64,000 bases of DNA from an uncultured virus (IMG/VR IMGVR_UViG_3300046530_000052) (IMGVR_UViG_3300046530_000052:62001-126000); one strand, 5' to 3'; positions 1 through 64,000 are shown, counted from the stretch's first letter. Made by a program: numbers and translations. Notes: generated by a model from the sequence alone, not told the origin.

Positions 1-239
1 TAACCAGCTTGTTCAACGATTACGAGGGAGAACTTAACTACCCCTTTGGGAAGGAACATCTTACTGAGGTCCCATACGGCACCATTGGTACCGAAGCTCA
101 AGCCCTTACTGAAATCCTTTTTGCGGATCTTGGTTCGGACAGTTTCGACGACGTGGTGATTAGTAACACGCCTGGGGTTGTAACGTGGTATAAGGAGAAT
201 CCCATCATGTTCCCCTTGGTACTCATCAAAGTAATTTGA
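1..239 (+). CDS. hypothetical protein, 5'-truncated by the window edge
   Basis: Frame is open from position 3 to TGA at 237-239; the stop overlaps the RBS region of the next gene. Confidence 0.6.
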   Translation, partial: TSLFNDYEGELNYPFGKEHLTEVPYGTIGTEAQALTEILFADLGSDSFDDVVISNTPGVVTWYKENPIMFPLVLIKVI

Positions 240-250
240 AGGGGGTAGTA

Positions 251-664
251 ATGATCAAACCATTAATGAACGACATCGTTGATTTCAAGTACGTGCAGTC
301 TGGGATCATTGGCGACGAAGAACGGGGCTGCGTGATCATCGGTCCCGAGCTGAACTTCCAGGCTGCGCGCTTGATTGCTCCAGAAATTGTGGTCAAGCAC
401 GCCAACATGTTCCCGTACTTCGGGGATAAGGTTAACCAGAACAACGACCCAGGCGCTTACAACTACTTCCTGATTCGTCGTCCTAATGACTCGGTTGAAG
501 TCATCGGCTACCCTTGGGTGAACGAAGATACGTTCAAGACTGTCTCTGGTCGAGTGCGGATCTACAACCTCAGCAACTTCAGCGAGAAGATGGCGGGTCC
601 TATCGCTAAGCTGTTTGCTGACTTGGGAATCTCCTACACTCAGAACGATGTCGACACCCAGTGA
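251..664 (+). CDS. conserved jumbo-phage hypothetical protein upstream of the DNA polymerase
   Basis: ORF 236..664; ATG at 251 follows AAGGGGG; phage-typical codon use; followed by a terminator. Confidence 0.75.
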   Translation: MIKPLMNDIVDFKYVQSGIIGDEERGCVIIGPELNFQAARLIAPEIVVKHANMFPYFGDKVNQNNDPGAYNYFLIRRPNDSVEVIGYPWVNEDTFKTVSGRVRIYNLSNFSEKMAGPIAKLFADLGISYTQNDVDTQ

Positions 665-677
665 AAGTTTTCAAAAA

Positions 678-721
678 CCACACCTCCTATTAGTTAGGGG
701 GTGTGGGTAACTTTTTTATTT
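678..721 (+). terminator. rho-independent terminator
   Basis: CCACACCTCCTA-loop-TAGGGGGTGTGG followed by a T-rich tract. Confidence 0.75.
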
Positions 722-771
722 GCCTCTTTATTTTTTCTTTAATCACTTAACACGCACGAGAGCATTGGACC

Positions 772-2877
772 ATGGGTGTACCTGCTAAAGTAGACGGTGG
801 TGTAACCATCGCTGTATCACCCTTCATGGACAAGAATTACGAAACCAACCGAAATTTCCTGAAACCTTACCACTATCAAGCCGCTAACTTCCTGTCGATC
901 GTTTACAACTACGATTACGACCATTTGCTAGAACTGATGCGGGTAGTGTTCGTACCTGCTGAGAATGGCTTTAAAGAAGCTAAGTTCAAGATCTTCAAGA
1001 AGAACAAACACGGTGACCGGGTCGTAGAAGTTGTATACACCCGTGAGTTCTTCAATTACGTTAGACAAAAGAATTACCACTTATCTCCGTCGCTGGTAGC
1101 GTATACCCATACCGACGAAGAACAGTCCGTTAACTCGATCGCAACTGAAACCTTCATTGACTTCCGTCGTTTCTACAAAGGTAAGTTACACGAAGCCAAA
1201 GAAGTAGGTGATTCCGAAGCGGCCAAAGCGTTCCACGAGATCCAGAACGCCTTGAAGATCTTCAACAACGCCCAGTCGGGTGCAATGTCGTCTTCGGGTA
1301 CTCCGCTATTCAACCACTCTGGTCATACCACTCTGACCAGTATCTGCCGTTCCCTGACTTCGACTGCAAACTTGATTAACGAACGATTGATTACCGGTAA
1401 CCGGTTACTGTTGTCGTACAACAAGACCATTGAAGGCTTCTTGGCTCAGTTGCAGTTCTCTGACCATCACCTCATTGAGGAAGTGATTAAAGAACACGGT
1501 ATGAAGTACGCGACTGTTGACCAAGTCATGGACATGGTTCGTCGTTGCGCTAACTACTACTTCAGCAGCAAGTCTAAGCTGGCGAAAATTCATCGTTTCG
1601 TTGAGTTGTTGACTGGTCTGGAACGTACCATCCTGCTGTGCGTGATGGACATTCGTGGTCTGTACACGACTAACCCGAAAGTCATGACCCAGTTCTTTGC
1701 TGAGTGGTGTGCGGTTCCTGAGATTCCAGAAGGCGCTGAGCCTGACGACTTCCTCAAGCCAACCAACGGGGACTACAAGATCCTCTGCTTGACCAAGCTG
1801 GGCCGTGACCCAAGCAAGTTGGCAATGAACCACCTGAACCAGTACCACGTGAGTTTGGAAGCCAAGTGGTCCAAGTTCATCATGGCATTCTTCCGTTCTC
1901 GTATCCCACCGACTGGGATTTACGATGTAAAAGAGATCGTTCGTGAAAGCGTAATGACCTCCGACACTGACTCCGTGATCTACAGTGTTGACATGGTAAT
2001 TGAGAACTTCGCTAAGGACGAAGAAACCGAGATTCGTTTCAATGGCGTATTGACGTACTTCATCCGTTGCATTGCTGTAGACCAACACGCCAAGCTCAGC
2101 GTTAACATGAACGTGGCGAAGAAGTTCCAGCATCGTCTGCACATGAAGAATGAGTTCCTGTATACAGCCTACTTCACAACCAACATGTCTAAGCACTACT
2201 TCATGCTGGAGCTGATGTGTGAAGGGGTAATGTACGAAGCGGCTAAGCTGGAGAAGAAAGGGGTTCACTTGAAGGGCGTGAAGATCGCGGAACTGGTCCG
2301 TAACTTTACGGGTAAAGTGATGAGACAAGCACTTGATACGTTGTACAACAAAGAGAAGTTGTGCGCAGCGACCCTGCTTAAAGAAGTAGCTGACATTGAA
2401 CGAGCGTTGATCGACAATATCAGTAATGGCGGATGGTTGTGGTTGCGGAAGGATAACATCAAGCATGAATCGGTGTACGCCAATCCGGACTCGAGTATCT
2501 ACTACTACCACAAGATGTGGAAAAACCTACTGGAGCCTAAATACGGCGAAGCTCCACAACTGCCGTACAAAGCTTATAAAGTAAACCTGGCTCTCGATGG
2601 CAAGAAGAAGATGGCAACCTTCATTGACAGTATCGAGGATGAGAACTTTAAAGCGATGGCTCAGTCCTTCTTTAAAGATCGTGATGGTCTGACGTCTCTG
2701 TACGTCCCAACAGACATGATCGAAGGTATTGGGGGGATTCCTAAAGAGTTCTTGCCGTTTGTAGACATTCGGCAGGTTATCCAACAAAACTTGAAGTCGG
2801 TGTATGCAATCTTGGAATCGTTTGGGTTATTCATTCTGAACGCCAAGACCACTCGCTTGGTTTCTGACGAGCATTAA
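772..2877 (+). CDS. family B DNA polymerase, fingers/palm/thumb half (phiKZ gp50-like split polymerase)
   Basis: Motif B QNALKIFNNAQSG, motif C SDTDS and a KHY...KGV region; no exonuclease motifs or motif A, which lie in 35200..37020. Confidence 0.88.
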   Translation: MGVPAKVDGGVTIAVSPFMDKNYETNRNFLKPYHYQAANFLSIVYNYDYDHLLELMRVVFVPAENGFKEAKFKIFKKNKHGDRVVEVVYTREFFNYVRQKNYHLSPSLVAYTHTDEEQSVNSIATETFIDFRRFYKGKLHEAKEVGDSEAAKAFHEIQNALKIFNNAQSGAMSSSGTPLFNHSGHTTLTSICRSLTSTANLINERLITGNRLLLSYNKTIEGFLAQLQFSDHHLIEEVIKEHGMKYATVDQVMDMVRRCANYYFSSKSKLAKIHRFVELLTGLERTILLCVMDIRGLYTTNPKVMTQFFAEWCAVPEIPEGAEPDDFLKPTNGDYKILCLTKLGRDPSKLAMNHLNQYHVSLEAKWSKFIMAFFRSRIPPTGIYDVKEIVRESVMTSDTDSVIYSVDMVIENFAKDEETEIRFNGVLTYFIRCIAVDQHAKLSVNMNVAKKFQHRLHMKNEFLYTAYFTTNMSKHYFMLELMCEGVMYEAAKLEKKGVHLKGVKIAELVRNFTGKVMRQALDTLYNKEKLCAATLLKEVADIERALIDNISNGGWLWLRKDNIKHESVYANPDSSIYYYHKMWKNLLEPKYGEAPQLPYKAYKVNLALDGKKKMATFIDSIEDENFKAMAQSFFKDRDGLTSLYVPTDMIEGIGGIPKEFLPFVDIRQVIQQNLKSVYAILESFGLFILNAKTTRLVSDEH

Positions 2878-2880
2878 TTA

Positions 2881-3207
2881 ATGATAAACCGTAAGAAGTC
2901 TATCTGCAATAACGAGGAAACCGGAGTCCGTTTGTACTGGCACCGGGAGGCCATGGTTTACTTCGGGGCAACAGGTCGAGGGATAGAACATTTCATCCCC
3001 GGCCTTGAGAGTTATTACGAGGACCATATGACTGTGCTAGAGGATGTGGTTATTCAGACAGCCTTCGATTTCACTGAATACCAGATCTTCCCAACTTGCC
3101 CAAGTACAGTAGAGGGTATCCTTAAACTGCTTGAATCCACTAGCTTGGTTACTCCTACCCTCCGGGTTAGTCTCCCTTTCTTTAAAGCGGCCTACGGGAT
3201 GAAGTAA
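2881..3207 (+). CDS. hypothetical protein
   Basis: 108-aa ORF starting 3 nt after the polymerase stop. Confidence 0.6.
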   Translation: MINRKKSICNNEETGVRLYWHREAMVYFGATGRGIEHFIPGLESYYEDHMTVLEDVVIQTAFDFTEYQIFPTCPSTVEGILKLLESTSLVTPTLRVSLPFFKAAYGMK

Positions 3208-3247
3208 TAAATAGATTCAACAATCGAACATTAAGCAAAGGTGTGCC

Positions 3248-3865
3248 ATGGACGAAAGAAAGATTACACCGCACAGAACCTTGGGCATGATCCCTGGACT
3301 TAAGCCGCCTGAAGGGGCCGTTGAGCCGTCTGAGGTGTTCAGCAGACTCCCGACTACAAAAGAATTGCATACCAGTGTGAAGGGGTGGATTGAACAACGC
3401 TCCCAAGCATTCGATGGACTAAAGGAGACCATGGTTAGCACTGCCACTAGTGCTAACTCTCTCCAAAAATTCACCCTCACTGACCAAGAGTGTCAGGAGT
3501 TCGAAGAGGTGGGCAAACTATTGAATAGGTTCAATAAGCGCGAGCTTAAACTACTGAACACGGACCGGGATGTTGCTTATTACGCGGCCATCTATGTCCA
3601 TAAAGAAACTGGACTAAAGATCGGGATGAGTAATGATCAGCACGTCCTGCATCGTACCTGTGTTGAGGTACCCAAACCTAGTACTCTGAATGTATTGAAA
3701 CACGTTTGGGTGGAAGCGTGGTACAGCGGTGAAAGCTGCGAGTACTACGTTGATAATGCTGACGACCTCCGGCGACTCATGAGTATTTTGAATGAGACCG
3801 AAAGCACCGACGTCAGACTGGTTGCCTCCGAAGAATTTATCAGGACTGCCTGGCTTAAGTTATAG
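3248..3865 (+). CDS. hypothetical protein
   Basis: 205-aa ORF with AAGGTG upstream of the ATG. Confidence 0.7.
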   Translation: MDERKITPHRTLGMIPGLKPPEGAVEPSEVFSRLPTTKELHTSVKGWIEQRSQAFDGLKETMVSTATSANSLQKFTLTDQECQEFEEVGKLLNRFNKRELKLLNTDRDVAYYAAIYVHKETGLKIGMSNDQHVLHRTCVEVPKPSTLNVLKHVWVEAWYSGESCEYYVDNADDLRRLMSILNETESTDVRLVASEEFIRTAWLKL

Positions 3866-3870
3866 GGAAC

Positions 3871-3886
3871 TTTAAGCCTATATCAC
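3871..3886 (+). promoter_or_regulatory. putative early (virion RNAP) promoter
   Basis: TTTAAGCCTATATCAC matches a motif found six times in intergenic positions and resembles the phiKZ early promoter TATATTAC. Confidence 0.65.
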
Positions 3887-3930
3887 TTGGGTACTAAGAC
3901 TTATCATCTTGTTACTCTTGGAGATTGTTC

Positions 3931-4257
3931 ATGGCTAAAGTAGTTTATCTTCGTCCTAACGACATGCTCCTCGGCGTAAAGGGTCATTACGCGGAAGCTA
4001 ACGTTCACTTAGAGGAATGTCGGCGTCTGAATAAAGAGGTTGATCTTCTATCACAAGAACTCAGCCGTCTTCATGACGAGGAACATGCGGTGGTGATGCA
4101 AGGGGTCATAGCTTACCTAGACTCCGATGCAGAGCAGGTCTTTGCCCAACGACGCCAAGAGGTGTTCGAAAGGAAAGCCCAACTCATCGAGGAGAGCCAG
4201 CAAGCCCTGGACAAAGGGTCGGCTAAGCTCAAATGGATCAAAGAAACATTTGGCTGA
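3931..4257 (+). CDS. small coiled-coil early protein
   Basis: GGAG RBS before ATG 3931; helical E/Q/K-rich sequence; lies between an early promoter and a hairpin. Confidence 0.7.
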   Translation: MAKVVYLRPNDMLLGVKGHYAEANVHLEECRRLNKEVDLLSQELSRLHDEEHAVVMQGVIAYLDSDAEQVFAQRRQEVFERKAQLIEESQQALDKGSAKLKWIKETFG

Positions 4258-4263
4258 ATAATA

Positions 4264-4289
4264 GCAGAGTGGGCTTGCGCCCACTCTGC
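4264..4289. terminator. hairpin between convergent genes (likely bidirectional terminator)
   Basis: GCAGAGTGGGC-TTGC-GCCCACTCTGC, perfect 11-bp stem. Confidence 0.7.
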
Positions 4290-4303
4290 CTTATCTATAC
4301 TCT

Positions 4304-5413
4304 TTATTTTTTGCCCAAGTTTTCTTCGTTCAACTCGAATACCAGTTCCGCCAGCTCATAGAACCAACCTTTGAAGTAGGCTTCAGGAACCCGATCCAAG
4401 TTCTGGATACGCAAGTGGTGAGTGCGAGCAATCATGGTGTTGACGTCACCAGCCTTATACCCACCTTCATTGCAGTAGCTCAGGTAGATAGCCAACAGCT
4501 TCAGAATTGCCGGTTCCCAAATCCACATGGTCTGGGCGAAGATGGCATTGTTACCAGCCCTGACGTAGTTGAAGAAGGGTTGCGAGTAGATGCTGGGGAT
4601 GGCCTTCAGGAAGTGATCGAAGTTAACCAGACGACGATTCTTGTAGTAGCCTACCAAGTGACGGATCAGCTCGCCGTAGAACCGCTGGTCGTTAGCAAGG
4701 GTGAACCGTACCTTATCCGTCGTAATTAATTCTTCACAGGAGACACCATTTATAACGTGCTCATACAACACGTTGATGACACTCAGCTGGTTATGCATCA
4801 GCTGGGCATAGACGAAAGGATACTGAGCGATGTAGGCTCCAGGTCCTGTGTCGCGTTCCCGATTAAGTTTTTGGTAACCCCACCATCCTACTGCCAGCTC
4901 TACGAGATCCACACCCATGACTGCCAAGTCGCCAACAGACGACAAGAGGTAGTTAACCGGTTTGGTCACGTTGTGCTTGTAGCCGTTGGAGGTAATAGTG
5001 GAACACAGAGGGACCACAGGTCTCAACTGGTCCAAGTCCAAGGTCGCTTCATCGTAAACCTTGGTGTTGTCAATCAAGCACCAGTGCTCTCGAGTGTTGT
5101 TTCTGTAGAACCCGTCACTGATTGCTTGACCCACTCTGTTCGGAGAAGTAATCTTGAACTGAGTACATAATGAATATGCTCGTAGCCGAGTGTAATCAAC
5201 AACGTACTTCAAGCTCCAGTCTTTATCGATGCTGAGCTGTTGCAGAATCCCTACCAAGATGTGTTCGTTCTCAACGTTAAAAGGTTGATCAGCGGTCCAC
5301 TCAAGGAAGGCGTTTCTGTTGAAGTCTGTTTGTCGACGCATATTGTCGACTTCTGGGAATCGGAGTATTGGGTAGCGTGTTCTGGACGATGCAGGAAACG
5401 ATAAGGTTCTCAT
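4304..5413 (-). CDS. conserved chimallivirus protein (phiKZ gp52-like by synteny)
   Basis: 369-aa ORF divergent from chimallin, in the position recalled for phiKZ-like phages. Confidence 0.7.
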   Translation of the reverse strand: MRTLSFPASSRTRYPILRFPEVDNMRRQTDFNRNAFLEWTADQPFNVENEHILVGILQQLSIDKDWSLKYVVDYTRLRAYSLCTQFKITSPNRVGQAISDGFYRNNTREHWCLIDNTKVYDEATLDLDQLRPVVPLCSTITSNGYKHNVTKPVNYLLSSVGDLAVMGVDLVELAVGWWGYQKLNRERDTGPGAYIAQYPFVYAQLMHNQLSVINVLYEHVINGVSCEELITTDKVRFTLANDQRFYGELIRHLVGYYKNRRLVNFDHFLKAIPSIYSQPFFNYVRAGNNAIFAQTMWIWEPAILKLLAIYLSYCNEGGYKAGDVNTMIARTHHLRIQNLDRVPEAYFKGWFYELAELVFELNEENLGKK

Positions 5414-5572
5414 AACTAGTTATTTCCGTTTGTCGTTCTATTCTATACACACACTAATATTCCGGGCGAGATCCCGGAAAGTCCAGAGTGCGTTTAGTAA
5501 ATTTGGGCTAATGATTTAAAGCTGCTATAGCATTCCCGTCGGTTGGAGTGGAAAGTTACAGTAGCTAAATAA

Positions 5573-5589
5573 TTTGAGGCCTATATTAC
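5573..5589 (+). promoter_or_regulatory. early promoter of chimallin
   Basis: TTTGAGGCCTATATTAC contains an exact TATATTAC, about 95 nt upstream of the start codon. Confidence 0.75.
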
Positions 5590-5682
5590 TAGTACGAATC
5601 GAAGATATAAATGTGTGTAGGCATACACTGTGCGATTCTGCTAACAGTCACCCTTTCTTAAGAAAAGATGGAGTTATACCTT

Positions 5683-7668
5683 ATGGCCGTTCAACAAAAC
5701 CGCAAAGGCGCGGGCAGCAATTCCTGGGATGGTAAAAATGGCAACGCCGCAGAGTTCTCCGCTCTGTCGGAACTCTTCCATACCCCTTCCATGTCGTCCG
5801 ACAACCGCCAGTTGCCGGAAGTTGATGAGGTGATCGAGATCCTCAAGAAGGGCTACACTGCGATGAGTGAATCCACCATCCAGCCTGCCCAACGCGCAAT
5901 CATCCCGACTGTCGACAAAGTGTCGCCTGTCATCAGCTCCACCCTGCCGGGTCTGGTAATGCACCGCCTGGTCGGCCAGAGCGTCTGGGTCATGCTGGTA
6001 CTGTTCTCCAACAAGGACAACGCCATCGCGACCGAAACCGTTCAAGTGCTTCAGCCTATGGGCATGCCGCACAAGACCTCGGTCCTGCTGACCCCGACCA
6101 ACTACTTCACCCACGAGCTGGTCGACAACCTGAAGAAGCACTTCAAGGGCGTCCTGGAAAACGAAGGCCTGAAAGGCGAAGTCGAGATCATCAACCTGAT
6201 GACCGAAGACTTGGAAATGCTGCAACACTCCCAGGCCGGTGAGCCGAAAGAGCGTCCACAGCGCATCGCCAACTACCTGAAAGGCGAGTGGGAAACCGCG
6301 GTGTTCTGCAAACTGTCCTCGGAGTATCCGAAGCACAAGCAGACTCTGCCTTCGCCGTTCAAAGATCCTGATGCACCGTACGGCAAAGACGGCTGGGCCG
6401 AAGCACGCGTTACCGCAATCGACGGCAAGGTCTCCCGCGCCGGCACGCTGATGCCGTCCAACATGGAACTGGTGATTTCGACCACCAACAACCCGAACAG
6501 CAGCAACAACAACCAGAACAACCCGAACTCGAAAGGGATCGTGCGCGCTCTGGCTACTGTTCAGTTGTCGGCCATCAGTTACCAAATGCACATGCAGAAC
6601 ATCGCGGCCATCTCGCAGGCCGGCGGTCAAGCCGATGCTATCCAGGCGTTCCTGGGCATCAACGGCGGCATGTACATGAACGGCTACCGTCCGCTGCACC
6701 CGGTCATCACTCTCGACCACGCCAACGCGGAAGAGATGATGAACTACAACAACGGCCTGTTCCCGCACTACTACGCGCTGTTCGCGCTGATGTGCACCAA
6801 CACCGACTACATCTTCACTGAACCACTGCGTCGCGCCAACGTCGGCTCCCGGGGCAACCTGAGCTCCTTCGAACCGCGCATCGAACAGCTGGTTGCTCAG
6901 GCGTTCACCGGTGTTCGTCCAGTAATGGACGACAAGACCATCCTGGACACCGAAGCAGTCAACAAGTGGATCCACCAGAACATCTCGCCGAACGCTCTGT
7001 TCCGCAGCAACGTGATCCTGGGCGGCCTGTCGTCCCCGGTGAACAAGCACCTGGAAGTTCTGTCGGATCCGGTCCTGGCCAACCGTCAGTCGGCGGTACA
7101 AACCATGATCGCGGTAATGGACGCAATCTCCAAAGGTCGTTTCTCGCAGATCGTTGCGGAAAACGTCAAGTCTGGCAAAGGCTGGAAGCCAGGCGATGTT
7201 GCGCTGCACCGCACGAAGATGATCGCGGTGAACGGTCTCGCGAAGAACCCACAAGGTCGCGAGCTGAACACCCTGGAAGTCGACGAAATGTACCTCGGTA
7301 CTCACAAAGGTAAGGCTGGGCTGCAACAGTCCATGAACTACCTGAGCGTGCTGTACGGCACCAACAACGAAGAAGTTCGTTCGCGTTGCCAGAAGCTGCG
7401 TATCGAAATGACCACCGGTCTGTTCGATGGTCACGTGCACATCAACAACTTCGGTTACTCCTGCGTCTGGGATCCGCATCTGATGGCTGTTATCGGTGCC
7501 GCTCTGTCGGAAATCGGTACGCTGAACGTTGCGAACACCTACAGCTCGATGCGTCCGAACAACATGGCGTTCATGCCAATGGCTGGTCTGCAAACCGTTA
7601 CGTCGGTCGGCAACAGCAACAACATGAACCTCCTGGGTGGTTTCGGTAACGGCGGGATCTGGGGCTAA
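5683..7668 (+). CDS. chmA: chimallin, phage nuclear shell protein (phiKZ gp54-like)
   Basis: About 661 aa, directly upstream of nvRNAP beta'-N; own early promoter and terminator; strongly biased codons typical of high expression; low-complexity termini; GGAG RBS favours ATG 5683 over 5668. Assignment is by synteny and size. Confidence 0.82.
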   Translation: MAVQQNRKGAGSNSWDGKNGNAAEFSALSELFHTPSMSSDNRQLPEVDEVIEILKKGYTAMSESTIQPAQRAIIPTVDKVSPVISSTLPGLVMHRLVGQSVWVMLVLFSNKDNAIATETVQVLQPMGMPHKTSVLLTPTNYFTHELVDNLKKHFKGVLENEGLKGEVEIINLMTEDLEMLQHSQAGEPKERPQRIANYLKGEWETAVFCKLSSEYPKHKQTLPSPFKDPDAPYGKDGWAEARVTAIDGKVSRAGTLMPSNMELVISTTNNPNSSNNNQNNPNSKGIVRALATVQLSAISYQMHMQNIAAISQAGGQADAIQAFLGINGGMYMNGYRPLHPVITLDHANAEEMMNYNNGLFPHYYALFALMCTNTDYIFTEPLRRANVGSRGNLSSFEPRIEQLVAQAFTGVRPVMDDKTILDTEAVNKWIHQNISPNALFRSNVILGGLSSPVNKHLEVLSDPVLANRQSAVQTMIAVMDAISKGRFSQIVAENVKSGKGWKPGDVALHRTKMIAVNGLAKNPQGRELNTLEVDEMYLGTHKGKAGLQQSMNYLSVLYGTNNEEVRSRCQKLRIEMTTGLFDGHVHINNFGYSCVWDPHLMAVIGAALSEIGTLNVANTYSSMRPNNMAFMPMAGLQTVTSVGNSNNMNLLGGFGNGGIWG

Positions 7669-7692
7669 GCAGTACTGCTGTAATTGAGTAGT

Positions 7693-7735
7693 GGGTTAGG
7701 GGGCTTCGGTCCCCTAACCCCTATTCTTCTTTTTT
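7693..7735 (+). terminator. rho-independent terminator after chimallin
   Basis: GGGTTAGGGGGC-TTCG-GTCCCCTAACCC followed by a T tract. Confidence 0.85.
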
Positions 7736-7755
7736 AAATTTCAGGAGTTAGCTTT

Positions 7756-9411
7756 ATGTTTGTACCCAACTTAACTCCCAGTAATGAACTAGCGATCAAG
7801 ATGCTGACGCGGTTCAGTGAAGAGAACCTGGATCCCATGCCATGGTTCGCGCGGTTCGCCAGTAACTTGACCTCGTCGCTGGAAGATGATCCGCAATTCT
7901 CTAAACCGTTGTATCCGGATTTCCCTGACTATAACCACATGCACGATACCAGCCGGTTGAAGCATGTGTACCTGAACGAATTCGACTTCAACTTGGAAGA
8001 AGATCGTGAACGGTTGGCACGGATTACCCGGATGGAGTTCGAAGAGAACTCTTTTGAAACAGTCGCGAAGTGTCAGTACGGTTGTACGAAAGGTAACTAC
8101 CTGCTTAATAGTGGACGGGTCTGTAAGAAGTGTGGTACTCCGGTAGAGATCTTCCTGAACGAGGGTGAAGACACTCGCGTATGGTTGAAATGTCCGGAGG
8201 GAGTGGAGAAGTTTATCAACATCGGCTTCTTTACTACGTTCTTCAACAACATTTTGATTGCTAACCCCAGTCCTTCTATTTCGGTACCTCGGTTCTTTGT
8301 TGATCCGGTTTACCGCGCCGAGCAAAAGAAGAAACGTAACGGTTCCAACATTGCGTTGAACCAACTGCTGCAAGATCTAAAGATTACCCAGATTAACCTG
8401 AACACGTTTTACCAGAACTGCGATGCGATCATGGAATACATTCTGGTCGGCAAGGGGGCGCGTTACTCCAAGCTGAAGAAGGATGGTCCTGAAGCGCTGG
8501 CCATGTACTACAAGTTCAAAGATATTGCGTTCTGCGATTACATCAAGGTTCCAGCTCGTTACTGTGTGGTACTGGAGAAGACCGGGAAAGAAGTACTGAG
8601 CTACAAGCACCACCCGGAGACAGCTAAGCTCTACCACGCCATTGCAGATACCGCGAAAAGTAACTCATTGGTGAAGTTGGGTCAGAAAGACCTGTTGAAG
8701 AACATTGATATCACCGGTAAGAACTTGGTAGCGCTGAGCGACCAATATCGTGAGACCAATAACCCTAAAGGTATCTTCAACAAGCCAGGGATCAACCGTA
8801 AGCACGTTTGTGCGGGTCCAGTCCCTGTAACCGGCAGATCGGTTATTACGTCTCAAACAGGCATCATCAACGCTGATGAGATCATGGTGCCTTGGAAGCT
8901 CATGAATCAGATGTACGAAACACCGATCCTGAGTTTCCTGTATCGCAAAGGCTACAGCCCAGTTAAAGCAAAACTGCTTCACCGCAGAGCGTCGTATGAG
9001 ATTGTACCGGAGATCGATGAGTTCTTCCGTGATGCGGAAGAGGGTCGCAAGATGGTTATGCTTGCGGGTCGTAACCCTTCGATTGAATATTTGAGTCGTA
9101 AAGCGTTCTTCCCACGTGTTAACCGAGACCTGACAGATGAAAGCGTCAAGATCCCGATTACTGGTACACGGGAATTTAACGCTGACTTTGACGGGGATCA
9201 GATGTATTTGATCGGGCTCATTGATAACGAGTCCAAGGCGAAGGCATACGGAGCGTGGGGTCACCATCAGGTACTCGATCGAAACGTGCCTTTTAAAGTC
9301 AGTCGTTATGCTGGACAAACGGTTACAACACAGATGAACCTTAACACTATGTTGATGCAAACACCGTTGATGACCAGTCTGCCGGAGGGTCAGAACTTTG
9401 AACAGCGCTGA
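7756..9411 (+). CDS. non-virion RNA polymerase beta' N-terminal/catalytic subunit (phiKZ gp55-56.1-like)
   Basis: Zn-finger CQYGC...CKKC, GRSVI, GRNPS and catalytic FNADFDGDQ in one uninterrupted ORF. Confidence 0.92.
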   Translation: MFVPNLTPSNELAIKMLTRFSEENLDPMPWFARFASNLTSSLEDDPQFSKPLYPDFPDYNHMHDTSRLKHVYLNEFDFNLEEDRERLARITRMEFEENSFETVAKCQYGCTKGNYLLNSGRVCKKCGTPVEIFLNEGEDTRVWLKCPEGVEKFINIGFFTTFFNNILIANPSPSISVPRFFVDPVYRAEQKKKRNGSNIALNQLLQDLKITQINLNTFYQNCDAIMEYILVGKGARYSKLKKDGPEALAMYYKFKDIAFCDYIKVPARYCVVLEKTGKEVLSYKHHPETAKLYHAIADTAKSNSLVKLGQKDLLKNIDITGKNLVALSDQYRETNNPKGIFNKPGINRKHVCAGPVPVTGRSVITSQTGIINADEIMVPWKLMNQMYETPILSFLYRKGYSPVKAKLLHRRASYEIVPEIDEFFRDAEEGRKMVMLAGRNPSIEYLSRKAFFPRVNRDLTDESVKIPITGTREFNADFDGDQMYLIGLIDNESKAKAYGAWGHHQVLDRNVPFKVSRYAGQTVTTQMNLNTMLMQTPLMTSLPEGQNFEQR

Positions 9412-10036
9412 TGCTTTTAGCTTCTCCATCTCGGGTAGTCATACCGAGAGCTCGATTAACCGTTACGCGGACTATCTGAACCGCGCCAACAGCGCGTTGA
9501 ATCGGTTCGGTGGTTGGTTAGGTGATCAAGCAGCGAAGAACATGGAGTCGTTTGATAACTTCCTCAGCTCCCGTGCTTGGGAAATGGGTAAGCGGCTCCT
9601 GAACAAAGAAGATGGTGAGTTTGTTGGTCGTTATTCGATCGGTTACTTGGGTAGCATGAATGCCCAGCAACAGGCAGACGGCTACATGCGTGACGTGATC
9701 ATGGCTAACCCTATTATCCAGCAGTTGTACATGGATGGTGAGGTTGATGGTTACGGCGGTGAGTTCAGTCACTTCGCTCGTGGCATCGGTGAGGAAAACT
9801 TGATCTGGCGTCGGATGTTCGACGGCGTGGTTAACTTGACCAAGCAGGATGAAGTGAATCACTTGAGTCGCGTGTCGTACAACGACTCGGCAGTTGGTAA
9901 GTACAGCTACCGGGATAAAGTTTACGCTCACAAGACGCACGCGGCAAGTAATCACCACATCGCTACAACTCAGTTCGACATCACGTCGAGCAATGGTAAC
10001 AAGCGAACGTCGTTCTTGGATCTGGTTGACGAGTAA
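9398..10036 (+). CDS. conserved chimallivirus protein (possibly phiKZ gp59/Imp3-like by synteny)
   Basis: 212 aa, TTG start with GGAGGG RBS overlapping the RNAP 3' end; identity from position only. Confidence 0.6.
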   Translation: MNSADAFSFSISGSHTESSINRYADYLNRANSALNRFGGWLGDQAAKNMESFDNFLSSRAWEMGKRLLNKEDGEFVGRYSIGYLGSMNAQQQADGYMRDVIMANPIIQQLYMDGEVDGYGGEFSHFARGIGEENLIWRRMFDGVVNLTKQDEVNHLSRVSYNDSAVGKYSYRDKVYAHKTHAASNHHIATTQFDITSSNGNKRTSFLDLVDE

Positions 10037-10047
10037 CTCCTAAAAAT

Positions 10048-10097
10048 ACAGGTGAGGGGTAACGCCCTCACTTGTTTACTCCCTTTTCTTTTTTCTC
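10048..10097 (+). terminator. rho-independent terminator
   Basis: ACAGGTGAGGG-loop-CCCTCACTTGT followed by a pyrimidine/T tract. Confidence 0.7.
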
Positions 10098-10132
10098 TTC
10101 TTATAGAGGGTTATTTTTATTGGGAGTTATTT

Positions 10133-10543
10133 ATGGGCCGGTATTGCATTGCGACAATGGACACCCGTAGCGGCGGCTGGGAGACTGAATCACCAACTAA
10201 CGCTATCTCTCTCCATACCACTTATTTCTTTGCAGCTCGAGAGAATCAGGACAAGCTACTGGGCAACGTCCCTAACTTCTACGGACTCTGGCAGAAGTAC
10301 GGAGAGACGCCAGAACGGTTGATGGAGAATCTTAAGTCCATCTTTACCGACTACATGAAAGAACAGTTCGATGAAGTTCTTATTGGAGTCGTTAAACAAA
10401 ATATCACTGGGCAGGCAAATAACTACAGGCTAATATTGACCGGGAAGATTGTGGTCGATGGAGCTGTCTACGACTTGGCTGAAACCATCCTGGTTACCGG
10501 CGAGTTTTACAAAGTCCTAACTAACGAGAGACTGAAACAATGA
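10133..10543 (+). CDS. conserved small protein, possibly gp25-like baseplate/sheath initiator
   Basis: GGGAG RBS before ATG 10133; helix followed by a beta-sheet pattern (LKSIFTDYMKEQFDEVLIGV...YRLILTGKIV) reminiscent of gp25/W folds. Confidence 0.55.
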   Translation: MGRYCIATMDTRSGGWETESPTNAISLHTTYFFAARENQDKLLGNVPNFYGLWQKYGETPERLMENLKSIFTDYMKEQFDEVLIGVVKQNITGQANNYRLILTGKIVVDGAVYDLAETILVTGEFYKVLTNERLKQ

Positions 10544-11418
10544 ACCAGATGGAACGCGATCAAATCATCGAGAACGACTTGGGCTGGGCAAGAAGCATCA
10601 AAGTCAGCGAGATCGATGGCAAGCTCATGATGGGCAACAACGGGGCTCCTCTCCCGTTTAACGTCTCTCACGTTATGAAAGAAGAAGAGTTCGTCAAGAA
10701 GTGGATGCTGGCCTTTGCGGTGGGTAACCGTCTGGGTGTCAACTACTTCAACCAAGGCGAATGGTTCAGTTTCTCCTACGGTGGTACTCGGGCAGTCCTG
10801 ATCGTCGGCCTGAACCCTGCTACGGGCGTCTACGACCCCATCTTCATCGTTCCCCCACTCACCACAGTCAACTTGACCAAAGAAGACCGTGAGAAGCTCC
10901 GTCTGGCCGCTGGTGTGATGTACGCCAACAGCGAAGATGCTTCGAAGAAGAACGATATCAACGCCAACCTCTCTGTTGCCAACACTCTGGCTGACGAGCG
11001 CATCGGTCTGGAAGCACAGCCGATGGAAATGAGCGATCTGGTACGGGCTGACTTCTTCGCCAAGTACAACATCGTTCCTGAAGTTGAGCGTGGTGTTTAC
11101 TTCGTTCGTGACGTGGTCCGTGGTGCCGAAGTCAAAGACGACAACGGTCGTGTTATCCGTCCGGGTCTGGAAACCTCCCTCGCAGACCTCGATAAGACCC
11201 GCAGCATCCTGCACCGTGAACACTTCGGTAAGCAGGTAACCAAAGAAGAGTACAAGTTCCTCAACGAACTCAGTCTCGGTTGGTTCGACATCAGCAACAA
11301 AGTAGGCGTGGATTACATTACCGACGGCGGCGACAATTTGGACACTCCTGTGAATAAAGAAACACAGCAGGTCCAATCTACTACACCGGCAGTACCAGAT
11401 TCACCATTTGAGTGTTAA
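10540..11418 (+). CDS. conserved chimallivirus hypothetical protein
   Basis: 292 aa, ATGA overlap with the previous gene, biased codons. Confidence 0.75.
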   Translation: MNQMERDQIIENDLGWARSIKVSEIDGKLMMGNNGAPLPFNVSHVMKEEEFVKKWMLAFAVGNRLGVNYFNQGEWFSFSYGGTRAVLIVGLNPATGVYDPIFIVPPLTTVNLTKEDREKLRLAAGVMYANSEDASKKNDINANLSVANTLADERIGLEAQPMEMSDLVRADFFAKYNIVPEVERGVYFVRDVVRGAEVKDDNGRVIRPGLETSLADLDKTRSILHREHFGKQVTKEEYKFLNELSLGWFDISNKVGVDYITDGGDNLDTPVNKETQQVQSTTPAVPDSPFEC

Positions 11419-11442
11419 GTTTTTAGGGTAAGGGGATTACCA

Positions 11443-12558
11443 ATGCGGGCTCTGGCATGTTCCGATCAACACACGCTGCACCCAACCACTCCAACGCATC
11501 ATGTGCTGGGGAACATGTCACAGTTCTTCTACAAAGATAACGATCTCAACAACATTGACATTGTGTTCTTTGGCGGGGACATGATGGATCGTCTGGTGGA
11601 CGCTCCTAATGCTGACTTGTTAAAGGTTAAGGAATGGTTTAAAGGGTTCGGCGATCGATGTACTGCAAGTAAGACAAAAGTTCTGTTGTTGGAGGGGACC
11701 TTTTTCCATGAATGGGGTCAACCAAAGCACTTAGTGACTGTGGTACCAACAGGCTTTGACTTGCGTTATGTCGACAAGATTGAAGTTGTACGTTACACAG
11801 ATCTCGATGATTTAACAGTTTTGTGCATTCCAGATAACCTTCAGGCTATGACTCCTGATGAGATTTGGGAAGCAGCTTTAAATGTTCTGAAGCAAAACAA
11901 TCTGGACAAAGTGGACATGGTGTTATTCCACCAAGCGTTCACTGACCAGCTACCGACCAAGATGAGACACGTCACTCACGATCAGGCGCGATGGGAATCC
12001 ATTTGCACCTACTTTATCTTGTCGGGTCATATTCACACCCCGTCAGTTGTTGGTAAACGTTACACGATGGGGTCGTTCGATCGGATCAGTCATGGTGAGG
12101 AACATCCAAAGGGTGGTTACCTCATTGATCTGGATAAGAAGAAAGAAACATTCAACATCCAGTTCTGGGAGAATAAGCGAGCGCTCCCTTATGTGACGTT
12201 GACGGTTAAGGAAGATATCTCAACAGAAGTATTGGTTAAGAAACTTCGCGAATTCATCCGCGATAAGAATTTACCCCCTTTCTCTCAAGTCAGGATTAAG
12301 GGCGGACCGGCAGACATTGTTACTCCGGTCATCAAGATCTTTGAGAAGGAGTTTACTCAGTACGGGTTCAAGGCCAAAAACATCAAGGCTGAAGAAGAGC
12401 TTGTAGAAGAGGAAATCTATTCAGACAGTACCTACAGTGGAGTATCCGTCACTAAAGACAATATCTCCACATTACTAGCCAAAGAAGCCACGAGCGAATT
12501 TGCTGATAAACAAATCGACATGGCTGAGGCGTTGGCAGTGTTGGAGGAATTCAAATGA
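11443..12558 (+). CDS. sbcD: SbcD/Mre11-like metallophosphoesterase nuclease (phiKZ gp65-like)
   Basis: Calcineurin-like motifs SDQH, GGDMMD, EGTFFHE, FHQ, SGHIH. Confidence 0.85.
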   Translation: MRALACSDQHTLHPTTPTHHVLGNMSQFFYKDNDLNNIDIVFFGGDMMDRLVDAPNADLLKVKEWFKGFGDRCTASKTKVLLLEGTFFHEWGQPKHLVTVVPTGFDLRYVDKIEVVRYTDLDDLTVLCIPDNLQAMTPDEIWEAALNVLKQNNLDKVDMVLFHQAFTDQLPTKMRHVTHDQARWESICTYFILSGHIHTPSVVGKRYTMGSFDRISHGEEHPKGGYLIDLDKKKETFNIQFWENKRALPYVTLTVKEDISTEVLVKKLREFIRDKNLPPFSQVRIKGGPADIVTPVIKIFEKEFTQYGFKAKNIKAEEELVEEEIYSDSTYSGVSVTKDNISTLLAKEATSEFADKQIDMAEALAVLEEFK

Positions 12559-13349
12559 GAAGTCTAGGTGCGTTGGGGATGAGCATCGGCACGTCCCTTG
12601 CCATCGAGCAACCGGAGGCAGCTGCACAGATTCGAGGTTCTGACGTTATACTCTTTAATTTGCTTACTTTGATCCGTAACGCTCACGATGCGTACGAGAG
12701 CAAAGAAGACAAGGCTGACCTTAAGCCTGAACAACTTATGGAAGACGTTGTAAACGACCTCAAGATGCTCAGCAGGTGGTTAGAGGAGGTTCGCAAGACT
12801 AAACCGCTCCAGTTGATCGTTTATTATCCGTCGTATTTCTCGATGAAGTTCAGATTCCCTTTGGCTGACTTAGCAAAGCGTGAAACGGACAACCAGAAGA
12901 AGTTCGACAAGCTATCGGATAAAACCGCTGACCTTATTTATGACAAGTACAAGAAACTGATTGAACGTACTGATATTGGAATGCCGTCATTTAAAGGTAA
13001 AGGGATTGTAATGACTCACCGTGTGGTTGACCTAGCTGTGCATGATCATGTACTCAGGTTAACTTTGATGGAATCCTACACGGGGAAGCTTAAACCCTAC
13101 ACGCAGTGGTACACGAAGCTCACCGGTGGGAAAGAGCTTTACTACCTGCCGTTTAACAAGCTCACCATTCAAATCTTCGGTGACAAGTCAACAGACTTTG
13201 CCTCTTCTTCCAAAGCCATTAAGGATCTGGTCAAGAAGCTGGCTCAGGATTCCAGCTGGACCCCTGCCACTACGGTAAGCAGGTGCCGTCTCAACATCAA
13301 CATGTTAAACGATGGTATTGATAAAGCAGCGTTACTGAAAATGCTTTAA
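12555..13349 (+). CDS. conserved chimallivirus protein (phiKZ gp66-like)
   Basis: 264 aa, ATGA-coupled to sbcD; conserved position. Confidence 0.7.
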   Translation: MRSLGALGMSIGTSLAIEQPEAAAQIRGSDVILFNLLTLIRNAHDAYESKEDKADLKPEQLMEDVVNDLKMLSRWLEEVRKTKPLQLIVYYPSYFSMKFRFPLADLAKRETDNQKKFDKLSDKTADLIYDKYKKLIERTDIGMPSFKGKGIVMTHRVVDLAVHDHVLRLTLMESYTGKLKPYTQWYTKLTGGKELYYLPFNKLTIQIFGDKSTDFASSSKAIKDLVKKLAQDSSWTPATTVSRCRLNINMLNDGIDKAALLKML

Positions 13350-13397
13350 TAATACTGTCGACACCATATTCTTGTACCGAATTAAGGAATTTTTCGC

Positions 13398-14087
13398 ATG
13401 GCACAGCCAAACAACAACGCCCGCCGCAAGACCATCTTCGACGACTGGAAACAGCCTCAAGCCGCTACCATTGATCCGGTACAAGGCGGTAAGTATCCGG
13501 CGACCTGGATTATCCAGCAGAAGTCGAACGGCAAGATCGTCATGAAGATCAACGACGGTATCTACGATCCGAACTCCAAGTCGAACGTCCACAAAGAAGT
13601 GGAGATGAACTGGTCGGACCGTAACGCCCTGATGGAAGGCATCAAGGAGGCCTGCGCGGATCCATCGTTCGAAACCAGCCAGCTGGTCGTTCGTAAGAAA
13701 GACTTCATCAAGTCCGGTGGCCAGAGCAAGATCTCTGACAACCCGATCGTTAAGGCGATGTTCACCATCGACCGCGACAAGAACTCCGGCGTGATCAGCG
13801 TGACCTACCGTAAAGGTGAGTACAACGCCAAGATCGTCTTCCGCGGTGCCAACGACACCGTGCTGTACCGTAAAGACTCCACCGGTAACAAAGTTGAAGA
13901 CCATGGCACCCTGTCCCGTTGGGCGGCCAAGGCCTGGGTTAAGTGGCACCAGGATCCAGTGAACCAAATGGAACGTGAGATGTACGAGCCGCCTGCTCCT
14001 AAAGAAGGCGCATTCCCTGCCAAGAATGACAAGCCTCGTAACGATAGCGACTTCGATTCGTCCTATGACGACGACGCCGACTTCTAA
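13398..14087 (+). CDS. chmC: probable ChmC-like nucleic-acid-binding protein (phiKZ gp67-like)
   Basis: 229 aa, basic beta-rich core with a disordered acidic tail (DSDFDSSYDDDADF); immediately before the gp68-like gene; strong codon bias. Confidence 0.6.
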   Translation: MAQPNNNARRKTIFDDWKQPQAATIDPVQGGKYPATWIIQQKSNGKIVMKINDGIYDPNSKSNVHKEVEMNWSDRNALMEGIKEACADPSFETSQLVVRKKDFIKSGGQSKISDNPIVKAMFTIDRDKNSGVISVTYRKGEYNAKIVFRGANDTVLYRKDSTGNKVEDHGTLSRWAAKAWVKWHQDPVNQMEREMYEPPAPKEGAFPAKNDKPRNDSDFDSSYDDDADF

Positions 14088-14103
14088 GGACTAGTGAGAT
14101 AAA

Positions 14104-14136
14104 GAGAGGGAGGGAAACCTCCCTCTCCCCTCTTTT
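14104..14136 (+). terminator. rho-independent terminator
   Basis: GAGAGGGAGG-GAAA-CCTCCCTCTC. Confidence 0.75.
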
Positions 14137-14152
14137 CCCTATAGGTGGAATT

Positions 14153-14169
14153 TTTAAAACCTATATTAC
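14153..14169 (+). promoter_or_regulatory. early promoter
   Basis: TTTAAAACCTATATTAC. Confidence 0.75.
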
Positions 14170-14199
14170 CAGTGTGTTAGGTAGCCTCTGGAGTTGCTG

Positions 14200-15759
14200 A
14201 TGTTAACGATTGAAGTTATTCGAAAATCCATGAAGGGAATGAAGGCTATGGTTGTAGCCCTCAATGAACACTCCCTCAGGTTTAACGGCGACAACTCTAT
14301 TAAACTGGAGAAGTCCAACAAGGGTAATATTAAGTCACAGGAAGGTAAACTGTTTGATGCGTTTAACGATTATGTTGAACGTTACTTTGATTCTGAAGAA
14401 CGGCTAGCGTTATACAAGCTGTACGAGAAAGCTCACCGGATCTGCGAGAACCCGACTTACCGTGGGTACAAAGTAGAACTGCCTGAGATCAAACCGATCA
14501 TCAACCAGATCTTGGATTTCATCCAGCCAGCTCGGTTCATGGACTTCGTCGGTAACTCTCGGCATCTGGTGATTCCTCCAGAGTTGAATGTGGCAGCCAG
14601 CAAAGGGTACTACCCTGCTGAAACCACGATCACCGAAGAACATTACGTTCACTTGGTGAAGATGACTCTGCTGGTTCGCAACATCTATCCGATTATCTTC
14701 TCGCTGACGTATCGTTATGCTGGGTTCATGAACATGAGCTTTGCAGAATTCGTTTGCGGTGACTTGATCAAGGACAACCCTCACATCATCAATACCGAGG
14801 GCTGGCGTAAGCTGTTGCTGTATGTGGATTATTCATTCAAGAAGCGTGGGGAACCGTTAAAGGTCGACGGTGTGGGAAGCATGGAGTATTTCGTGGAGCA
14901 TGTGCTCTACAATACTGTCTTCACACGTTTGTGCTGTGCCATTATTCCGGAAACGGAAGAAGGCAAGAACTTGGCAACTGCGATCAACGCTGCTGTACGG
15001 CAGCATGAGTCCAGTGGCGCTAAGTGGCGTCGTAAGGACGACGGTTATGAAGGGGAAGAAGAGAAGCGTTCGCTGTATGAGCGTTATCAAGCGAAAGAGG
15101 ACGTTAAGTCTACCGACGAAGAAGTTGAAGCTGAATTCTTCTCGATGGGTTTGATGGACGAGTGCGACAATGAACGTCACACGGATCGCTTTGCCATCCC
15201 ATGCATGTCACTGGGCATCAAGCAGCCAGATCTTGTAGAGAAGATCTTCGACAACATCCCACCCAACTGGGAGTTCGAGCTTGCACCTCACAACCTTAAA
15301 TTACTGCAAATGGTATTTAAGGGTGACATTTCTATCATGATTTACTGGGCGGCTAACTATACCCAACTGATGGCAGCCATTGCGCTGGCTCAGGTTCGGT
15401 TAGCTGAATGGGGTTACGAGTACCTCCCGACTATTGTTGGGGCTATTCATGATCCAAACGGCATGCGGTCTATTGCCGATATTCTGAAGTTGACCTCGAC
15501 GGATAAAGATTATCTGGAGAGTATCTGTGACGTCCAAAGTAGAAACGATGAGGGTCGATCCTTCAACGAAGCTATTGAAGACGCTACCGACTTCTTGGAA
15601 GGTCTTGCAGCGGGTCAGTGGAAATCCAACTTGGAGTATGGTGTTCTTAACGAACTCGAGATTTACGATCGAGTCGAACGCGGTGCCTTGTTTGAGATCG
15701 AGATTGAACCCAAGATACGTGAAGAGTTTATGCGTTTGGTTAGGCAAATCAGCGAATAA
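14200..15759 (+). CDS. nvRNAP specificity (sigma-like) subunit, phiKZ gp68-like
   Basis: About 520 aa, helical; size and position match gp68; GGAG RBS; early promoter as for other nvRNAP genes. Confidence 0.7.
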   Translation: MLTIEVIRKSMKGMKAMVVALNEHSLRFNGDNSIKLEKSNKGNIKSQEGKLFDAFNDYVERYFDSEERLALYKLYEKAHRICENPTYRGYKVELPEIKPIINQILDFIQPARFMDFVGNSRHLVIPPELNVAASKGYYPAETTITEEHYVHLVKMTLLVRNIYPIIFSLTYRYAGFMNMSFAEFVCGDLIKDNPHIINTEGWRKLLLYVDYSFKKRGEPLKVDGVGSMEYFVEHVLYNTVFTRLCCAIIPETEEGKNLATAINAAVRQHESSGAKWRRKDDGYEGEEEKRSLYERYQAKEDVKSTDEEVEAEFFSMGLMDECDNERHTDRFAIPCMSLGIKQPDLVEKIFDNIPPNWEFELAPHNLKLLQMVFKGDISIMIYWAANYTQLMAAIALAQVRLAEWGYEYLPTIVGAIHDPNGMRSIADILKLTSTDKDYLESICDVQSRNDEGRSFNEAIEDATDFLEGLAAGQWKSNLEYGVLNELEIYDRVERGALFEIEIEPKIREEFMRLVRQISE

Positions 15760-15786
15760 ACGAATTAAGATAGATGGAGAACAGCG

Positions 15787-17232
15787 ATGGCTGAAATTAC
15801 TACTGTACTGCAACGCGCTTATTTTGGTATCGGCACGACTCAACACGACCACGTGCACCGGCATAGCACGTTGCATCTGGAGAACGTCGAGATCGACCGA
15901 CTCCGTCACGAACAAGAGAAGGGCGGGATTCTTCCCAAGACTCTCCACGACGTCGCAATGAACTCCGGTCAGCTCTGCTCGCAGCCTCAAGGCTATGTCT
16001 CGGTTGAAGAAGGTATGAACATGCGTCGTGGCATCTGCCTCCTCCAGTTCGAGATCTATTCGAACGCGGCAGAAGCGTCCAACATGTCCGTCGTCTGCTA
16101 CTTGGTCGGCGGTAACAGCTCAGCCGAGAATGGCCTGGATCCTACTACTCGGATTCAACCGGTTCGTTGCTGGAGCACGCTGACCTCGCAGACCAACGAT
16201 GCCCAAGGCTATCCAACTGTTCGCCAAGTCGTCGACACTACACACCAGTTCCTGCTGGGGGATCCGTACGGCGCTAAAGAAATGGCGGCAGTGCGTCCGT
16301 ATGACGTGGCCAGTGCTGCATTGGGCTTTGCTGTCAGTGATGGTGACGGCTCCGCTCAGAACTATTGCGGTGTAGCCAACTCCGACCTGACCAATCAGTT
16401 GCTGATGTCGAAGACTCAGAACCTGAACCCAACTCACTACGCGAAAGAGCTGTTGAAGTTGGCGGTACAGACTGGCGATGAAGTCAGTCAGAACGGTCAA
16501 GACATGGCGTGGGCTATTGGTGACTACATGACCACCAGCAGCCTGAACGAGATCTCTCCGCACGATAACCCATTCATGCAGACCATGATGAGTGTGCTGA
16601 GCGTTCACAGTCTGGCAAGCTTCCGTGGTTGGTCGATCGATGAAATGGTTGAAGTATGGCCAAACTTCCTCGACGTACTGAACCTGGACAACATGGACGT
16701 AACCAAGTTCGCTGCCGATGATACTACGTTGGTCACCAGCGACTACGGTCGTGTGAACCAGCACGAGATCATCGCATCCGAAGCGGCCATGATGTGTGTA
16801 CACCAACTGCTGGCGTGCGGTCTGATGTCGTATCAGTTCAGCGCGACCAACAACCCGACGGCTTTCGACGGGATCGGTGGTGACGAAGGTGGCGGTGTAT
16901 CGTTCTCTCCAGGCAAGGCAATGTCGGTTCTGGATAACGACACCAACATGGAAGGTCGTACCGAAACGTTCAACCGTCAGTTCACTGATGCGTTCTTCGC
17001 CAAGTACACTGGTCCGTACGCTCACCTGCGAACGCTCATCAACCTGAACATGGAGTGTCATATGTTCGGTGAGACCCGCGTGACCATCTCGTTCGGTAAC
17101 GAGTACCACAACGGTAAAACGTTCAGCAACGCAACCTATTACATTAACCATTCCAGTTCTTCCATCTCTGGTACCGAGAACGGTCTTTCAGAGTCCCGGA
17201 ACTACTTGAGCAACATCAAGGAATACTTCTAA
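15787..17232 (+). CDS. picA: probable phage-nucleus protein import factor PicA/Imp1 (phiKZ gp69-like)
   Basis: 481 aa immediately after the gp68-like gene; assignment by synteny and size only. Confidence 0.62.
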   Translation: MAEITTVLQRAYFGIGTTQHDHVHRHSTLHLENVEIDRLRHEQEKGGILPKTLHDVAMNSGQLCSQPQGYVSVEEGMNMRRGICLLQFEIYSNAAEASNMSVVCYLVGGNSSAENGLDPTTRIQPVRCWSTLTSQTNDAQGYPTVRQVVDTTHQFLLGDPYGAKEMAAVRPYDVASAALGFAVSDGDGSAQNYCGVANSDLTNQLLMSKTQNLNPTHYAKELLKLAVQTGDEVSQNGQDMAWAIGDYMTTSSLNEISPHDNPFMQTMMSVLSVHSLASFRGWSIDEMVEVWPNFLDVLNLDNMDVTKFAADDTTLVTSDYGRVNQHEIIASEAAMMCVHQLLACGLMSYQFSATNNPTAFDGIGGDEGGGVSFSPGKAMSVLDNDTNMEGRTETFNRQFTDAFFAKYTGPYAHLRTLINLNMECHMFGETRVTISFGNEYHNGKTFSNATYYINHSSSSISGTENGLSESRNYLSNIKEYF

Positions 17233-17243
17233 GGTGACCCGCC

Positions 17244-18758
17244 ATGAATGAACTCAATAAGCTGTACAAGGACATGCTGTTGTCCTGGAACACCCAAGTC
17301 AAAACTGATGGGCGTATCCTGCTGGACTTGGACGGCGATGAGTATCCCATCACCATCGACGGGATGAACCTCTACCTGCCGACTACTGACGTCCTCGACG
17401 AAGTAGCAGTGGGCAAGGTCTTCTTCCACCCAGCGTGTGAAGATATCACCTCGAAGGAAACCGAAGTCTTCAAGGTGTTGCGTAAGGTTACTTCCTTGCG
17501 TCTCCTGAGCGCCTTCCGTTCGGTCCCTCCGGTGTTGCTACCGCTTGCAGGTCCTAAGCCTAAGAGTTCGTGGAACCAACGCGTGCTGGACCTCCTGGAG
17601 CCTCTCAAGAGCGCTAAAGGCGCCGTGGTTAAAGAACTGACGGATCTGTTCGGTCGTCTGCATGTGGAAGTTGAAGAGAACGGTCTGGATAACCGCTTCG
17701 TCCACTTCAAGACCACCAAGTCCAGCGGTAAGTTGTCGAAGGCTACCGGCGAGAAGGTTTACTACACCACCAAGCCGGAGTTCCCGTTCTACAACGAACT
17801 GGTTCGCCGTCTGGCTCGTACCGAAGGCAAGACCGACAACCAGCAGATCGAAATCAACAACCACAGCGTGTCTCGTGCTGCGGTGAAGTTGGCTATCCAT
17901 CTGTTCCAGCACATCGTTCCAGCAGTGCTGTCGCCAGACGATCACGTCCACGAAGCGAATACTCCGATTGCAGCACGTATGGTTTCGTACCTGGGCTGTT
18001 ACGCAGATATCGCCGAGCAGATCAACAAGGTCCAAGGTACCTTCCGGGCAGAGTTTGCCAAGGCCGGTATCTACCCGATCAACTTGAGCTGGACCGAAGA
18101 TCTGGAAAACCTGCCTGAGTGGTATAAGCAGGTTCCGAAGATGGACTACAACACCCACAACACCCACGAAGAAACCGTCCATCAAGCAGCAGGACGTCAA
18201 GACTTCGCCGGGCTGATGTCGGTAAGTAGCAACATCAACCAAACGCCGGTCCAACAAACCCCGGGTAGCCAAGTGCAACAAGCGGGTGCAGGTATTGACC
18301 CAATGACTGGCTTCGTGATCACTCCACCACCTCAAGTGCTGGCGTCTGACCGTCTGACCCGTTACGAGTGCAACTTCGGTACTGGTCGTGTGACCCACTA
18401 CGGTGTTGACACTCTGACCAACCTGCCGGTCATGTACATCTGTACTCGTCAGGGTTCGTTCTTGGAGCGTCAAACTCCAAACCCTAATGCCGGCATGATG
18501 AACATGTTGGGTGGTTTCAACATGGGCATGGGTGGCATGGGTGGTATGAACGGCATGGGTGGTATGGGTAACATGAACCTGATGGCCCAACCACAACTGC
18601 TTCCGAATGGCATGATCCAATTGCCAAACGGTCAGATCATTCACCCGGCTCAGCTTCAACAGCAACAGCAACCTGTGATGCCAACCGGTTCTCCAAGCGT
18701 AACCAACTTGGATAACAACAGCGGTAGCGGCTTCAGCAATAGCCCAGCCTGGGGTTAA
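17244..18758 (+). CDS. conserved chimallivirus protein (phiKZ gp70-like) with G/M/N/Q-rich low-complexity C-terminus
   Basis: 504 aa; FFHPACE motif; tail GMMNMLGGFNMGMGGMGGMNGMGGMG...QQQQQ...AWG. Confidence 0.75.
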   Translation: MNELNKLYKDMLLSWNTQVKTDGRILLDLDGDEYPITIDGMNLYLPTTDVLDEVAVGKVFFHPACEDITSKETEVFKVLRKVTSLRLLSAFRSVPPVLLPLAGPKPKSSWNQRVLDLLEPLKSAKGAVVKELTDLFGRLHVEVEENGLDNRFVHFKTTKSSGKLSKATGEKVYYTTKPEFPFYNELVRRLARTEGKTDNQQIEINNHSVSRAAVKLAIHLFQHIVPAVLSPDDHVHEANTPIAARMVSYLGCYADIAEQINKVQGTFRAEFAKAGIYPINLSWTEDLENLPEWYKQVPKMDYNTHNTHEETVHQAAGRQDFAGLMSVSSNINQTPVQQTPGSQVQQAGAGIDPMTGFVITPPPQVLASDRLTRYECNFGTGRVTHYGVDTLTNLPVMYICTRQGSFLERQTPNPNAGMMNMLGGFNMGMGGMGGMNGMGGMGNMNLMAQPQLLPNGMIQLPNGQIIHPAQLQQQQQPVMPTGSPSVTNLDNNSGSGFSNSPAWG

Positions 18759-18768
18759 CAGGTAGCAT

Positions 18769-18809
18769 TAATAACCAGCAGGGTCACCCCCTGCTGGTTA
18801 TTATTTTTT
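18769..18809. terminator. bidirectional terminator between convergent genes
   Basis: TAATAACCAGCAGGG-loop-CCCTGCTGGTTATTA, 15-bp stem followed by a T tract. Confidence 0.85.
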
Positions 18810-18826
18810 GTCTTAAAAAACTATTT

Positions 18827-19156
18827 TTATGCTCTGGCTGTATTATTACGTGCAATGCGTGTGTTTAATGCGCTTTCATTGATCCGATAGATCACCGTCA
18901 GCTTGGTGATGTCCTGATGAGGATCAGTGATTCCGTTGATGTACGCAGTCGTCCACCAGAGGTAAGAAGGAATACCCATTACCCGTAGAAAACGATAGAA
19001 GTCATTTTTGTAAGCCTGTTGGATAGCGGGAACTACCTGCTGGAAGACAGTCGCCTCCTTACGGATGAGTTCTAATTCAGACCTAACTAACGTTTTGTAC
19101 CGCTCCGTATAGAAGACATCTTTACCATTGCTGAAATCGTTATTGGGAAGTGGCAT
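18827..19156 (-). CDS. small baseplate wedge-like protein (T4 gp53/P2 X LysM-like)
   Basis: SYLWWTTAYINGITDP resembles the W-x-I-x-x-x-N-x-I-x-D-P signature of gp53/X proteins; AAGGT RBS on the minus strand. Confidence 0.55.
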   Translation of the reverse strand: MPLPNNDFSNGKDVFYTERYKTLVRSELELIRKEATVFQQVVPAIQQAYKNDFYRFLRVMGIPSYLWWTTAYINGITDPHQDITKLTVIYRINESALNTRIARNNTARA

Positions 19157-19183
19157 AAGTAACCTTCAGGTGGAGTCAATAAA

Positions 19184-19200
19184 TTTAGAACCTATATTAT
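19184..19200 (+). promoter_or_regulatory. early promoter of the nvRNAP beta-C/beta'-C operon
   Basis: TTTAGAACCTATATTAT, with a partial second copy AACCTATATAC at 19208. Confidence 0.7.
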
Positions 19201-19241
19201 CTTCCTGAACCTATATACCCTGATGTCGAAGAGGTCACTTG

Positions 19242-21482
19242 ATGAATGAGTTCGAATTTAACTTAACAGGTATAACGGATGCAGTCCGTTATAAATACGG
19301 GTGTGGTGAAAACCAACTTCATCCAGCGCTGATTGGTGTTAGCAGTAACTTAATTGTTTTCCCTATGTGTTCCTCTGCCGGTCGTATGTACATGGCCGGT
19401 AACATGATTCCCAAATCTGTTCCTACTGAAGGTGCAGGTGTTCGTTGGCTCATGAGTGGTAACGAACGTAAATACGGTAAGACTTCTCGTAAAGTAGAAG
19501 CGCCGAGCAACATGATCGTGGAAGAAGTGTTCAGTATCCAAAGTTTGGACCTGAGCAAGAACACAGACGCATGGCAGCCGACTCATATCGTTTATAAGAA
19601 CGACGAGAAGAACGCCTACGACCTGATGGATCTTCCGGCTTACCACACTCAGAACACCAGTGTGGGTTGGGAGTACGTTTACGACAAAGATGTACTGCGT
19701 AAACTGAAACCCGGTGCATGGTTACCGAAGGGTACGGTCTTTGCACAAAGTCCTCGTATTGACGAAGACGGCATCTGGCGATTCTCGATGCCGACTAAAG
19801 TGGCCGCCTATTCGGACCACCGGACGGAAGAGGACGGTATCGTCATCACCGAGTCGTTTGCTGAACGTTGCGCGTGTATGTTCAAACATATCCGCGGGTT
19901 CAACTGGAACGAGGATGAATACATTCCGTTGATGCTGTACGGGACTGAAGAGAATCCTTCTCCATTCCCTCAACCGGGTGAACCTATCCGTGAAGACGGT
20001 CTCGTGATGGGCTTCCGTAAACGTATTAAAGAGAATGCCTTGGTGAGTCTGACCAAGAAAGCTCTGCGTGAACCGGACCCAACTTACGACCACCTGCTTT
20101 ATGCTCCGCGTGACTGTGAAGTTACAGCGGTCCATGTTGAATCGGATCGTAGCAAGAACAAAGCCAACAACCGCAACACGACGTACATCCCGCAACGTCA
20201 TAACCAAATGCTGGATCGTTATGAGCGTAAGCGTAATGAGATGTGGGTGGCCGTGCTGAACTGGTACGAAGGCAAAGTTCGTATGAGTCGTAATGGCAAG
20301 ATCGCTATGACTCACCGCCTGAACACTTTTATCCGTGATGCTTACGGTAACTACACTGACCGTACTGGCCGTCCTAATCCACTGTTCCGTTCCATTAAGC
20401 GGGAGAAGTACAAGGATTGGAACGTTACCATTGAACTTAAGCAACGCATGACTGGTCGTGTGAAGTGGAAGTTGTCTGGTTTGAACGGTGACAAAGGTGT
20501 TGTGATCAGCATCATCCCCGATGACCATGCGCCGATGTATGCGGACGGTACTCGGGCAGAAGTGATCCTCAACAACATTCCGGCTTTCCGCCGGCAGATC
20601 TACGCGTTGTTGTTGGAGTTGAGTATCAACTTCTTGACCATGCACATCCATCGTGAAGTGCAGCACCTCCGTAAAGAAGGTGATTACCGTGGTGCCCACC
20701 GGATCCTGATGGAGTACTTCGAGCAGGGCTTCCCTGAGTTCGCTGAGATGTTCAAACTGGCGACCGAAGAAGAGTCCGATCTGATCGAGTACATTGATAA
20801 CGTGAGCAAGAAGAACATCTCTATTCACATTATCAGTAACTCCAAGCTGTTCGGGGTTAACTTGATCAACAAGCTGCGGGAGCGTTATAAGTACCAGCCG
20901 CAGAAAGCAACCTGGGTCAACTCGTTGGGCGAGAAGCAAGAGACTGCTAACCCGATCATGATCAGTATCCAAGACTTGATCCTTCTGGACAAGTTCGGTA
21001 GTGACATGAGTGCTCAGTGCATGCCCAAGTCTAACTTGTTCGGCATGCCAGCGAAGATGAGCGACAGTGACCGTTACAGCTTGCCGATGAACGATAAGGG
21101 TAACAAGAACACTGCTGAGACTGAAGGTCGTTGGGTAACCAGCCAGTCAGGTGGTCAAGAGGTTGTGAAGTTGTTTTCTTTGGCATACTCACCAGAGAAC
21201 CGCATCAGCGCAGTTCGTCGTTGGGTGCGCGCTAACGATACTCACAACATTCCTCAGATCATTAAGCCTGAAGAGTACGTGAATAACCGTGCGTTGAACA
21301 TGTCCGTCAGCATGATGAAAGACTCTGGGTTGGCTCTGCGTAATGAGTTGCCTAGTGACATCGTCAGCAACGAACACTTGCAAGGTTACAACGAAACCCG
21401 TTTGGGTGGATTCTTGGCTGAACTTAACGAGAAAGAAGCGGCACTCAAAAGCCAACAACAGGGTGGGCAAGTATCCTCATGA
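19242..21482 (+). CDS. non-virion RNA polymerase beta C-terminal subunit (phiKZ gp71-73-like)
   Basis: SSAGRMYMAGNM (RpoB RALMGANM-like), EEDGIVITES, KLSGLNGDKGVV (RpoB KMAGRHGNKG-like); uninterrupted. Confidence 0.9.
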   Translation: MNEFEFNLTGITDAVRYKYGCGENQLHPALIGVSSNLIVFPMCSSAGRMYMAGNMIPKSVPTEGAGVRWLMSGNERKYGKTSRKVEAPSNMIVEEVFSIQSLDLSKNTDAWQPTHIVYKNDEKNAYDLMDLPAYHTQNTSVGWEYVYDKDVLRKLKPGAWLPKGTVFAQSPRIDEDGIWRFSMPTKVAAYSDHRTEEDGIVITESFAERCACMFKHIRGFNWNEDEYIPLMLYGTEENPSPFPQPGEPIREDGLVMGFRKRIKENALVSLTKKALREPDPTYDHLLYAPRDCEVTAVHVESDRSKNKANNRNTTYIPQRHNQMLDRYERKRNEMWVAVLNWYEGKVRMSRNGKIAMTHRLNTFIRDAYGNYTDRTGRPNPLFRSIKREKYKDWNVTIELKQRMTGRVKWKLSGLNGDKGVVISIIPDDHAPMYADGTRAEVILNNIPAFRRQIYALLLELSINFLTMHIHREVQHLRKEGDYRGAHRILMEYFEQGFPEFAEMFKLATEEESDLIEYIDNVSKKNISIHIISNSKLFGVNLINKLRERYKYQPQKATWVNSLGEKQETANPIMISIQDLILLDKFGSDMSAQCMPKSNLFGMPAKMSDSDRYSLPMNDKGNKNTAETEGRWVTSQSGGQEVVKLFSLAYSPENRISAVRRWVRANDTHNIPQIIKPEEYVNNRALNMSVSMMKDSGLALRNELPSDIVSNEHLQGYNETRLGGFLAELNEKEAALKSQQQGGQVSS

Positions 21483-23494
21483 TGCAGTTTAGTCTTCGAG
21501 AGTTTGCGAACATTCCAGAAGAGATGATGTTGCGCTGGCGAGGTTATCGATGTCCGGTAACCGTAGTCGACGACGAAGGTGAGTCTGTTGAGTCTGACAC
21601 CTATGTGTTGATGTTGACGTGGTTGGGGTTGATTATCCATCGACACTACAACCACATCCCTTATTCGATTAAGGAGTTGATCCCCTCGAATAAGGTGGCT
21701 GGTAATACAGACAAGATGATCACCTACGACGACGACGTCCAGACCGTCCCCATTAACTACATGCTCGCCAAGCTGCTCCCAACTATTAAAAGCTTGGCAG
21801 AAATTGATGACATCAAGCGGATGATCCACATCTGGCAGAACAAGCTCCATAACTTATCCGTAGTGATGGGTGAAGGTTCTTCGCTGTCAGCCTCTGCTGA
21901 GTCCGTGGGTGATCTCATGGCCGATGATGGGGTAATGGAGATCCGTGATCAGATCCTCGAGAAGAAGATCTCGATCGATGAAGGTGAAGATAAGTTCAAC
22001 CACCACATCAAGTCGGCAGAAACCTTGGACCGTAACGTCATGGCCATGCTGGCTCGGACTGGCGGTGTAAGTGTGAACCAGGCGTATCAACTGTCCGTGA
22101 TGCGGGGTGGGGTGTTCAGCTTGAACAACACCATTCACCCCAATGCGGTCTCTGTACCGTACGCTCACGGCATTACTAACTTGGCGGATTCGCTGGGTGA
22201 GAAGAATGCGTCTGGTAAAGCTCTAACCAACAACGGTAAAGCGTTGAAGGACTCGGAGCTGTTTCACCGTAAGACCCACATCCTGACTGCTGTTGTGCGT
22301 GGCATGAGCTTCGGTTGGGATTGTGGTACTCGGATCGCTGTTCCTGTCAAGATTGCCAGCATGAACGTTGCCATGGGGCTGCGCGGCAAGTGGCAACAAA
22401 TGCCTGCCGGCAATCTCCAGCTTATTGACAACGATAATGTCTGGGACATCAAGGTTGGGGAAACGGTCTACATTCGTTCGGTTGCGTTCTGTAATAGTCG
22501 CGACGCTGGTGTTCCGTGTGGAACATGTTACGGGATGATGGCGACGTCAATCCCGTTTAACCAGATGATGGACAAGATTGCTAACGTGGGCATGTGGTCA
22601 GCAACCTCTATCTGTAACCCGATGGGTCAGGGGATGCTTTCTACTAAACACTTTATCCGAAATGCAATTACACGGCAGTTCGTCCCGCACAAGCGCGACA
22701 CGAATATCATTTCCAGTAATGGCGATGAGATCTTCTTGAATCCTGAGGTCATTGAACCTGGCTGTGACATGGTCTTGGGAGCAGATATTGTTAACGTCCT
22801 TTCGGATATCCGAAGCTTGGGTGACCTTAACGCCGTTAGTCTGGAGAAACTGCCGTATTTCGCTGAAGTGACTTTCCGTTATGCAGTTGAAGATATCATG
22901 ATGGGCGGTAAAACGATTCAGCAACACGCTGCCCATACATCGATCTCCTCTCGTAAAGCGCGGTTCTCGTTGGAATTCCTCCGTTATGTGTTGGACTACG
23001 GTTGGGAGACTCTCGGGAAGAAGCATGTCAAGATCGACCTGAGCCATTGGAATGTAATGGAGCCTGTGTTTAGTCTGCCATTCATCCGGGAAGACTTGGA
23101 TGCTCACCGTGCTCGTGTTGAGAGCTTCATCACCTTTAGCAAGCGTAACTCTACGTGGAAAAATCAGGTAGTCACTCCGAAGATCTTTGGTGAGGTGCTA
23201 ACTGAGTACTGGACACTCATTGCTCAGGAAATTAAAGGTATTAACGTCGTACACCCAGAGTTGATGCTGTACAGCTGTCTGACAGCGACTCCAGGGGGTA
23301 TTGACGCATCGATCCCAATGGGCGATGTGCCTAAGTACTTCTCCAGTTTCGAAGAGGCTGTAATCGGTCGAGGTATTGGCCACCTGATGATCTACGAGCG
23401 ACAGCAGAACGTACTGAACAAGATGAAAACTTTCCGGATGGTCAACCGTCAAGGTAGTCCGTTGGAGGCTTTCTTCGCACTGGGTGTTGGTTAA
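21479..23494 (+). CDS. non-virion RNA polymerase beta' C-terminal subunit (phiKZ gp74-like)
   Basis: Bridge-helix-like KALKDSELFHRK, DCGT, Zn site CNS...CGTCYG, trigger-loop-like PMGQGMLSTKH. Confidence 0.9.
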   Translation: MMQFSLREFANIPEEMMLRWRGYRCPVTVVDDEGESVESDTYVLMLTWLGLIIHRHYNHIPYSIKELIPSNKVAGNTDKMITYDDDVQTVPINYMLAKLLPTIKSLAEIDDIKRMIHIWQNKLHNLSVVMGEGSSLSASAESVGDLMADDGVMEIRDQILEKKISIDEGEDKFNHHIKSAETLDRNVMAMLARTGGVSVNQAYQLSVMRGGVFSLNNTIHPNAVSVPYAHGITNLADSLGEKNASGKALTNNGKALKDSELFHRKTHILTAVVRGMSFGWDCGTRIAVPVKIASMNVAMGLRGKWQQMPAGNLQLIDNDNVWDIKVGETVYIRSVAFCNSRDAGVPCGTCYGMMATSIPFNQMMDKIANVGMWSATSICNPMGQGMLSTKHFIRNAITRQFVPHKRDTNIISSNGDEIFLNPEVIEPGCDMVLGADIVNVLSDIRSLGDLNAVSLEKLPYFAEVTFRYAVEDIMMGGKTIQQHAAHTSISSRKARFSLEFLRYVLDYGWETLGKKHVKIDLSHWNVMEPVFSLPFIREDLDAHRARVESFITFSKRNSTWKNQVVTPKIFGEVLTEYWTLIAQEIKGINVVHPELMLYSCLTATPGGIDASIPMGDVPKYFSSFEEAVIGRGIGHLMIYERQQNVLNKMKTFRMVNRQGSPLEAFFALGVG

Positions 23495-23524
23495 CCCTTT
23501 AGTTTAGCGGCTGCTTAACCGGAC

Positions 23525-23545
23525 GGGGGTCCCGAAAGGGCCCCC
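23525..23545 (+). terminator. GNRA-loop hairpin (terminator or stability element)
   Basis: GGGGGTCCC-GAAA-GGGCCCCC; no clear U tract. Confidence 0.5.
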
Positions 23546-23568
23546 TCCTACCGACTTAAGAGGTCGTT

Positions 23569-25095
23569 ATGCGTACAACAGTCACGATCAGTAAGGCGTA
23601 TCATTACTTAAGGATATTTGATTACCACCCGGATTTCGTTAATAACGTTATAAAACCGTTTTGCCGTATGCACATGTACCAGATGGGGATGAAGCCTAAC
23701 GCCCAAACCCGTCAGATGGAACGCGTGCTGGATCACGTATTTGCGAGATCTAACCACGACAAGACAGAGTATCGTTTCTCAGTTAACTTACTGCAACAGT
23801 TCTTGGACTTTGCAGTGTACCGCGGTTACGATCGTTCTCGGATTACAATCATCGACGAACCGATCATTGAACCTGTCAGGGTAGACTTTACCTTTCAGGA
23901 AGGATACGAAACACCACGACCGGGTCAGGTGGAATGGACTGACTACATGTTGAGCGAAGGTTACCTTAAGGTAAACAACGACAACACAGGTGGTGGTAAA
24001 GGTTACATGTCCATCTATGCGATGGCTAAGCGGGGGATGCGAACTGTTATCACCATGCAGCCGCGCTACATTCCGATCTGGAAAGGGGAGCTACACAAGT
24101 TCCTTAAACTGGATCCTGGTGATTTGCTTGTTTGGGAACACCCATTACCGAAGTTAGTAGAAGCTTTTAATAACGGTACGGTTAATCCTAAGATTGTTAT
24201 CTTGCCAATGTCCCGGATCGAACCCTTCTTAAGGAAGAAAGAGATTCCAGACCCTGTAGACCTTGATGATGTATTCAAGGCTATCAGGCCGGGGACGCGC
24301 ATTATTGAAGAAGGGCACGAGGCTATTCACCAAGTGTTCTCCTCTTTGATGTACGGCAACCTGTTGATGACGTATGTACTGTCAGCAACGTTGAAGTCCG
24401 ATGATGCGTTTGTTAACCGTGTCTATGAGTGGCTGTTCCCTGTCTCTGAGCGTCTGAGAGAAGCGAACGACCAGAACTACATCGATACCGTTGCTCTCTT
24501 GTACAAAATCAACCTGCGCAAGCACAAGGTCAAGTATGAGAGGTATGGGGCCTACGATGACAAGGTATTTGAAGAAAGTATCTTGGCGTCTAAGGAGATG
24601 ACGGACTTCTTCTTCGAGCTATGGGATAAAGCGTTCCAAGAGTGGTACATACCGTTCAGAGAGGAGGGAACGAAAGCCTTGTTCTTCTTCTCCCGGAAGC
24701 AGATGTGTAAAGAGATGCGCAAACGTTTCCTAAAGAAATATCCAGGATGGGATATGGAGACGTTCTTGGCTAGTGAAGAGAAGGACAAAGAGAAGTACAA
24801 GAAGCATGAAATACTCTTCACGACGCAGGGTAGCTGCGGTACCGGTAAAGATATTCCGGGACTGATCCGTGTATTCTGTAGCCATACCGTGTTTTCTACA
24901 CAAACCAACCGTCAGATGATCGGTCGTCTACGCGAAATCTTCAGGATGTTCGGCGGGCTCATTACCCCTATGTTCATCTTTGGTGTCTGCGTTGACATCG
25001 ATAAACATCTGTCGTGTATGGATAAACGTAAAACTGCTTTCGCGGCTAAGTCCAAGTCGTTCAAGCGGATGAACCTGGATTGCGCTCTGGAGTAA
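23569..25095 (+). CDS. superfamily 2 helicase (phiKZ gp75-like)
   Basis: Walker A TGGGKG, Walker B-like IIEEGH, motif III LSAT, motif V GTGKDIPGL, motif VI QMIGRLR. Confidence 0.88.
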   Translation: MRTTVTISKAYHYLRIFDYHPDFVNNVIKPFCRMHMYQMGMKPNAQTRQMERVLDHVFARSNHDKTEYRFSVNLLQQFLDFAVYRGYDRSRITIIDEPIIEPVRVDFTFQEGYETPRPGQVEWTDYMLSEGYLKVNNDNTGGGKGYMSIYAMAKRGMRTVITMQPRYIPIWKGELHKFLKLDPGDLLVWEHPLPKLVEAFNNGTVNPKIVILPMSRIEPFLRKKEIPDPVDLDDVFKAIRPGTRIIEEGHEAIHQVFSSLMYGNLLMTYVLSATLKSDDAFVNRVYEWLFPVSERLREANDQNYIDTVALLYKINLRKHKVKYERYGAYDDKVFEESILASKEMTDFFFELWDKAFQEWYIPFREEGTKALFFFSRKQMCKEMRKRFLKKYPGWDMETFLASEEKDKEKYKKHEILFTTQGSCGTGKDIPGLIRVFCSHTVFSTQTNRQMIGRLREIFRMFGGLITPMFIFGVCVDIDKHLSCMDKRKTAFAAKSKSFKRMNLDCALE

Positions 25096-25119
25096 GTTCA
25101 GAGCGCGTCCTTCCTTTTG
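25082..25119 (+). terminator. hairpin overlapping the helicase stop codon
   Basis: GCGCTCTGGA-loop-TTCAGAGCGC followed by a pyrimidine tract. Confidence 0.5.
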
Positions 25120-25131
25120 TGGGTGATCAAC

Positions 25132-25587
25132 ATGCTACCTCACTTAACCAGCCAAACACTGGTACTGTTAAAAACCGGCTGCAACGGGGTAAATTCAGTC
25201 CTCGGTGAAATCGGTGTTATTAAGTGCCTAGAGGATTACCTCAAGTACACCCGAACTGGTAATGCTGTTTGTGCCATTGCGGGCGAAGAGTTGGTGTGGA
25301 AAGATCCGGAGTTCGTTGAAGATTTTGTCGACAGTCATCTCTTTGATAAAGACGGTGTACCGCTGTTGTCGACATGCGGAGAGGAATTTCACGCTGCATT
25401 AAACGATCCAACCAATGCCAAGATCGGTTACGAGATGGAGATCTTTGATTCAGTCGAAGGACTCTTCATCAGCAATCAATCCGTGTTGGGGGATCTCGCC
25501 GCTAATTATTGCATCGAGAACTGGGAAGTTGTTCGTCAACTCCCGGGACTAATGGTTCTGTCTGTTAAGGGAGCTAAAGTCAAATAG
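25132..25587 (+). CDS. hypothetical protein
   Basis: ORF 25117..25587; GGGTG before ATG 25132. Confidence 0.65.
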   Translation: MLPHLTSQTLVLLKTGCNGVNSVLGEIGVIKCLEDYLKYTRTGNAVCAIAGEELVWKDPEFVEDFVDSHLFDKDGVPLLSTCGEEFHAALNDPTNAKIGYEMEIFDSVEGLFISNQSVLGDLAANYCIENWEVVRQLPGLMVLSVKGAKVK

Positions 25588-25616
25588 ACAACAATAGGTA
25601 CGTCACTAACCAGCCG

Positions 25617-26426
25617 GTGTTTCTGGAATACAGAAGCAATATTGAATGGGACTCTGTTATCCAAGAGATTATGGAAGAGATCCTTGACAATGCATTTCGT
25701 TATGGCGATGGATTTGGAGGCTTTAGTCTATTCGGGGGTACTCCTAGTTGGGCTAACCCTGTTTGGATAGAAGACCGAGTTCGTGGCCTGTTGTTTGACG
25801 AAGACGGTTGGCCTCGCCGGAGTGTCGATGATGGTGAGTATTGGGAGTTCCTTAGGGCTCCTAAGACTGTGGTGAATAGGTACACCGCAATCATCACCGA
25901 TATCACGGAGAGACTTATTGTCGACAATGCGCTTCTGCTTAATTCCCTGTATTCACGCTATCTAGTAGAGAGCACAGAATACACCAGAACCGTTCGAAAC
26001 CACATCATAATCAAGCTCACTGGGTGGGACAAAATGGCTAAGCAATCTTTTGCACCAGTTCCGAAGAACGTGAAATCCGTTATCATCAGACTCCCGAGCT
26101 CGCCGACGGACAATGTTGACAAACAGTTCATGTTACGACTGCTGGTGGTCGAGCGCATTCGTGCGTACATCGACGTGCTGGATTTTAAAGCACTCCAGGA
26201 GGAACTCCTCCAAAAACGTATTACCATTCCGGTGTACTACGAAACGGACGAACAAAAGAAAGACTACTTCGAGTCGGAGGCGATGGAGATCAGAAGTCTC
26301 TACGACCGTATCGAGCTGGATCCTTTGTTCAAAGAAGACTTCATGTCCCTCAAACCCTACCAAGGCCACAAGTGGGACCTCAAGTCCACCACTGAACACG
26401 CCATCCTCCTGTCTATCGAGGTTTAA
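25617..26426 (+). CDS. hypothetical two-part protein (start may be ATA 25584; internal start at 26034)
   Basis: 269-aa ORF whose two halves each end in a beta-strand (HIIIKLTG; HAILLSIEV). Confidence 0.6.
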   Translation: MFLEYRSNIEWDSVIQEIMEEILDNAFRYGDGFGGFSLFGGTPSWANPVWIEDRVRGLLFDEDGWPRRSVDDGEYWEFLRAPKTVVNRYTAIITDITERLIVDNALLLNSLYSRYLVESTEYTRTVRNHIIIKLTGWDKMAKQSFAPVPKNVKSVIIRLPSSPTDNVDKQFMLRLLVVERIRAYIDVLDFKALQEELLQKRITIPVYYETDEQKKDYFESEAMEIRSLYDRIELDPLFKEDFMSLKPYQGHKWDLKSTTEHAILLSIEV

Positions 26427-26427
26427 T

Positions 26428-26991
26428 GTGGAATTCCTTATTGTCAAGCTGGACCCGGATACTCGTGATGAACTGTATTCGGACATCAACCCCAATCTCG
26501 TTGACTTCGTTCTGCTGGAAGCCATCACCCTCGCCGGTAAAGAGATGATCAACAACCCTGATGCCATGATCGAAGCCTCAGGTGATGAAGTCTATCACCT
26601 GAACGATCCTGACATCGACATGGAAGACAGTATCCGCGCAATCCTCGACGTGATGGTGGAAACCGACAAACTCGCCGGCGTCGACACCACTGCTGAAGGT
26701 TACGACATCGAAGAGAAGTACCCGTTCATTTCGGACAAACTGGTACTGGCGCTGTCGTCGATCACCTTTGCTAACAAAGTTGGCGAAGTGATCATGTTCC
26801 ACAACGTTATCTCTAATCCGAAGTTTGCCCAAGGCGTACACGTCAAAGGCACTCACCTGGGTAACGTCGCTACACTGTCGTTGACACCACTGGCTGAAGC
26901 TGCTCAAGCGGCGGTTGCGGTATCGAAAGCGGTAGAGATGGTCAAAGAGCAACTCATCAATGACCTGAACTCCCACATCAAGAAAGGCTGA
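26428..26991 (+). CDS. acidic hypothetical protein
   Basis: Likely start GTG 26428 with GAGGT RBS; the longer 26113 ORF overlaps the previous gene. Confidence 0.7.
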   Translation: MEFLIVKLDPDTRDELYSDINPNLVDFVLLEAITLAGKEMINNPDAMIEASGDEVYHLNDPDIDMEDSIRAILDVMVETDKLAGVDTTAEGYDIEEKYPFISDKLVLALSSITFANKVGEVIMFHNVISNPKFAQGVHVKGTHLGNVATLSLTPLAEAAQAAVAVSKAVEMVKEQLINDLNSHIKKG

Positions 26992-27007
26992 CACCCCCCA
27001 CTTAATA

Positions 27008-27059
27008 CCCTCCTAGCCCCGTCAAGGGCTAGGAGGGGTTAGGACCTTTCTTTTTTTTC
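27008..27059. terminator. terminator between convergent genes
   Basis: CCCTCCTAGCCC-loop-GGGCTAGGAGGG followed by a T tract. Confidence 0.8.
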
Positions 27060-28363
27060 TATTTCAATGCGATATCAAGGTCAAGGATCGACGTCTTGCT
27101 ACCAGCGGTGTGAGCGGCCTTCATACGTTGCAACATCATTCGGGTAGGGATCAACACGATCTCGGAGCTAAGACGTTCTCCGTAAGCTCCTAGGCCTATC
27201 CCGCAGCAGATCTGGCAATACTCACCATCAACCAAGATACAACGGTTGGTAACACGGACTTGAGTAGGCTTACCTACCAGACTGTCCACGTTCTCCTTGG
27301 TAATCAGGGTAGTTGCTTTGTTGATAGACGCATAAACACCAATCCAGTACTTCTTGTTGGACTTGGCGATCAACACTGTCTCAGTAGAAGGACTACCGCA
27401 ATCAGGAGTGGTCATGGAAACCACTGCACGACCGATCAGGCGCAGAGTTTCCTTAACCTGACTACCACCTTCACCTGTTGCCATGGAACGGCTGTACGAG
27501 CCTGCTACGGCGGTGTTGATGTACGCAGCCAGATGAGTAACGTCCCAGCCTTCATCCAGAGACTGAGTAAGCGCAACCCATCCATCCCCAGTGTCATTCG
27601 GCTCAATACCGAATGCAATGAACATCCGCTTCCGGCTGTTATCGATGAACTTCTTGTTAATGAAGAATTTCTTACTGGGTCCTTCCAGCATCTTCTTCAT
27701 GTCCAGTGCTACAACCTGGTCCACGATGGTGGTGAAGACAACCGGGTCATTCAGTTCGTGAGCATGCTCTTTGAAGAGACGATCACGAAGCGCAATAACT
27801 TCAGGGTCTACTGTCAGGGCATCCAGACCGCCCGGCTTGATGTAGTGGGTACCCAAGCCTTCAAGGAAGTTACAGTTGTGGGTGAACATGAGACATTCAT
27901 CCACAGAGGCTTTGCCCTGAGGAACTGTTTCACCCTGTTTAGGGTTGTCAACCATGATCTCCCGGAAGAGGTCTTCAAAGAACCCTTTGGTAAACTCACG
28001 GTTAACGTATTCAACAGTACCCTTGAACGGCTCCCAGATCAGGATGATGTTGAAGATGAACAACCCGAAGGTGGTCTTAACCGGTTTACCTTTCAGGATA
28101 GGGTGGAAGTCACCCGGCAGTTCTAGCAACTCATCCATGTAGAAGAGAGGTTCATTGACGTTACCCCCTTCAACCCGAACAGGCATGCCATCGATAAGGG
28201 TCCAGTGATAACCTTTCTCGATATAGACCGCATGAGGTTCCAGTTTGAACAGTTCAGACGAATCAGGGTCTTCGAACTGAATAGTGATCAGGGACTGGAT
28301 ACTGCCCTTGCTGTCGTAACCGTCATTGGTAATAAAGTGCTTGAGGTATTCGAGCTTATTCAC
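27059..28363 (-). CDS. virion RNA polymerase beta' C-terminal subunit (phiKZ gp80-like)
   Basis: SLDEGW, bridge-helix-like GSYSRSMATGEGG, DCGS, C...CQICCG Zn site; 434 aa. Confidence 0.85.
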   Translation of the reverse strand: MNKLEYLKHFITNDGYDSKGSIQSLITIQFEDPDSSELFKLEPHAVYIEKGYHWTLIDGMPVRVEGGNVNEPLFYMDELLELPGDFHPILKGKPVKTTFGLFIFNIILIWEPFKGTVEYVNREFTKGFFEDLFREIMVDNPKQGETVPQGKASVDECLMFTHNCNFLEGLGTHYIKPGGLDALTVDPEVIALRDRLFKEHAHELNDPVVFTTIVDQVVALDMKKMLEGPSKKFFINKKFIDNSRKRMFIAFGIEPNDTGDGWVALTQSLDEGWDVTHLAAYINTAVAGSYSRSMATGEGGSQVKETLRLIGRAVVSMTTPDCGSPSTETVLIAKSNKKYWIGVYASINKATTLITKENVDSLVGKPTQVRVTNRCILVDGEYCQICCGIGLGAYGERLSSEIVLIPTRMMLQRMKAAHTAGSKTSILDLDIALK

Positions 28364-29258
28364 TGATGATTACCCCTTCAATCATTTCTTCTATTCTGGT
28401 GATCGAGGTAATGTCTTCAATCACACTGTACAGATACTGAGAGACCTTCTCTTTCAGCCAATGGTCGTTGATCTCGGAGATAAGGTAGAAACACAACACT
28501 TCCTTGGCGTACGCAAGGTTAGCTTCCACGGTATTAACCGCTAGGAGCTCCTCTAGGTAGTCTTTAAAGAAGTTTAGGTACGTTGGCATAGTGCCACCAG
28601 CCTGACCGTTGTTAATCAAGTGGTCGTACGCCTTAGTGCCTTCCAGAAACGCTTTGTTAGCTATCACCCGGTTAACAATGTTATCTGGAGTGTTGGCCAT
28701 CTCCTCGGGACTGAAGAGAGTATCCTTAATAGCTTTCAACGTTACTTCGGAAATGTCTTCGATCATGCACTCGTATTCCGACAGATCCTCATCTTCACCC
28801 CATAACTTCTGCATAGCCTGAAGGAGACGATTGACCGGCGGAATGTCCATGCATTCTAAAAGGGACTTCAGCCCGATGAGATCTTGATAGTCTTGGAGAC
28901 TCAAGAAGAAGTCCAGCAGTTTGCTCAACTCCTTGAGCTTGTCCTCACCAACCACGTCTTGATTGAGGGTAACTCCCATTTCAGTCAGCAGATTAATTGT
29001 ATTGACTGTCAACATTACAAAGACAGCCTGCTTCTTGACCGGCATGTCCAGGTCAGTGTTAGCAAGCACGTCAGCAATCTGGCTAGGGAGAACCGAGTTC
29101 TCATCCGACAGCATAATTAAATTAAACGCGTTATCCAATATTTTAGCCTGTAGAGGCGGGATAGCGCTGCGGAACGTAAACCACATCCCACCGACCATAG
29201 TGTCGGCGAGGTTACCTTCCTCGTTCAAGTCTACTGATTCTTCGACATCGATAAGCAT
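28356..29258 (-). CDS. conserved protein co-transcribed with the vRNAP subunit (phiKZ gp79-like, putative virion protein)
   Basis: 300-aa acidic helical ORF overlapping the vRNAP start; GAGGG RBS. Confidence 0.7.
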   Translation of the reverse strand: MLIDVEESVDLNEEGNLADTMVGGMWFTFRSAIPPLQAKILDNAFNLIMLSDENSVLPSQIADVLANTDLDMPVKKQAVFVMLTVNTINLLTEMGVTLNQDVVGEDKLKELSKLLDFFLSLQDYQDLIGLKSLLECMDIPPVNRLLQAMQKLWGEDEDLSEYECMIEDISEVTLKAIKDTLFSPEEMANTPDNIVNRVIANKAFLEGTKAYDHLINNGQAGGTMPTYLNFFKDYLEELLAVNTVEANLAYAKEVLCFYLISEINDHWLKEKVSQYLYSVIEDITSITRIEEMIEGVIISE

Positions 29259-29297
29259 CGATTAACCCTCTGTTTAATTCAAGGAAGCTATAGCATC

Positions 29298-30149
29298 ATG
29301 GCAACTAAAAAACAAAGCATGAAAGCCAAAAAAGACACTCGCAAGAAGACGAAAGCGAAGGTTCGGGTTAAATCATCGCAGAGCAGTGTCTTCGGTCAAC
29401 GTAGCGCCGGTGGCTTCCACGACAAACGCGTCAGCATCTACGACCTGATCAACGACGTCAAAAGCGGCGCCACTCACATCAAGTCCAAACTGGCCAAAGG
29501 CGAGATTCCTGAAGTAGGGATCGACCGTCTGGACTTCCTGAAAGGTATTCAGGAAACCATGGGCCAAGTGATCAAGATGCACGGCGGTATCGCGGTGTAC
29601 ATGCTGCTGGCTGAGAACGAAAGCCGCTTCCAGATCACTCCTGAGAACGCCGAGCGTATCGAGGGCTACGAGCGTTCCGTTGTTCGCTTTGTAGAAAACG
29701 TTGATGCCGTGGTTCTGCTGGACCAAGCCAAGAAACTGCCAGAAGATTACATCGAACTGGTTATCGACATGGCCGACGTACTGCGTGACCTGATGGTTAT
29801 CCAGCACATTCCTACTTACGAGATGCTCAAGCGTAAGGAACAGGAAATCAACCGCTACATCACCGAACACCTGCCAACCGGTATGGACGTCTTCGAATAC
29901 ACCCGTGGTCTCCACGAAGAGCGTATCAAGCAGGTCGGTCCTCTGTACGTGACCACTGAAGGCGTCAGCGCCAAAGAGATCGCCGACATGGTCCTGATGA
30001 CTCAGGATCTCATGAACGAGAATGGTGAAGACGTTGTTGTCTCCGTTGACACCAGCAACATCAAGCCGGACGAGCATCCTGACGTCGAGCCGGTTAAAGA
30101 TATCCCGCAAGACCCTATTACCGAACAACGTATCAAGGACGCTCAATAA
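29298..30149 (+). CDS. hypothetical protein with Lys-rich N-terminus and acidic C-terminus
   Basis: 283 aa; starts MATKKQSMKAKKDTRKKTKAKVRVK; AAGGAAG RBS. Confidence 0.75.
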   Translation: MATKKQSMKAKKDTRKKTKAKVRVKSSQSSVFGQRSAGGFHDKRVSIYDLINDVKSGATHIKSKLAKGEIPEVGIDRLDFLKGIQETMGQVIKMHGGIAVYMLLAENESRFQITPENAERIEGYERSVVRFVENVDAVVLLDQAKKLPEDYIELVIDMADVLRDLMVIQHIPTYEMLKRKEQEINRYITEHLPTGMDVFEYTRGLHEERIKQVGPLYVTTEGVSAKEIADMVLMTQDLMNENGEDVVVSVDTSNIKPDEHPDVEPVKDIPQDPITEQRIKDAQ

Positions 30150-31864
30150 TGGCTGACGAAAACAAACCGACCGAACCCACGGAACAGTCCGCTCTGGCCA
30201 GCGCTGTAGCAAGCGCCATTCCTCCGGCACCCAAGGTCTTCAGTTACGGCGATACCCACACCCCCGAGAACACCCCACTGAAGGTTCCGGTAAACTCTCT
30301 GCCTGAATCGGTAGGTAAGCTGGAAGACAGCGACGTCACTCGTGGTCAGGGCTTCACCACGGTGTACATCGGTAACAGTAAGGAAGACTACACTGCTGTT
30401 CAGGAACTGGTTTCCATCTGGTTCTCGATCAGCAGCATCCGTAACGCTTCCAAAGGCAACCGTATCAACCAGAGCATGCTCAACGCTGCCATGGCTGAAT
30501 GGAAACAGTACTGTGATGACAACTTCCCGGGCGTTACTTACGACGAGATGGAAGCGCGTGCGGCGGATATGTACCGCTACCTCCAGAACACGTCGGACCC
30601 GATCATGGTCAAGACCCGCATGATGCTGGAAGATGTTTCCAACGTCTACAAGGCCTCTGACACGATCGTGGTGGGTGACATCACCGGCATGATCCCGAGT
30701 GCTACGGCTAAGCCCAACAGTCTGTCTGAAGAGATGGAGCGTGGCGCTTCCCGCGGTAACTCCAGTCCGTACCTGTACTCGGTAGGTCTGCGTAACAGCT
30801 TCTGTAAGTTCCAGTTCTCCCGTGGTCACAAGACCGATGCGGCGATCATGATCAACGAGATCAACGCGACCATTCGTGGTTACGTTCGTACCGTCGGCGG
30901 TAACTCTCTGGTGTTGTCGACCATTGCCGGTTACCGTGCTGTCTGGAACTGGCTGGTTCCTTATATCACCAGCTCCAGTGTTGACGGCGTTGCTGACTTC
31001 AACGATCTGGCTCGGGTTATCCGTTTCCGTGACATGGAAGTTATCCTGGCTGCGCTGCTGGCGTCCTTCGAAGACGATGAAGCCAACATGGACCTGCGTT
31101 GCTTCAACATGGGCTGTGACTGGAGCTCGTACGAGAAGATCAACCCTGCGCTGCTGGTTCGCGCTCGTCCGGTAGCTCATACCGAACAAGAGCTGGCTGT
31201 TCTGGGTAACATCTTCAACGGTACTGCTCGCTACAACATCCGTCAGGTTCTGGACTTGATCGACAATGCCACCTACGGCATCGAAGATAACTACCTGTAC
31301 AACGAGAAGCAGACCATTCGTCTGACCATGGGTTCGACTTCGTTGGCTGAGGCCTTCGCTGCGCTGGACTACATGGTTACTCAGGTGGATCCGCAGATCG
31401 CCAGTGCACGTAGCACCCTGACCGACCAGGCTGCTCTGGAAGCTCAGATCGGTATCATCCTGAGCGGTGTTGGTGGTTGCGAGTTCCTGCATTGGGTTAA
31501 AGAGTTCGCTCTGCTGCCTGAACCGGGTACCGAAGGCGAGCCGAAGATCTTCAAGCGTCGTGACTCTGACCAGCTCGAGTTCAACAAAGGCCTGCGTGGC
31601 GTGTTGAAGGTAGACCCTTACCTCGACAACCAAGTTACCCGGTTCGCGTACACCGTTGGTCCGTACATGACCAAGACCTTTATCGGTCTGCGTAACTGCA
31701 AGTGCCCGAAATGTGGCAAGGGTGCTGAAGAAGTGAACGGTCAAGCTCGCAACTTGGGCTACACCCCGATCGATGTGTTCATGACTTTTTTTACCCATAC
31801 CCAGTTCATGTTGGTGCGTCAAGCGGAAGCGAAACAGCGAGTCGAGCTCGCAGCCCGCTCTTAA
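30149..31864 (+). CDS. putative tail/baseplate-hub assembly chaperone (T4 gp26-like C-terminus), zero-frame product
   Basis: 571 aa; C-x4-C and CKCPKCG motifs; ...DVFMTFF ends over a T7 slippery site. Confidence 0.6.
   Translation: MADENKPTEPTEQSALASAVASAIPPAPKVFSYGDTHTPENTPLKVPVNSLPESVGKLEDSDVTRGQGFTTVYIGNSKEDYTAVQELVSIWFSISSIRNASKGNRINQSMLNAAMAEWKQYCDDNFPGVTYDEMEARAADMYRYLQNTSDPIMVKTRMMLEDVSNVYKASDTIVVGDITGMIPSATAKPNSLSEEMERGASRGNSSPYLYSVGLRNSFCKFQFSRGHKTDAAIMINEINATIRGYVRTVGGNSLVLSTIAGYRAVWNWLVPYITSSSVDGVADFNDLARVIRFRDMEVILAALLASFEDDEANMDLRCFNMGCDWSSYEKINPALLVRARPVAHTEQELAVLGNIFNGTARYNIRQVLDLIDNATYGIEDNYLYNEKQTIRLTMGSTSLAEAFAALDYMVTQVDPQIASARSTLTDQAALEAQIGIILSGVGGCEFLHWVKEFALLPEPGTEGEPKIFKRRDSDQLEFNKGLRGVLKVDPYLDNQVTRFAYTVGPYMTKTFIGLRNCKCPKCGKGAEEVNGQARNLGYTPIDVFMTFFTHTQFMLVRQAEAKQRVELAARS
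31786..31792 (+). other. putative -1 programmed frameshift site T-TTT-TTT
   Basis: X-XXY-YYZ heptamer correctly phased (ACT TTT TTT); the -1 frame is open from 31729 to 32361. Confidence 0.75.
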
Positions 31865-32361
31865 TCACGGGGGAGGCTTTCCATAACGATCAGTACAGGC
31901 AAGCGTTCGCTAACTTAGCGGACATCGATCAGTCTATCTTCACGACTGAACAGCTTGCCTTGAACAAAGATCTGTTATACGACATGAATATGGGTTATAT
32001 CGACGTCAAGCGAATTCGACCCGGTCATGGTGCTCTCTATTACGAGGCCGAGAATGAGTACAATCATCCTTGGTCAATGGAATACGTGATGGAACAGTAT
32101 CATTTCCATAAGCTGCACGAGTTCATGACGTTGACGGAATACCTGAACACACCTGCCTTTATGGTTAAGCGAATCCTTAAAGGCAGTGCTAAAGGCAAAG
32201 CTGATCGCGCTAAATGGGATGAGGAGAAAAGGAAGGAAGCTGAGCGGCTCAAGAAGGGTCAGTTCAAGGACACTTCCAATCCCAACATGCCTATTGAAGA
32301 TGAGCAACTTGCTGAAGCATGGAAACTTGCCAATACAGAAATGGGAGGCAAGAACCAATAA
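31792..32361 (+). CDS. frameshift extension (GT/gp51-like part of the chaperone); called by the ORF track as TTG ORF 31960..32361
   Basis: No ATG/GTG/TTG in frame for 77 codons before 31960; contains FHKLHEFMTLTEYLNTP, similar to tail-chaperone extension motifs. Confidence 0.65.
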   Translation, partial: YPYPVHVGASSGSETASRARSPLLITGEAFHNDQYRQAFANLADIDQSIFTTEQLALNKDLLYDMNMGYIDVKRIRPGHGALYYEAENEYNHPWSMEYVMEQYHFHKLHEFMTLTEYLNTPAFMVKRILKGSAKGKADRAKWDEEKRKEAERLKKGQFKDTSNPNMPIEDEQLAEAWKLANTEMGGKNQ

Positions 32362-32369
32362 GCTTATAT

Positions 32370-32403
32370 CTCAGGCCTCCCTTTGGGGAGGTCTGGGTAT
32401 TTT
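32370..32403 (+). terminator. rho-independent terminator
   Basis: CTCAGGCCTCCC-TTTG-GGGAGGTCTGGG followed by TATTTT. Confidence 0.7.
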
Positions 32404-32456
32404 ATGGTGTACACCCATGTAGCACTTTATTTTCTATTCAGGAAGGGGCCCCTTTC

Positions 32457-33068
32457 ATGAGCAAACGCGAAGATTACGTTGCACCGGTAGTTGAGAAACT
32501 ATCCGGCGAGCAACTGCCTGCTGTGGAGGTTGTTGAAACCGCCCCAGTAGTTAAAGCGGAGACTGCACGTCTTCCGGGTATTGTTATCCCCACACAGATC
32601 GGTGTTGGTAAGCTGCTGAACGCCAAGGCGACCGCAGTGACCGACATCCTGATCAGCCGTGTTGAAAAGCACCTCGGTCACACCATCGGCGAAGTTGGCT
32701 TTGTCGATAAAGAAGATCGGGCTAACGAGCAGGGCGGTTTCATCAATACCGTTCTGGGTAGCTTGGAGCTGGACTTCGACAAGTATGTGGTCTTCACTGA
32801 CTACCTGCTGACCCAGCTGCGTGAAAACGCTGCCTCGATCAACACGGGTAAACTGCTTCGTCATATGGCCGGCTTGCCCGAGTCGTACGACAAAGACAAG
32901 GTTCGCAAGTACACCACGTACATGTCGTTCCTGACCCGCATTGCGTTGAACTGGAACATCCGCTACAAACTGAACACCCTGATCGACGTTAACTTGTTCG
33001 TCTCGGGTTTCAGCGAGAAAGGCTCGGAAAACATCACCACTTATTTCAACCAGCTTCAGAACGTTTAA
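32457..33068 (+). CDS. hypothetical, probable virion protein
   Basis: ATG 32457 with GGAAGGGG RBS; first gene of a head-protein cluster. Confidence 0.7.
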   Translation: MSKREDYVAPVVEKLSGEQLPAVEVVETAPVVKAETARLPGIVIPTQIGVGKLLNAKATAVTDILISRVEKHLGHTIGEVGFVDKEDRANEQGGFINTVLGSLELDFDKYVVFTDYLLTQLRENAASINTGKLLRHMAGLPESYDKDKVRKYTTYMSFLTRIALNWNIRYKLNTLIDVNLFVSGFSEKGSENITTYFNQLQNV

Positions 33069-33078
33069 GGATTCCATC

Positions 33079-34089
33079 ATGAGTCAGGAAAACGCAATGC
33101 AAGACGATATCGTTATCGACGAGAACGAAGAGTTCGTCGCACCTGAATCCAGCCACATCGAGCTGGTCTTCCAAGCCCTCGGTGACACTGTCAATGCCGT
33201 TGCTGGTACCGAAGGTCTGACCACCGCTCAACTGTACTTCCACGGCGTTCTGAACGCGTCTGGCCAGCTGAGCTACACCGACTCGGTCTCCGGTGCTGAA
33301 GGCTTCTTCGCCAACGTGAAAGAAGGTGCTTCCAAAGCCATCGCTTACATCAAGAAGATGGTCAAGGAAATCTGGGGCTTCTTCTTCAAGAAGCAAGGTC
33401 CGGAAGAAGCCAAGGCTGTTAAGGAAGCTGTTGCTGGTACCGCTGCCGACCTCGCCAACGTCGAGAAAGTCAAATCCGGCCTGAAGAGCGCCGCTGGTTC
33501 CGACTCGAAAGAGCTGGTTGAACACATCAGTAAGGCGAGCACCATCGCTGAACTGAACACCGTGTCGAAAGACGTGGCGAAGAAGAACACCAAGGCTCAG
33601 CAAGGTCTGGTCGTCAAGATCAACCAACTGGTTGAATCGCTGGAAGCCGAAGTCAAGCTGGCTGAAGAAGTCGAAACCGAAGCCAAGAAGTCCGGCGAAG
33701 CAGGTTACACCGCTTGGGCATCGGGCGTGAAAGGCGGCGTGTCGGGTACTCAGTCCCTGATCACCACCCTGAAAGGTATTCGCGATCTGGCTGACCTGAA
33801 GGCTGCTGAAGACACCCTCGGTGCACTGAAGTCTCACGTCGAGATCATCAGCCGCGCTCTGGAAGCCTCCGGCGGTACCGAATCCCGCGTTCAGGGCATG
33901 ATCGACACCCTGTCCACTCTGGATGGCAACAACTCCGCCAGCGACGAACAGAAGAAGCAAGGCGACGACAACCTGAAAGCTCTACAGCTTTTCGTTAAGT
34001 CGGCTGCTCGCTACTCCGCTCTCCTGAAGCGTACCCTTTCCCATATGAAATCTGTCAACACTGCCACCGGCAAAGTGTTCGGCGTTTAA
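33079..34089 (+). CDS. internal head protein, paralog family, G-x-E processed
   Basis: Acidic N-terminus, AGTE and GAE sites, then GFFANVKEGASKAIAYIKKMVKEIWGFFFKK; clear paralog of the next gene. Confidence 0.75.
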   Translation: MSQENAMQDDIVIDENEEFVAPESSHIELVFQALGDTVNAVAGTEGLTTAQLYFHGVLNASGQLSYTDSVSGAEGFFANVKEGASKAIAYIKKMVKEIWGFFFKKQGPEEAKAVKEAVAGTAADLANVEKVKSGLKSAAGSDSKELVEHISKASTIAELNTVSKDVAKKNTKAQQGLVVKINQLVESLEAEVKLAEEVETEAKKSGEAGYTAWASGVKGGVSGTQSLITTLKGIRDLADLKAAEDTLGALKSHVEIISRALEASGGTESRVQGMIDTLSTLDGNNSASDEQKKQGDDNLKALQLFVKSAARYSALLKRTLSHMKSVNTATGKVFGV

Positions 34090-34099
34090 GGAGTCCTCG

Positions 34100-35143
34100 A
34101 TGGACGAAGTAATGAGCGAAGACGAACTGAGCATGGAAGTGGCTATCCCTGCTCCGGAACACATCGAAACCATCCTCGACGGCGTCAGCGACTCCCTCGA
34201 CCAGGTGGCGGGTACCGAAAGCTTGACCAACGCACAGGTTTACCTGGGTTCGGTTCTGGCTGCCAACGGTTACATCCGCAAGAACCAGGTTGGTCAGGAA
34301 GGCTTCTTGGCGAAAGCCGGTGAAGGTTTCAAAGCCGCTGTTGCCTACGTCAAGAAGATGTTCACCAACCTCTGGGACTTCTTCTTCAAGCGTGACGCAC
34401 CGAAGCTGGTAGCTGAGGCCAAGGAAGAGGTCAAGGCTGCTGAAGACGCCCTCAAGGTCATCGAGTCCGGCGGTAGCAACGAGAAAGAAACCACTGAAGC
34501 GCTGACCAACATGCGCAAAGTGATTCTGGCTCTGAGCCACGAACCTGACACCAACAAGTCTGCTCTGGATCAGATCCTGAAAGAAGCGGACGAAGCGATG
34601 AAGGGCGATCAAGCCAAGAAGAAAGCTGCCGTTCTCATGATCGGTCGTGAACTTCCGAAGCTGAACAAGCGCTCGACTACCGCCATGAAGAAACGTGTCG
34701 ACGACATGGTTCGTGTCCTGGTTGCGACCGAGAAGGCTGTCGACGCTGTTATCGACAAAGGCGAAGGTGTCAACGCTGCTTCGATCGAAAGGGTCTACGG
34801 CGCCAAGCTGAAGTCTGAGAAAGGTGAAATCGCTGGTGTCCTTGCCAAGTTCCAAAAGGCCAGTAGCGAAACCACTCCGGCTAACCTGAAGGACTGCTAC
34901 ACGTACACCTCGCAATCCATTGAAGCGGCAAGCCGTGCGCACACATCGCTGAAAGAGGGCGAGACCTCCATCAAGGCTGAAATCGCCAAGCTGGAAGCCG
35001 GTGAGGAGTCTACTCTCAAGAGTAGTGTTCAAGACCTCAAACGTCTGCTGAGTTCGGTTACCTCTTTGGCCCAAGTGACCAAAGAACTGCTGGGCTCCAG
35101 CCGTCAGTTGCTGAAAACCGGTAACAAGGCTTTCGGCTACTAA
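34100..35143 (+). CDS. internal head protein, tandem paralog of 33079..34089
   Basis: HIE...VAGTE.LT.AQ.Y...VL.A.G shared with the previous gene; both end in similar FG[VY] tails. Confidence 0.75.
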   Translation: MDEVMSEDELSMEVAIPAPEHIETILDGVSDSLDQVAGTESLTNAQVYLGSVLAANGYIRKNQVGQEGFLAKAGEGFKAAVAYVKKMFTNLWDFFFKRDAPKLVAEAKEEVKAAEDALKVIESGGSNEKETTEALTNMRKVILALSHEPDTNKSALDQILKEADEAMKGDQAKKKAAVLMIGRELPKLNKRSTTAMKKRVDDMVRVLVATEKAVDAVIDKGEGVNAASIERVYGAKLKSEKGEIAGVLAKFQKASSETTPANLKDCYTYTSQSIEAASRAHTSLKEGETSIKAEIAKLEAGEESTLKSSVQDLKRLLSSVTSLAQVTKELLGSSRQLLKTGNKAFGY

Positions 35144-35155
35144 GTTGCAACCTGT

Positions 35156-35190
35156 ACCCCTACCCCGAGCCTTTCGGCCGGGGTAGGGGT
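35156..35190. terminator. hairpin between convergent genes
   Basis: ACCCCTACCCCG(A)GCC-TTTC-GGCCGGGGTAGGGGT. Confidence 0.7.
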
Positions 35191-35199
35191 TATGGCTGC

Positions 35200-37020
35200 T
35201 TATGCTGCTTCGTTGAAGAACTCTTGGTTGGTGAACTTCTTGCGAGGTTTCTTACCGGCTTTGATATCTACCAGCAATTCTTCCTTGCCTTGTTCTTTCA
35301 TGATGCGTTCAAACACTTCTTGAATCTTGTCAGCTTCTGGGAACCCGAACAACGAGTTACACAGACCAATAGCGTTAGCCTCAGCACTACTTGCAAAGTT
35401 AACACCGATCTCACGGAACTTGTTAGCATCCGCCCCTTGAATAACCACAGTCTCAACTTGAGTCGTACGGTTACTCACGTTACCTGCCAAACCACCGTGA
35501 GGATAAGCGCCCTCAACGTCGATGTCATCGTTCATCCGACGACCCTGACTGATAACGTCCAGAAGCCCCTCAAAGATCGCATAACCAACGCTAGCGTTCT
35601 TCTCAGTGTCGAGGAGGGCAATCCAGTTCTTAAGCGTAGGAAGCTGTTCTGTGAAGCTTGTGTCACGTTTGCTCGGAGTACTGCCCCACACAAAGCCATT
35701 ATCCCGAGCTACGAAGCTAATCGTGTCAGAAATAACCTTAGGCTGAGATGAGTAGTTAAAGAACTCAGAGTACTTGAGCAACATCCCCAACGACAGTGTC
35801 AAGTCATTTGTCTTATCGTTGATGTATTCAATAACCCAGTTGTCGCAGATGCAATAACTGGAGTACAGATACGGATACTTCTTCTGCATGTAACGGTGCC
35901 ACTGAGGAGAGCCCGGCAACAAGTGAGCGCCTTCTTCGGTGTACAGCTTACCACTCACCCCTACAGCTTTGGCACAACCTTCCAGTGACGTATCAGGCTG
36001 CTTGCCATCCACAGGCTGACGTTTGATACAGAAGAAGGACATGTAGTCGACCCACTTCCACTTCGCCATGCAGCGAACCGTTGGCCACTTCTCTTGAGGG
36101 TCCAGCGGGCTACTGCTACCGTCTTCCTTAATCTTGTGAGTCCGACCCAAGTCCAGTTTGTAGAAACGGAACTCCTGAGGAATAGATGGATCGCAGTAAG
36201 CATCATCGAGGTTATAACCCTCGTTAGCCAACGCACGTTCCATTGCCTTCATGTCGTATTCAGCGTTCCAGCTAGTGATCCAGTCAGGACCCCACTCGTG
36301 GAACTTGTCCAGCATCGCTTTAGCTACTTGACCCGGAGTGTCAAAGAGCTCATAAACGATTTCAGCAACCTTACGTTCGATCTTGTGTTTCGCTAAATAC
36401 TTGTCTTCGGATTCTCGTAACCGTGCAATGATTTCTTCATCACTAGGCTGTCGTCCATCCGCTTCCTTGTAGAACCCACGAACCCCTGCGAAGTACACCC
36501 GATGCTTCATGGTCAAAGCGGCCATGATCATAGGGCGGGTTGCGTCATCCTCCCACTCCATGTCCGCTTCAACGTCGAACGATGCTACAGAGTAAGGTTC
36601 CTTCTCTTGGTATTCCCCGTACTTCTTAAAGAACGCATATTTAACGTGAACAGGTGGGGTCTGGTCCAAACCAAATACAAACTGGTTGTTCGACACATCA
36701 CGAATGTTTGCTTTGTAATCCAAAGCCCCGTAGATCTGTTTCTTAACCATCGATGCGATCTGGCAACGAGGAAGTCTGTACTCCCGAACCGCACTCTGTT
36801 CGATGTAATCTTTATGTTGCTCGAACTTCCGGCGCTCTGGTTTTACGATCCACACCGGCTGCTTGTAATTCTTGATTGCAATGAAAGAATCGCTACGAGT
36901 CTGATCTTCGTGAATGTTGGTAATCTTGACACAGGTCAGGTCGTCTCTAGACGCCTTACTTACTGAGTAAGTGGCGTTTTTACAAACCTTGGCGATGATT
37001 GGTGAAGTGTTCTCGGTCAT
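35200..37020 (-). CDS. family B DNA polymerase N-terminal half: 3'-5' exonuclease plus motif A (phiKZ gp82-like)
   Basis: ExoI SFDVEAD, ExoII SWNAEYD, ExoIII YCICD, motif A DIDVEGAYP. Confidence 0.85.
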   Translation of the reverse strand: MTENTSPIIAKVCKNATYSVSKASRDDLTCVKITNIHEDQTRSDSFIAIKNYKQPVWIVKPERRKFEQHKDYIEQSAVREYRLPRCQIASMVKKQIYGALDYKANIRDVSNNQFVFGLDQTPPVHVKYAFFKKYGEYQEKEPYSVASFDVEADMEWEDDATRPMIMAALTMKHRVYFAGVRGFYKEADGRQPSDEEIIARLRESEDKYLAKHKIERKVAEIVYELFDTPGQVAKAMLDKFHEWGPDWITSWNAEYDMKAMERALANEGYNLDDAYCDPSIPQEFRFYKLDLGRTHKIKEDGSSSPLDPQEKWPTVRCMAKWKWVDYMSFFCIKRQPVDGKQPDTSLEGCAKAVGVSGKLYTEEGAHLLPGSPQWHRYMQKKYPYLYSSYCICDNWVIEYINDKTNDLTLSLGMLLKYSEFFNYSSQPKVISDTISFVARDNGFVWGSTPSKRDTSFTEQLPTLKNWIALLDTEKNASVGYAIFEGLLDVISQGRRMNDDIDVEGAYPHGGLAGNVSNRTTQVETVVIQGADANKFREIGVNFASSAEANAIGLCNSLFGFPEADKIQEVFERIMKEQGKEELLVDIKAGKKPRKKFTNQEFFNEAA

Positions 37021-37100
37021 TTCCTAGTTCCGCATTTTATGCCTACTTGGACGCTATAATGATAGCCATCTGAGTCACTTTTTACTCTGGAGCATCTTTC

Positions 37101-38474
37101 ATGATCGACATGGATTTTCTTGTTCGCAAAGAACAAGTGGCTGGTCTGGAGTTTATGAACTTCCAGAACGATTCGTTTTACGTAACATTGGTAAGCATCC
37201 TTAAAGAGCACCTCAGCTACGCAACCAAGGTCCCGGTGCTCCAGAAGACTGTACAGGAACCCCTGCTTAAAGTTCTGAAAGACTATACTGGTTTCGAGAA
37301 CATCAACGTCAAGTTCATGGAGGATAACAACCTCTACATGGACACCGGTTACTTCTCCCCTGGTCACGTTATCAACATCAAAGGTGTTGAGTACTGGCTG
37401 GACAGCACCGATACCACTATCTACCGCTGGTTCACCCAGAACAAGGACAAGATCTTTAAAGGGTCTGTGGACTACAAGACGGGGAAGGTAGCAGGTTCGT
37501 TCTGCACCATTCCTCTGGAGCTGGGGATCAACGTTAACGTCAGTGAATACTTCGGGGTTAAAGAAACCGAGAAGTGGAAAGTAACCACTGAAGATTTGTT
37601 GGCTGGTGGTATTGTACATGAAATGGGTCATGCGTTCAGCGGGTGCATGATGATGGCAACAGCGTTCAGTGACAACATCGTTGCTCAAGCCTCCATTGCT
37701 GCGTACCGTAACTGCAAGCGTGACGAGGACCGTGTGGTAGTGCTGAAAGATTCGGCTACACTGCTGGGTCTCAAGACACCTAAAGCTGATGAGCTGATCG
37801 AGTTCGCTAAACAGGCTAACGACGAATCCTTCTTGATGTACTACACCAAGATGACCGCTCAGCGTAACAACCAGCGTGCCCTCTCGGTAGGTGTAGCTGA
37901 GATGACCTCAGAGGTCGCTGCTGACATGTACGCCATCCGTATGGGTTGCAGCAAGGGTATCGTGGCGGCTGTCGGTGTTCTCACTTCCCGTGGTGTTATC
38001 GCGTCGTTCATGAGCAACTTACTCATGAGTACCATGGCAGGGATCTGGTTAGCTTATGCTGCTGCATTGCCACCACTTCTGTTGGGCGGGGTTGTAAGCG
38101 CACCTGTTCTGATTGGTGCAATGGCCATTGGCTTCACGCTCAGTTTCACGTTGAACTACTTTGCTCCTTCTTATTCTGGTGTGTACAACTCGGATGCTCG
38201 TCGTCTGGAAGACGCTGTCCGTCAGTTGATCGCCAAGCTGAAGGAATGCAAGGGCATGCCAGCTCCTGAAAAGAGCAAGCTGTCCGCTGAGATTGGTCAA
38301 CTGCTGAAGGTTCTTGAACAGAACCGTACTTGGTTCGACAACACTGTTATTTACCGTGCTATGGGCTGGGTGTTCTCAGGGAGTGACTTTAAGCTCCGTG
38401 AAATCGAACACTACACTCAAGCGCTCAACAACAATGAAATGACTGTTCTGGCTGAACGTCTGAAAGGAGTTTGA
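37101..38474 (+). CDS. putative virion zinc-metallopeptidase-like protein with hydrophobic (transmembrane) segments
   Basis: VHEMGH (HExxH), EVAADMYA (ExxAD), long hydrophobic stretch at about aa 290-355, AGLE near the N-terminus. Confidence 0.65.
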   Translation: MIDMDFLVRKEQVAGLEFMNFQNDSFYVTLVSILKEHLSYATKVPVLQKTVQEPLLKVLKDYTGFENINVKFMEDNNLYMDTGYFSPGHVINIKGVEYWLDSTDTTIYRWFTQNKDKIFKGSVDYKTGKVAGSFCTIPLELGINVNVSEYFGVKETEKWKVTTEDLLAGGIVHEMGHAFSGCMMMATAFSDNIVAQASIAAYRNCKRDEDRVVVLKDSATLLGLKTPKADELIEFAKQANDESFLMYYTKMTAQRNNQRALSVGVAEMTSEVAADMYAIRMGCSKGIVAAVGVLTSRGVIASFMSNLLMSTMAGIWLAYAAALPPLLLGGVVSAPVLIGAMAIGFTLSFTLNYFAPSYSGVYNSDARRLEDAVRQLIAKLKECKGMPAPEKSKLSAEIGQLLKVLEQNRTWFDNTVIYRAMGWVFSGSDFKLREIEHYTQALNNNEMTVLAERLKGV

Positions 38475-38477
38475 CCC

Positions 38478-38921
38478 ATGTCTCATCTTAAACGAGTTAT
38501 CGCTTTCCGTGGTTATCTGGTCGACCACGGCATCACCTGCAACAAGAATCAGACCAAGGCGACCGAAGAAGCGTTCATCCGTGCACTGATCCAGTACAAC
38601 TGCAAGATGAACAACACCTTCCATTTCGGTAACAACGCCGAAGAAACCATCTGGGAACAGATGGATACCTGGAACTCGGTGTTCCCAATCAACGCCCGCT
38701 TCATCCTCGAGTCGGCCAAGAACCGTCTGGCGGAGATGCACAAGGAACTGTGCCGTACCGGTACCTTGGCGTCGAGTAACTTGTACGAAGTCGTGTTCGA
38801 CGTTGAAACCCACAACGCTGAAGGCAACGTGGTTCCTTCCAAGTTCGTAGCGACCGACAACGATCTGTTCACCGATCTGGTTGGCTATCTCTACAAAGAA
38901 CTGGTAGGTCACCATGAATAA
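38478..38921 (+). CDS. hypothetical, probable virion protein
   Basis: 147 aa, AAGGAG RBS, inside a structural operon. Confidence 0.7.
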   Translation: MSHLKRVIAFRGYLVDHGITCNKNQTKATEEAFIRALIQYNCKMNNTFHFGNNAEETIWEQMDTWNSVFPINARFILESAKNRLAEMHKELCRTGTLASSNLYEVVFDVETHNAEGNVVPSKFVATDNDLFTDLVGYLYKELVGHHE

Positions 38922-40434
38922 CAGTCCTCTGAACGCGTACCTGCAAAAGAGCGACCCGGTCGATCAGTGGAAACCAGGTGAAGGTGGACAGCTGGTCGAT
39001 CTGGATGAGTTCTACGCCGAAACGGATCAAGATAAAGCAGACTTCATGGTTCAGGGTACCGAGTCGTTCTCCCTGAACCGTCTGGACCGTAAGCTGGCCA
39101 GCATCTTGGGTATCGAGTCGTATACCCAGATGGACTCTCACGCTTCTGAGCGTAATGCACTCTTGGGTGCTGAGGGTTTCTTCTCGGTGTTGTATGAAGG
39201 CTTCCAAAGCTTCATCGAAAACATCATCAAGTACATCCGTATGGCCATCGACTGGGTGGCCAACACTGTTAAGGGGATCTTCGGTTTCCGTAAGAGTGAG
39301 CGGATCGAAAAGGCGATCGACAGTAAGCTGGGTAACCTGAAGACTGAGTTCGAGCAAACCTTGAACGGTCTGGGCTTCCCGGGTGGTAACTACACTCTGG
39401 AGAAGTTCATAGGTACTCTGCCTAACGGTATTGACCGAGTGGGTCAGTTGACGGTCATGAAGACCAAGTTCGAATCCGACAAGGAAGCGATCGAAGGTCT
39501 GGGTGCGTCGATACCGCTGTTCCAGCAGACCATTGCTGAGCTGACCAAAAGCTCGAACAAAGCGGTCAAGTCTTTCAATGACTTCAAACGCATGATTCAA
39601 GAAGAGTACCAAAAGACTCGTGTACGTCGGGTCAAAGGTGAGGGTGTTGACTTCGCTCAGTCTCCTGAAGTAGCCCGTATCCTGAAAGGCTGCGCTGAAA
39701 CCACTCTGGCTGTCTCCAGCGCCACTGTGGTCCCACTTGTGGCTGAACTGCTGGGCTCGCTGTACAAGGTGACCTTCAGCAACGATGAGCTGACCAACGG
39801 CTTTGCTGACGTTCGTAAGCGCTTGGACCAAATGGTTCAATTGGAATCGGTGAAACTCAGCCAAGGTAACGCGACTCAGCTGATGACCACTATCCAAGGT
39901 CTGAACGCTCACTACGCCAATGTTGCGGATAACTCCATCGACATGTCAGGTATCAACCTGAGGCAGTTGGGTACCGCCATTGACAAGAGCGATGCTGACA
40001 AGATCAAGGCCATGGGTGATTACTACAATGCACCTATGATCGTGGCTGAATACCAAGCGGTAGCGCTGGCTGTACGTAACTACACCCAGTTCTGTCAGTT
40101 GGTGACTCGTCAGCTGTCGATGGTCGGCCGTCAGATCGACAACCTGGTCCGTTGGCATGCCCGGGGTTACCTGTGGTTCTACCACGCTCTGCTGGATGAC
40201 CTTCAGAAGCTGCGTGAACTGAACCTCGAAGCCAAGCAGCAAGGTCACAACCCGATGATGGGTCCTGACGGTACACCGGCTGTCAAGTTCGAGTTCATTG
40301 ACGAGGCGGACGCCAAGACCTTCATGGAGAAGTTCGGGGGTACCTCCCAGGAGATTATCGATAAGGATATCGGGAACCTCAAAACTATTTACAACAACCT
40401 TGTTAAAGAAACTGGGATGGGAAGAACGATATGA
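38914..40434 (+). CDS. internal head protein, G-x-E processed
   Basis: GTE, GIE and GAE sites followed by GFFSVLYEGFQSFIENIIKYIRMAIDW. Confidence 0.72.
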   Translation: MNNSPLNAYLQKSDPVDQWKPGEGGQLVDLDEFYAETDQDKADFMVQGTESFSLNRLDRKLASILGIESYTQMDSHASERNALLGAEGFFSVLYEGFQSFIENIIKYIRMAIDWVANTVKGIFGFRKSERIEKAIDSKLGNLKTEFEQTLNGLGFPGGNYTLEKFIGTLPNGIDRVGQLTVMKTKFESDKEAIEGLGASIPLFQQTIAELTKSSNKAVKSFNDFKRMIQEEYQKTRVRRVKGEGVDFAQSPEVARILKGCAETTLAVSSATVVPLVAELLGSLYKVTFSNDELTNGFADVRKRLDQMVQLESVKLSQGNATQLMTTIQGLNAHYANVADNSIDMSGINLRQLGTAIDKSDADKIKAMGDYYNAPMIVAEYQAVALAVRNYTQFCQLVTRQLSMVGRQIDNLVRWHARGYLWFYHALLDDLQKLRELNLEAKQQGHNPMMGPDGTPAVKFEFIDEADAKTFMEKFGGTSQEIIDKDIGNLKTIYNNLVKETGMGRTI

Positions 40435-41138
40435 GTCCTGAACTGCGTGAATTTAAAGCCAATGCAATGGCTGAACTGGTAAGCCTCAAGGAGATCGGTG
40501 TAGCGGTCACCAAGAAGCTGGAAGGTCCTGTTGAGATCACCGAGGCTTACAGCATCGTTGATAAGCTGTGGTTGCCTGCTGAAGCCAACCGCCTCAAGAC
40601 CGAGCTGTCAGGTGAGTTCCCTGATCGTAACGGCAGTGTCATCCTGAACTCGCCTTTGACCGGTGAAACGTCTCTGTTGCTGGAAGTGCCTAAGACTCTC
40701 GAGTTCATGGCCAAAGCCTTCCCGGAGATCATCCTCAAGGTCAACGAGATCTACGCTCAGATCAACAACCTGGGTATCAACAACCAGGAAGCGATCGACA
40801 AGTACAACAGTTTCCGTAAGGAGCCGGCTAAGTTCGCTGACTTCGTGCAGGACCTGTGGTATCCGGACAGCGACTCGTTGCAGAACGGTACCGTCAAGAC
40901 ATGGAAGGACATCGGTCGTGACAGCTATCGCGTCGAGAACGGCGACTACCTGCTGATGGTAGATTACGGTGAAGTTATCCGTAAGTCTCAGGACCATTTG
41001 AAAGAATGTCTCCTGGACACCCTCGTCTCTCAGGACATGCGTCTGGGTGATGTGGACTACCGTGCAGAGCAACTGATCGGGATGATTGAAATGATCGGTC
41101 TGTTCTCTGATTACCTCAGCGAAGTAGATCTGGGCTAA
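40431..41138 (+). CDS. hypothetical, probable virion protein
   Basis: 235 aa, ATGA-coupled to the previous gene. Confidence 0.7.
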   Translation: MSPELREFKANAMAELVSLKEIGVAVTKKLEGPVEITEAYSIVDKLWLPAEANRLKTELSGEFPDRNGSVILNSPLTGETSLLLEVPKTLEFMAKAFPEIILKVNEIYAQINNLGINNQEAIDKYNSFRKEPAKFADFVQDLWYPDSDSLQNGTVKTWKDIGRDSYRVENGDYLLMVDYGEVIRKSQDHLKECLLDTLVSQDMRLGDVDYRAEQLIGMIEMIGLFSDYLSEVDLG

Positions 41139-41150
41139 CACCTTAAACAG

Positions 41151-41185
41151 CTACCCTACCCAGCCCGTAAGGCTGGGTAGGGTAG
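41151..41185. terminator. hairpin between convergent genes
   Basis: CTACCCTACCCAGCC-CGTAA-GGCTGGGTAGGGTAG, perfect 15-bp stem. Confidence 0.75.
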
Positions 41186-41198
41186 TATGTGTGTTACA

Positions 41199-44129
41199 TC
41201 AAACGATCGAACGCATCCGGATGTCGTGTGGTTGGAAGATGGTATCAACCGACTCCTTAACCCCCAGCAGTCCATCACTGGTCAACTCCAGACGTTTACG
41301 GATACTGAAGCCTGTGAGGTTATCCAGGTTACTGATAACGTCCACAGTACTGTCACCCGCCATAGCGCTCAACTTAACCGCCACCACTTCCTCACTGATG
41401 TTTACCGAGCTGACTTGAGCTTGGAGCGCTTCAGTGGAGATAGTAGTCTTGTTGTACAGCCCCAAGTTCAACTGCTTAGGATCACTGGCGGCCAATGTAG
41501 CTTTAAGTGCAGCGTTACGCATCCCCGACTCAGTCAAGTAGTAAGTGACCACAAAGGACAGATCCTGACGGAGTACCCCTTCATAGTTACTGTTGATCAC
41601 CACTTGCTGATAACCCAGCTTACTTCTCGGCTGGAAGAACAGGTTGGTCTGGTTGATCGTCTCAGACGACAGACGCTCCATGTCACCGATGATGGTGTTA
41701 GTGAAGTAACGTTTGGTATCCGCTGCAAACTGGATATCGTATTCGTCCTTACTGAAGAAGTAGTTCCCATCGAAGGCTACGAAGTCCCAATGGTATTTCT
41801 TCTTCCGAGGCTCCAGCTCTACCGGCAAGCCGTTCTCGTACACCACGTCAATACCCGCCCGGTACTTCAGTGTAGGGGTAATGCCATCAGCCCCATACAT
41901 GATATCGCCTTTGCGGTACTCAACGATTGGATCACCCGCGTCATCGAACTGCAACTGACCATTAACCCGAACGTACTTGGTTTCCTCGTAAGTAGCAGGA
42001 ACATCCACCGAGTAACGCTTGTACTGAGCTTCACCGACCAATGGACGGATGCGGCTGTACATGTTCTTCAGGTGTTTGCCGAAGGTTACGTTGTACGTGG
42101 TCTCGAGGATACCCACCATCTCTTCAGGGAAGATGGAACCATCGATCTTCGGATCCAGCAGCGAGCGAGTGAGGTCTTGGTCACCCTCAACGCAGAAGAT
42201 GAATGTCATGTCTGTTGCCAGAGCACTACGCACCTTGTCCTGCTGAGAACCGAACTGGTTAAAGTTGTTGAAGTACAACAGATCATTCAAATCCACATCG
42301 AAACGACTGTCGAGGTAGAACTCCCAGTTACGCTCCCCGCTGCTGTTAACCGAAATCAACTTACCTGCCAAGTTAGCGGTCTGACTGGTTTCAGGAGGAG
42401 AGATAGATAACTGGATGCCCAACTGCTCGTTGATCAACTGCTTGTATGCATTGTCCGACTTGGTAGTCAGGTAAATGGTGTAGCCGTCTTCTCGGTGAGC
42501 AATAGACAAGCTACCAACACCAACGCCCAGACCCAATGCAGGGTTATCCCGTACGTAGGTTTGGTAGTTGATCAGTGGAGTGTCCAAGTTGTAGGTACGC
42601 AGAGACACCTGATCGTCCGTAACGTCCAAGACGTAATAGAACGGGGTGTAGACCAGCGTCTTGTTAGCCAGCAGGTCAACCTTACGCTCGGAGGAGAGGT
42701 TCAGGTAACCTTCCTTGGTGTAGTTATTAACCAGCACCGAAGTCGGCTGAGAGATGTCGAACAGGACGTTGTGAGGGACAGTAACACGATCCCCGTTGTC
42801 CTTAGCCACACCACTACCCAACAGGTCTTCAATCGACGCCAAGTAACTACCAACGTAGCAACTCATTGGAGCCAAGAAGTCTTTGTTCGACTGATACGGT
42901 AACTCACCGCTCAATGCAAACTGACGACCGGTCACGTAGTCGATTACCAGTACCGAACTGTAGCCGTTGTTCAGGGCCACACCTTCCACGTTCTTCTCGG
43001 TGATAGGCAGTGTACGGATCTGCCGACCGTCGATAACCCGCTGCTTCATTTCAACGAACGACGTTGGACTACGACCACCCTTGACGTTATCCACCGCTTG
43101 CCATACCACGTTACTGGCATTACGGAAAGGAGCAGAGTACTCGTTCAGATTACCGAGACCATAACGATAATCCTGATAGTTCGGAACGATGCTCGATGGA
43201 GACACGTCCTTCAGGTCTTTAACCAGAGCGCCCTTGGTGGTGTAGGTGTAGATACGAACCGTACCAACACCCAGACCGTTGGAGATGTAAACGTCAGGGA
43301 TCTCAAAGCTCACCCGCTTGTTAACAGTGTCCAGCTCACAAGCCAGAGTAACCGTCAACGGATCAAAGACCGCTTGGTCAAACGCCACCACGATCTCTGT
43401 CATCCCGGTACTGTTTACCAAGAAGGCACGGATACCGTACAAGTGGTCGGTGTAGTTGTAAGTACCCGAGCAACCCGACGCGCTGTTGGCAGTGATGTTC
43501 TCAATGCCTTTGCAGCTCATCTGAAGTACAGGAACGTACATCATCAAATACTGCACGTCGTTTTGGAGTTTGAACATCGGCTCGATAAGGTTGCTACTGA
43601 TCGGACTCAGCGGGTTGTTGGTATCCGAATCGAAGATGATGTTCCAACCACTTCGCTCGTTGTACAGGATACGGATCCCGTTCATGATGGAGAAGTCATA
43701 CCCGTTGATAGGGATGATCGTGTCCTTCGGAACCAGCAGCTCTTTATACGTAACCGACAGTTGACCCTGCTGCTCAGTACGGTCACGGGCCAGACCCATA
43801 AACGTTTCCACCGACAGAGCCAGCATGAGGGTGCTGGTAGCGGCGTCAGCGAACAGGCCGTAGGTTTCCTGGCTACTCATGTTGCGACTGAGCTGAGAGA
43901 TGTTGCGGGCGTGCTTAGCGTGCAGTTCACTGGTCGCATCAGCGATACGGTTAAAGAACCCGCTCGCTGTACCGAGGATCAGGGTGTACGCCAGAACTGC
44001 CGGGTGAGCTTTACTGTTGATTTGCTTGAGACCATTGAAGTAGCCGTCTTCAATCCCGTTAACCACTAGGTTAATACCCCGCATGGGGTTAGCGGCCAGC
44101 AGTTCGAGTTCTTCTTGACTCAGATTCAT
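41199..44129 (-). CDS. large virion structural protein, probable baseplate wedge (phiKZ gp87-like)
   Basis: 976 aa, beta-rich; VRIYTYTTKG...KGGRSPTSFVEMKQR resembles baseplate J/gp6 signatures. Confidence 0.65.
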   Translation of the reverse strand: MNLSQEELELLAANPMRGINLVVNGIEDGYFNGLKQINSKAHPAVLAYTLILGTASGFFNRIADATSELHAKHARNISQLSRNMSSQETYGLFADAATSTLMLALSVETFMGLARDRTEQQGQLSVTYKELLVPKDTIIPINGYDFSIMNGIRILYNERSGWNIIFDSDTNNPLSPISSNLIEPMFKLQNDVQYLMMYVPVLQMSCKGIENITANSASGCSGTYNYTDHLYGIRAFLVNSTGMTEIVVAFDQAVFDPLTVTLACELDTVNKRVSFEIPDVYISNGLGVGTVRIYTYTTKGALVKDLKDVSPSSIVPNYQDYRYGLGNLNEYSAPFRNASNVVWQAVDNVKGGRSPTSFVEMKQRVIDGRQIRTLPITEKNVEGVALNNGYSSVLVIDYVTGRQFALSGELPYQSNKDFLAPMSCYVGSYLASIEDLLGSGVAKDNGDRVTVPHNVLFDISQPTSVLVNNYTKEGYLNLSSERKVDLLANKTLVYTPFYYVLDVTDDQVSLRTYNLDTPLINYQTYVRDNPALGLGVGVGSLSIAHREDGYTIYLTTKSDNAYKQLINEQLGIQLSISPPETSQTANLAGKLISVNSSGERNWEFYLDSRFDVDLNDLLYFNNFNQFGSQQDKVRSALATDMTFIFCVEGDQDLTRSLLDPKIDGSIFPEEMVGILETTYNVTFGKHLKNMYSRIRPLVGEAQYKRYSVDVPATYEETKYVRVNGQLQFDDAGDPIVEYRKGDIMYGADGITPTLKYRAGIDVVYENGLPVELEPRKKKYHWDFVAFDGNYFFSKDEYDIQFAADTKRYFTNTIIGDMERLSSETINQTNLFFQPRSKLGYQQVVINSNYEGVLRQDLSFVVTYYLTESGMRNAALKATLAASDPKQLNLGLYNKTTISTEALQAQVSSVNISEEVVAVKLSAMAGDSTVDVISNLDNLTGFSIRKRLELTSDGLLGVKESVDTIFQPHDIRMRSIV

Positions 44130-45199
44130 AGAGCACCCCAGTATTCCATTTCCATGTTCTGTAAGTTAATCCAAGGGTACATGCCGTATTGGCCAGCCAT
44201 GTATTCCCGGAACGAATATTTCTTGTAGTACCGACCTCTAACCGACGGGTGCATGTTGGGGTTACGGTACAAGGTGTTGTCGTTAAAGGCTTTAGCAATC
44301 GAGATGTTGTTAAAGCGGAAACCCTGACAAGTATAAGTCACTTCGAACTCATCTTGCCCCTGGCCACGCAGAGTGTTCTGTGTCCGGTCAATGGTACTGT
44401 AAGCACCAGACGGGAACGTGGTAGGCCAGCCCCCGCCACAGCAGAAGATCCACTCGATGTTGCGCATGTTCTTGTTCATAATCAAGTGGTAAATACGTGT
44501 GGTGTAATCTTTGTAGTTACCGGCCAACGGTTTCCAGTACGGTTCCATGCCTTCGTCACCGAGGGTCACTGCTTCAATGTAGTGAACCCAAGTGTTGAAC
44601 AGAGCAGGGATAATGCCCGGCTTGACGTTGTGGAAACTCTGGTGAATCTCGAAGTCGTAGTTGACTTTCAGGATTCCGTCGACATACGCATAAACCTCTC
44701 CCCTGAACCCAGCAGTACTTTTACCAGTACCCAAACTCAAGTCAGGGAACCCCGAACTTACTTTCAAATAGTTCGTTAAAACTGGGATCCAAGGGCACAG
44801 CGGATCGTAGACTTGGTTAAGTCCACTGTTAGCAGCACCCCACTTAGGGTCGAGTATTCCTTTGATATAAGCAGCAGGACTATTCGGTCTAGGACTGACC
44901 AAGTTGGCCAGTTGACTGTGTAGCTGAACATTCGAGTCCGACAGGTTTAAAGACGGTCGAGTGCAGAACATTAATCCTATGGTGTCGTCGGGGATAGCAG
45001 CCATTGCATGGCCAGGTCCTAAGACTCTAATGCCCCGCAAACTGTTTATTAGAGCGGAGTCGAACCCAGGTCCACCGTTTTCGGAATAGACTGTATTGAG
45101 CCACTCGCGGTAGTTACTGTTGTTCAGTTGCTCCCCAGGAGAATTTACCCCGGGTGTCTTGTTGAAGAAATCCTGGGAGTCATTCGTTTCATCAGCCAT
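44126..45199 (-). CDS. virion structural protein, tail tube/baseplate-like (phiKZ gp88-like)
   Basis: FCTRPSLNL...WPTTFP...EFEVTYTC pattern of tube-fold proteins; ATG at 45199. Confidence 0.6.
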   Translation of the reverse strand: MADETNDSQDFFNKTPGVNSPGEQLNNSNYREWLNTVYSENGGPGFDSALINSLRGIRVLGPGHAMAAIPDDTIGLMFCTRPSLNLSDSNVQLHSQLANLVSPRPNSPAAYIKGILDPKWGAANSGLNQVYDPLCPWIPVLTNYLKVSSGFPDLSLGTGKSTAGFRGEVYAYVDGILKVNYDFEIHQSFHNVKPGIIPALFNTWVHYIEAVTLGDEGMEPYWKPLAGNYKDYTTRIYHLIMNKNMRNIEWIFCCGGGWPTTFPSGAYSTIDRTQNTLRGQGQDEFEVTYTCQGFRFNNISIAKAFNDNTLYRNPNMHPSVRGRYYKKYSFREYMAGQYGMYPWINLQNMEMEYWGAL

Positions 45200-45230
45200 T
45201 TCAATACCCAATGATTAAAGGTGAAAATAC

Positions 45231-46349
45231 ATGAACACGCAAAACCACATGGTTGGAGATATCCTGAACGTCGGTTCTTTCTTTCTGGATATCATGAAAA
45301 AGCTGTATCCGGATAATAAGGACATCGCTGGAGCCACCAACGTTGCTGACGTGATGCGACAGACATACGATGTGGTCTCGACTACCTCGATTGGCCAGAA
45401 CGCCCGGCGTACTCTGCTCTCCCCAATGGTCGTGATCCAAGGCGACCTGCTGCATCAGGATTACATGCCGGATCTGATCACAGTGATCAACATCCGTGAC
45501 ATCGTTGCTACCCTGTCGCACTTCGCTATCCGTAACGCTGAACAGATCGGTGTGAACATCTCCACCTACCTGGGCCGTGTTAACCCAAACCGTGCGGGTC
45601 TCCAGTCGCTGATCGCCGGCATCGAGTCCTTTGCTGCGGGTAACATTGACCCGAACCGTCCAAAGCCGGGTGAAGGTTCTTTCACTGTTAACGGCAAGAC
45701 CATCCAGGAACTGCAAGAATACGTTCCACTGTCGATCGGTCGTGTTGTGAACGCTACTGTCTTCGGTAAAGACGGTACGTCGGTTGACCTGCCACTAACC
45801 TTCCGCCAGATCATTGTTCCGGCTTCGACTGAGTCTCTGGAAAACACTTTCGGTGTTGCCAAGATCGAAGACGGGTTCAAGATGCGCTGGATCATGAAGA
45901 ACAACGGCGAGATCACCAACCCGGAATGGTTCGACGGTGAAGACATCATCCGTGAACGTTTCAAAGCGCTACGTAACGATGACACCAAGTACTACACCGA
46001 GTCTCAGGCTCGTGACGTACGTAACAAAGTTGAAGCCGTGCGTACTGGCGTTATCAGTCTGAACACCATGGCAAACACTTTCATCATCACTGAAGATGAA
46101 AAGCAACAAATCGAGATGCAGATTGGCAAGAACTTCTCTAACCCGAAGTCGCGTCAAGACATCTTCAAGGTTGTTAAAGCCAACACCATCGTCGTAGTTG
46201 ATGAAGGCCGCGGCTCGTTCACCTTTTACACCAACGGTCAGATGATGCCTGAAATCTACACGCGTCGTGACTTGGCAATCAAATCCAAGAAAGAGCCGGC
46301 TGTTAGCAGCCTGGAAGGTCTGGTCAAACTGCTCAACGGGGGCATCTGA
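45231..46349 (+). CDS. head/inner-body protein (phiKZ gp89-like by synteny)
   Basis: 372 aa with an AGIE site; divergent from the gp88-like gene. Confidence 0.6.
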   Translation: MNTQNHMVGDILNVGSFFLDIMKKLYPDNKDIAGATNVADVMRQTYDVVSTTSIGQNARRTLLSPMVVIQGDLLHQDYMPDLITVINIRDIVATLSHFAIRNAEQIGVNISTYLGRVNPNRAGLQSLIAGIESFAAGNIDPNRPKPGEGSFTVNGKTIQELQEYVPLSIGRVVNATVFGKDGTSVDLPLTFRQIIVPASTESLENTFGVAKIEDGFKMRWIMKNNGEITNPEWFDGEDIIRERFKALRNDDTKYYTESQARDVRNKVEAVRTGVISLNTMANTFIITEDEKQQIEMQIGKNFSNPKSRQDIFKVVKANTIVVVDEGRGSFTFYTNGQMMPEIYTRRDLAIKSKKEPAVSSLEGLVKLLNGGI

Positions 46350-47239
46350 TGAAAATCACGGATTACGTCAGCAACGTACAAACGTTCAAGAAAAGCGAAC
46401 TGAGCCAACTGGTTACGGTTCTTCAGGTTACCGCTTCTGATCTCCTGGGTAACCTGGAGCGGATGCGCGCTAACAAGATCAACCTCGATACTCAGATCGG
46501 TCAATGGGCGATCACCAAGAGCATCGTGACCGGTCTGAACAACAACGGCTACCGCGGTATCAGTTTCGACAAGGCTGTTGAAGCGGCTCTGAATACTGTT
46601 GTCGATCTGTCTGCTGCGCTGGACAAGTTGATCAGCAAAGACAAGGACAACGTCTGGGACGGTAAGTTGATCAACCTGCGTCAGGCCAACATCCTGATGT
46701 CGATCGAGCAAATCGATCAGTGGCTGAAATACACCACCTTGGTCTACAACGTTCTGATCAGCCTGAACAACAAGGCCAACCAGCACGTCGACAGCACTGC
46801 CAGTAAGCTCGACCTGCGTTTCCTGACCCAGACTCTCGAGTACTACAAAGGAACCCTCCTGTGGCTCCTGAAGGGCTCCAAGGCTATCACCGCCGATCTG
46901 AACAACATCGCTGAAGTAGAAATCAGTGAAGCGTCGATGGGCGTAATGGAAGGCAGCGGTATGAAAACCCTGCTGGCCAGTCAATCGCTGGGTATCCACA
47001 ACTTCAACCCGAAATACTGGTGGAAGTTGAATCGCATGAAGAACCACGTTGAGGAGATCGAACAGATCCGCCTGAACAACGAGCACTTCGCGATGAAGAT
47101 CAGCCAAGCGGTCAACCTGAAGAACGGCACCAACGATGCTGCTCTGGAAGATCGGATCGAAGACTACCAGGACCGTATCCTGAAAGGGACTGCGCGCATC
47201 GCTGAGATCGACAACATGTACCGGAGCGCCAATGGCTAA
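46349..47239 (+). CDS. head/inner-body protein (phiKZ gp90-like by synteny)
   Basis: 296 aa helical/coiled-coil; TGATG-coupled. Confidence 0.6.
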   Translation: MKITDYVSNVQTFKKSELSQLVTVLQVTASDLLGNLERMRANKINLDTQIGQWAITKSIVTGLNNNGYRGISFDKAVEAALNTVVDLSAALDKLISKDKDNVWDGKLINLRQANILMSIEQIDQWLKYTTLVYNVLISLNNKANQHVDSTASKLDLRFLTQTLEYYKGTLLWLLKGSKAITADLNNIAEVEISEASMGVMEGSGMKTLLASQSLGIHNFNPKYWWKLNRMKNHVEEIEQIRLNNEHFAMKISQAVNLKNGTNDAALEDRIEDYQDRILKGTARIAEIDNMYRSANG

Positions 47240-47747
47240 TTATCGTTCATTCGGCAATGGTTTCGTTAACGACGCACTCTCCGATACTGAACTGGATAAC
47301 ATCTTCAAGAACTTCGCTCTGATGCGTCAGGACGGTATCTTGGATTTCAATCTGGTCATCAACGGTGATCTGTCGATCGAAACCATGCGTGAAGCAAAGC
47401 GACTGATGGGTGGTAGTTTCAGACAATTTATGGAAGCCAACTACAACGGCGGCTCGGGTCCTTTGGCAACGTTGGTTAAAGATGTTGTCCATTTCATCAA
47501 CGGCAAGATGTCTCCTACGCCGTTGATTACCGTGATCAACTTCGAAGAGAACAAAGCCAAGGCGGTGGTTAAGACCCGTTTGGCTCAGTACAGTCCTTCG
47601 AAGCGTACGTCGGGTAACCTGGCCCTGCTGGAAGACGGCTATGTGGTTCACGACTCGGACTTCTTCCACCTGATGGCGGGTATTGGTCCGGCTCACGTTA
47701 TTCGATTCCTTCAACTTATCGGCGGTGGTAGCTACTATGGACAATGA
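47232..47747 (+). CDS. conserved hypothetical protein in the head operon
   Basis: 171 aa, GGAG RBS, overlaps both neighbours. Confidence 0.7.
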   Translation: MANYRSFGNGFVNDALSDTELDNIFKNFALMRQDGILDFNLVINGDLSIETMREAKRLMGGSFRQFMEANYNGGSGPLATLVKDVVHFINGKMSPTPLITVINFEENKAKAVVKTRLAQYSPSKRTSGNLALLEDGYVVHDSDFFHLMAGIGPAHVIRFLQLIGGGSYYGQ

Positions 47748-49041
47748 TCAAGATACACTGTCGGCTCAGATGGCGGCAGTTAACACAGCAAAGTCCGTCG
47801 AGTTGTTCGGCGCGCTCCGTAACACCATTACACTGAACGAAGTCCAGACCACCCTCGACAATTCCGCAGATCGTGTTCTGGAAGCCCAAAAGCTCCTGGA
47901 AGCAGTAGAACCCTTCGAAGTCAGTCCTGCGCTGGTAGAACTGGTCGATGAGCGTCTTGCTCGTGCCGGTGTTGATATCCCTCTGGAAACCGGCTTTGCC
48001 GAAGTACAGGGTGCTGAGGCACTGGGCCACACTCTGCTGCCAAAGAACTTCCTGTTCACTCGTCTGACTGGCTGCGAGAACTTCCTGACTCAGTTCTTCA
48101 AGGACTCCCGGGAAGTGGCGATCCAGATCGGTGCTTCGTTCCGCGACACTTGGGTTATCTTCACTCAGTCCGAAGAAGACCTGAACAAGGCGCTGGATCT
48201 GCTGGAAACTCAGATCAACAGTCAGCCTGACTTCATCAGCACCAACTCCTTCATTCTGGAGTTCCGTCTGTTCAACCTGTTCAAGGTGAATGGCAAGGTG
48301 AATGGTGACTGGACGGGTAACCTGAGCAAGCTGAGTTCCACCATCTCGGCGTTGAGCTCTGGTTACTACCTGAACAACAAGCAAACCCTGAATGCTCTGA
48401 TGAGTTACTTCGGTGGGTTCACTTCGTTGACTCAGGAAGGCGCAATGGAGCGTTTGCAGATCCTGCCGATCAGCATCCCGGACATCCCGTTCAAAGAGTG
48501 CAGCTACCCGAACCGTGCTCACGAAAGCCTGCTGGTTACCAGTAAACAGTCGGTAGAGCTGATGGGCGGTGCGTACTTCTTCGACACTCGTCTGAAGAAC
48601 CGTCCGAAGCGTTGCGAGACCATCGACTTGATCAGTGAGTTCATCGACCTCCACATCAAGAACGACCGTACTGGTTTCGAGAACAACGCCCCTCAGACCC
48701 ACGACCAGGTCGGTACTGAAATCAAAGCGTTGTCCAGCCGTGAAATCAAAGCGATCGTCAAGTCGCTGCGTGCTCTGTTGAAGGACTGGTCGTCTATGTT
48801 CGAGAAGAGCGAGAAGTTCAAGGTCGGTGATGCTGACTTCAACGACATCATCAAAGGCATCGTTGATGCTGAGATCGATGAGACCACTCGGATGTACATC
48901 GCCAAGTGGTTCGGTGCGTTGATCCGTCATAACCAGATGGAGCTGTTGACCATCCGTGTTGGTGTGGCTAACTATCTGACTCTGATCGTTAACGGTCTGA
49001 TCCAGATCTGCAACAATTCCATCAAGGTTAACGCCGAGTAA
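47737..49041 (+). CDS. internal head protein, G-x-E processed
   Basis: QGAE and TGCE sites; ELMGG motif paralleling VLPGG of the next gene; ATG 47737. Confidence 0.68.
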   Translation: MDNDQDTLSAQMAAVNTAKSVELFGALRNTITLNEVQTTLDNSADRVLEAQKLLEAVEPFEVSPALVELVDERLARAGVDIPLETGFAEVQGAEALGHTLLPKNFLFTRLTGCENFLTQFFKDSREVAIQIGASFRDTWVIFTQSEEDLNKALDLLETQINSQPDFISTNSFILEFRLFNLFKVNGKVNGDWTGNLSKLSSTISALSSGYYLNNKQTLNALMSYFGGFTSLTQEGAMERLQILPISIPDIPFKECSYPNRAHESLLVTSKQSVELMGGAYFFDTRLKNRPKRCETIDLISEFIDLHIKNDRTGFENNAPQTHDQVGTEIKALSSREIKAIVKSLRALLKDWSSMFEKSEKFKVGDADFNDIIKGIVDAEIDETTRMYIAKWFGALIRHNQMELLTIRVGVANYLTLIVNGLIQICNNSIKVNAE

Positions 49042-49054
49042 AGGGGGAACAGTC

Positions 49055-50062
49055 ATGAGTTCAGGTAACAAGACTCAATTGGCTGTTTGCCTTGAACAGC
49101 ATCTGGAACTGTCGCGGTCTAACGATGAGCTGGGCCGTATCGGTCGTAGTCTCATTGCGGTGGCCGGTACCGAAGACTTCCAGAACGTTAAGGACAATGC
49201 AGTCAGCGCGTTGAACGCTGTAGGACGTGGGCTGTTCGCTGCGGGTAAATGGGTAGGCGGTGGGACACTCGACATCGCCTTGAAAGGGTTCACTGTTGCG
49301 GGTAACCAACTGAGTAAGTCTTTCTCGGAAAACGGTACACTCATTAAGAACGTGCTGAAGGACGTTGCTAAGACGTCGGATAAAGACCTCAAGGTTCCTG
49401 CGGCTAAAGCGTCCCTGATCACAGTCTCGGGTGATGCCAGCCATATCCTTCAAGACATGGAGGTGTTGGCCAAGGCGCTAGAGCTGTGGGTGGCGCACAA
49501 CAAAGACGTAATGAACTTTCTGGATAAGGAACTCATTACTCTGAAGAAGCTGAAGTCTGCCAACAAGGCTGAACAGATCCATGCGATCATCGATGAGTTC
49601 GAAGGGTTGAAGTACCCTGAGTTCAAGTTGGGGAACAACATGGGTAAAGCTGTTAAGTCGGACGTGCTTCCGGGTGGCCGTGTCTTTATCTTCTCTGATG
49701 AGGGCACCCCGAAGTACTCTATGGGTGGCGATGCTCCTTCTGGTGAGGCCAAAACCTTGATGATGTCGAAGAGTGAAATCTCCGATGTCATGAACAAATT
49801 GGATAAGGTTAACGAACTCCATTTGAAGGTTAAGGAATCCTATGACGGTTACACGGCTTTCATCAAGTCGTGGGCTGATATGGTCAAGGGTGTCGATGGC
49901 AACCTGAGCCAGTTGGACAAGGTCAGCAAAACGATCCTTGGTGAATGCGAGAAACTCATGAGCGGCAATCAAGGCGCACTCGCATTTTATAGCGGATTCA
50001 CTCCACGTGTTGTCGGCTATGTCGACAAGTACATTCATGGTGTGCTTGGGGTCTTCGCTTAA
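49055..50062 (+). CDS. internal head protein (phiKZ internal-protein-like family)
   Basis: AGTE site; KSDVLPGGRVF motif as recalled for phiKZ internal head paralogs. Confidence 0.7.
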   Translation: MSSGNKTQLAVCLEQHLELSRSNDELGRIGRSLIAVAGTEDFQNVKDNAVSALNAVGRGLFAAGKWVGGGTLDIALKGFTVAGNQLSKSFSENGTLIKNVLKDVAKTSDKDLKVPAAKASLITVSGDASHILQDMEVLAKALELWVAHNKDVMNFLDKELITLKKLKSANKAEQIHAIIDEFEGLKYPEFKLGNNMGKAVKSDVLPGGRVFIFSDEGTPKYSMGGDAPSGEAKTLMMSKSEISDVMNKLDKVNELHLKVKESYDGYTAFIKSWADMVKGVDGNLSQLDKVSKTILGECEKLMSGNQGALAFYSGFTPRVVGYVDKYIHGVLGVFA

Positions 50063-50109
50063 TTGTTTATAAACAACCCTCTCTTTCGTTAACGAAAAGG
50101 ATACACGAA

Positions 50110-51444
50110 ATGTCGAAATCCCATCTTGACTACCTGATGATGGTATCTGGTACTGAAAGCCTGAACGGTGGCGACACTGGCGGCGAGAACATCGATACCG
50201 GCGCTGGCAACCTGGGCGGCGGTAACACCGACACCAGCAACATCGAAGCCGTCATCGAAGAAGCACGCGCCGATACCGCCGAAGCTCAGGTTGTTGTTGA
50301 GCAAGCGGCACAAGCAGCTGAAGCTGCTGCTGAAGTCCTGGAACAACACGAAGAAGTTCTGCAAGAACTGACCGAAGAAGTGGCCGGCGTTGAATCGATG
50401 CGCACTGGCGCTACCACCTTCAACGGCATCGCGTTCGCCGATCGCTACAACCGCTGCGTTAAGCTGAACGCCCAACTGGGTGGCCGCAACTTCAACCTGT
50501 GCGGCGCTGAATCCCTGAACGACCTGGCCACTGCCAAGCTGTTCGCTGTTGCTGGTGTCGAAGGCTTCATGGACACCATCAAGGCCGGCGCAAGCAAGGC
50601 GATCGAGTTCATCAAGGGCATCTTCAACTCCATGATCAACTTCTTCGTTGGTCTGAAGTCCACCGCCGACGGCCTGGAGCGTCAAGCCAAAACCCTCGCG
50701 ACCACCATCGCCGAGAAAGCGCCGAAGTCGACCATTAAACTGGGCGCCTGGAACATCGGTTGCGACTACGCCAACGCTGGCCTGAAAGGCATCGACGGCA
50801 TCCTGCACGCCGGTGTGTTCGACCTGATCTCCAGCTCCCTGCCAGCCTTCATGGACCTGAGCAAGAAACTGGACGGCATCGACGTAGGTCAGTTCCGCAC
50901 TGCCTACAAGAAAGTGACCGACGACATCAAGGAACTGGCCAAGGCTGCTGGTAAGCCAAACGTCAGCCAGACTGCCGACAAGACTTCGGTCCTGATGGTT
51001 CACGCTGGCTTCCGCGTCTTCGCTGCTTTCAGCGAGAAGTTCGAAACCGAAGCTGAAGCTGTTTCCGCTGCTCGTTCGATCAAACTGACCTTCGGCAAAA
51101 CCGACGACGCCGGCAAGTTCACCAAGGGCGAAACCGAGCTCAAGGCAAGCAAGGGTCAGCTGCAAAGCACTCTGAAAGGCGTGCACGATTACGTGGCCGA
51201 GCTGCGCGACAGCAAAGTTGCTGCCAAGTTCTCGAAAGCTGAACGTGACCGCGTCATCGGCACCCTGAACGTCCAGATCAAAGGCGACCACAGCGAAAGC
51301 GACGGCAAGCGTGATCAGGCGAAGAAAGCAATCGAGCTGTGCAAAGCGATCTACGTGTCGGCCTCTGGTCTGACTTCGTCCGTCGACCGCCTGTACATCT
51401 ACCTGGCCAACCAGATCCTGGGCGCTGTTAAAGCTCACTTCTGA
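50110..51444 (+). CDS. abundant internal head protein (phiKZ gp93-97-like family)
   Basis: Four G-x-E sites (SGTE, AGVE, CGAE, AGVE), acidic propeptide, strong codon bias, own terminator. Confidence 0.75.
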   Translation: MSKSHLDYLMMVSGTESLNGGDTGGENIDTGAGNLGGGNTDTSNIEAVIEEARADTAEAQVVVEQAAQAAEAAAEVLEQHEEVLQELTEEVAGVESMRTGATTFNGIAFADRYNRCVKLNAQLGGRNFNLCGAESLNDLATAKLFAVAGVEGFMDTIKAGASKAIEFIKGIFNSMINFFVGLKSTADGLERQAKTLATTIAEKAPKSTIKLGAWNIGCDYANAGLKGIDGILHAGVFDLISSSLPAFMDLSKKLDGIDVGQFRTAYKKVTDDIKELAKAAGKPNVSQTADKTSVLMVHAGFRVFAAFSEKFETEAEAVSAARSIKLTFGKTDDAGKFTKGETELKASKGQLQSTLKGVHDYVAELRDSKVAAKFSKAERDRVIGTLNVQIKGDHSESDGKRDQAKKAIELCKAIYVSASGLTSSVDRLYIYLANQILGAVKAHF

Positions 51445-51464
51445 TTGCCATCGGTGCGTTGAAC

Positions 51465-51512
51465 CTAACCCGCCTGCCCTAACCGGCAGGCGGGTTAGTC
51501 TTCTTTCTATTT
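51465..51512 (+). terminator. rho-independent terminator
   Basis: CTAACCCGCCTGCC-loop-GGCAGGCGGGTTAG followed by a T-rich tail. Confidence 0.8.
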
Positions 51513-51560
51513 GCATTTTGATGCTATGTGCTAATTATCCACTCGATAGGTAACTCACAC

Positions 51561-52592
51561 ATGAACGGACAAAGTGTGGCTCCTTTACGGTATATCGTTA
51601 CCCCGACTCTGAAAGATATTTCTGATCAGGACCGGGAAGAATTCGAAGCCGCTGAAGCACAGCCGGTAATGGCAGAACTCTCTGCCGAGAACGATCAGGT
51701 AAGCGGTACTGAAAAGTACTACAACTACATCCTCCACTCGCAAGCTCTGGTTTCCGCTGAGCTGGGTAGTGTCACCGGTGCTGAGGGTCTGCTGGGTTCT
51801 CTGAAGCGCGGTGCTGGTCGGATCATCCAGATTGTTAAGGACTTCTTTAAATGGATCTGGAGTTTCTTCTCCGCCAAAGAAAAGAAGATCGACCACAAGT
51901 TGCAGTACGTTGATTCCCGTCTTCGTGATAAGGGGGTCAAGGCAGGTGAGGTTTATTACCCACAAGCCACTTACTACATTTACCCGAAAACAGGTCCCGG
52001 TAAACCAGCAGGTGACCTAGGTTGGGTGAGTGAGACCAACAAGCGTATTGCCAAAGGCATCACCAATGCCAACAGCTACGCTACTTTGTTGACCGAACAT
52101 TTGAACTTGCTGGAGAAGATGGCTAAAGACCGTAAGCCAGTCAGCGAGATGGTTGCTGCTACCACTGCCTATTCGGGCAAGGTGCGTGCACTGTTCGGTA
52201 CACCCACCAACAAAGATAAGGCGACGTTCATCACTCAGGATGACTTCCGCTTTGGTGCTACCAAGATTGCTTACCACCCAACCAGTAATCGTCGGACTGA
52301 TTTCCATATCAGTACCTTTACGACGACAGTTACGACTGTGGAAGAAATCCGTAAGGATACCGCTGCTAACTTGGCGCTAGTGAAGAAGATGACAGTTGAC
52401 CTGCATAAGCTCGAGAAGGAAATGGTTGATACCTTGACCTTCCTTAAGAACAGCAAGGATCTCGGTAATGGGGTCCACAAGGTCTTCGCGTCTATCATTA
52501 ATAACAGCCTCGATGATATTCGTACTTTCGAGAACGTACTGTATCGAGCGCTTAACACGATCGGCGACCTGTGCAAGGCGGCCGTTAACTAA
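51561..52592 (+). CDS. internal head protein, G-x-E processed
   Basis: SGTE and TGAE sites, then GLLGSLKRGAGRIIQIVKDFFKWIWSFF; basic mature part. Confidence 0.72.
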   Translation: MNGQSVAPLRYIVTPTLKDISDQDREEFEAAEAQPVMAELSAENDQVSGTEKYYNYILHSQALVSAELGSVTGAEGLLGSLKRGAGRIIQIVKDFFKWIWSFFSAKEKKIDHKLQYVDSRLRDKGVKAGEVYYPQATYYIYPKTGPGKPAGDLGWVSETNKRIAKGITNANSYATLLTEHLNLLEKMAKDRKPVSEMVAATTAYSGKVRALFGTPTNKDKATFITQDDFRFGATKIAYHPTSNRRTDFHISTFTTTVTTVEEIRKDTAANLALVKKMTVDLHKLEKEMVDTLTFLKNSKDLGNGVHKVFASIINNSLDDIRTFENVLYRALNTIGDLCKAAVN

Positions 52593-52603
52593 GGAGAAGG
52601 TCT

Positions 52604-53101
52604 ATGCGGCTTAATCTGGTAAACCTTCCCTCGCTTATAGGGGCAGGGCTTTCTACTATCGCATGTGAGAGCTTTAACCCCAAGTTTGGTAACAAGGTAG
52701 CTATTAACGAAGATCTCTTCAAATACGTGCTTCCAGGCCCTCCTAAAGAGGTGTTTGTGTTTGAACGGGTTTCTTTGAACGAACTGTTCGAGGGTAATCC
52801 TCAGTCCATCGTTGGGATTGTTCGTCGTGACTGGTCGGAGCCTACCCCTTTTGAGATCATTAATTTCCTGGGTACTCCGCTTACCACTCAGGAAGGTCCG
52901 GTAGAAGCACTGGATCCAGAAGACGAAAGCGCTGACCTCGTAACCAAGCAGTTCAACCTGTGGGTTCAGTACATCGGTCTGGGTGGGTTGTACCGCGCTG
53001 ACGTTGACCTGACCACCACTGAAGGCTGGTTGCACGTGGACGCTCGCCGCTCCGCTGTCTTCAAAGGTAGCGTCTCTATTAAAGTCCAGGAGGTAGAATG
53101 A
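52604..53101 (+). CDS. virion structural protein (small beta-domain)
   Basis: 165 aa; C-terminal VDARRSAVFKGSVSIKV resembles IDVPSSSYMWQGAVTLTV in 54504..55208. Confidence 0.6.
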   Translation: MRLNLVNLPSLIGAGLSTIACESFNPKFGNKVAINEDLFKYVLPGPPKEVFVFERVSLNELFEGNPQSIVGIVRRDWSEPTPFEIINFLGTPLTTQEGPVEALDPEDESADLVTKQFNLWVQYIGLGGLYRADVDLTTTEGWLHVDARRSAVFKGSVSIKVQEVE

Positions 53102-54507
53102 ATCCTTATCAGAAGTTAGGTCTTCTCGGGATGCTGGCTAACAGCCTCGGGAAAACAACATTCAGCGAGGAAGATAACCCCCGGTTCTTGCAATACTTGA
53201 GGTTGCATGGGATCGGAGCGATTACTCGCGAGAATTTGTCGACCCAGTTGAACCACATCGTTGGTGTTGTCTGCCGTCATTTCGATTACTACGATTCATC
53301 GGAGATGGGTGTCAATAAGTCCCTCAACGATTTCTTGTGCGAATTGGCAGAGCGTATCGAGAACGGCGATTACACCCCCCCTCGTGATGTGTCGATGATC
53401 ATCATCTCTCTGGGGAATAAGCCCGGTACTGCCAATAATCAGGATGGTGTTGAAAACCTGATTGCGATGGCGAAACGCATTTTGGACCCGTACGAGGCGC
53501 TGGACGGCGATGAGCTTCCTGAACAGATCGATGAAATCTATCAGGCAGACTCTCGTCGACTGGAATACCTCGACCGCATCCTGTCTCTGGTAGACGTCTT
53601 CACCACTGCTCGCTTCGGCATGCTGGCTGGTATCGAGGAATACGCCCCGCTGGACTACAACACTGTACACCCGCTGGAAACCTTTGACATCGGTGGCTTT
53701 GAATGCGCCTCTAACGAAGGTTGCAAGTGCGGCTGTGCTGCGGATCACTCGCTGACAATGCTGCAAGGTATTGAAGACTACTTGGCTGAGAAAACCACTA
53801 CCCCGGACTATTACTACTTCGAAGGTGTGACTCGGGCTAACGGTCTGGAGATGGATAACATCTCTGGGAGTGAAGGTCCTGTCTTCGACGCAGTTAAGAA
53901 CCTGGGTAAGGTGGCTTACAAAGCTGCGATGGAAACGTGGGAAAACGTCAAGGCCTTGTTTGACGAAAGCGAAGAAGATGCTGACGATAATGTCACCAAC
54001 GACGCTGACGATAACAAGAAGGCTATTCAGTCAATGGGTAGTGCTGATGGCGCGAAGATCAACGACAATGCCAAGACTGGTATTATCGCGATGGCAAAGA
54101 AGATCGACGTGTCCGGTGCTATGGAGAAAATTGTTGCACGTTTGGAGGGTCCTTCCAGTGCGGGTGGTGTTATTGATGGCTTGCTTGGTCTGCTGGGTTC
54201 CAACAGTGCTCTGACCAAAGATATCGACAGTGAAAAGAAAGCAGCTGAGGACGCTCTGGCGGACCTGAAGAAGGCTTCTGAAAGCGTGAGTGGTGACGAC
54301 AGCAATAAAGACGCTGCCGCTGCTGCTAAGGCTGCTGTACAGGACAAGATCTCCAAGGCCAAAGACGCTGTTGCTTCGGTCAAGAAGAAAGCTCAGGACC
54401 ACAACAAGGTGACTAAGGGGATCCGTAAAGCTATTCGCGGCATTACTCCTCACATCTTTATCAGCGTCGGTCCTAAGAAAGACAAAGAGAAGGATGATGA
54501 CAAATGA
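53098..54507 (+). CDS. virion head protein with multiple G-x-E sites and a Cys cluster
   Basis: AGIE, GGFE, QGIE, NGLE and SGSE sites; CASNEGCKCGC; A/K/D-rich helical C-terminal half. Confidence 0.68.
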   Translation: MNPYQKLGLLGMLANSLGKTTFSEEDNPRFLQYLRLHGIGAITRENLSTQLNHIVGVVCRHFDYYDSSEMGVNKSLNDFLCELAERIENGDYTPPRDVSMIIISLGNKPGTANNQDGVENLIAMAKRILDPYEALDGDELPEQIDEIYQADSRRLEYLDRILSLVDVFTTARFGMLAGIEEYAPLDYNTVHPLETFDIGGFECASNEGCKCGCAADHSLTMLQGIEDYLAEKTTTPDYYYFEGVTRANGLEMDNISGSEGPVFDAVKNLGKVAYKAAMETWENVKALFDESEEDADDNVTNDADDNKKAIQSMGSADGAKINDNAKTGIIAMAKKIDVSGAMEKIVARLEGPSSAGGVIDGLLGLLGSNSALTKDIDSEKKAAEDALADLKKASESVSGDDSNKDAAAAAKAAVQDKISKAKDAVASVKKKAQDHNKVTKGIRKAIRGITPHIFISVGPKKDKEKDDDK

Positions 54508-55208
54508 ACACACTACATCCGGCGTTGGTTAAGAACTTCCTTAACCAGATCCCAGACGCTACCAGCATTCTGGGAATCGAACAAGGTGAACCCGGTACGT
54601 TTGTAATCCTCGCGGAGATCAACGGTAAGGAAGAACGGCTGGACGTTCCTAAGAGCGAGCTGAGTGCTCGTTTGAAGAGCACCCATCTGAACATCCGCGC
54701 TAAGTCCGGTTCTACCTTCACAGAGGTCTTGCAACGCCTCAGTGACGACTACGGGTTGTATTGGGTTAAGGGGGTTGACTTTGTTGCTAACGACACCCCC
54801 GCCAAAGGAACCATCCTGATCGACGTCCCGTCGAGTAGCTACATGTGGCAAGGCGCTGTGACCCTGACTGTCTTCTCTACTGAAGATCGTTGCAAGGATC
54901 CGATCCGTATCCCACTGAACCCTGCTCGTACCGCACTGCTGCTGGCTCAGAAGATCTTCCACGTCGAAGCTGGTGTAGTGACGGCCAAAGGGAATCTTAC
55001 ACAGAAAGTGGCGGAACAGATCATTGCTTACTTGCAAGAGCAGCGCGATGAAACCTACGCCTTGAAAGACTTGTCCGGGACCAAGGTTCTCCGTACGTTC
55101 GCTGATACGTTCAGTAGCGTCGCGGTTCTGGAAGTCAAAGGCAAGGGCAACGTCTTTATTCGATTCGATTCCGAAAAGGATAACGTTGTTCCACCGACCA
55201 ACCGTTAG
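54504..55208 (+). CDS. virion structural protein
   Basis: 234 aa, ATGA-coupled; shares a motif with 52604..53101. Confidence 0.65.
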   Translation: MNTLHPALVKNFLNQIPDATSILGIEQGEPGTFVILAEINGKEERLDVPKSELSARLKSTHLNIRAKSGSTFTEVLQRLSDDYGLYWVKGVDFVANDTPAKGTILIDVPSSSYMWQGAVTLTVFSTEDRCKDPIRIPLNPARTALLLAQKIFHVEAGVVTAKGNLTQKVAEQIIAYLQEQRDETYALKDLSGTKVLRTFADTFSSVAVLEVKGKGNVFIRFDSEKDNVVPPTNR

Positions 55209-55214
55209 CCATAC

Positions 55215-55248
55215 CCAACGGTGGAGGTATCCCCTCCACCGTTGGTTT
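55215..55248 (+). terminator. intergenic hairpin / weak terminator
   Basis: CCAACGGTGGAGG-TATCC-CCTCCACCGTTGG-TTT. Confidence 0.65.
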
Positions 55249-55259
55249 AAGGAGTTGAG

Positions 55260-56762
55260 ATGTCCACTCTGAACACGACTGTTCTGGCTGAAGAGAACTA
55301 TGACAGTTTTCTACGCCCAGCTATTTACGATTCCATTATTGCTGTTTTGGATTTCTATGGGTTACGTTCTGCAACAAACATTTATTACAACGGTGGTAAT
55401 GACGTTGTTAAGTTGATTGGTAACGCCCAGTCCGATGGACCGCAGGCTGATCACTTCACCGACGGTACTTTCCGTAACAAGATCTTTATCGAGGCAGAAG
55501 TCGAGGACAGTGAGTTCTGGGATCTGCGTCGTGACATGGTTGAACGTCCTGTATTCCTGAACAAGGAACTCCCGTTGATCATTTGTCCTTCGTTTGAGGG
55601 GAAACAGATCCGGGTAAAGGTAGTGTCTCGTTTTAACACCGAGTCTCAGGCTAAAGCTTTCGTAAGCAAGATCAACCGTCAGCGTAAGAACCAAGTGGTG
55701 GACTTCAATTTCACCCCTACAGTCTCCATGCTGTTCAACAAAGGCTTGGTGCGGTTTGTAGACATCCTCCACACCATGCTGAAACAGAACGAGCCTGCCC
55801 TGCCAGAGTTCCAAGAGTGGTTCGGTAAGTACGCTCAGTTCAACTTCCACGAGGTTACCAACATCGCCGGTAATCTTCCGCAGATCGTGGTTCCGCTTAA
55901 GCCTAACAACATTGGGATCTCCTTTACTGACCCCTTTGTTGCCAAAGCACGGAAAGGTAGTGTCTACGCTCAGTTCGAAGTTGAGTTCAGTTACACCTTC
56001 TACTTCAACTCGTTTTTGGGTTGGGAAGTTGAGTACCCGCTGAACGTTTATCAGGAACAGATTCCGGAAGAGTACATCCCTCGTCCTCAACCGGGGTTCA
56101 CTGAGAACAAAGGGGTGGCGTCAGGTCCTGAAGTTACATCGGGTCGAGAGATCAACCCGCCCATTGACTTCATTCAGAGCCCTTACTTCCTGAAGCTGCC
56201 TGCTCACGATCCTTGGACTACTCCTTATGAGTGGTGGATCCAGCCAGTGGTACAAGCTCAGCTGAAGCTGGTGGATGCAGATGAACAGGTGATCGGAAAT
56301 ATCTTTGAGCTACCTGAATTCAAGTGGCGTCCTAAAGCAGTGGAGTATATCAAGCGTCGTCATGCTTATGCTTTCCTGCACCACGAGACTCCGTTCCTGT
56401 TCAGACTGTTTGCAGGCACTCGGATTGTTCCCCCTAAGGACGTCCGTATGGATCCTGACGGGACTGTGGTTCTATTGACCAAGCCTAACCTCAAGCAGAC
56501 CTACCATTTGGTAGCATGCATTGACTACGCCATCCGTGACTACAGTAAACAGCTCTGGGAAGACGTGGGTTGGGATGACGATGGTTACTGGGGAATCATC
56601 CGTACGGTTTTCGGTTGGGTGGACTTTAACAAGTTCCCTAGGCCGTGGGTGCATAACGTTCAAACTATTCTTGACAACATTGATTTGGGTCACGGTCGTG
56701 TCACTCATCAGTTTAACGTCTATCAAGGGCTCTTCGGCATTGTGGCCCATAACGCAGGATAA
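55260..56762 (+). CDS. virion structural protein, neck/tail-joining (phiKZ gp98-like by synteny)
   Basis: 500 aa, AAGGAG RBS, conserved position before the gp99-101-like genes. Confidence 0.6.
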   Translation: MSTLNTTVLAEENYDSFLRPAIYDSIIAVLDFYGLRSATNIYYNGGNDVVKLIGNAQSDGPQADHFTDGTFRNKIFIEAEVEDSEFWDLRRDMVERPVFLNKELPLIICPSFEGKQIRVKVVSRFNTESQAKAFVSKINRQRKNQVVDFNFTPTVSMLFNKGLVRFVDILHTMLKQNEPALPEFQEWFGKYAQFNFHEVTNIAGNLPQIVVPLKPNNIGISFTDPFVAKARKGSVYAQFEVEFSYTFYFNSFLGWEVEYPLNVYQEQIPEEYIPRPQPGFTENKGVASGPEVTSGREINPPIDFIQSPYFLKLPAHDPWTTPYEWWIQPVVQAQLKLVDADEQVIGNIFELPEFKWRPKAVEYIKRRHAYAFLHHETPFLFRLFAGTRIVPPKDVRMDPDGTVVLLTKPNLKQTYHLVACIDYAIRDYSKQLWEDVGWDDDGYWGIIRTVFGWVDFNKFPRPWVHNVQTILDNIDLGHGRVTHQFNVYQGLFGIVAHNAG

Positions 56763-56767
56763 CGATT

Positions 56768-58072
56768 ATGAGTTGGTCTATTAAGCCGTTAGGCGATGCA
56801 GTTCAGCCGGAACCAGAAGCACCCAGAATTACCAGTGAGAACTACCGTCACTCCATTGTTGAAAGTACCTACCAGCCTGAACGAGTTATCCTGTCTCAAG
56901 ACACCGGTACTCCTCGAATCTGTCTGTACTACCATCAGTGGCTGGGTCGTGATGAAGAACCTAAACCTTTCACTCTGGAAGGCGTCGGTACTTACCAGTC
57001 CTACGAACGTATTGAAAAACTCCCACTATTGCTGGATGACGGTAATGGCTCGTTCAGTTTCAACCCTCAAACAGCTGAGGCTGAAAAGAAGTACGTAGCC
57101 CGAGTAGTCTTTGACCGAGTCCCGACTATCCACGACGTTTTCGTTATGGACATCGCTGATGGTAACGCCGGGTTGTTTGCGATCACTGATCAACCAGAGT
57201 TCCGTGAAGTCACTGCCAACAAGAAGTATGAGTTCCAGTTTACTTTCCTGGGGATCATGACTGAGCAGCACGACGTTATTCTGGAATCCCGTGTTGTGCG
57301 TCGTCAGGTCTACTATCGTGACTCCGCCTTGAACGGCGGTCGTACTCTGATCAGCGGTACCCTGGAGCAGACCGCTAAGGAACTGTTCGGTTGGAAGACG
57401 ACTATTGCCCAGTACATCATGTCCGAGTTCTACTGGAACCCTGAGAACACCATCGTGTTCGACCGACCGGGCACACCCCCAGGTAAAACGGAAAAGATCT
57501 ACGATCCGTACCTGGTGAACTTCCTGACCGCAGTGATCACTCCAGATATGCGTGGTCGTTATCCGTTCATCAACCAGTTCTCCCTGCAATACGGTGGATT
57601 GGAAGATGCTCGTTATGGACCGATCAACATCTGGACCTTCCTGTTGCGTCATGACATGAACGTTCTACCGTTGTGTAACCGCAAGGCCAAGGTGATCGAC
57701 GTTAACCGGGTAGAAGCCACCCGCTTATACGGCAACCTGCGTTCCAGCCGTATTCGTCACTTCATCACCACGAACCCTGAAGACTTCAAGAAGTACTCTG
57801 CCTACATCAACGTGGACGGTTACCCTATCCTGAAGCCTAGTCCGGAATATGACATCTCGTACATGTTCTCCGAAGGGTTCTACACTGGCCATCCAACAGG
57901 TGAGTTCGAGGAAATCGTGTACTCATCTTACCGTGACCAAATGATCGACCACGAGCGACTGCTGAAGTACGTCAAAGACTATTTCAAGTTGACTCCAATG
58001 GAACGGTTGTATCACGGTGCTATCTTGATTCGTTTGATTGACCTCTCTCGGAAAATCCAAGGACCCCTCTAA
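56768..58072 (+). CDS. virion structural protein, neck (phiKZ gp99-like by synteny)
   Basis: 434 aa; P...DVFVMDIADG..GLF.IT pattern like head-completion proteins. Confidence 0.6.
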   Translation: MSWSIKPLGDAVQPEPEAPRITSENYRHSIVESTYQPERVILSQDTGTPRICLYYHQWLGRDEEPKPFTLEGVGTYQSYERIEKLPLLLDDGNGSFSFNPQTAEAEKKYVARVVFDRVPTIHDVFVMDIADGNAGLFAITDQPEFREVTANKKYEFQFTFLGIMTEQHDVILESRVVRRQVYYRDSALNGGRTLISGTLEQTAKELFGWKTTIAQYIMSEFYWNPENTIVFDRPGTPPGKTEKIYDPYLVNFLTAVITPDMRGRYPFINQFSLQYGGLEDARYGPINIWTFLLRHDMNVLPLCNRKAKVIDVNRVEATRLYGNLRSSRIRHFITTNPEDFKKYSAYINVDGYPILKPSPEYDISYMFSEGFYTGHPTGEFEEIVYSSYRDQMIDHERLLKYVKDYFKLTPMERLYHGAILIRLIDLSRKIQGPL

Positions 58073-58800
58073 TGTTAACCCTCAGTCGGTATAACCAAAT
58101 ACGGGAAGAGATCTTCAGGCTATACAACATCTTGAATAACCGGCTCTATCCCGTGCGGGTTACACCGGTCATGATGATGACAGTAGAAGAACTCCGTAAC
58201 CGTGAAACGTTTACTCGGGATGAAACGATTGCTGACCCCACTCGGTACGAGGACTATCAAGAGATCCGGATGGAGTGTCACCGGATGATCGAGATCCTCC
58301 CCAACCTTGTTAAGGAACGGGATCTGGGTTTCGCTAATCCGAATGACCACATCGTGGAGATCTTTGAATCAGCTCAGAACTATCTGCGCTTGTGGGTGGA
58401 GCTGGTAACCAACGCTACTGAGTTCCGTCCTCCTCCTTTGGATGAGCTGCGGGCTATCGAAAGCTTGGCTTACTGTCTCTACCCCGAGTACAAGAAGATC
58501 AAGCAGTACTTGCTGGTCAGGGATTCCTACAAGACCAAGGAAGAGCAAGCCCAACACGTGGAAGATGGCTTCATGAGTCTGGCGGCTCTGTTCGGGATGA
58601 CCTCTCACGACATGGCTAAGAAGGACAGTCTTGCGTTCATCAGTCACTTGGAAGACTTGGGGATTGATACGGGGCGTTCTACGGTCTCTCAGGAGGACTA
58701 TGACGTGCTGCAAAGCATCACTCCTGTAAACACTATCAATGACGGACTATTCTCCCCGGAAGTGTCTTCAGAACTCCCTAACTGGACGTTTAACAGGTAA
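58072..58800 (+). CDS. conserved hypothetical protein (phiKZ gp100-like by synteny)
   Basis: 242 aa, TAATG-coupled. Confidence 0.65.
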   Translation: MLTLSRYNQIREEIFRLYNILNNRLYPVRVTPVMMMTVEELRNRETFTRDETIADPTRYEDYQEIRMECHRMIEILPNLVKERDLGFANPNDHIVEIFESAQNYLRLWVELVTNATEFRPPPLDELRAIESLAYCLYPEYKKIKQYLLVRDSYKTKEEQAQHVEDGFMSLAALFGMTSHDMAKKDSLAFISHLEDLGIDTGRSTVSQEDYDVLQSITPVNTINDGLFSPEVSSELPNWTFNR

Positions 58801-58805
58801 CCCCT

Positions 58806-60146
58806 ATGGAAATGCCTCGTGCGTTAGCGAACGTCATTGAGTTCGCCAGAACGGTCAACACGTACCAGCAACCCACCATGTCTACGCTGACCGCGATGAT
58901 CATTACACCGGACAACGAACAGATTGAACTGATCATGCCTAAGGGGATGTCTCGTTTCAGTATGTATGCGTTGAACCGCTCGGATGACCTTCGGATCAAA
59001 GGTCAGCTGCAACCTGGTGTCTACATGAACAAGGTGTTAAAGAACAAGGACAACCTGTTTCTCGAAGTTACTGAACGTCAAGGACTGACTCAGGTGACTC
59101 AGAAGTACCGGGCTACTCCTAAGGGTGATGCTAACCCCCAGATGGAAGGTAACAGTGTCAAGCTGGCCAACATGGAAGCTAAGGACTTCTTGAACATTGT
59201 TGAGGTTGAGTTCCAGTTGATGGAACCTGGCTATGCCATCCTGAAGAACAAGATCGTTACTGACAAACACTTGATGGGTACGGTACGGGATGTTCTTTAC
59301 TACCAGCTCATCAAGTTCGGTAAAGAACTGCCGTTGATTGGACCGGATGCGTGGAGAGGTGTTGACATCGAGGAACCTGTGGATAACATCCGCATCTTCC
59401 CAGTGGTTGATATCTCCCCACCTATTCCTTTGAAGGACTTGGGTCAGTGGTTGCAAAACGACGACCAGTTCGGGTTCTACTCCAAAGGCTTCGGGATGTA
59501 TTACCGCAAAGGAATGTGGTACATCTTCCCGTTGTTCAAGATGGGTCGTTACGAAACAGCTCGGAAAGTGCTGAACATCTATCGGGTTCCTCAGGACGTG
59601 CTCCCCACACTGGAGGTGACTCACTTCACTGAAGGCAAGGTAACCACTATCCTGTCTACAGGGACGGCTAAGCATATTGACGGCTCAGACATCGTTAAGC
59701 AGAACAAAGGTACGGGTAAACGTATCGTTAGCTCTGACGCGGTTATGGGTGAGACTGGTGGGTATTACAACAACGGTGTTCACCTGTCCACTCGGGCAGA
59801 CACCTTGAGTGAGTACCAGACGTCCAAGCGGGGGAGTGGTGAGGAAGTAGCGCCATTCGCCAGTGAACCGACTAACAACTTGGCTAAGCACTTGTCCGAT
59901 AACGCTTTCAACGAGGGTAACTTGGAGACCATCCAGTGGATGAACTCTGACCACTCTGTGTTGGAACCCGGGATGGCTGTTCGGTTCTTCTTCCTGACAG
60001 GCGACGTGTTGTCGTACAAAGAAGGAACCTTGCTGGGTGCTCGTACTGAGCATGTTCGTGATCAACAAACCCCTAACGATCTCAAGTTCAGACAGAGTAG
60101 TGCATTGTCTTTGTTCCTGAATGACCAGGTCGTTGAAGTGACTTAA
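58806..60146 (+). CDS. virion structural protein, probable baseplate hub (phiKZ gp101-like)
   Basis: 446 aa; GFYSKGFGMYY...WYIFP and W.NSD...LEPGM.V motifs, hub-like beta-barrel pattern. Confidence 0.6.
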   Translation: MEMPRALANVIEFARTVNTYQQPTMSTLTAMIITPDNEQIELIMPKGMSRFSMYALNRSDDLRIKGQLQPGVYMNKVLKNKDNLFLEVTERQGLTQVTQKYRATPKGDANPQMEGNSVKLANMEAKDFLNIVEVEFQLMEPGYAILKNKIVTDKHLMGTVRDVLYYQLIKFGKELPLIGPDAWRGVDIEEPVDNIRIFPVVDISPPIPLKDLGQWLQNDDQFGFYSKGFGMYYRKGMWYIFPLFKMGRYETARKVLNIYRVPQDVLPTLEVTHFTEGKVTTILSTGTAKHIDGSDIVKQNKGTGKRIVSSDAVMGETGGYYNNGVHLSTRADTLSEYQTSKRGSGEEVAPFASEPTNNLAKHLSDNAFNEGNLETIQWMNSDHSVLEPGMAVRFFFLTGDVLSYKEGTLLGARTEHVRDQQTPNDLKFRQSSALSLFLNDQVVEVT

Positions 60147-60226
60147 GTAATTTTTAAGGAGGGTGTTGTTTATATACGGATGGTAAGGAATCTCTGGGGA
60201 AAGGGGATTATTTTGTATTAATAATA

Positions 60227-60260
60227 GGGTACTAGCCTAACGGCTAGTACCCCTTCCTTC
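60227..60260 (+). terminator. hairpin ending the structural operon
   Basis: GGGTACTAGCC-TAAC-GGCTAGTACCC. Confidence 0.7.
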
Positions 60261-60282
60261 TATGCTCTTATCCCGCTAGGGA

Positions 60283-60300
60283 TTTATAGACCTACATCAT
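60283..60300 (+). promoter_or_regulatory. putative early promoter
   Basis: TTTATAGACCTACATCAT, a variant of the repeated motif. Confidence 0.6.
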
Positions 60301-60391
60301 CGGGATGACTAAAGAGTTAATCTTTATTATTAAACTCAACAGTCTTTATTATTGTAAATTAACCACACCAACCGAAAAGGGAAGAATGGAA

Positions 60392-62428
60392 ATGAGTGAA
60401 GGTAAAAACATTGTTTTGGTAGCCACTGGTTACAGTCGCCGTGAGCTTTCTGAAATTAAGGATAAAATCGGCAGATGTGTAATCCTCAGCTCGATTGGGG
60501 ATGGTCCTATCATTGGGACGATGGAAAAACTCCTACAAGAAGGTTATCAAGTAGTTTCTACGGAAACTATCGAGCCTAGTGGGGATAAGAATAAATTAGT
60601 AGTAGCTGAAGATCTGGATCGCATGATCCTTCGAGAACAACTGAAAGCACTCGGCATCGAGATTGAAGTAGTTGTTGATTCAGATTCAGTCAGCTCTATG
60701 GTCAATGGCTTGCTCGCCCTTCCTTCTACTCATGAGGAGATGAAGAAGATCCTTGGTCATACTCCTTACGAGGGTAATTACGAAAGGGACTGTCACCAGC
60801 TTCTTGGTCAAATCAAAGAGGCTTTCCGTCTGTTCATGATGCGGCATCCAAAGAACGAAGCCCTTCGTGACCTTACTATCGGTCGTCTGGGCAAGGAACT
60901 GACTGAACGTGCTCCTAGCTCCGATGTCAAAGACTCTGCAAAAGAAGCTTCTGTCACAGTCACCGTCGGCGAGGGTGTCAAGAGTGAGGACCTTCTGTTC
61001 GAAATCTTGAAAGAAGTAAAGGGCTTTCGTGAATCGGTTCAGTCGCCTTCTGCTGACGATCGTCGTAACCACGCAATCAGAGAGTTCCTGTCGACTTCCC
61101 AGTTGTCGGTAGAAGCAATCGTCAACGGACTGCGCGCCATTGAGGCCGGGACCACAGAGCAAGCTGGTTCCGATCACTATACCAGAGCTCTCGCAAAGGA
61201 ACGGATCACCAAGGCTATCAACGGTGGACTGAAACACGTCGGTAATGGGAAGAACTTTATCGAGGCTCTAGCCGATGCTTTGCTGGGGGACGAAAAGCAG
61301 GAAACTCGTACGCCTACTACCAAGGAAGAGTTTGTCAGTCTGTTAACCGAAGCGGTAGGTGATGTCGGGGCTGCTCGAGTACTTCCTCCGATCTCCTTGG
61401 ATCGCATGACCGCCAACACTCGTGAGCAGGTTGTCAAACTGTTGAACCCGACCTTTTCTGCGGTGTTCCATGGTCACTATAACGCACATATCCAGACTTT
61501 CAGCACGGAGCAGATCTTTAAGGCCCTCGTTGAAGCATTGGACGGAGATGATAGTGTTGTCAACTTCTACGGGCTGAATACACTCGGGGTTAGCGATAAA
61601 GCAACATTGCGTCATGAACTTTCCCGGGCGCTCGGTATCCATCGGGCTAAAGTGGTCGGTAGTAACAAGCAAAGTTTCTTGGAGGGTCTGATTAACGCTC
61701 TGCAAGAGGATAAGGTAATCGATAGTCACATCGTAGTGAACGGTCTCGGTAACCTGACCGAAGCAGACGGTGTTGAGCTGGTGAATATCCTCAAGCAAGG
61801 TCTTGGTGACTCGGTGTTCGTTGGTCATCAAACCAGAACCGAGAATATCCTCAGGAAGTTACTTGAGGCGGTTTCCGGTGACGAGATCAATCAGGTAACA
61901 CTCCATGATCTGAAATACATTGACAGTCGTGCCAAGCGCAATCTGTGCGCCGCTCTTAAAGTTGGACTAACCAAGTTCGAAGAACTCGAGCAACGGGATA
62001 AGAACTTCGCTATTAACGGAGCTGAGACTGAAAAGAAACCTAACGTGAACCTTACTCTGGGTAAACTCGTTCACGAATGGAAACAGGCTGCCGCTGAAAA
62101 GGGTATTGAAATCAATGAAATGGAGTTGCTCAATCATCTCCTCCAACAAGTCATTGCCCAACATTCCCCTATGTACCGACTGGAAGGTGGTAAGTGGGTT
62201 GAGCGTGTCGTTCCCTTGGCTCGTCCTCTTGACTGGTCTGTAGTTACCCAAAACATACCTGAGCAGGTAACCACTGCTATTGTTTTCGGTAATCACACGT
62301 TCGATTGTACTAAACGTGAAGACGGTAGTGTTAAGGTTACTACTAACCATGGGGATAATAAATCGAGCAACCTTATCATCACCAAAGATGGTTCGGTTAA
62401 GTTCGAAGATCCTGGCTATCTGGGATAG
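60392..62428 (+). CDS. accessory early protein with degenerate ~50-60-aa helical repeats
   Basis: ORF 60305..62428; likely start 60386 or 60392 after AAGGGAAG; repeats end in F/I..L..AL.GD. Confidence 0.75.
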   Translation: MSEGKNIVLVATGYSRRELSEIKDKIGRCVILSSIGDGPIIGTMEKLLQEGYQVVSTETIEPSGDKNKLVVAEDLDRMILREQLKALGIEIEVVVDSDSVSSMVNGLLALPSTHEEMKKILGHTPYEGNYERDCHQLLGQIKEAFRLFMMRHPKNEALRDLTIGRLGKELTERAPSSDVKDSAKEASVTVTVGEGVKSEDLLFEILKEVKGFRESVQSPSADDRRNHAIREFLSTSQLSVEAIVNGLRAIEAGTTEQAGSDHYTRALAKERITKAINGGLKHVGNGKNFIEALADALLGDEKQETRTPTTKEEFVSLLTEAVGDVGAARVLPPISLDRMTANTREQVVKLLNPTFSAVFHGHYNAHIQTFSTEQIFKALVEALDGDDSVVNFYGLNTLGVSDKATLRHELSRALGIHRAKVVGSNKQSFLEGLINALQEDKVIDSHIVVNGLGNLTEADGVELVNILKQGLGDSVFVGHQTRTENILRKLLEAVSGDEINQVTLHDLKYIDSRAKRNLCAALKVGLTKFEELEQRDKNFAINGAETEKKPNVNLTLGKLVHEWKQAAAEKGIEINEMELLNHLLQQVIAQHSPMYRLEGGKWVERVVPLARPLDWSVVTQNIPEQVTTAIVFGNHTFDCTKREDGSVKVTTNHGDNKSSNLIITKDGSVKFEDPGYLG

Positions 62429-62483
62429 TAGTGAATTAAGTAATTAATTACTACACGCACTATAGTAGTACCCCACCACGTAA

Positions 62484-62515
62484 ACCTCTCCTCAGCCTTA
62501 AGGCTGAGGAGAGGT
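62484..62515 (+). terminator. intergenic hairpin
   Basis: ACCTCTCCTCAGCC-TTAA-GGCTGAGGAGAGGT, perfect palindrome. Confidence 0.7.
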
Positions 62516-62548
62516 AACCACTATCTATGCAATTTAAGTTATGCCTTC

Positions 62549-62565
62549 TTTTAAACCTATATCAT
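62549..62565 (+). promoter_or_regulatory. putative early promoter
   Basis: TTTTAAACCTATATCAT. Confidence 0.65.
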
Positions 62566-62606
62566 CAGGGTAGTCAATCATTCGATTAATGTACCGGAGT
62601 ACCGTT

Positions 62607-63152
62607 ATGGAACTTGTTAATTGCACCCTTGAACAACTTACCGACTTGGTTGGTAATACCGGTATTACCCGTCTCCACCGTATGGGGATTGAGTATCCGG
62701 GTGAAGTATTGAACATCATCTTCGCTGAGACAGGTGATTTCCCGATCATCGATCAATACCCAGCTCAAGCTTTTGTATCTCGCATCAATATGGATACAAG
62801 AGAAATTAGCTACGATAAGAAAGATCCGTTGGCAATCGTTTTCTACCCAGCGATCATGAAAGAACAGCACACAGGGTTTCCAGTAGGCGAGACATTCCTT
62901 AACATCGGTACGCTCTTGCATGAGCTGACACACGTTAAGCAAGTGTTCTCTGGTCGTCTGGAATCCTTGGGTTGGCTTAAGATGAACTGGGAGGGCGTAT
63001 ATCACGAGATCGAGATGAACGGCTACCTTGCCTACCCTTGGGAGAAAGAAGCCTGTATGGAGCAGCTGGAGTGGATTACCCGGGGTAATACCATCATGGC
63101 CGAACTGCACTATAACGGTCTGGTGGAAGCTTCCAAGCAAATCAAACCATAA
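62607..63152 (+). CDS. small zincin-type (HExxH) metallopeptidase-like early protein
   Basis: LLHELTHVKQ and YPWEKEA; GGAG RBS favours ATG 62607. Confidence 0.72.
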   Translation: MELVNCTLEQLTDLVGNTGITRLHRMGIEYPGEVLNIIFAETGDFPIIDQYPAQAFVSRINMDTREISYDKKDPLAIVFYPAIMKEQHTGFPVGETFLNIGTLLHELTHVKQVFSGRLESLGWLKMNWEGVYHEIEMNGYLAYPWEKEACMEQLEWITRGNTIMAELHYNGLVEASKQIKP

Positions 63153-63162
63153 GCATACATAG

Positions 63163-63214
63163 GTACCCTACCAGCCTCTGAGGCTGGTAGGGTACTAATC
63201 TATGTTTTTTTTTT
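63163..63214. terminator. terminator between convergent genes
   Basis: GTACCCTACCAGCC-TCTGA-GGCTGGTAGGGTAC followed by TATG and a long T run. Confidence 0.8.
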
Positions 63215-63218
63215 CGTC

Positions 63219-64000
63219 TTACATCATGTCGTCAGCGTTTTCCAAACCTTTGTTGGTGATCTTCTGTTGCAGGCTTCGTCTGAACATTGGTTTACCCATG
63301 ATGTCATGGAGCAATCCGAACTTAGGGTCCAACCGGTAGAAGAAGAAACGATCGGGCGGAGGAGCGCCTTCACCTCGCATCTTCCCTAGCATGCAGCACC
63401 AGTAACTCGCTTGCTGACCACGAGCCACATGGATGCCCAGCACACAGTCTACTTCGTTAGTGATCTTGGTCGACGTCTCTGTCATCGACTGACCAGCAGT
63501 TTCCCGAATGAAGTAAACCTCACTCTCATCGTCCATCTCTTTCAGCGATCGTTTCGCATCAGGGTTGAGCTGGTGAGGAGTGATGAAACAAATACCACGG
63601 TTGATCATGAACGAACGAACACGACGGTACAGTAGTTGCAACTTGTCAGACTTACTGTCGCCCGGGATCTTGTCGTAGTTCATCAGAGCGAGGTAGTCGT
63701 AACCGTAGAGGATGATCTCGTGACCACGTAGCTCCAGAGTACGAACCCGATCCATCAAACGGTTCATGTCTTCTTTGTTGGACTCGATCTGGTTAATGAC
63801 CAAGAACCAACCGTTCTCTTTAAAAGACTTAGCAATTTCATCAGCAATCGAAATGGCATCGTCATTCAAGAAGTTAGCGTCGTTATCCAACGACGCAGCA
63901 CAACTCAACTTGTACATCCGCTCGAGTACCAAGCCCATCGTGTCTTCCGATGAGTCGAAGCAGATAGTCGGGATCTTGGAAGGATCGCGCAAGAAAGGAG
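63219..64000 (-). CDS. dnaB: DnaB-like replicative helicase (phiKZ gp118-like), 5'-truncated by the window edge
   Basis: SF4 motifs: SSED (H1a), YDYLALM (H2), FITPHQLN (H3), EVD...GKMRG (H4); frame open to the window end. Confidence 0.85.
   Translation of the reverse strand, partial: PFLRDPSKIPTICFDSSEDTMGLVLERMYKLSCAASLDNDANFLNDDAISIADEIAKSFKENGWFLVINQIESNKEDMNRLMDRVRTLELRGHEIILYGYDYLALMNYDKIPGDSKSDKLQLLYRRVRSFMINRGICFITPHQLNPDAKRSLKEMDDESEVYFIRETAGQSMTETSTKITNEVDCVLGIHVARGQQASYWCCMLGKMRGEGAPPPDRFFFYRLDPKFGLLHDIMGKPMFRRSLQQKITNKGLENADDMM

Follow-up and report, generated by a model that had tools for sequence, protein, structure and literature searches.

A core gene of nucleus-forming phages is probably recoded into two products by a −1 ribosomal slip

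Do a large gene of nucleus-forming phages and the small reading frame behind it make two independent proteins, or are they one gene that is decoded in two ways? The question is raised by the window analysed here, a stretch of 64,000 nucleotides from an uncultured virus, in which a run of T residues lies close to the 3' end of a 571-codon gene and a second reading frame, in the −1 register, continues beyond its stop. A sequence-only reading of this stretch had proposed a hidden −1 programmed frameshift that produces a G/GT-type tail chaperone pair. By comparing the locus with its relatives, we find that these two parts of the proposal fare very differently. The T run very probably makes some ribosomes slip by −1, adding a 189-residue domain to the protein, in an arrangement that seems to have been kept family-wide in the nucleus-forming phages. 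That a chimallivirus core protein, the orthologue of phiKZ gp77, is recoded in this way by the ribosome into two products is, in our view, likely.

One locus, two reading frames

The frame-0 gene occupies positions 30149..31864 (as all features below, on the plus strand) and encodes a 571-aa protein orthologous to phiKZ gp77, EL gp47 and RAY gp251. It matches PHROG 4585 (E 4e-91) and, in a Pfam search, no Pfam family; its AlphaFold model reaches a pLDDT of 83.3 and a pTM of 0.84. Directly 3' of an in-frame ATG (31781-31783), the zero-frame codons ACT TTT TTT (T546, F547 and F548), followed by ACC, contain a run of seven T at 31786..31792, and this position therefore puts the slippery heptamer T_TTT_TTT in the X_XXY_YYZ phase. 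No other run of six or more T exists in the gene, which outside the slip site writes Phe as TTC 20 times and as TTT once. A sequencing error in the run was considered and rejected, given that contigs of 64 kb and 36 kb from two other public runs span it without an indel.

The −1 frame is free of stops from 31729 to the TAA at 32359-32361, and its earliest ATG, GTG or TTG is the TTG at 31960. Reading the sequence directly, we found no GGAG-like motif within 20 nt 5' of this codon or of the ATGs at 31987 and 31993. A slip on the heptamer is predicted to give ...MTFF-YPYPVHVGASSGSETASRARSPLLITGEAFHNDQY..., in which 548 residues of frame 0 are followed by the −1 frame extension (31792..32361, 189 codons plus TAA) as the C-terminal part of a trans-frame product of 737 aa. 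Phase, Phe codon counts, the open and start-free −1 frame and the size of the fusion had all been described correctly from the sequence.

The two frames share a dual-coding overlap of 72 nt (31792..31864), where frame 0 encodes its last 23 residues, a helix tail ending in ...RVELAARS and the stop, and the −1 frame encodes YPYPVHVGASSGSETASRARSPLL. There follows an apparent intergenic gap (31865..31959), coding in the −1 frame only and devoid of a start codon, and then the small ORF in the form that gene callers would give it, with a TTG start and 133 aa (31960..32361), which is the orthologue of phiKZ gp76.4 and EL gp48. Residues 58-160 of the extension match PHROG 19747 (E 2e-23), and its AlphaFold model (pLDDT 67) contains helices at residues 33-42 and 52-66, that is, upstream of the TTG. 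Beyond the extension, a terminator-like hairpin of 12 pairs (8 G-C) followed by TATTTTAT (32370..32397) is the only one on the plus strand between 29000 and 33200, in keeping with the earlier remark that a terminator comes only after 32361. This hairpin would close the transcription unit after the extension and leave both frames in a single unit.

Conservation of the slip site and of the −1 frame

We fetched 51 homologous loci, 43 of them distinct, among which are those of phiKZ, EL, OBP, SPN3US and RSF1. Their proteins are only 12-41% identical to that of the window. An in-phase T_TTT_TTN is nonetheless found at the same place in 41 of the 43 distinct loci (TTTTTTT in 20, TTTTTTC in 20 and TTTTTTA in one), and the two others, PS119XW (ATA TTT TTC) and pVa-21 (CTT TTT ACG), have an in-phase T_TTY tetramer only. 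Part of this conservation is at the protein level, since FF is also conserved in T4 gp26, which does not frameshift. The first Phe codon of FF is TTT in 24 of 25 isolates, and elsewhere in the same 25 isolates' genes the ratio of TTT to TTC is 163:371 (31% TTT). The codon 5' of FF varies (ACT, AGT, AAT, GCT, GTT and GGT, for T, S, N, A, V and G) and has T as its third base in 23 of the 25. From these patterns, site and trans-frame coding appear to be kept among divergent relatives beyond the needs of the zero-frame protein, whose tail is also conserved (consensus ...ExEALS).

The downstream ORF is in the −1 frame relative to the frame-0 gene in all loci. From the slip site to its end (154-190 codons), this frame has not a single stop in any of the 43 distinct loci, and the same codons hold on average 8.9 stops in frame 0 (minimum 4) and 17.2 in the +1 frame (minimum 7). 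For 7 of the first 19 loci, the open stretch of the −1 frame begins just 6 codons ahead of the slip site. The overlap measures 63-84 nt in 39 of the 43 distinct loci, and 36-114 nt overall. Inside it, all 22 extensions compared have the same two −1 frame prolines, Pro2 and Pro4; the frame-0 residues at these positions vary (T/I/V/D/A and H/L/Q/R; T/S/R/A/I and Q/R), with codons that all retain the ..C C.. letters required by the Pro codons. Across the gap (31865-31959) only the −1 frame is open, and changes with respect to three relatives fall mostly on codon position 3, with synonymous to non-synonymous counts of 8:4, 8:5 and 9:10; for the small ORF proper, the same three relatives give 21:10, 17:6 and 31:18. 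By this measure the apparently non-coding gap seems to evolve like coding sequence and to resemble the ORF proper.

Starts, in turn, are not kept. In 24 isolates the distance between the frame-0 stop and the annotated start of the small ORF ranges from 11 to 236 nt, and the start codon may be ATG, TTG, GTG or CTG. When relatives of the small ORF were sought in a representative library of 1.84 billion proteins, the 71 that were found began at profile positions 1 to 113. All are 61-172 aa long and none is a natural in-frame fusion, which fits a need for both products. An ORF that overlaps the end of frame 0, is open in the −1 frame from the site onward and has no conserved start has the form expected of a programmed frameshift. 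The aligned loci thus show the anatomy of the window throughout the family, with the heptamer in 41 of 43, the −1 frame open in 43 of 43 and a coding signal that begins at the slip site and runs through 31792-31960, and they lend strong support to the frameshift that had been proposed from one sequence.

A proposed ribosomal slip and its alternatives

What would the ribosome do at this site? Most ribosomes would stay in frame 0 and make the 571-aa protein, whose last 28 residues are the C-terminal helix. A fraction would slip one base back on T_TTT_TTT (31786-31792), with two tRNA-Phe on UUU UUU, and read the −1 frame for 189 codons. In the resulting 737-aa product the terminal helix would be swapped for a helical domain behind a Pro-rich linker (YPYPV...), that domain being the part that present annotations list as a small gene of its own (phiKZ gp76.4). 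Selection would keep both products, and the slip site would set their ratio. We infer the ribosomal nature of the shift, its efficiency and the function of both products from sequence.

The proposed decoding event is of the same kind as in IS elements of the IS3/IS1 families and in bacterial dnaX, whose sites usually come with a downstream hairpin, a pseudoknot or an upstream SD-like stimulator. Unlike them, the slip site of the gp77 family has no such stimulator that we could find: 90-nt downstream folds at 28 loci gave MFE z values from −1.5 to +1.1, RNAalifold returned 0 pairs for the EL group and 8 pairs, with no compensatory change and no covarying helix, for the OBP group, and no SD-like stimulator was seen by eye upstream. 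The efficiency of the shift may therefore be low. The available portion of PMC4066793 places U_UU.C and U_UU.U second and third among the most shift-prone tetramers in E. coli, reports more than 0.1% shift without a stimulator for U_UU.U_UU.C and U_UU.U_UU.U, and counts U_UU.U_UU.C among the heptamers used in IS elements. Our search for a published description of the frameshift in this family found none.

The identical fusion protein would be obtained if the phage or host RNA polymerase added one U in the T run, an origin that we regard as quite improbable. It would suit the runs of T7 or T8 seen in 20 of the 43 distinct loci (T8 in Ea35-70 and RSF1), the multisubunit RNA polymerases that chimalliviruses have of their own, and the avoidance of UUUUUUU in genes, which the accessible text of PMC4066793 attributes possibly to transcriptional slippage. 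Yet 20 of the 43 loci have T6 only (TTTTTTC) and two have T5, and if run length were under selection the second Phe would be expected to be TTT, whereas TTC is equally common. Bacterial polymerases, moreover, usually need some nine or more bases to slip. Run-length variants are absent from contigs, in which rare ones would be invisible. A UUC in the A site is, on the other hand, what ribosomal U_UUC slippage prefers, according to the same portion of PMC4066793.

It is very improbable that the locus consists of two ordinary genes, with the small ORF translated alone (from TTG 31960 or a non-canonical start, or through re-initiation beyond the frame-0 stop) and a T run that merely spells FF. This is how the locus is annotated, with two genes called in each of the 24 annotated isolate records, a split by gene callers that the sequence-only reading had foreseen. 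It would also agree with the conservation of FF in T4 gp26, where there is no extension, with the ATG codons present inside the extension of RisingSun and FishSpeaker (the two start-bearing loci checked), and with the lack of a stimulatory RNA structure in the folds of 28 loci and in the RNAalifold analyses of the EL and OBP groups. However, the small ORF has no conserved start, its gaps and start codons being as mixed as described above; in the window it also has no SD-like motif. All 43 loci have a −1 frame that is free of stops and conserved at the protein level from the slip site on, well before any annotated start. Two ordinary genes would not account for the constraint on Pro2 and Pro4 within the overlap, nor for a codon before FF that keeps its third-base T through at least five amino-acid replacements.

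What the two products might do

The arrangement resembles that of lambda gpG/gpGT and P2 gpE/gpE+E', in which two proteins sharing their N-terminal part also come from one gene start. There too, the −1 slip takes place on a heptamer that precedes the frame-0 stop by a few dozen nt, the second ORF lacks a start, the layout outlasts sequence divergence, and the proteins are likely to serve in assembly and not as part of the completed particle. Unlike those proteins, to which it has no sequence or profile similarity, the frame-0 part of the gp77 family has a Cys4 site, and it is 571 aa long in the window instead of the ~100-150 aa of the lambda gpG type. The heptamers differ as well, G_GGA_AAG-like in lambda-type chaperones and T_TTT_TTY here. 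In lambda, the tape-measure gene lies directly downstream of G/GT; the gp77-family locus is not so placed, and in the window, EL, RisingSun, FishSpeaker and phiKZ its neighbors are RNA polymerase beta-like, small hypothetical and DNA polymerase genes, with no tape-measure gene adjoining it.

A literal G/GT-type pair, with a short form that binds the tape measure and a long form that recruits the tube protein, is consequently unlikely. The logic of G/GT (a −1 slip near the 3' end, a common N-terminus and a C-terminal extension) can be read in the sequence, the fold is related to that of T4 hub-assembly 'chaperones' (by Foldseek, and by one NCBI name), and in the phiKZ record gp77 is not flagged as a virion protein, unlike its neighbors gp79-81 and 83-84, which fits a chaperone that leaves the particle. 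Neither part, however, matches Phage_P2_GpE or a tail-chaperone family in Pfam, an ESM-Atlas score of 0.80 for PF06528 is at chance level, and PDB fold searches gave no clear match to tail assembly chaperones. At four times the size of gpG (571 against ~140 aa), flanked by polymerase genes and matching neither gpG/GT, P2 gpE nor PF12322, the protein does not bear out the name given to it from the sequence, even though its unusual size and the missing tape-measure neighbor had been pointed out there. As no Pfam or profile match links them, the 571-aa protein is probably not a member of the lambda G/GT family. One paper, in the part available, also places the Churi orthologue with the non-structural proteins that were found 15 min after infection, which argues against a literal G/GT.

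A kinship with T4 gp26 and gp51, also suggested from the sequence, has structural leads but no support from sequence profiles. In a Foldseek search with the AlphaFold model of the 571-aa part against BFVD, which holds predicted rather than solved structures, the rows that follow directly on the family's own members are T4-like hub assembly proteins in a graded series, with E values of 2.3e-4 to 0.1 and TM scores of 0.38-0.58 by target but only 0.15-0.29 by query. Among them are 'Baseplate hub assembly protein, bacteriophage T4-like' (E 2.3e-4, prob 1.00, TM 0.49 by target), the 'putative baseplate hub subunit' of phiA8-29 (E 3e-4, TM 0.57), the 'baseplate hub assembly chaperone' of ACP17 (E 2.7e-2, TM 0.52) and the 'T4 gp51-like' protein of CP21 (E 9e-2). 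As far as such models go, the 571-aa part and the T4-like hub assembly proteins would have a fold in common, and an ESM-Atlas lead points to PF12322 (score 0.89). PF12322 itself has no match in 17 gp77-family members at E <= 10, nor in the window's own 126-kb record, and in hhalign comparisons with gp26 and gp51 profiles the probabilities were 0.6%, 1.5%, 24% and 20%, over the CxxC only or a short stretch.

The protein of the window has a first pair, C318 (codon 31100-31102) and C323 (codon 31115-31117; 31100..31117 together), and a second, C519-P-K-C522 (a CxxC, 31703..31714), 24 residues before FF; in the gp77 family these four Cys and FF 547-548 are near-invariant. T4 gp26 (C82, C84, C187, C190, with F204 and F205 shortly after the second pair) and gp51 (C85, C88, C185, C186) likewise have two Cys pairs, which in both families are near-invariant and ~100-200 residues apart. 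The two pairs and a near-invariant FF after the second are common to the gp77 family and gp26, on positions matched by eye only. The motifs CKCPKCG...FF and FHKLHEFMTLTEYLNTP, in which the sequence-only reading had seen a T4 pattern, are both present in the window; gp26 does end in ...KCPECGK...EFFELL, in line with that reading, but gene 25 follows it without such a −1 frame, so the comparison fails for the downstream frame. The short gp26 (PF12322 only) and the long gp51 (PF12322 plus a C-terminal PF28602, Gp51_C) do echo the short and long products proposed here. They differ in being encoded by two paralogous genes, of which gene 26 also has an internal start, and they do not arise by a frameshift; in length, the chimallivirus protein exceeds them more than twofold. 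Between its extension and Gp51_C, hhalign found no match (prob 0.5%; E 0.36 when the C-part was taken by itself).

It is possible, although we would lean against it, that the protein is an enlarged gp26/gp51 relative acting in tail or baseplate assembly, with the frameshift playing the part of G/GT. The more specific version, in which one gene makes two hub-assembly proteins, one gp26-like (core only) and one gp51-like (with a C-terminal domain added to the core), through a family-wide −1 shift on a bare U_UUU_UUY site, is rather doubtful. Under it, a conserved C-rich spacer or the nascent FF-Pro-x-Pro peptide would possibly help the slip, and the locus would supply the G/GT-like frameshift that has long been missing from the contractile-tail lineage of T4 and jumbo phages. 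A serious contender, if somewhat short of an even bet, is that the frameshift is real and the protein early or intracellular, for example in virion RNA polymerase handling, replication or the phage nucleus, its likeness to gp26/gp51 being that of an old Zn-binding scaffold. The non-structural listing of the Churi orthologue speaks for this, at a single time point in one paper (in the portion available), as do the lack of PF12322 in sequence profiles and a synteny kept from EL to phiKZ, where the genes for a virion RNA polymerase subunit (gp80-like), a gp79-like protein and DNA polymerase flank the locus. Gene order is scrambled in these phages, so neighbors say little, and the grading of T4-like hub assembly matches just below the family's own members points away from an early role.

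Whichever function applies, the recoding itself bears on how these phages are studied. The Chimalliviridae (phiKZ, PhiPA3, 201phi2-1, Goslar, RAY and others) are under intensive investigation, with a core genome of ~68 genes as their parts list. In its ortholog table (supplement of PMC10299810), phiKZ gp77 and gp76.4 stand as two entries where there seems to be a single recoded gene that makes two products, and this changes how knock-outs, Tn-seq, tagging or proteomics of either ORF are to be read. The locus would also add a clean and deeply conserved −1 frameshift of bacterial viruses, seemingly one that works without a classical stimulator, and, if the link to T4 gp26/gp51 holds, it would offer a handle on the biochemical role of the hub assembly proteins.

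A conserved slippery heptamer and a probable −1 recoding site

The reading frames that correspond to phiKZ gp77 and gp76.4 are very probably united by a −1 recoding site. In the window, codons 545-549 of the 571-aa frame-0 ORF (30149..31864, + strand) read ATG ACT TTT TTT ACC. The seven-T run (31786-31792, + strand) begins at the last base of codon 546, so that the heptamer T_TTT_TTT is phased for tandem −1 slippage. No stop interrupts the −1 frame from 31729 until a TAA at 32359-32361, and a slipped product would have 548 + 189 = 737 residues. The earliest conventional start in this frame is a TTG at 31960, and by eye we saw no GGAG-like motif ahead of it or of the next two ATGs in the window. 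The slip site is the sole run of at least six T's in the 571-aa gene, whose other Phe codons are TTC in 20 cases and TTT in one, and a terminator-like hairpin at 32370-32397 (+) is the only one on that strand between 29000 and 33200. The sequence-only reading had described all these elements correctly: the heptamer and its phase, the open −1 span, the poorly served TTG, a fusion of about 737 aa, the Phe codon bias (TTT once, TTC about 20 times) and a terminator only after 32361. The gp78-like gene stops, and the 571-aa gene starts, within a shared TAATG (30147-30151), suggesting translational coupling of the two.

The T run is not a sequencing error, a risk raised from the sequence alone. Among public sequencing runs, a 64-kb contig from X2 (depth 30) neither gains nor loses a letter at the run, a 36-kb contig from X3 crosses it without inserted or missing letters, and in X15 a relative's 195-nt contig crosses 31746-31920 gap-free; the comparative loci agree and settle the matter. 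X15 is a wastewater library labelled RNA-Seq cDNA, in which short contigs of this relative (about 90% alike) lie within 31746-32310 and take in the slip site, the extension and the gap that separates the frame-0 stop from the TTG; that they derive from RNA is a guess, carried-over DNA being the other possible source. No run established as RNA is recorded as carrying this stretch; four wastewater runs marked 'RNA?', X15 among them, contain small shares of it.

Megablast of the locus against the phage collection gave no match, and a word-based homologue search found only 12 close relatives. With tblastn against the same collection, the 571-aa protein matched 69 records at E ≤ 1e-5, every one below 60% identity, the best being gp47 of Pseudomonas phage EL (41%); using the SPN3US homologue as a bridge to phiKZ-like phages gave 249 records. 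Further related loci were sought with a single protein and two sub-alignments. In phiKZ the orthologue is PHIKZ077 and the small ORF downstream is PHIKZ076.4, annotated 218 nt apart. The core-genome paper's ortholog table (PMC10299810, supplementary file 3) places them in adjacent RAY gene columns, with PHIKZ077 in FDH98_gp251; gp251 and gp252 are unmentioned in the main text of that paper. From EL to phiKZ the gene order is preserved, with virion RNA polymerase beta-like and gp79-like genes on the opposite strand followed on the + strand by the gp78-like gene, the 571-aa gene and the small ORF. In the window, the beta-like gene (27059-28363, −; orthologue of EL gp44 and phiKZ gp80) and the gp79-like gene (28356-29258, −) overlap by 8 nt and diverge from the frameshift gene cluster, a layout common to EL, RisingSun, FishSpeaker, phiKZ, Ea35-70 and pVa-21. 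Further along, two adjoining + strand ORFs at 33079-34089 (336 aa) and 34100-35143 (347 aa) have similar beginnings (IELVFQALGDTVNAVAGTEGLTTAQLYFHGVL and IETILDGVSDSLDQVAGTESLTNAQVYLGSVL), hold KKMVKEIWGFFFKK and KKMFTNLWDFFFKR respectively, and resemble tandem copies of one gene without a known function.

Of the 51 loci compared (24 isolate loci, 26 IMG/VR loci and the window), 43 differ from one another in the 260 nt surrounding the site. The heptamer singled out in the window proved to be conserved: T_TTT_TTN occurs at the same place and phase in 41/43 loci (20 TTTTTTT, 20 TTTTTTC, 1 TTTTTTA). The exceptions, PS119XW (ATA TTT TTC) and pVa-21 (CTT TTT ACG), retain an in-phase T_TTY tetramer only, which limits re-pairing to the A-site tRNA. 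The downstream ORF lies in the −1 frame at all 43 loci. Over the 154-190 codons from the slip site, this frame contains 0 stops, frame 0 a mean of 8.9 (minimum 4) and the +1 frame a mean of 17.2 (minimum 7). From slip site to frame-0 stop there are 63-84 nt in 39/43 loci and 36-114 nt overall. The codon ahead of the two Phe codons is ACT, AGT, AAT, GCT, GTT or GGT in 23/25 isolates, so that its amino acid varies while the final T is kept, and TTT encodes the first Phe in 24/25 isolates, as against 163/534 Phe codons elsewhere in the same genes. As had been predicted, gene callers split the pair, leaving the two ORFs unjoined in each of the 24 annotated isolate records (0/24 joined), and the annotated small-ORF starts (ATG, TTG, GTG or CTG) fall anywhere from 11 to 236 nt past the frame-0 stop.

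Coding signal in the −1 frame

The −1 frame behaves as coding sequence between 31792 and 31960, ahead of any conventional start, as the sequence-only reading implied. In an alignment of 22 extensions (A4), Pro2, Pro4, Leu23 and His92 are invariant. Pro2 and Pro4 fall inside the overlap with frame 0, whose codons there must read xxC Cxx xxC Cxx. Opposite them, the frame-0 amino acids vary (T/I/V/D/A, H/L/Q/R, T/S/R/A/I and Q/R) while every variant retains the required C's, a constraint that the −1 frame explains better than frame 0 does. From the frame-0 stop to the TTG (31865-31959) the −1 frame alone is open, and differences there from three relatives (75-85% identity) fall mainly at its third codon position. 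Synonymous to non-synonymous changes are 8:4, 8:5 and 9:10 in this gap, and 21:10, 17:6 and 31:18 in the rest of the ORF, which is undisputed.

Extensions of the phiKZ group are collinear with those of A4 (hhalign E 2e-4, prob 46%, 112 columns) and two PHROGs match the window's extension, so the extension domain is probably orthologous family-wide.

Ribosomal or transcriptional slippage

The motif T_TTT_TTT suits ribosomal slippage. PMC4066793 places U_UU.C second and U_UU.U third among E. coli tetramers, includes U_UU.U_UU.C and U_UU.U_UU.U in its heptamers that shift by more than 0.1% with no stimulator, and records U_UU.U_UU.C as a site that IS elements use. We detected no downstream stimulator: in 28 loci, the 90 nt past the site fold no better than shuffles (z −1.5 to +1.1), and RNAalifold gave no pairs downstream of the site in the EL group and just two 4-bp helices, with compensatory change absent, in the OBP group. 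The spacer 3' of the heptamer (written ACCCNTACCC), which reads ACCCNTACCCAG or GACCRTACCCGA, is strongly conserved yet dual-coding. In OBP-group loci (for example L045, 3100-3120), a strongly conserved AAGAGGA...TCTTTCYTAA at the frame-0 stop holds an SD-like GAGGA and a possible 4-bp hairpin without compensatory change, and is also dual-coding.

Transcriptional slippage at the T run would yield the same protein as a ribosomal shift. However, half of the loci have six T's only and two have five, and the A-site codon is TTC as often as TTT, which makes slippage of the transcript improbable. We are highly confident in a conserved −1 recoding site linking the gp77-like and gp76.4-like ORFs, of whichever kind, and regard ribosomal frameshifting as its likely mechanism.

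The two predicted products and their possible role

Neither part matched Pfam at E 0.1, nor did 17 (571-aa) and 22 (extension) family members at E 10, and both matching PHROGs lack an assigned function. The AlphaFold model of the 571-aa protein is good (pLDDT 83.3, pTM 0.84). Neither model had a PDB match in Foldseek at E ≤ 0.001. In the BFVD search with the 571-aa model, the family itself fills the first 12 rows (E 1.5e-31 to 3.6e-12). Next come some unnamed myovirus proteins and, under those, a T4-type series: a 'Baseplate hub assembly protein, bacteriophage T4-like' (E 2.3e-4, prob 1.00, TM 0.49 by target length), the 'Putative baseplate hub subunit' of phage phiA8-29 (E 3e-4, TM 0.57), the 'Baseplate hub subunit' of Serratia phage 2050H1, the 'Baseplate hub assembly chaperone' of ACP17 and the 'T4 gp51-like' protein of Campylobacter phage CP21. 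Rows 6 and 13-20 are myovirus proteins of 389-974 aa from outside the named chimalliviruses (E 9e-17 to 1e-4), one of them a 'Baseplate protein', and may be intermediates between the 250-aa T4-type and the 530-660-aa jumbo-phage proteins. An ESM-Atlas cluster at score 0.89 has PF12322 (T4_baseplate) in 22% of members.

The CxxC...FF ending that the sequence-only reading gave for gp26 was accurate: T4 gp26 ends in ...KCPECGKTHAHVIRGLKEFFELL, and C82, C84, C187 and C190 do not vary among 28 gp26 homologues, while F204 and F205 scarcely do, to be compared with C318, C323, C519, C522, F547 and F548 of the chimallivirus protein. PF12322, however, matched none of 17 chimallivirus members at E ≤ 10. 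It also drew a blank in the window's own record, a negative of little weight since control genomes gave no match either. Comparing the family with gp26 and gp51 profiles by hhalign gave non-significant probabilities (0.6 to 24%). The proposed kinship with gp26/gp51 therefore stands in structure and not by sequence methods, and we call the gp77 family a structural relative of gp26/gp51, not a demonstrated member.

In T4 (NC_000866, 5803-7229), gp26 and gp51 are divergent neighbours with PF12322 in both, and gene 26 has an annotated internal start (26'); T4 also yields more than one product from this family, by other means than chimalliviruses. Homologues of gp51 carry PF12322 and PF28602 (Gp51_C), those of gp26 PF12322 alone. 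This difference points to gp26 and gp51 as possible counterparts of the short and long products here. We also considered the extension as Gp51_C itself, a lead only: hhalign against gp51 and its C-terminal 60 residues was not significant, and an ESM-Atlas score of 0.79 for the link is at chance level. A by-eye motif likeness exists between FMTLTEYLNTP in the window, MSLTEFFELAY in phiKZ and NYSLNSISKMIP in T4 gp51.

Of the sequence-only reading, the −1 recoding is very probable; the literal lambda G/GT tail-chaperone pair is not shown. PMC11849849 gives phiKZ gp077 and phiPA3 gp074 as homologues of Churi gp256, and counts the latter with the non-structural proteins seen 15 min into infection. 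The phiKZ record gives a structural note to gp79, 80, 81, 83 and 84 and none to gp77. Selected passages of the Goslar virion-structure preprint name no gp26- or gp51-like protein among hub and wedge proteins, a weak negative as the Goslar orthologue was not identified. A non-virion gp77-type protein fits an assembly chaperone and an intracellular role equally well. As a lead, an assembly role of the T4 gp26/gp51 type is reasonable, unproven and less likely than not. The searched full-text literature gave no description of the frameshift, matches to 'gp77' reflecting the numbering of other phages; as subscription journals and preprint supplements fell outside the search, an earlier mention in print is possible.

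Whatever their role, the two products are predicted to differ in a defined way, one ending in a helix and the other in a domain. The frame-0 tail past the two Phe residues is conserved too (consensus ...ExEALS) and, in the 571-aa model, is the end of a helix (543-570) that begins just ahead of them. The extension model, built from A4, is modest (pLDDT 67), with residues 1-17 disordered and a helical domain whose first two helices (33-42 and 52-66) lie in or across the gap. The long product would then swap the terminal helix of the short one for a Pro-rich linker and a further domain. Searching 1.84 billion representative proteins with the extension profile (22 sequences) gave 71 relatives, each of 61-172 aa, with first residues aligning from profile position 1 to 113 and no plain fusion of the two ORFs among them; gene callers find no consistent start for the small ORF. 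Never fused and never consistently started, the pair would fit a recoding site that sets the ratio of two needed products.
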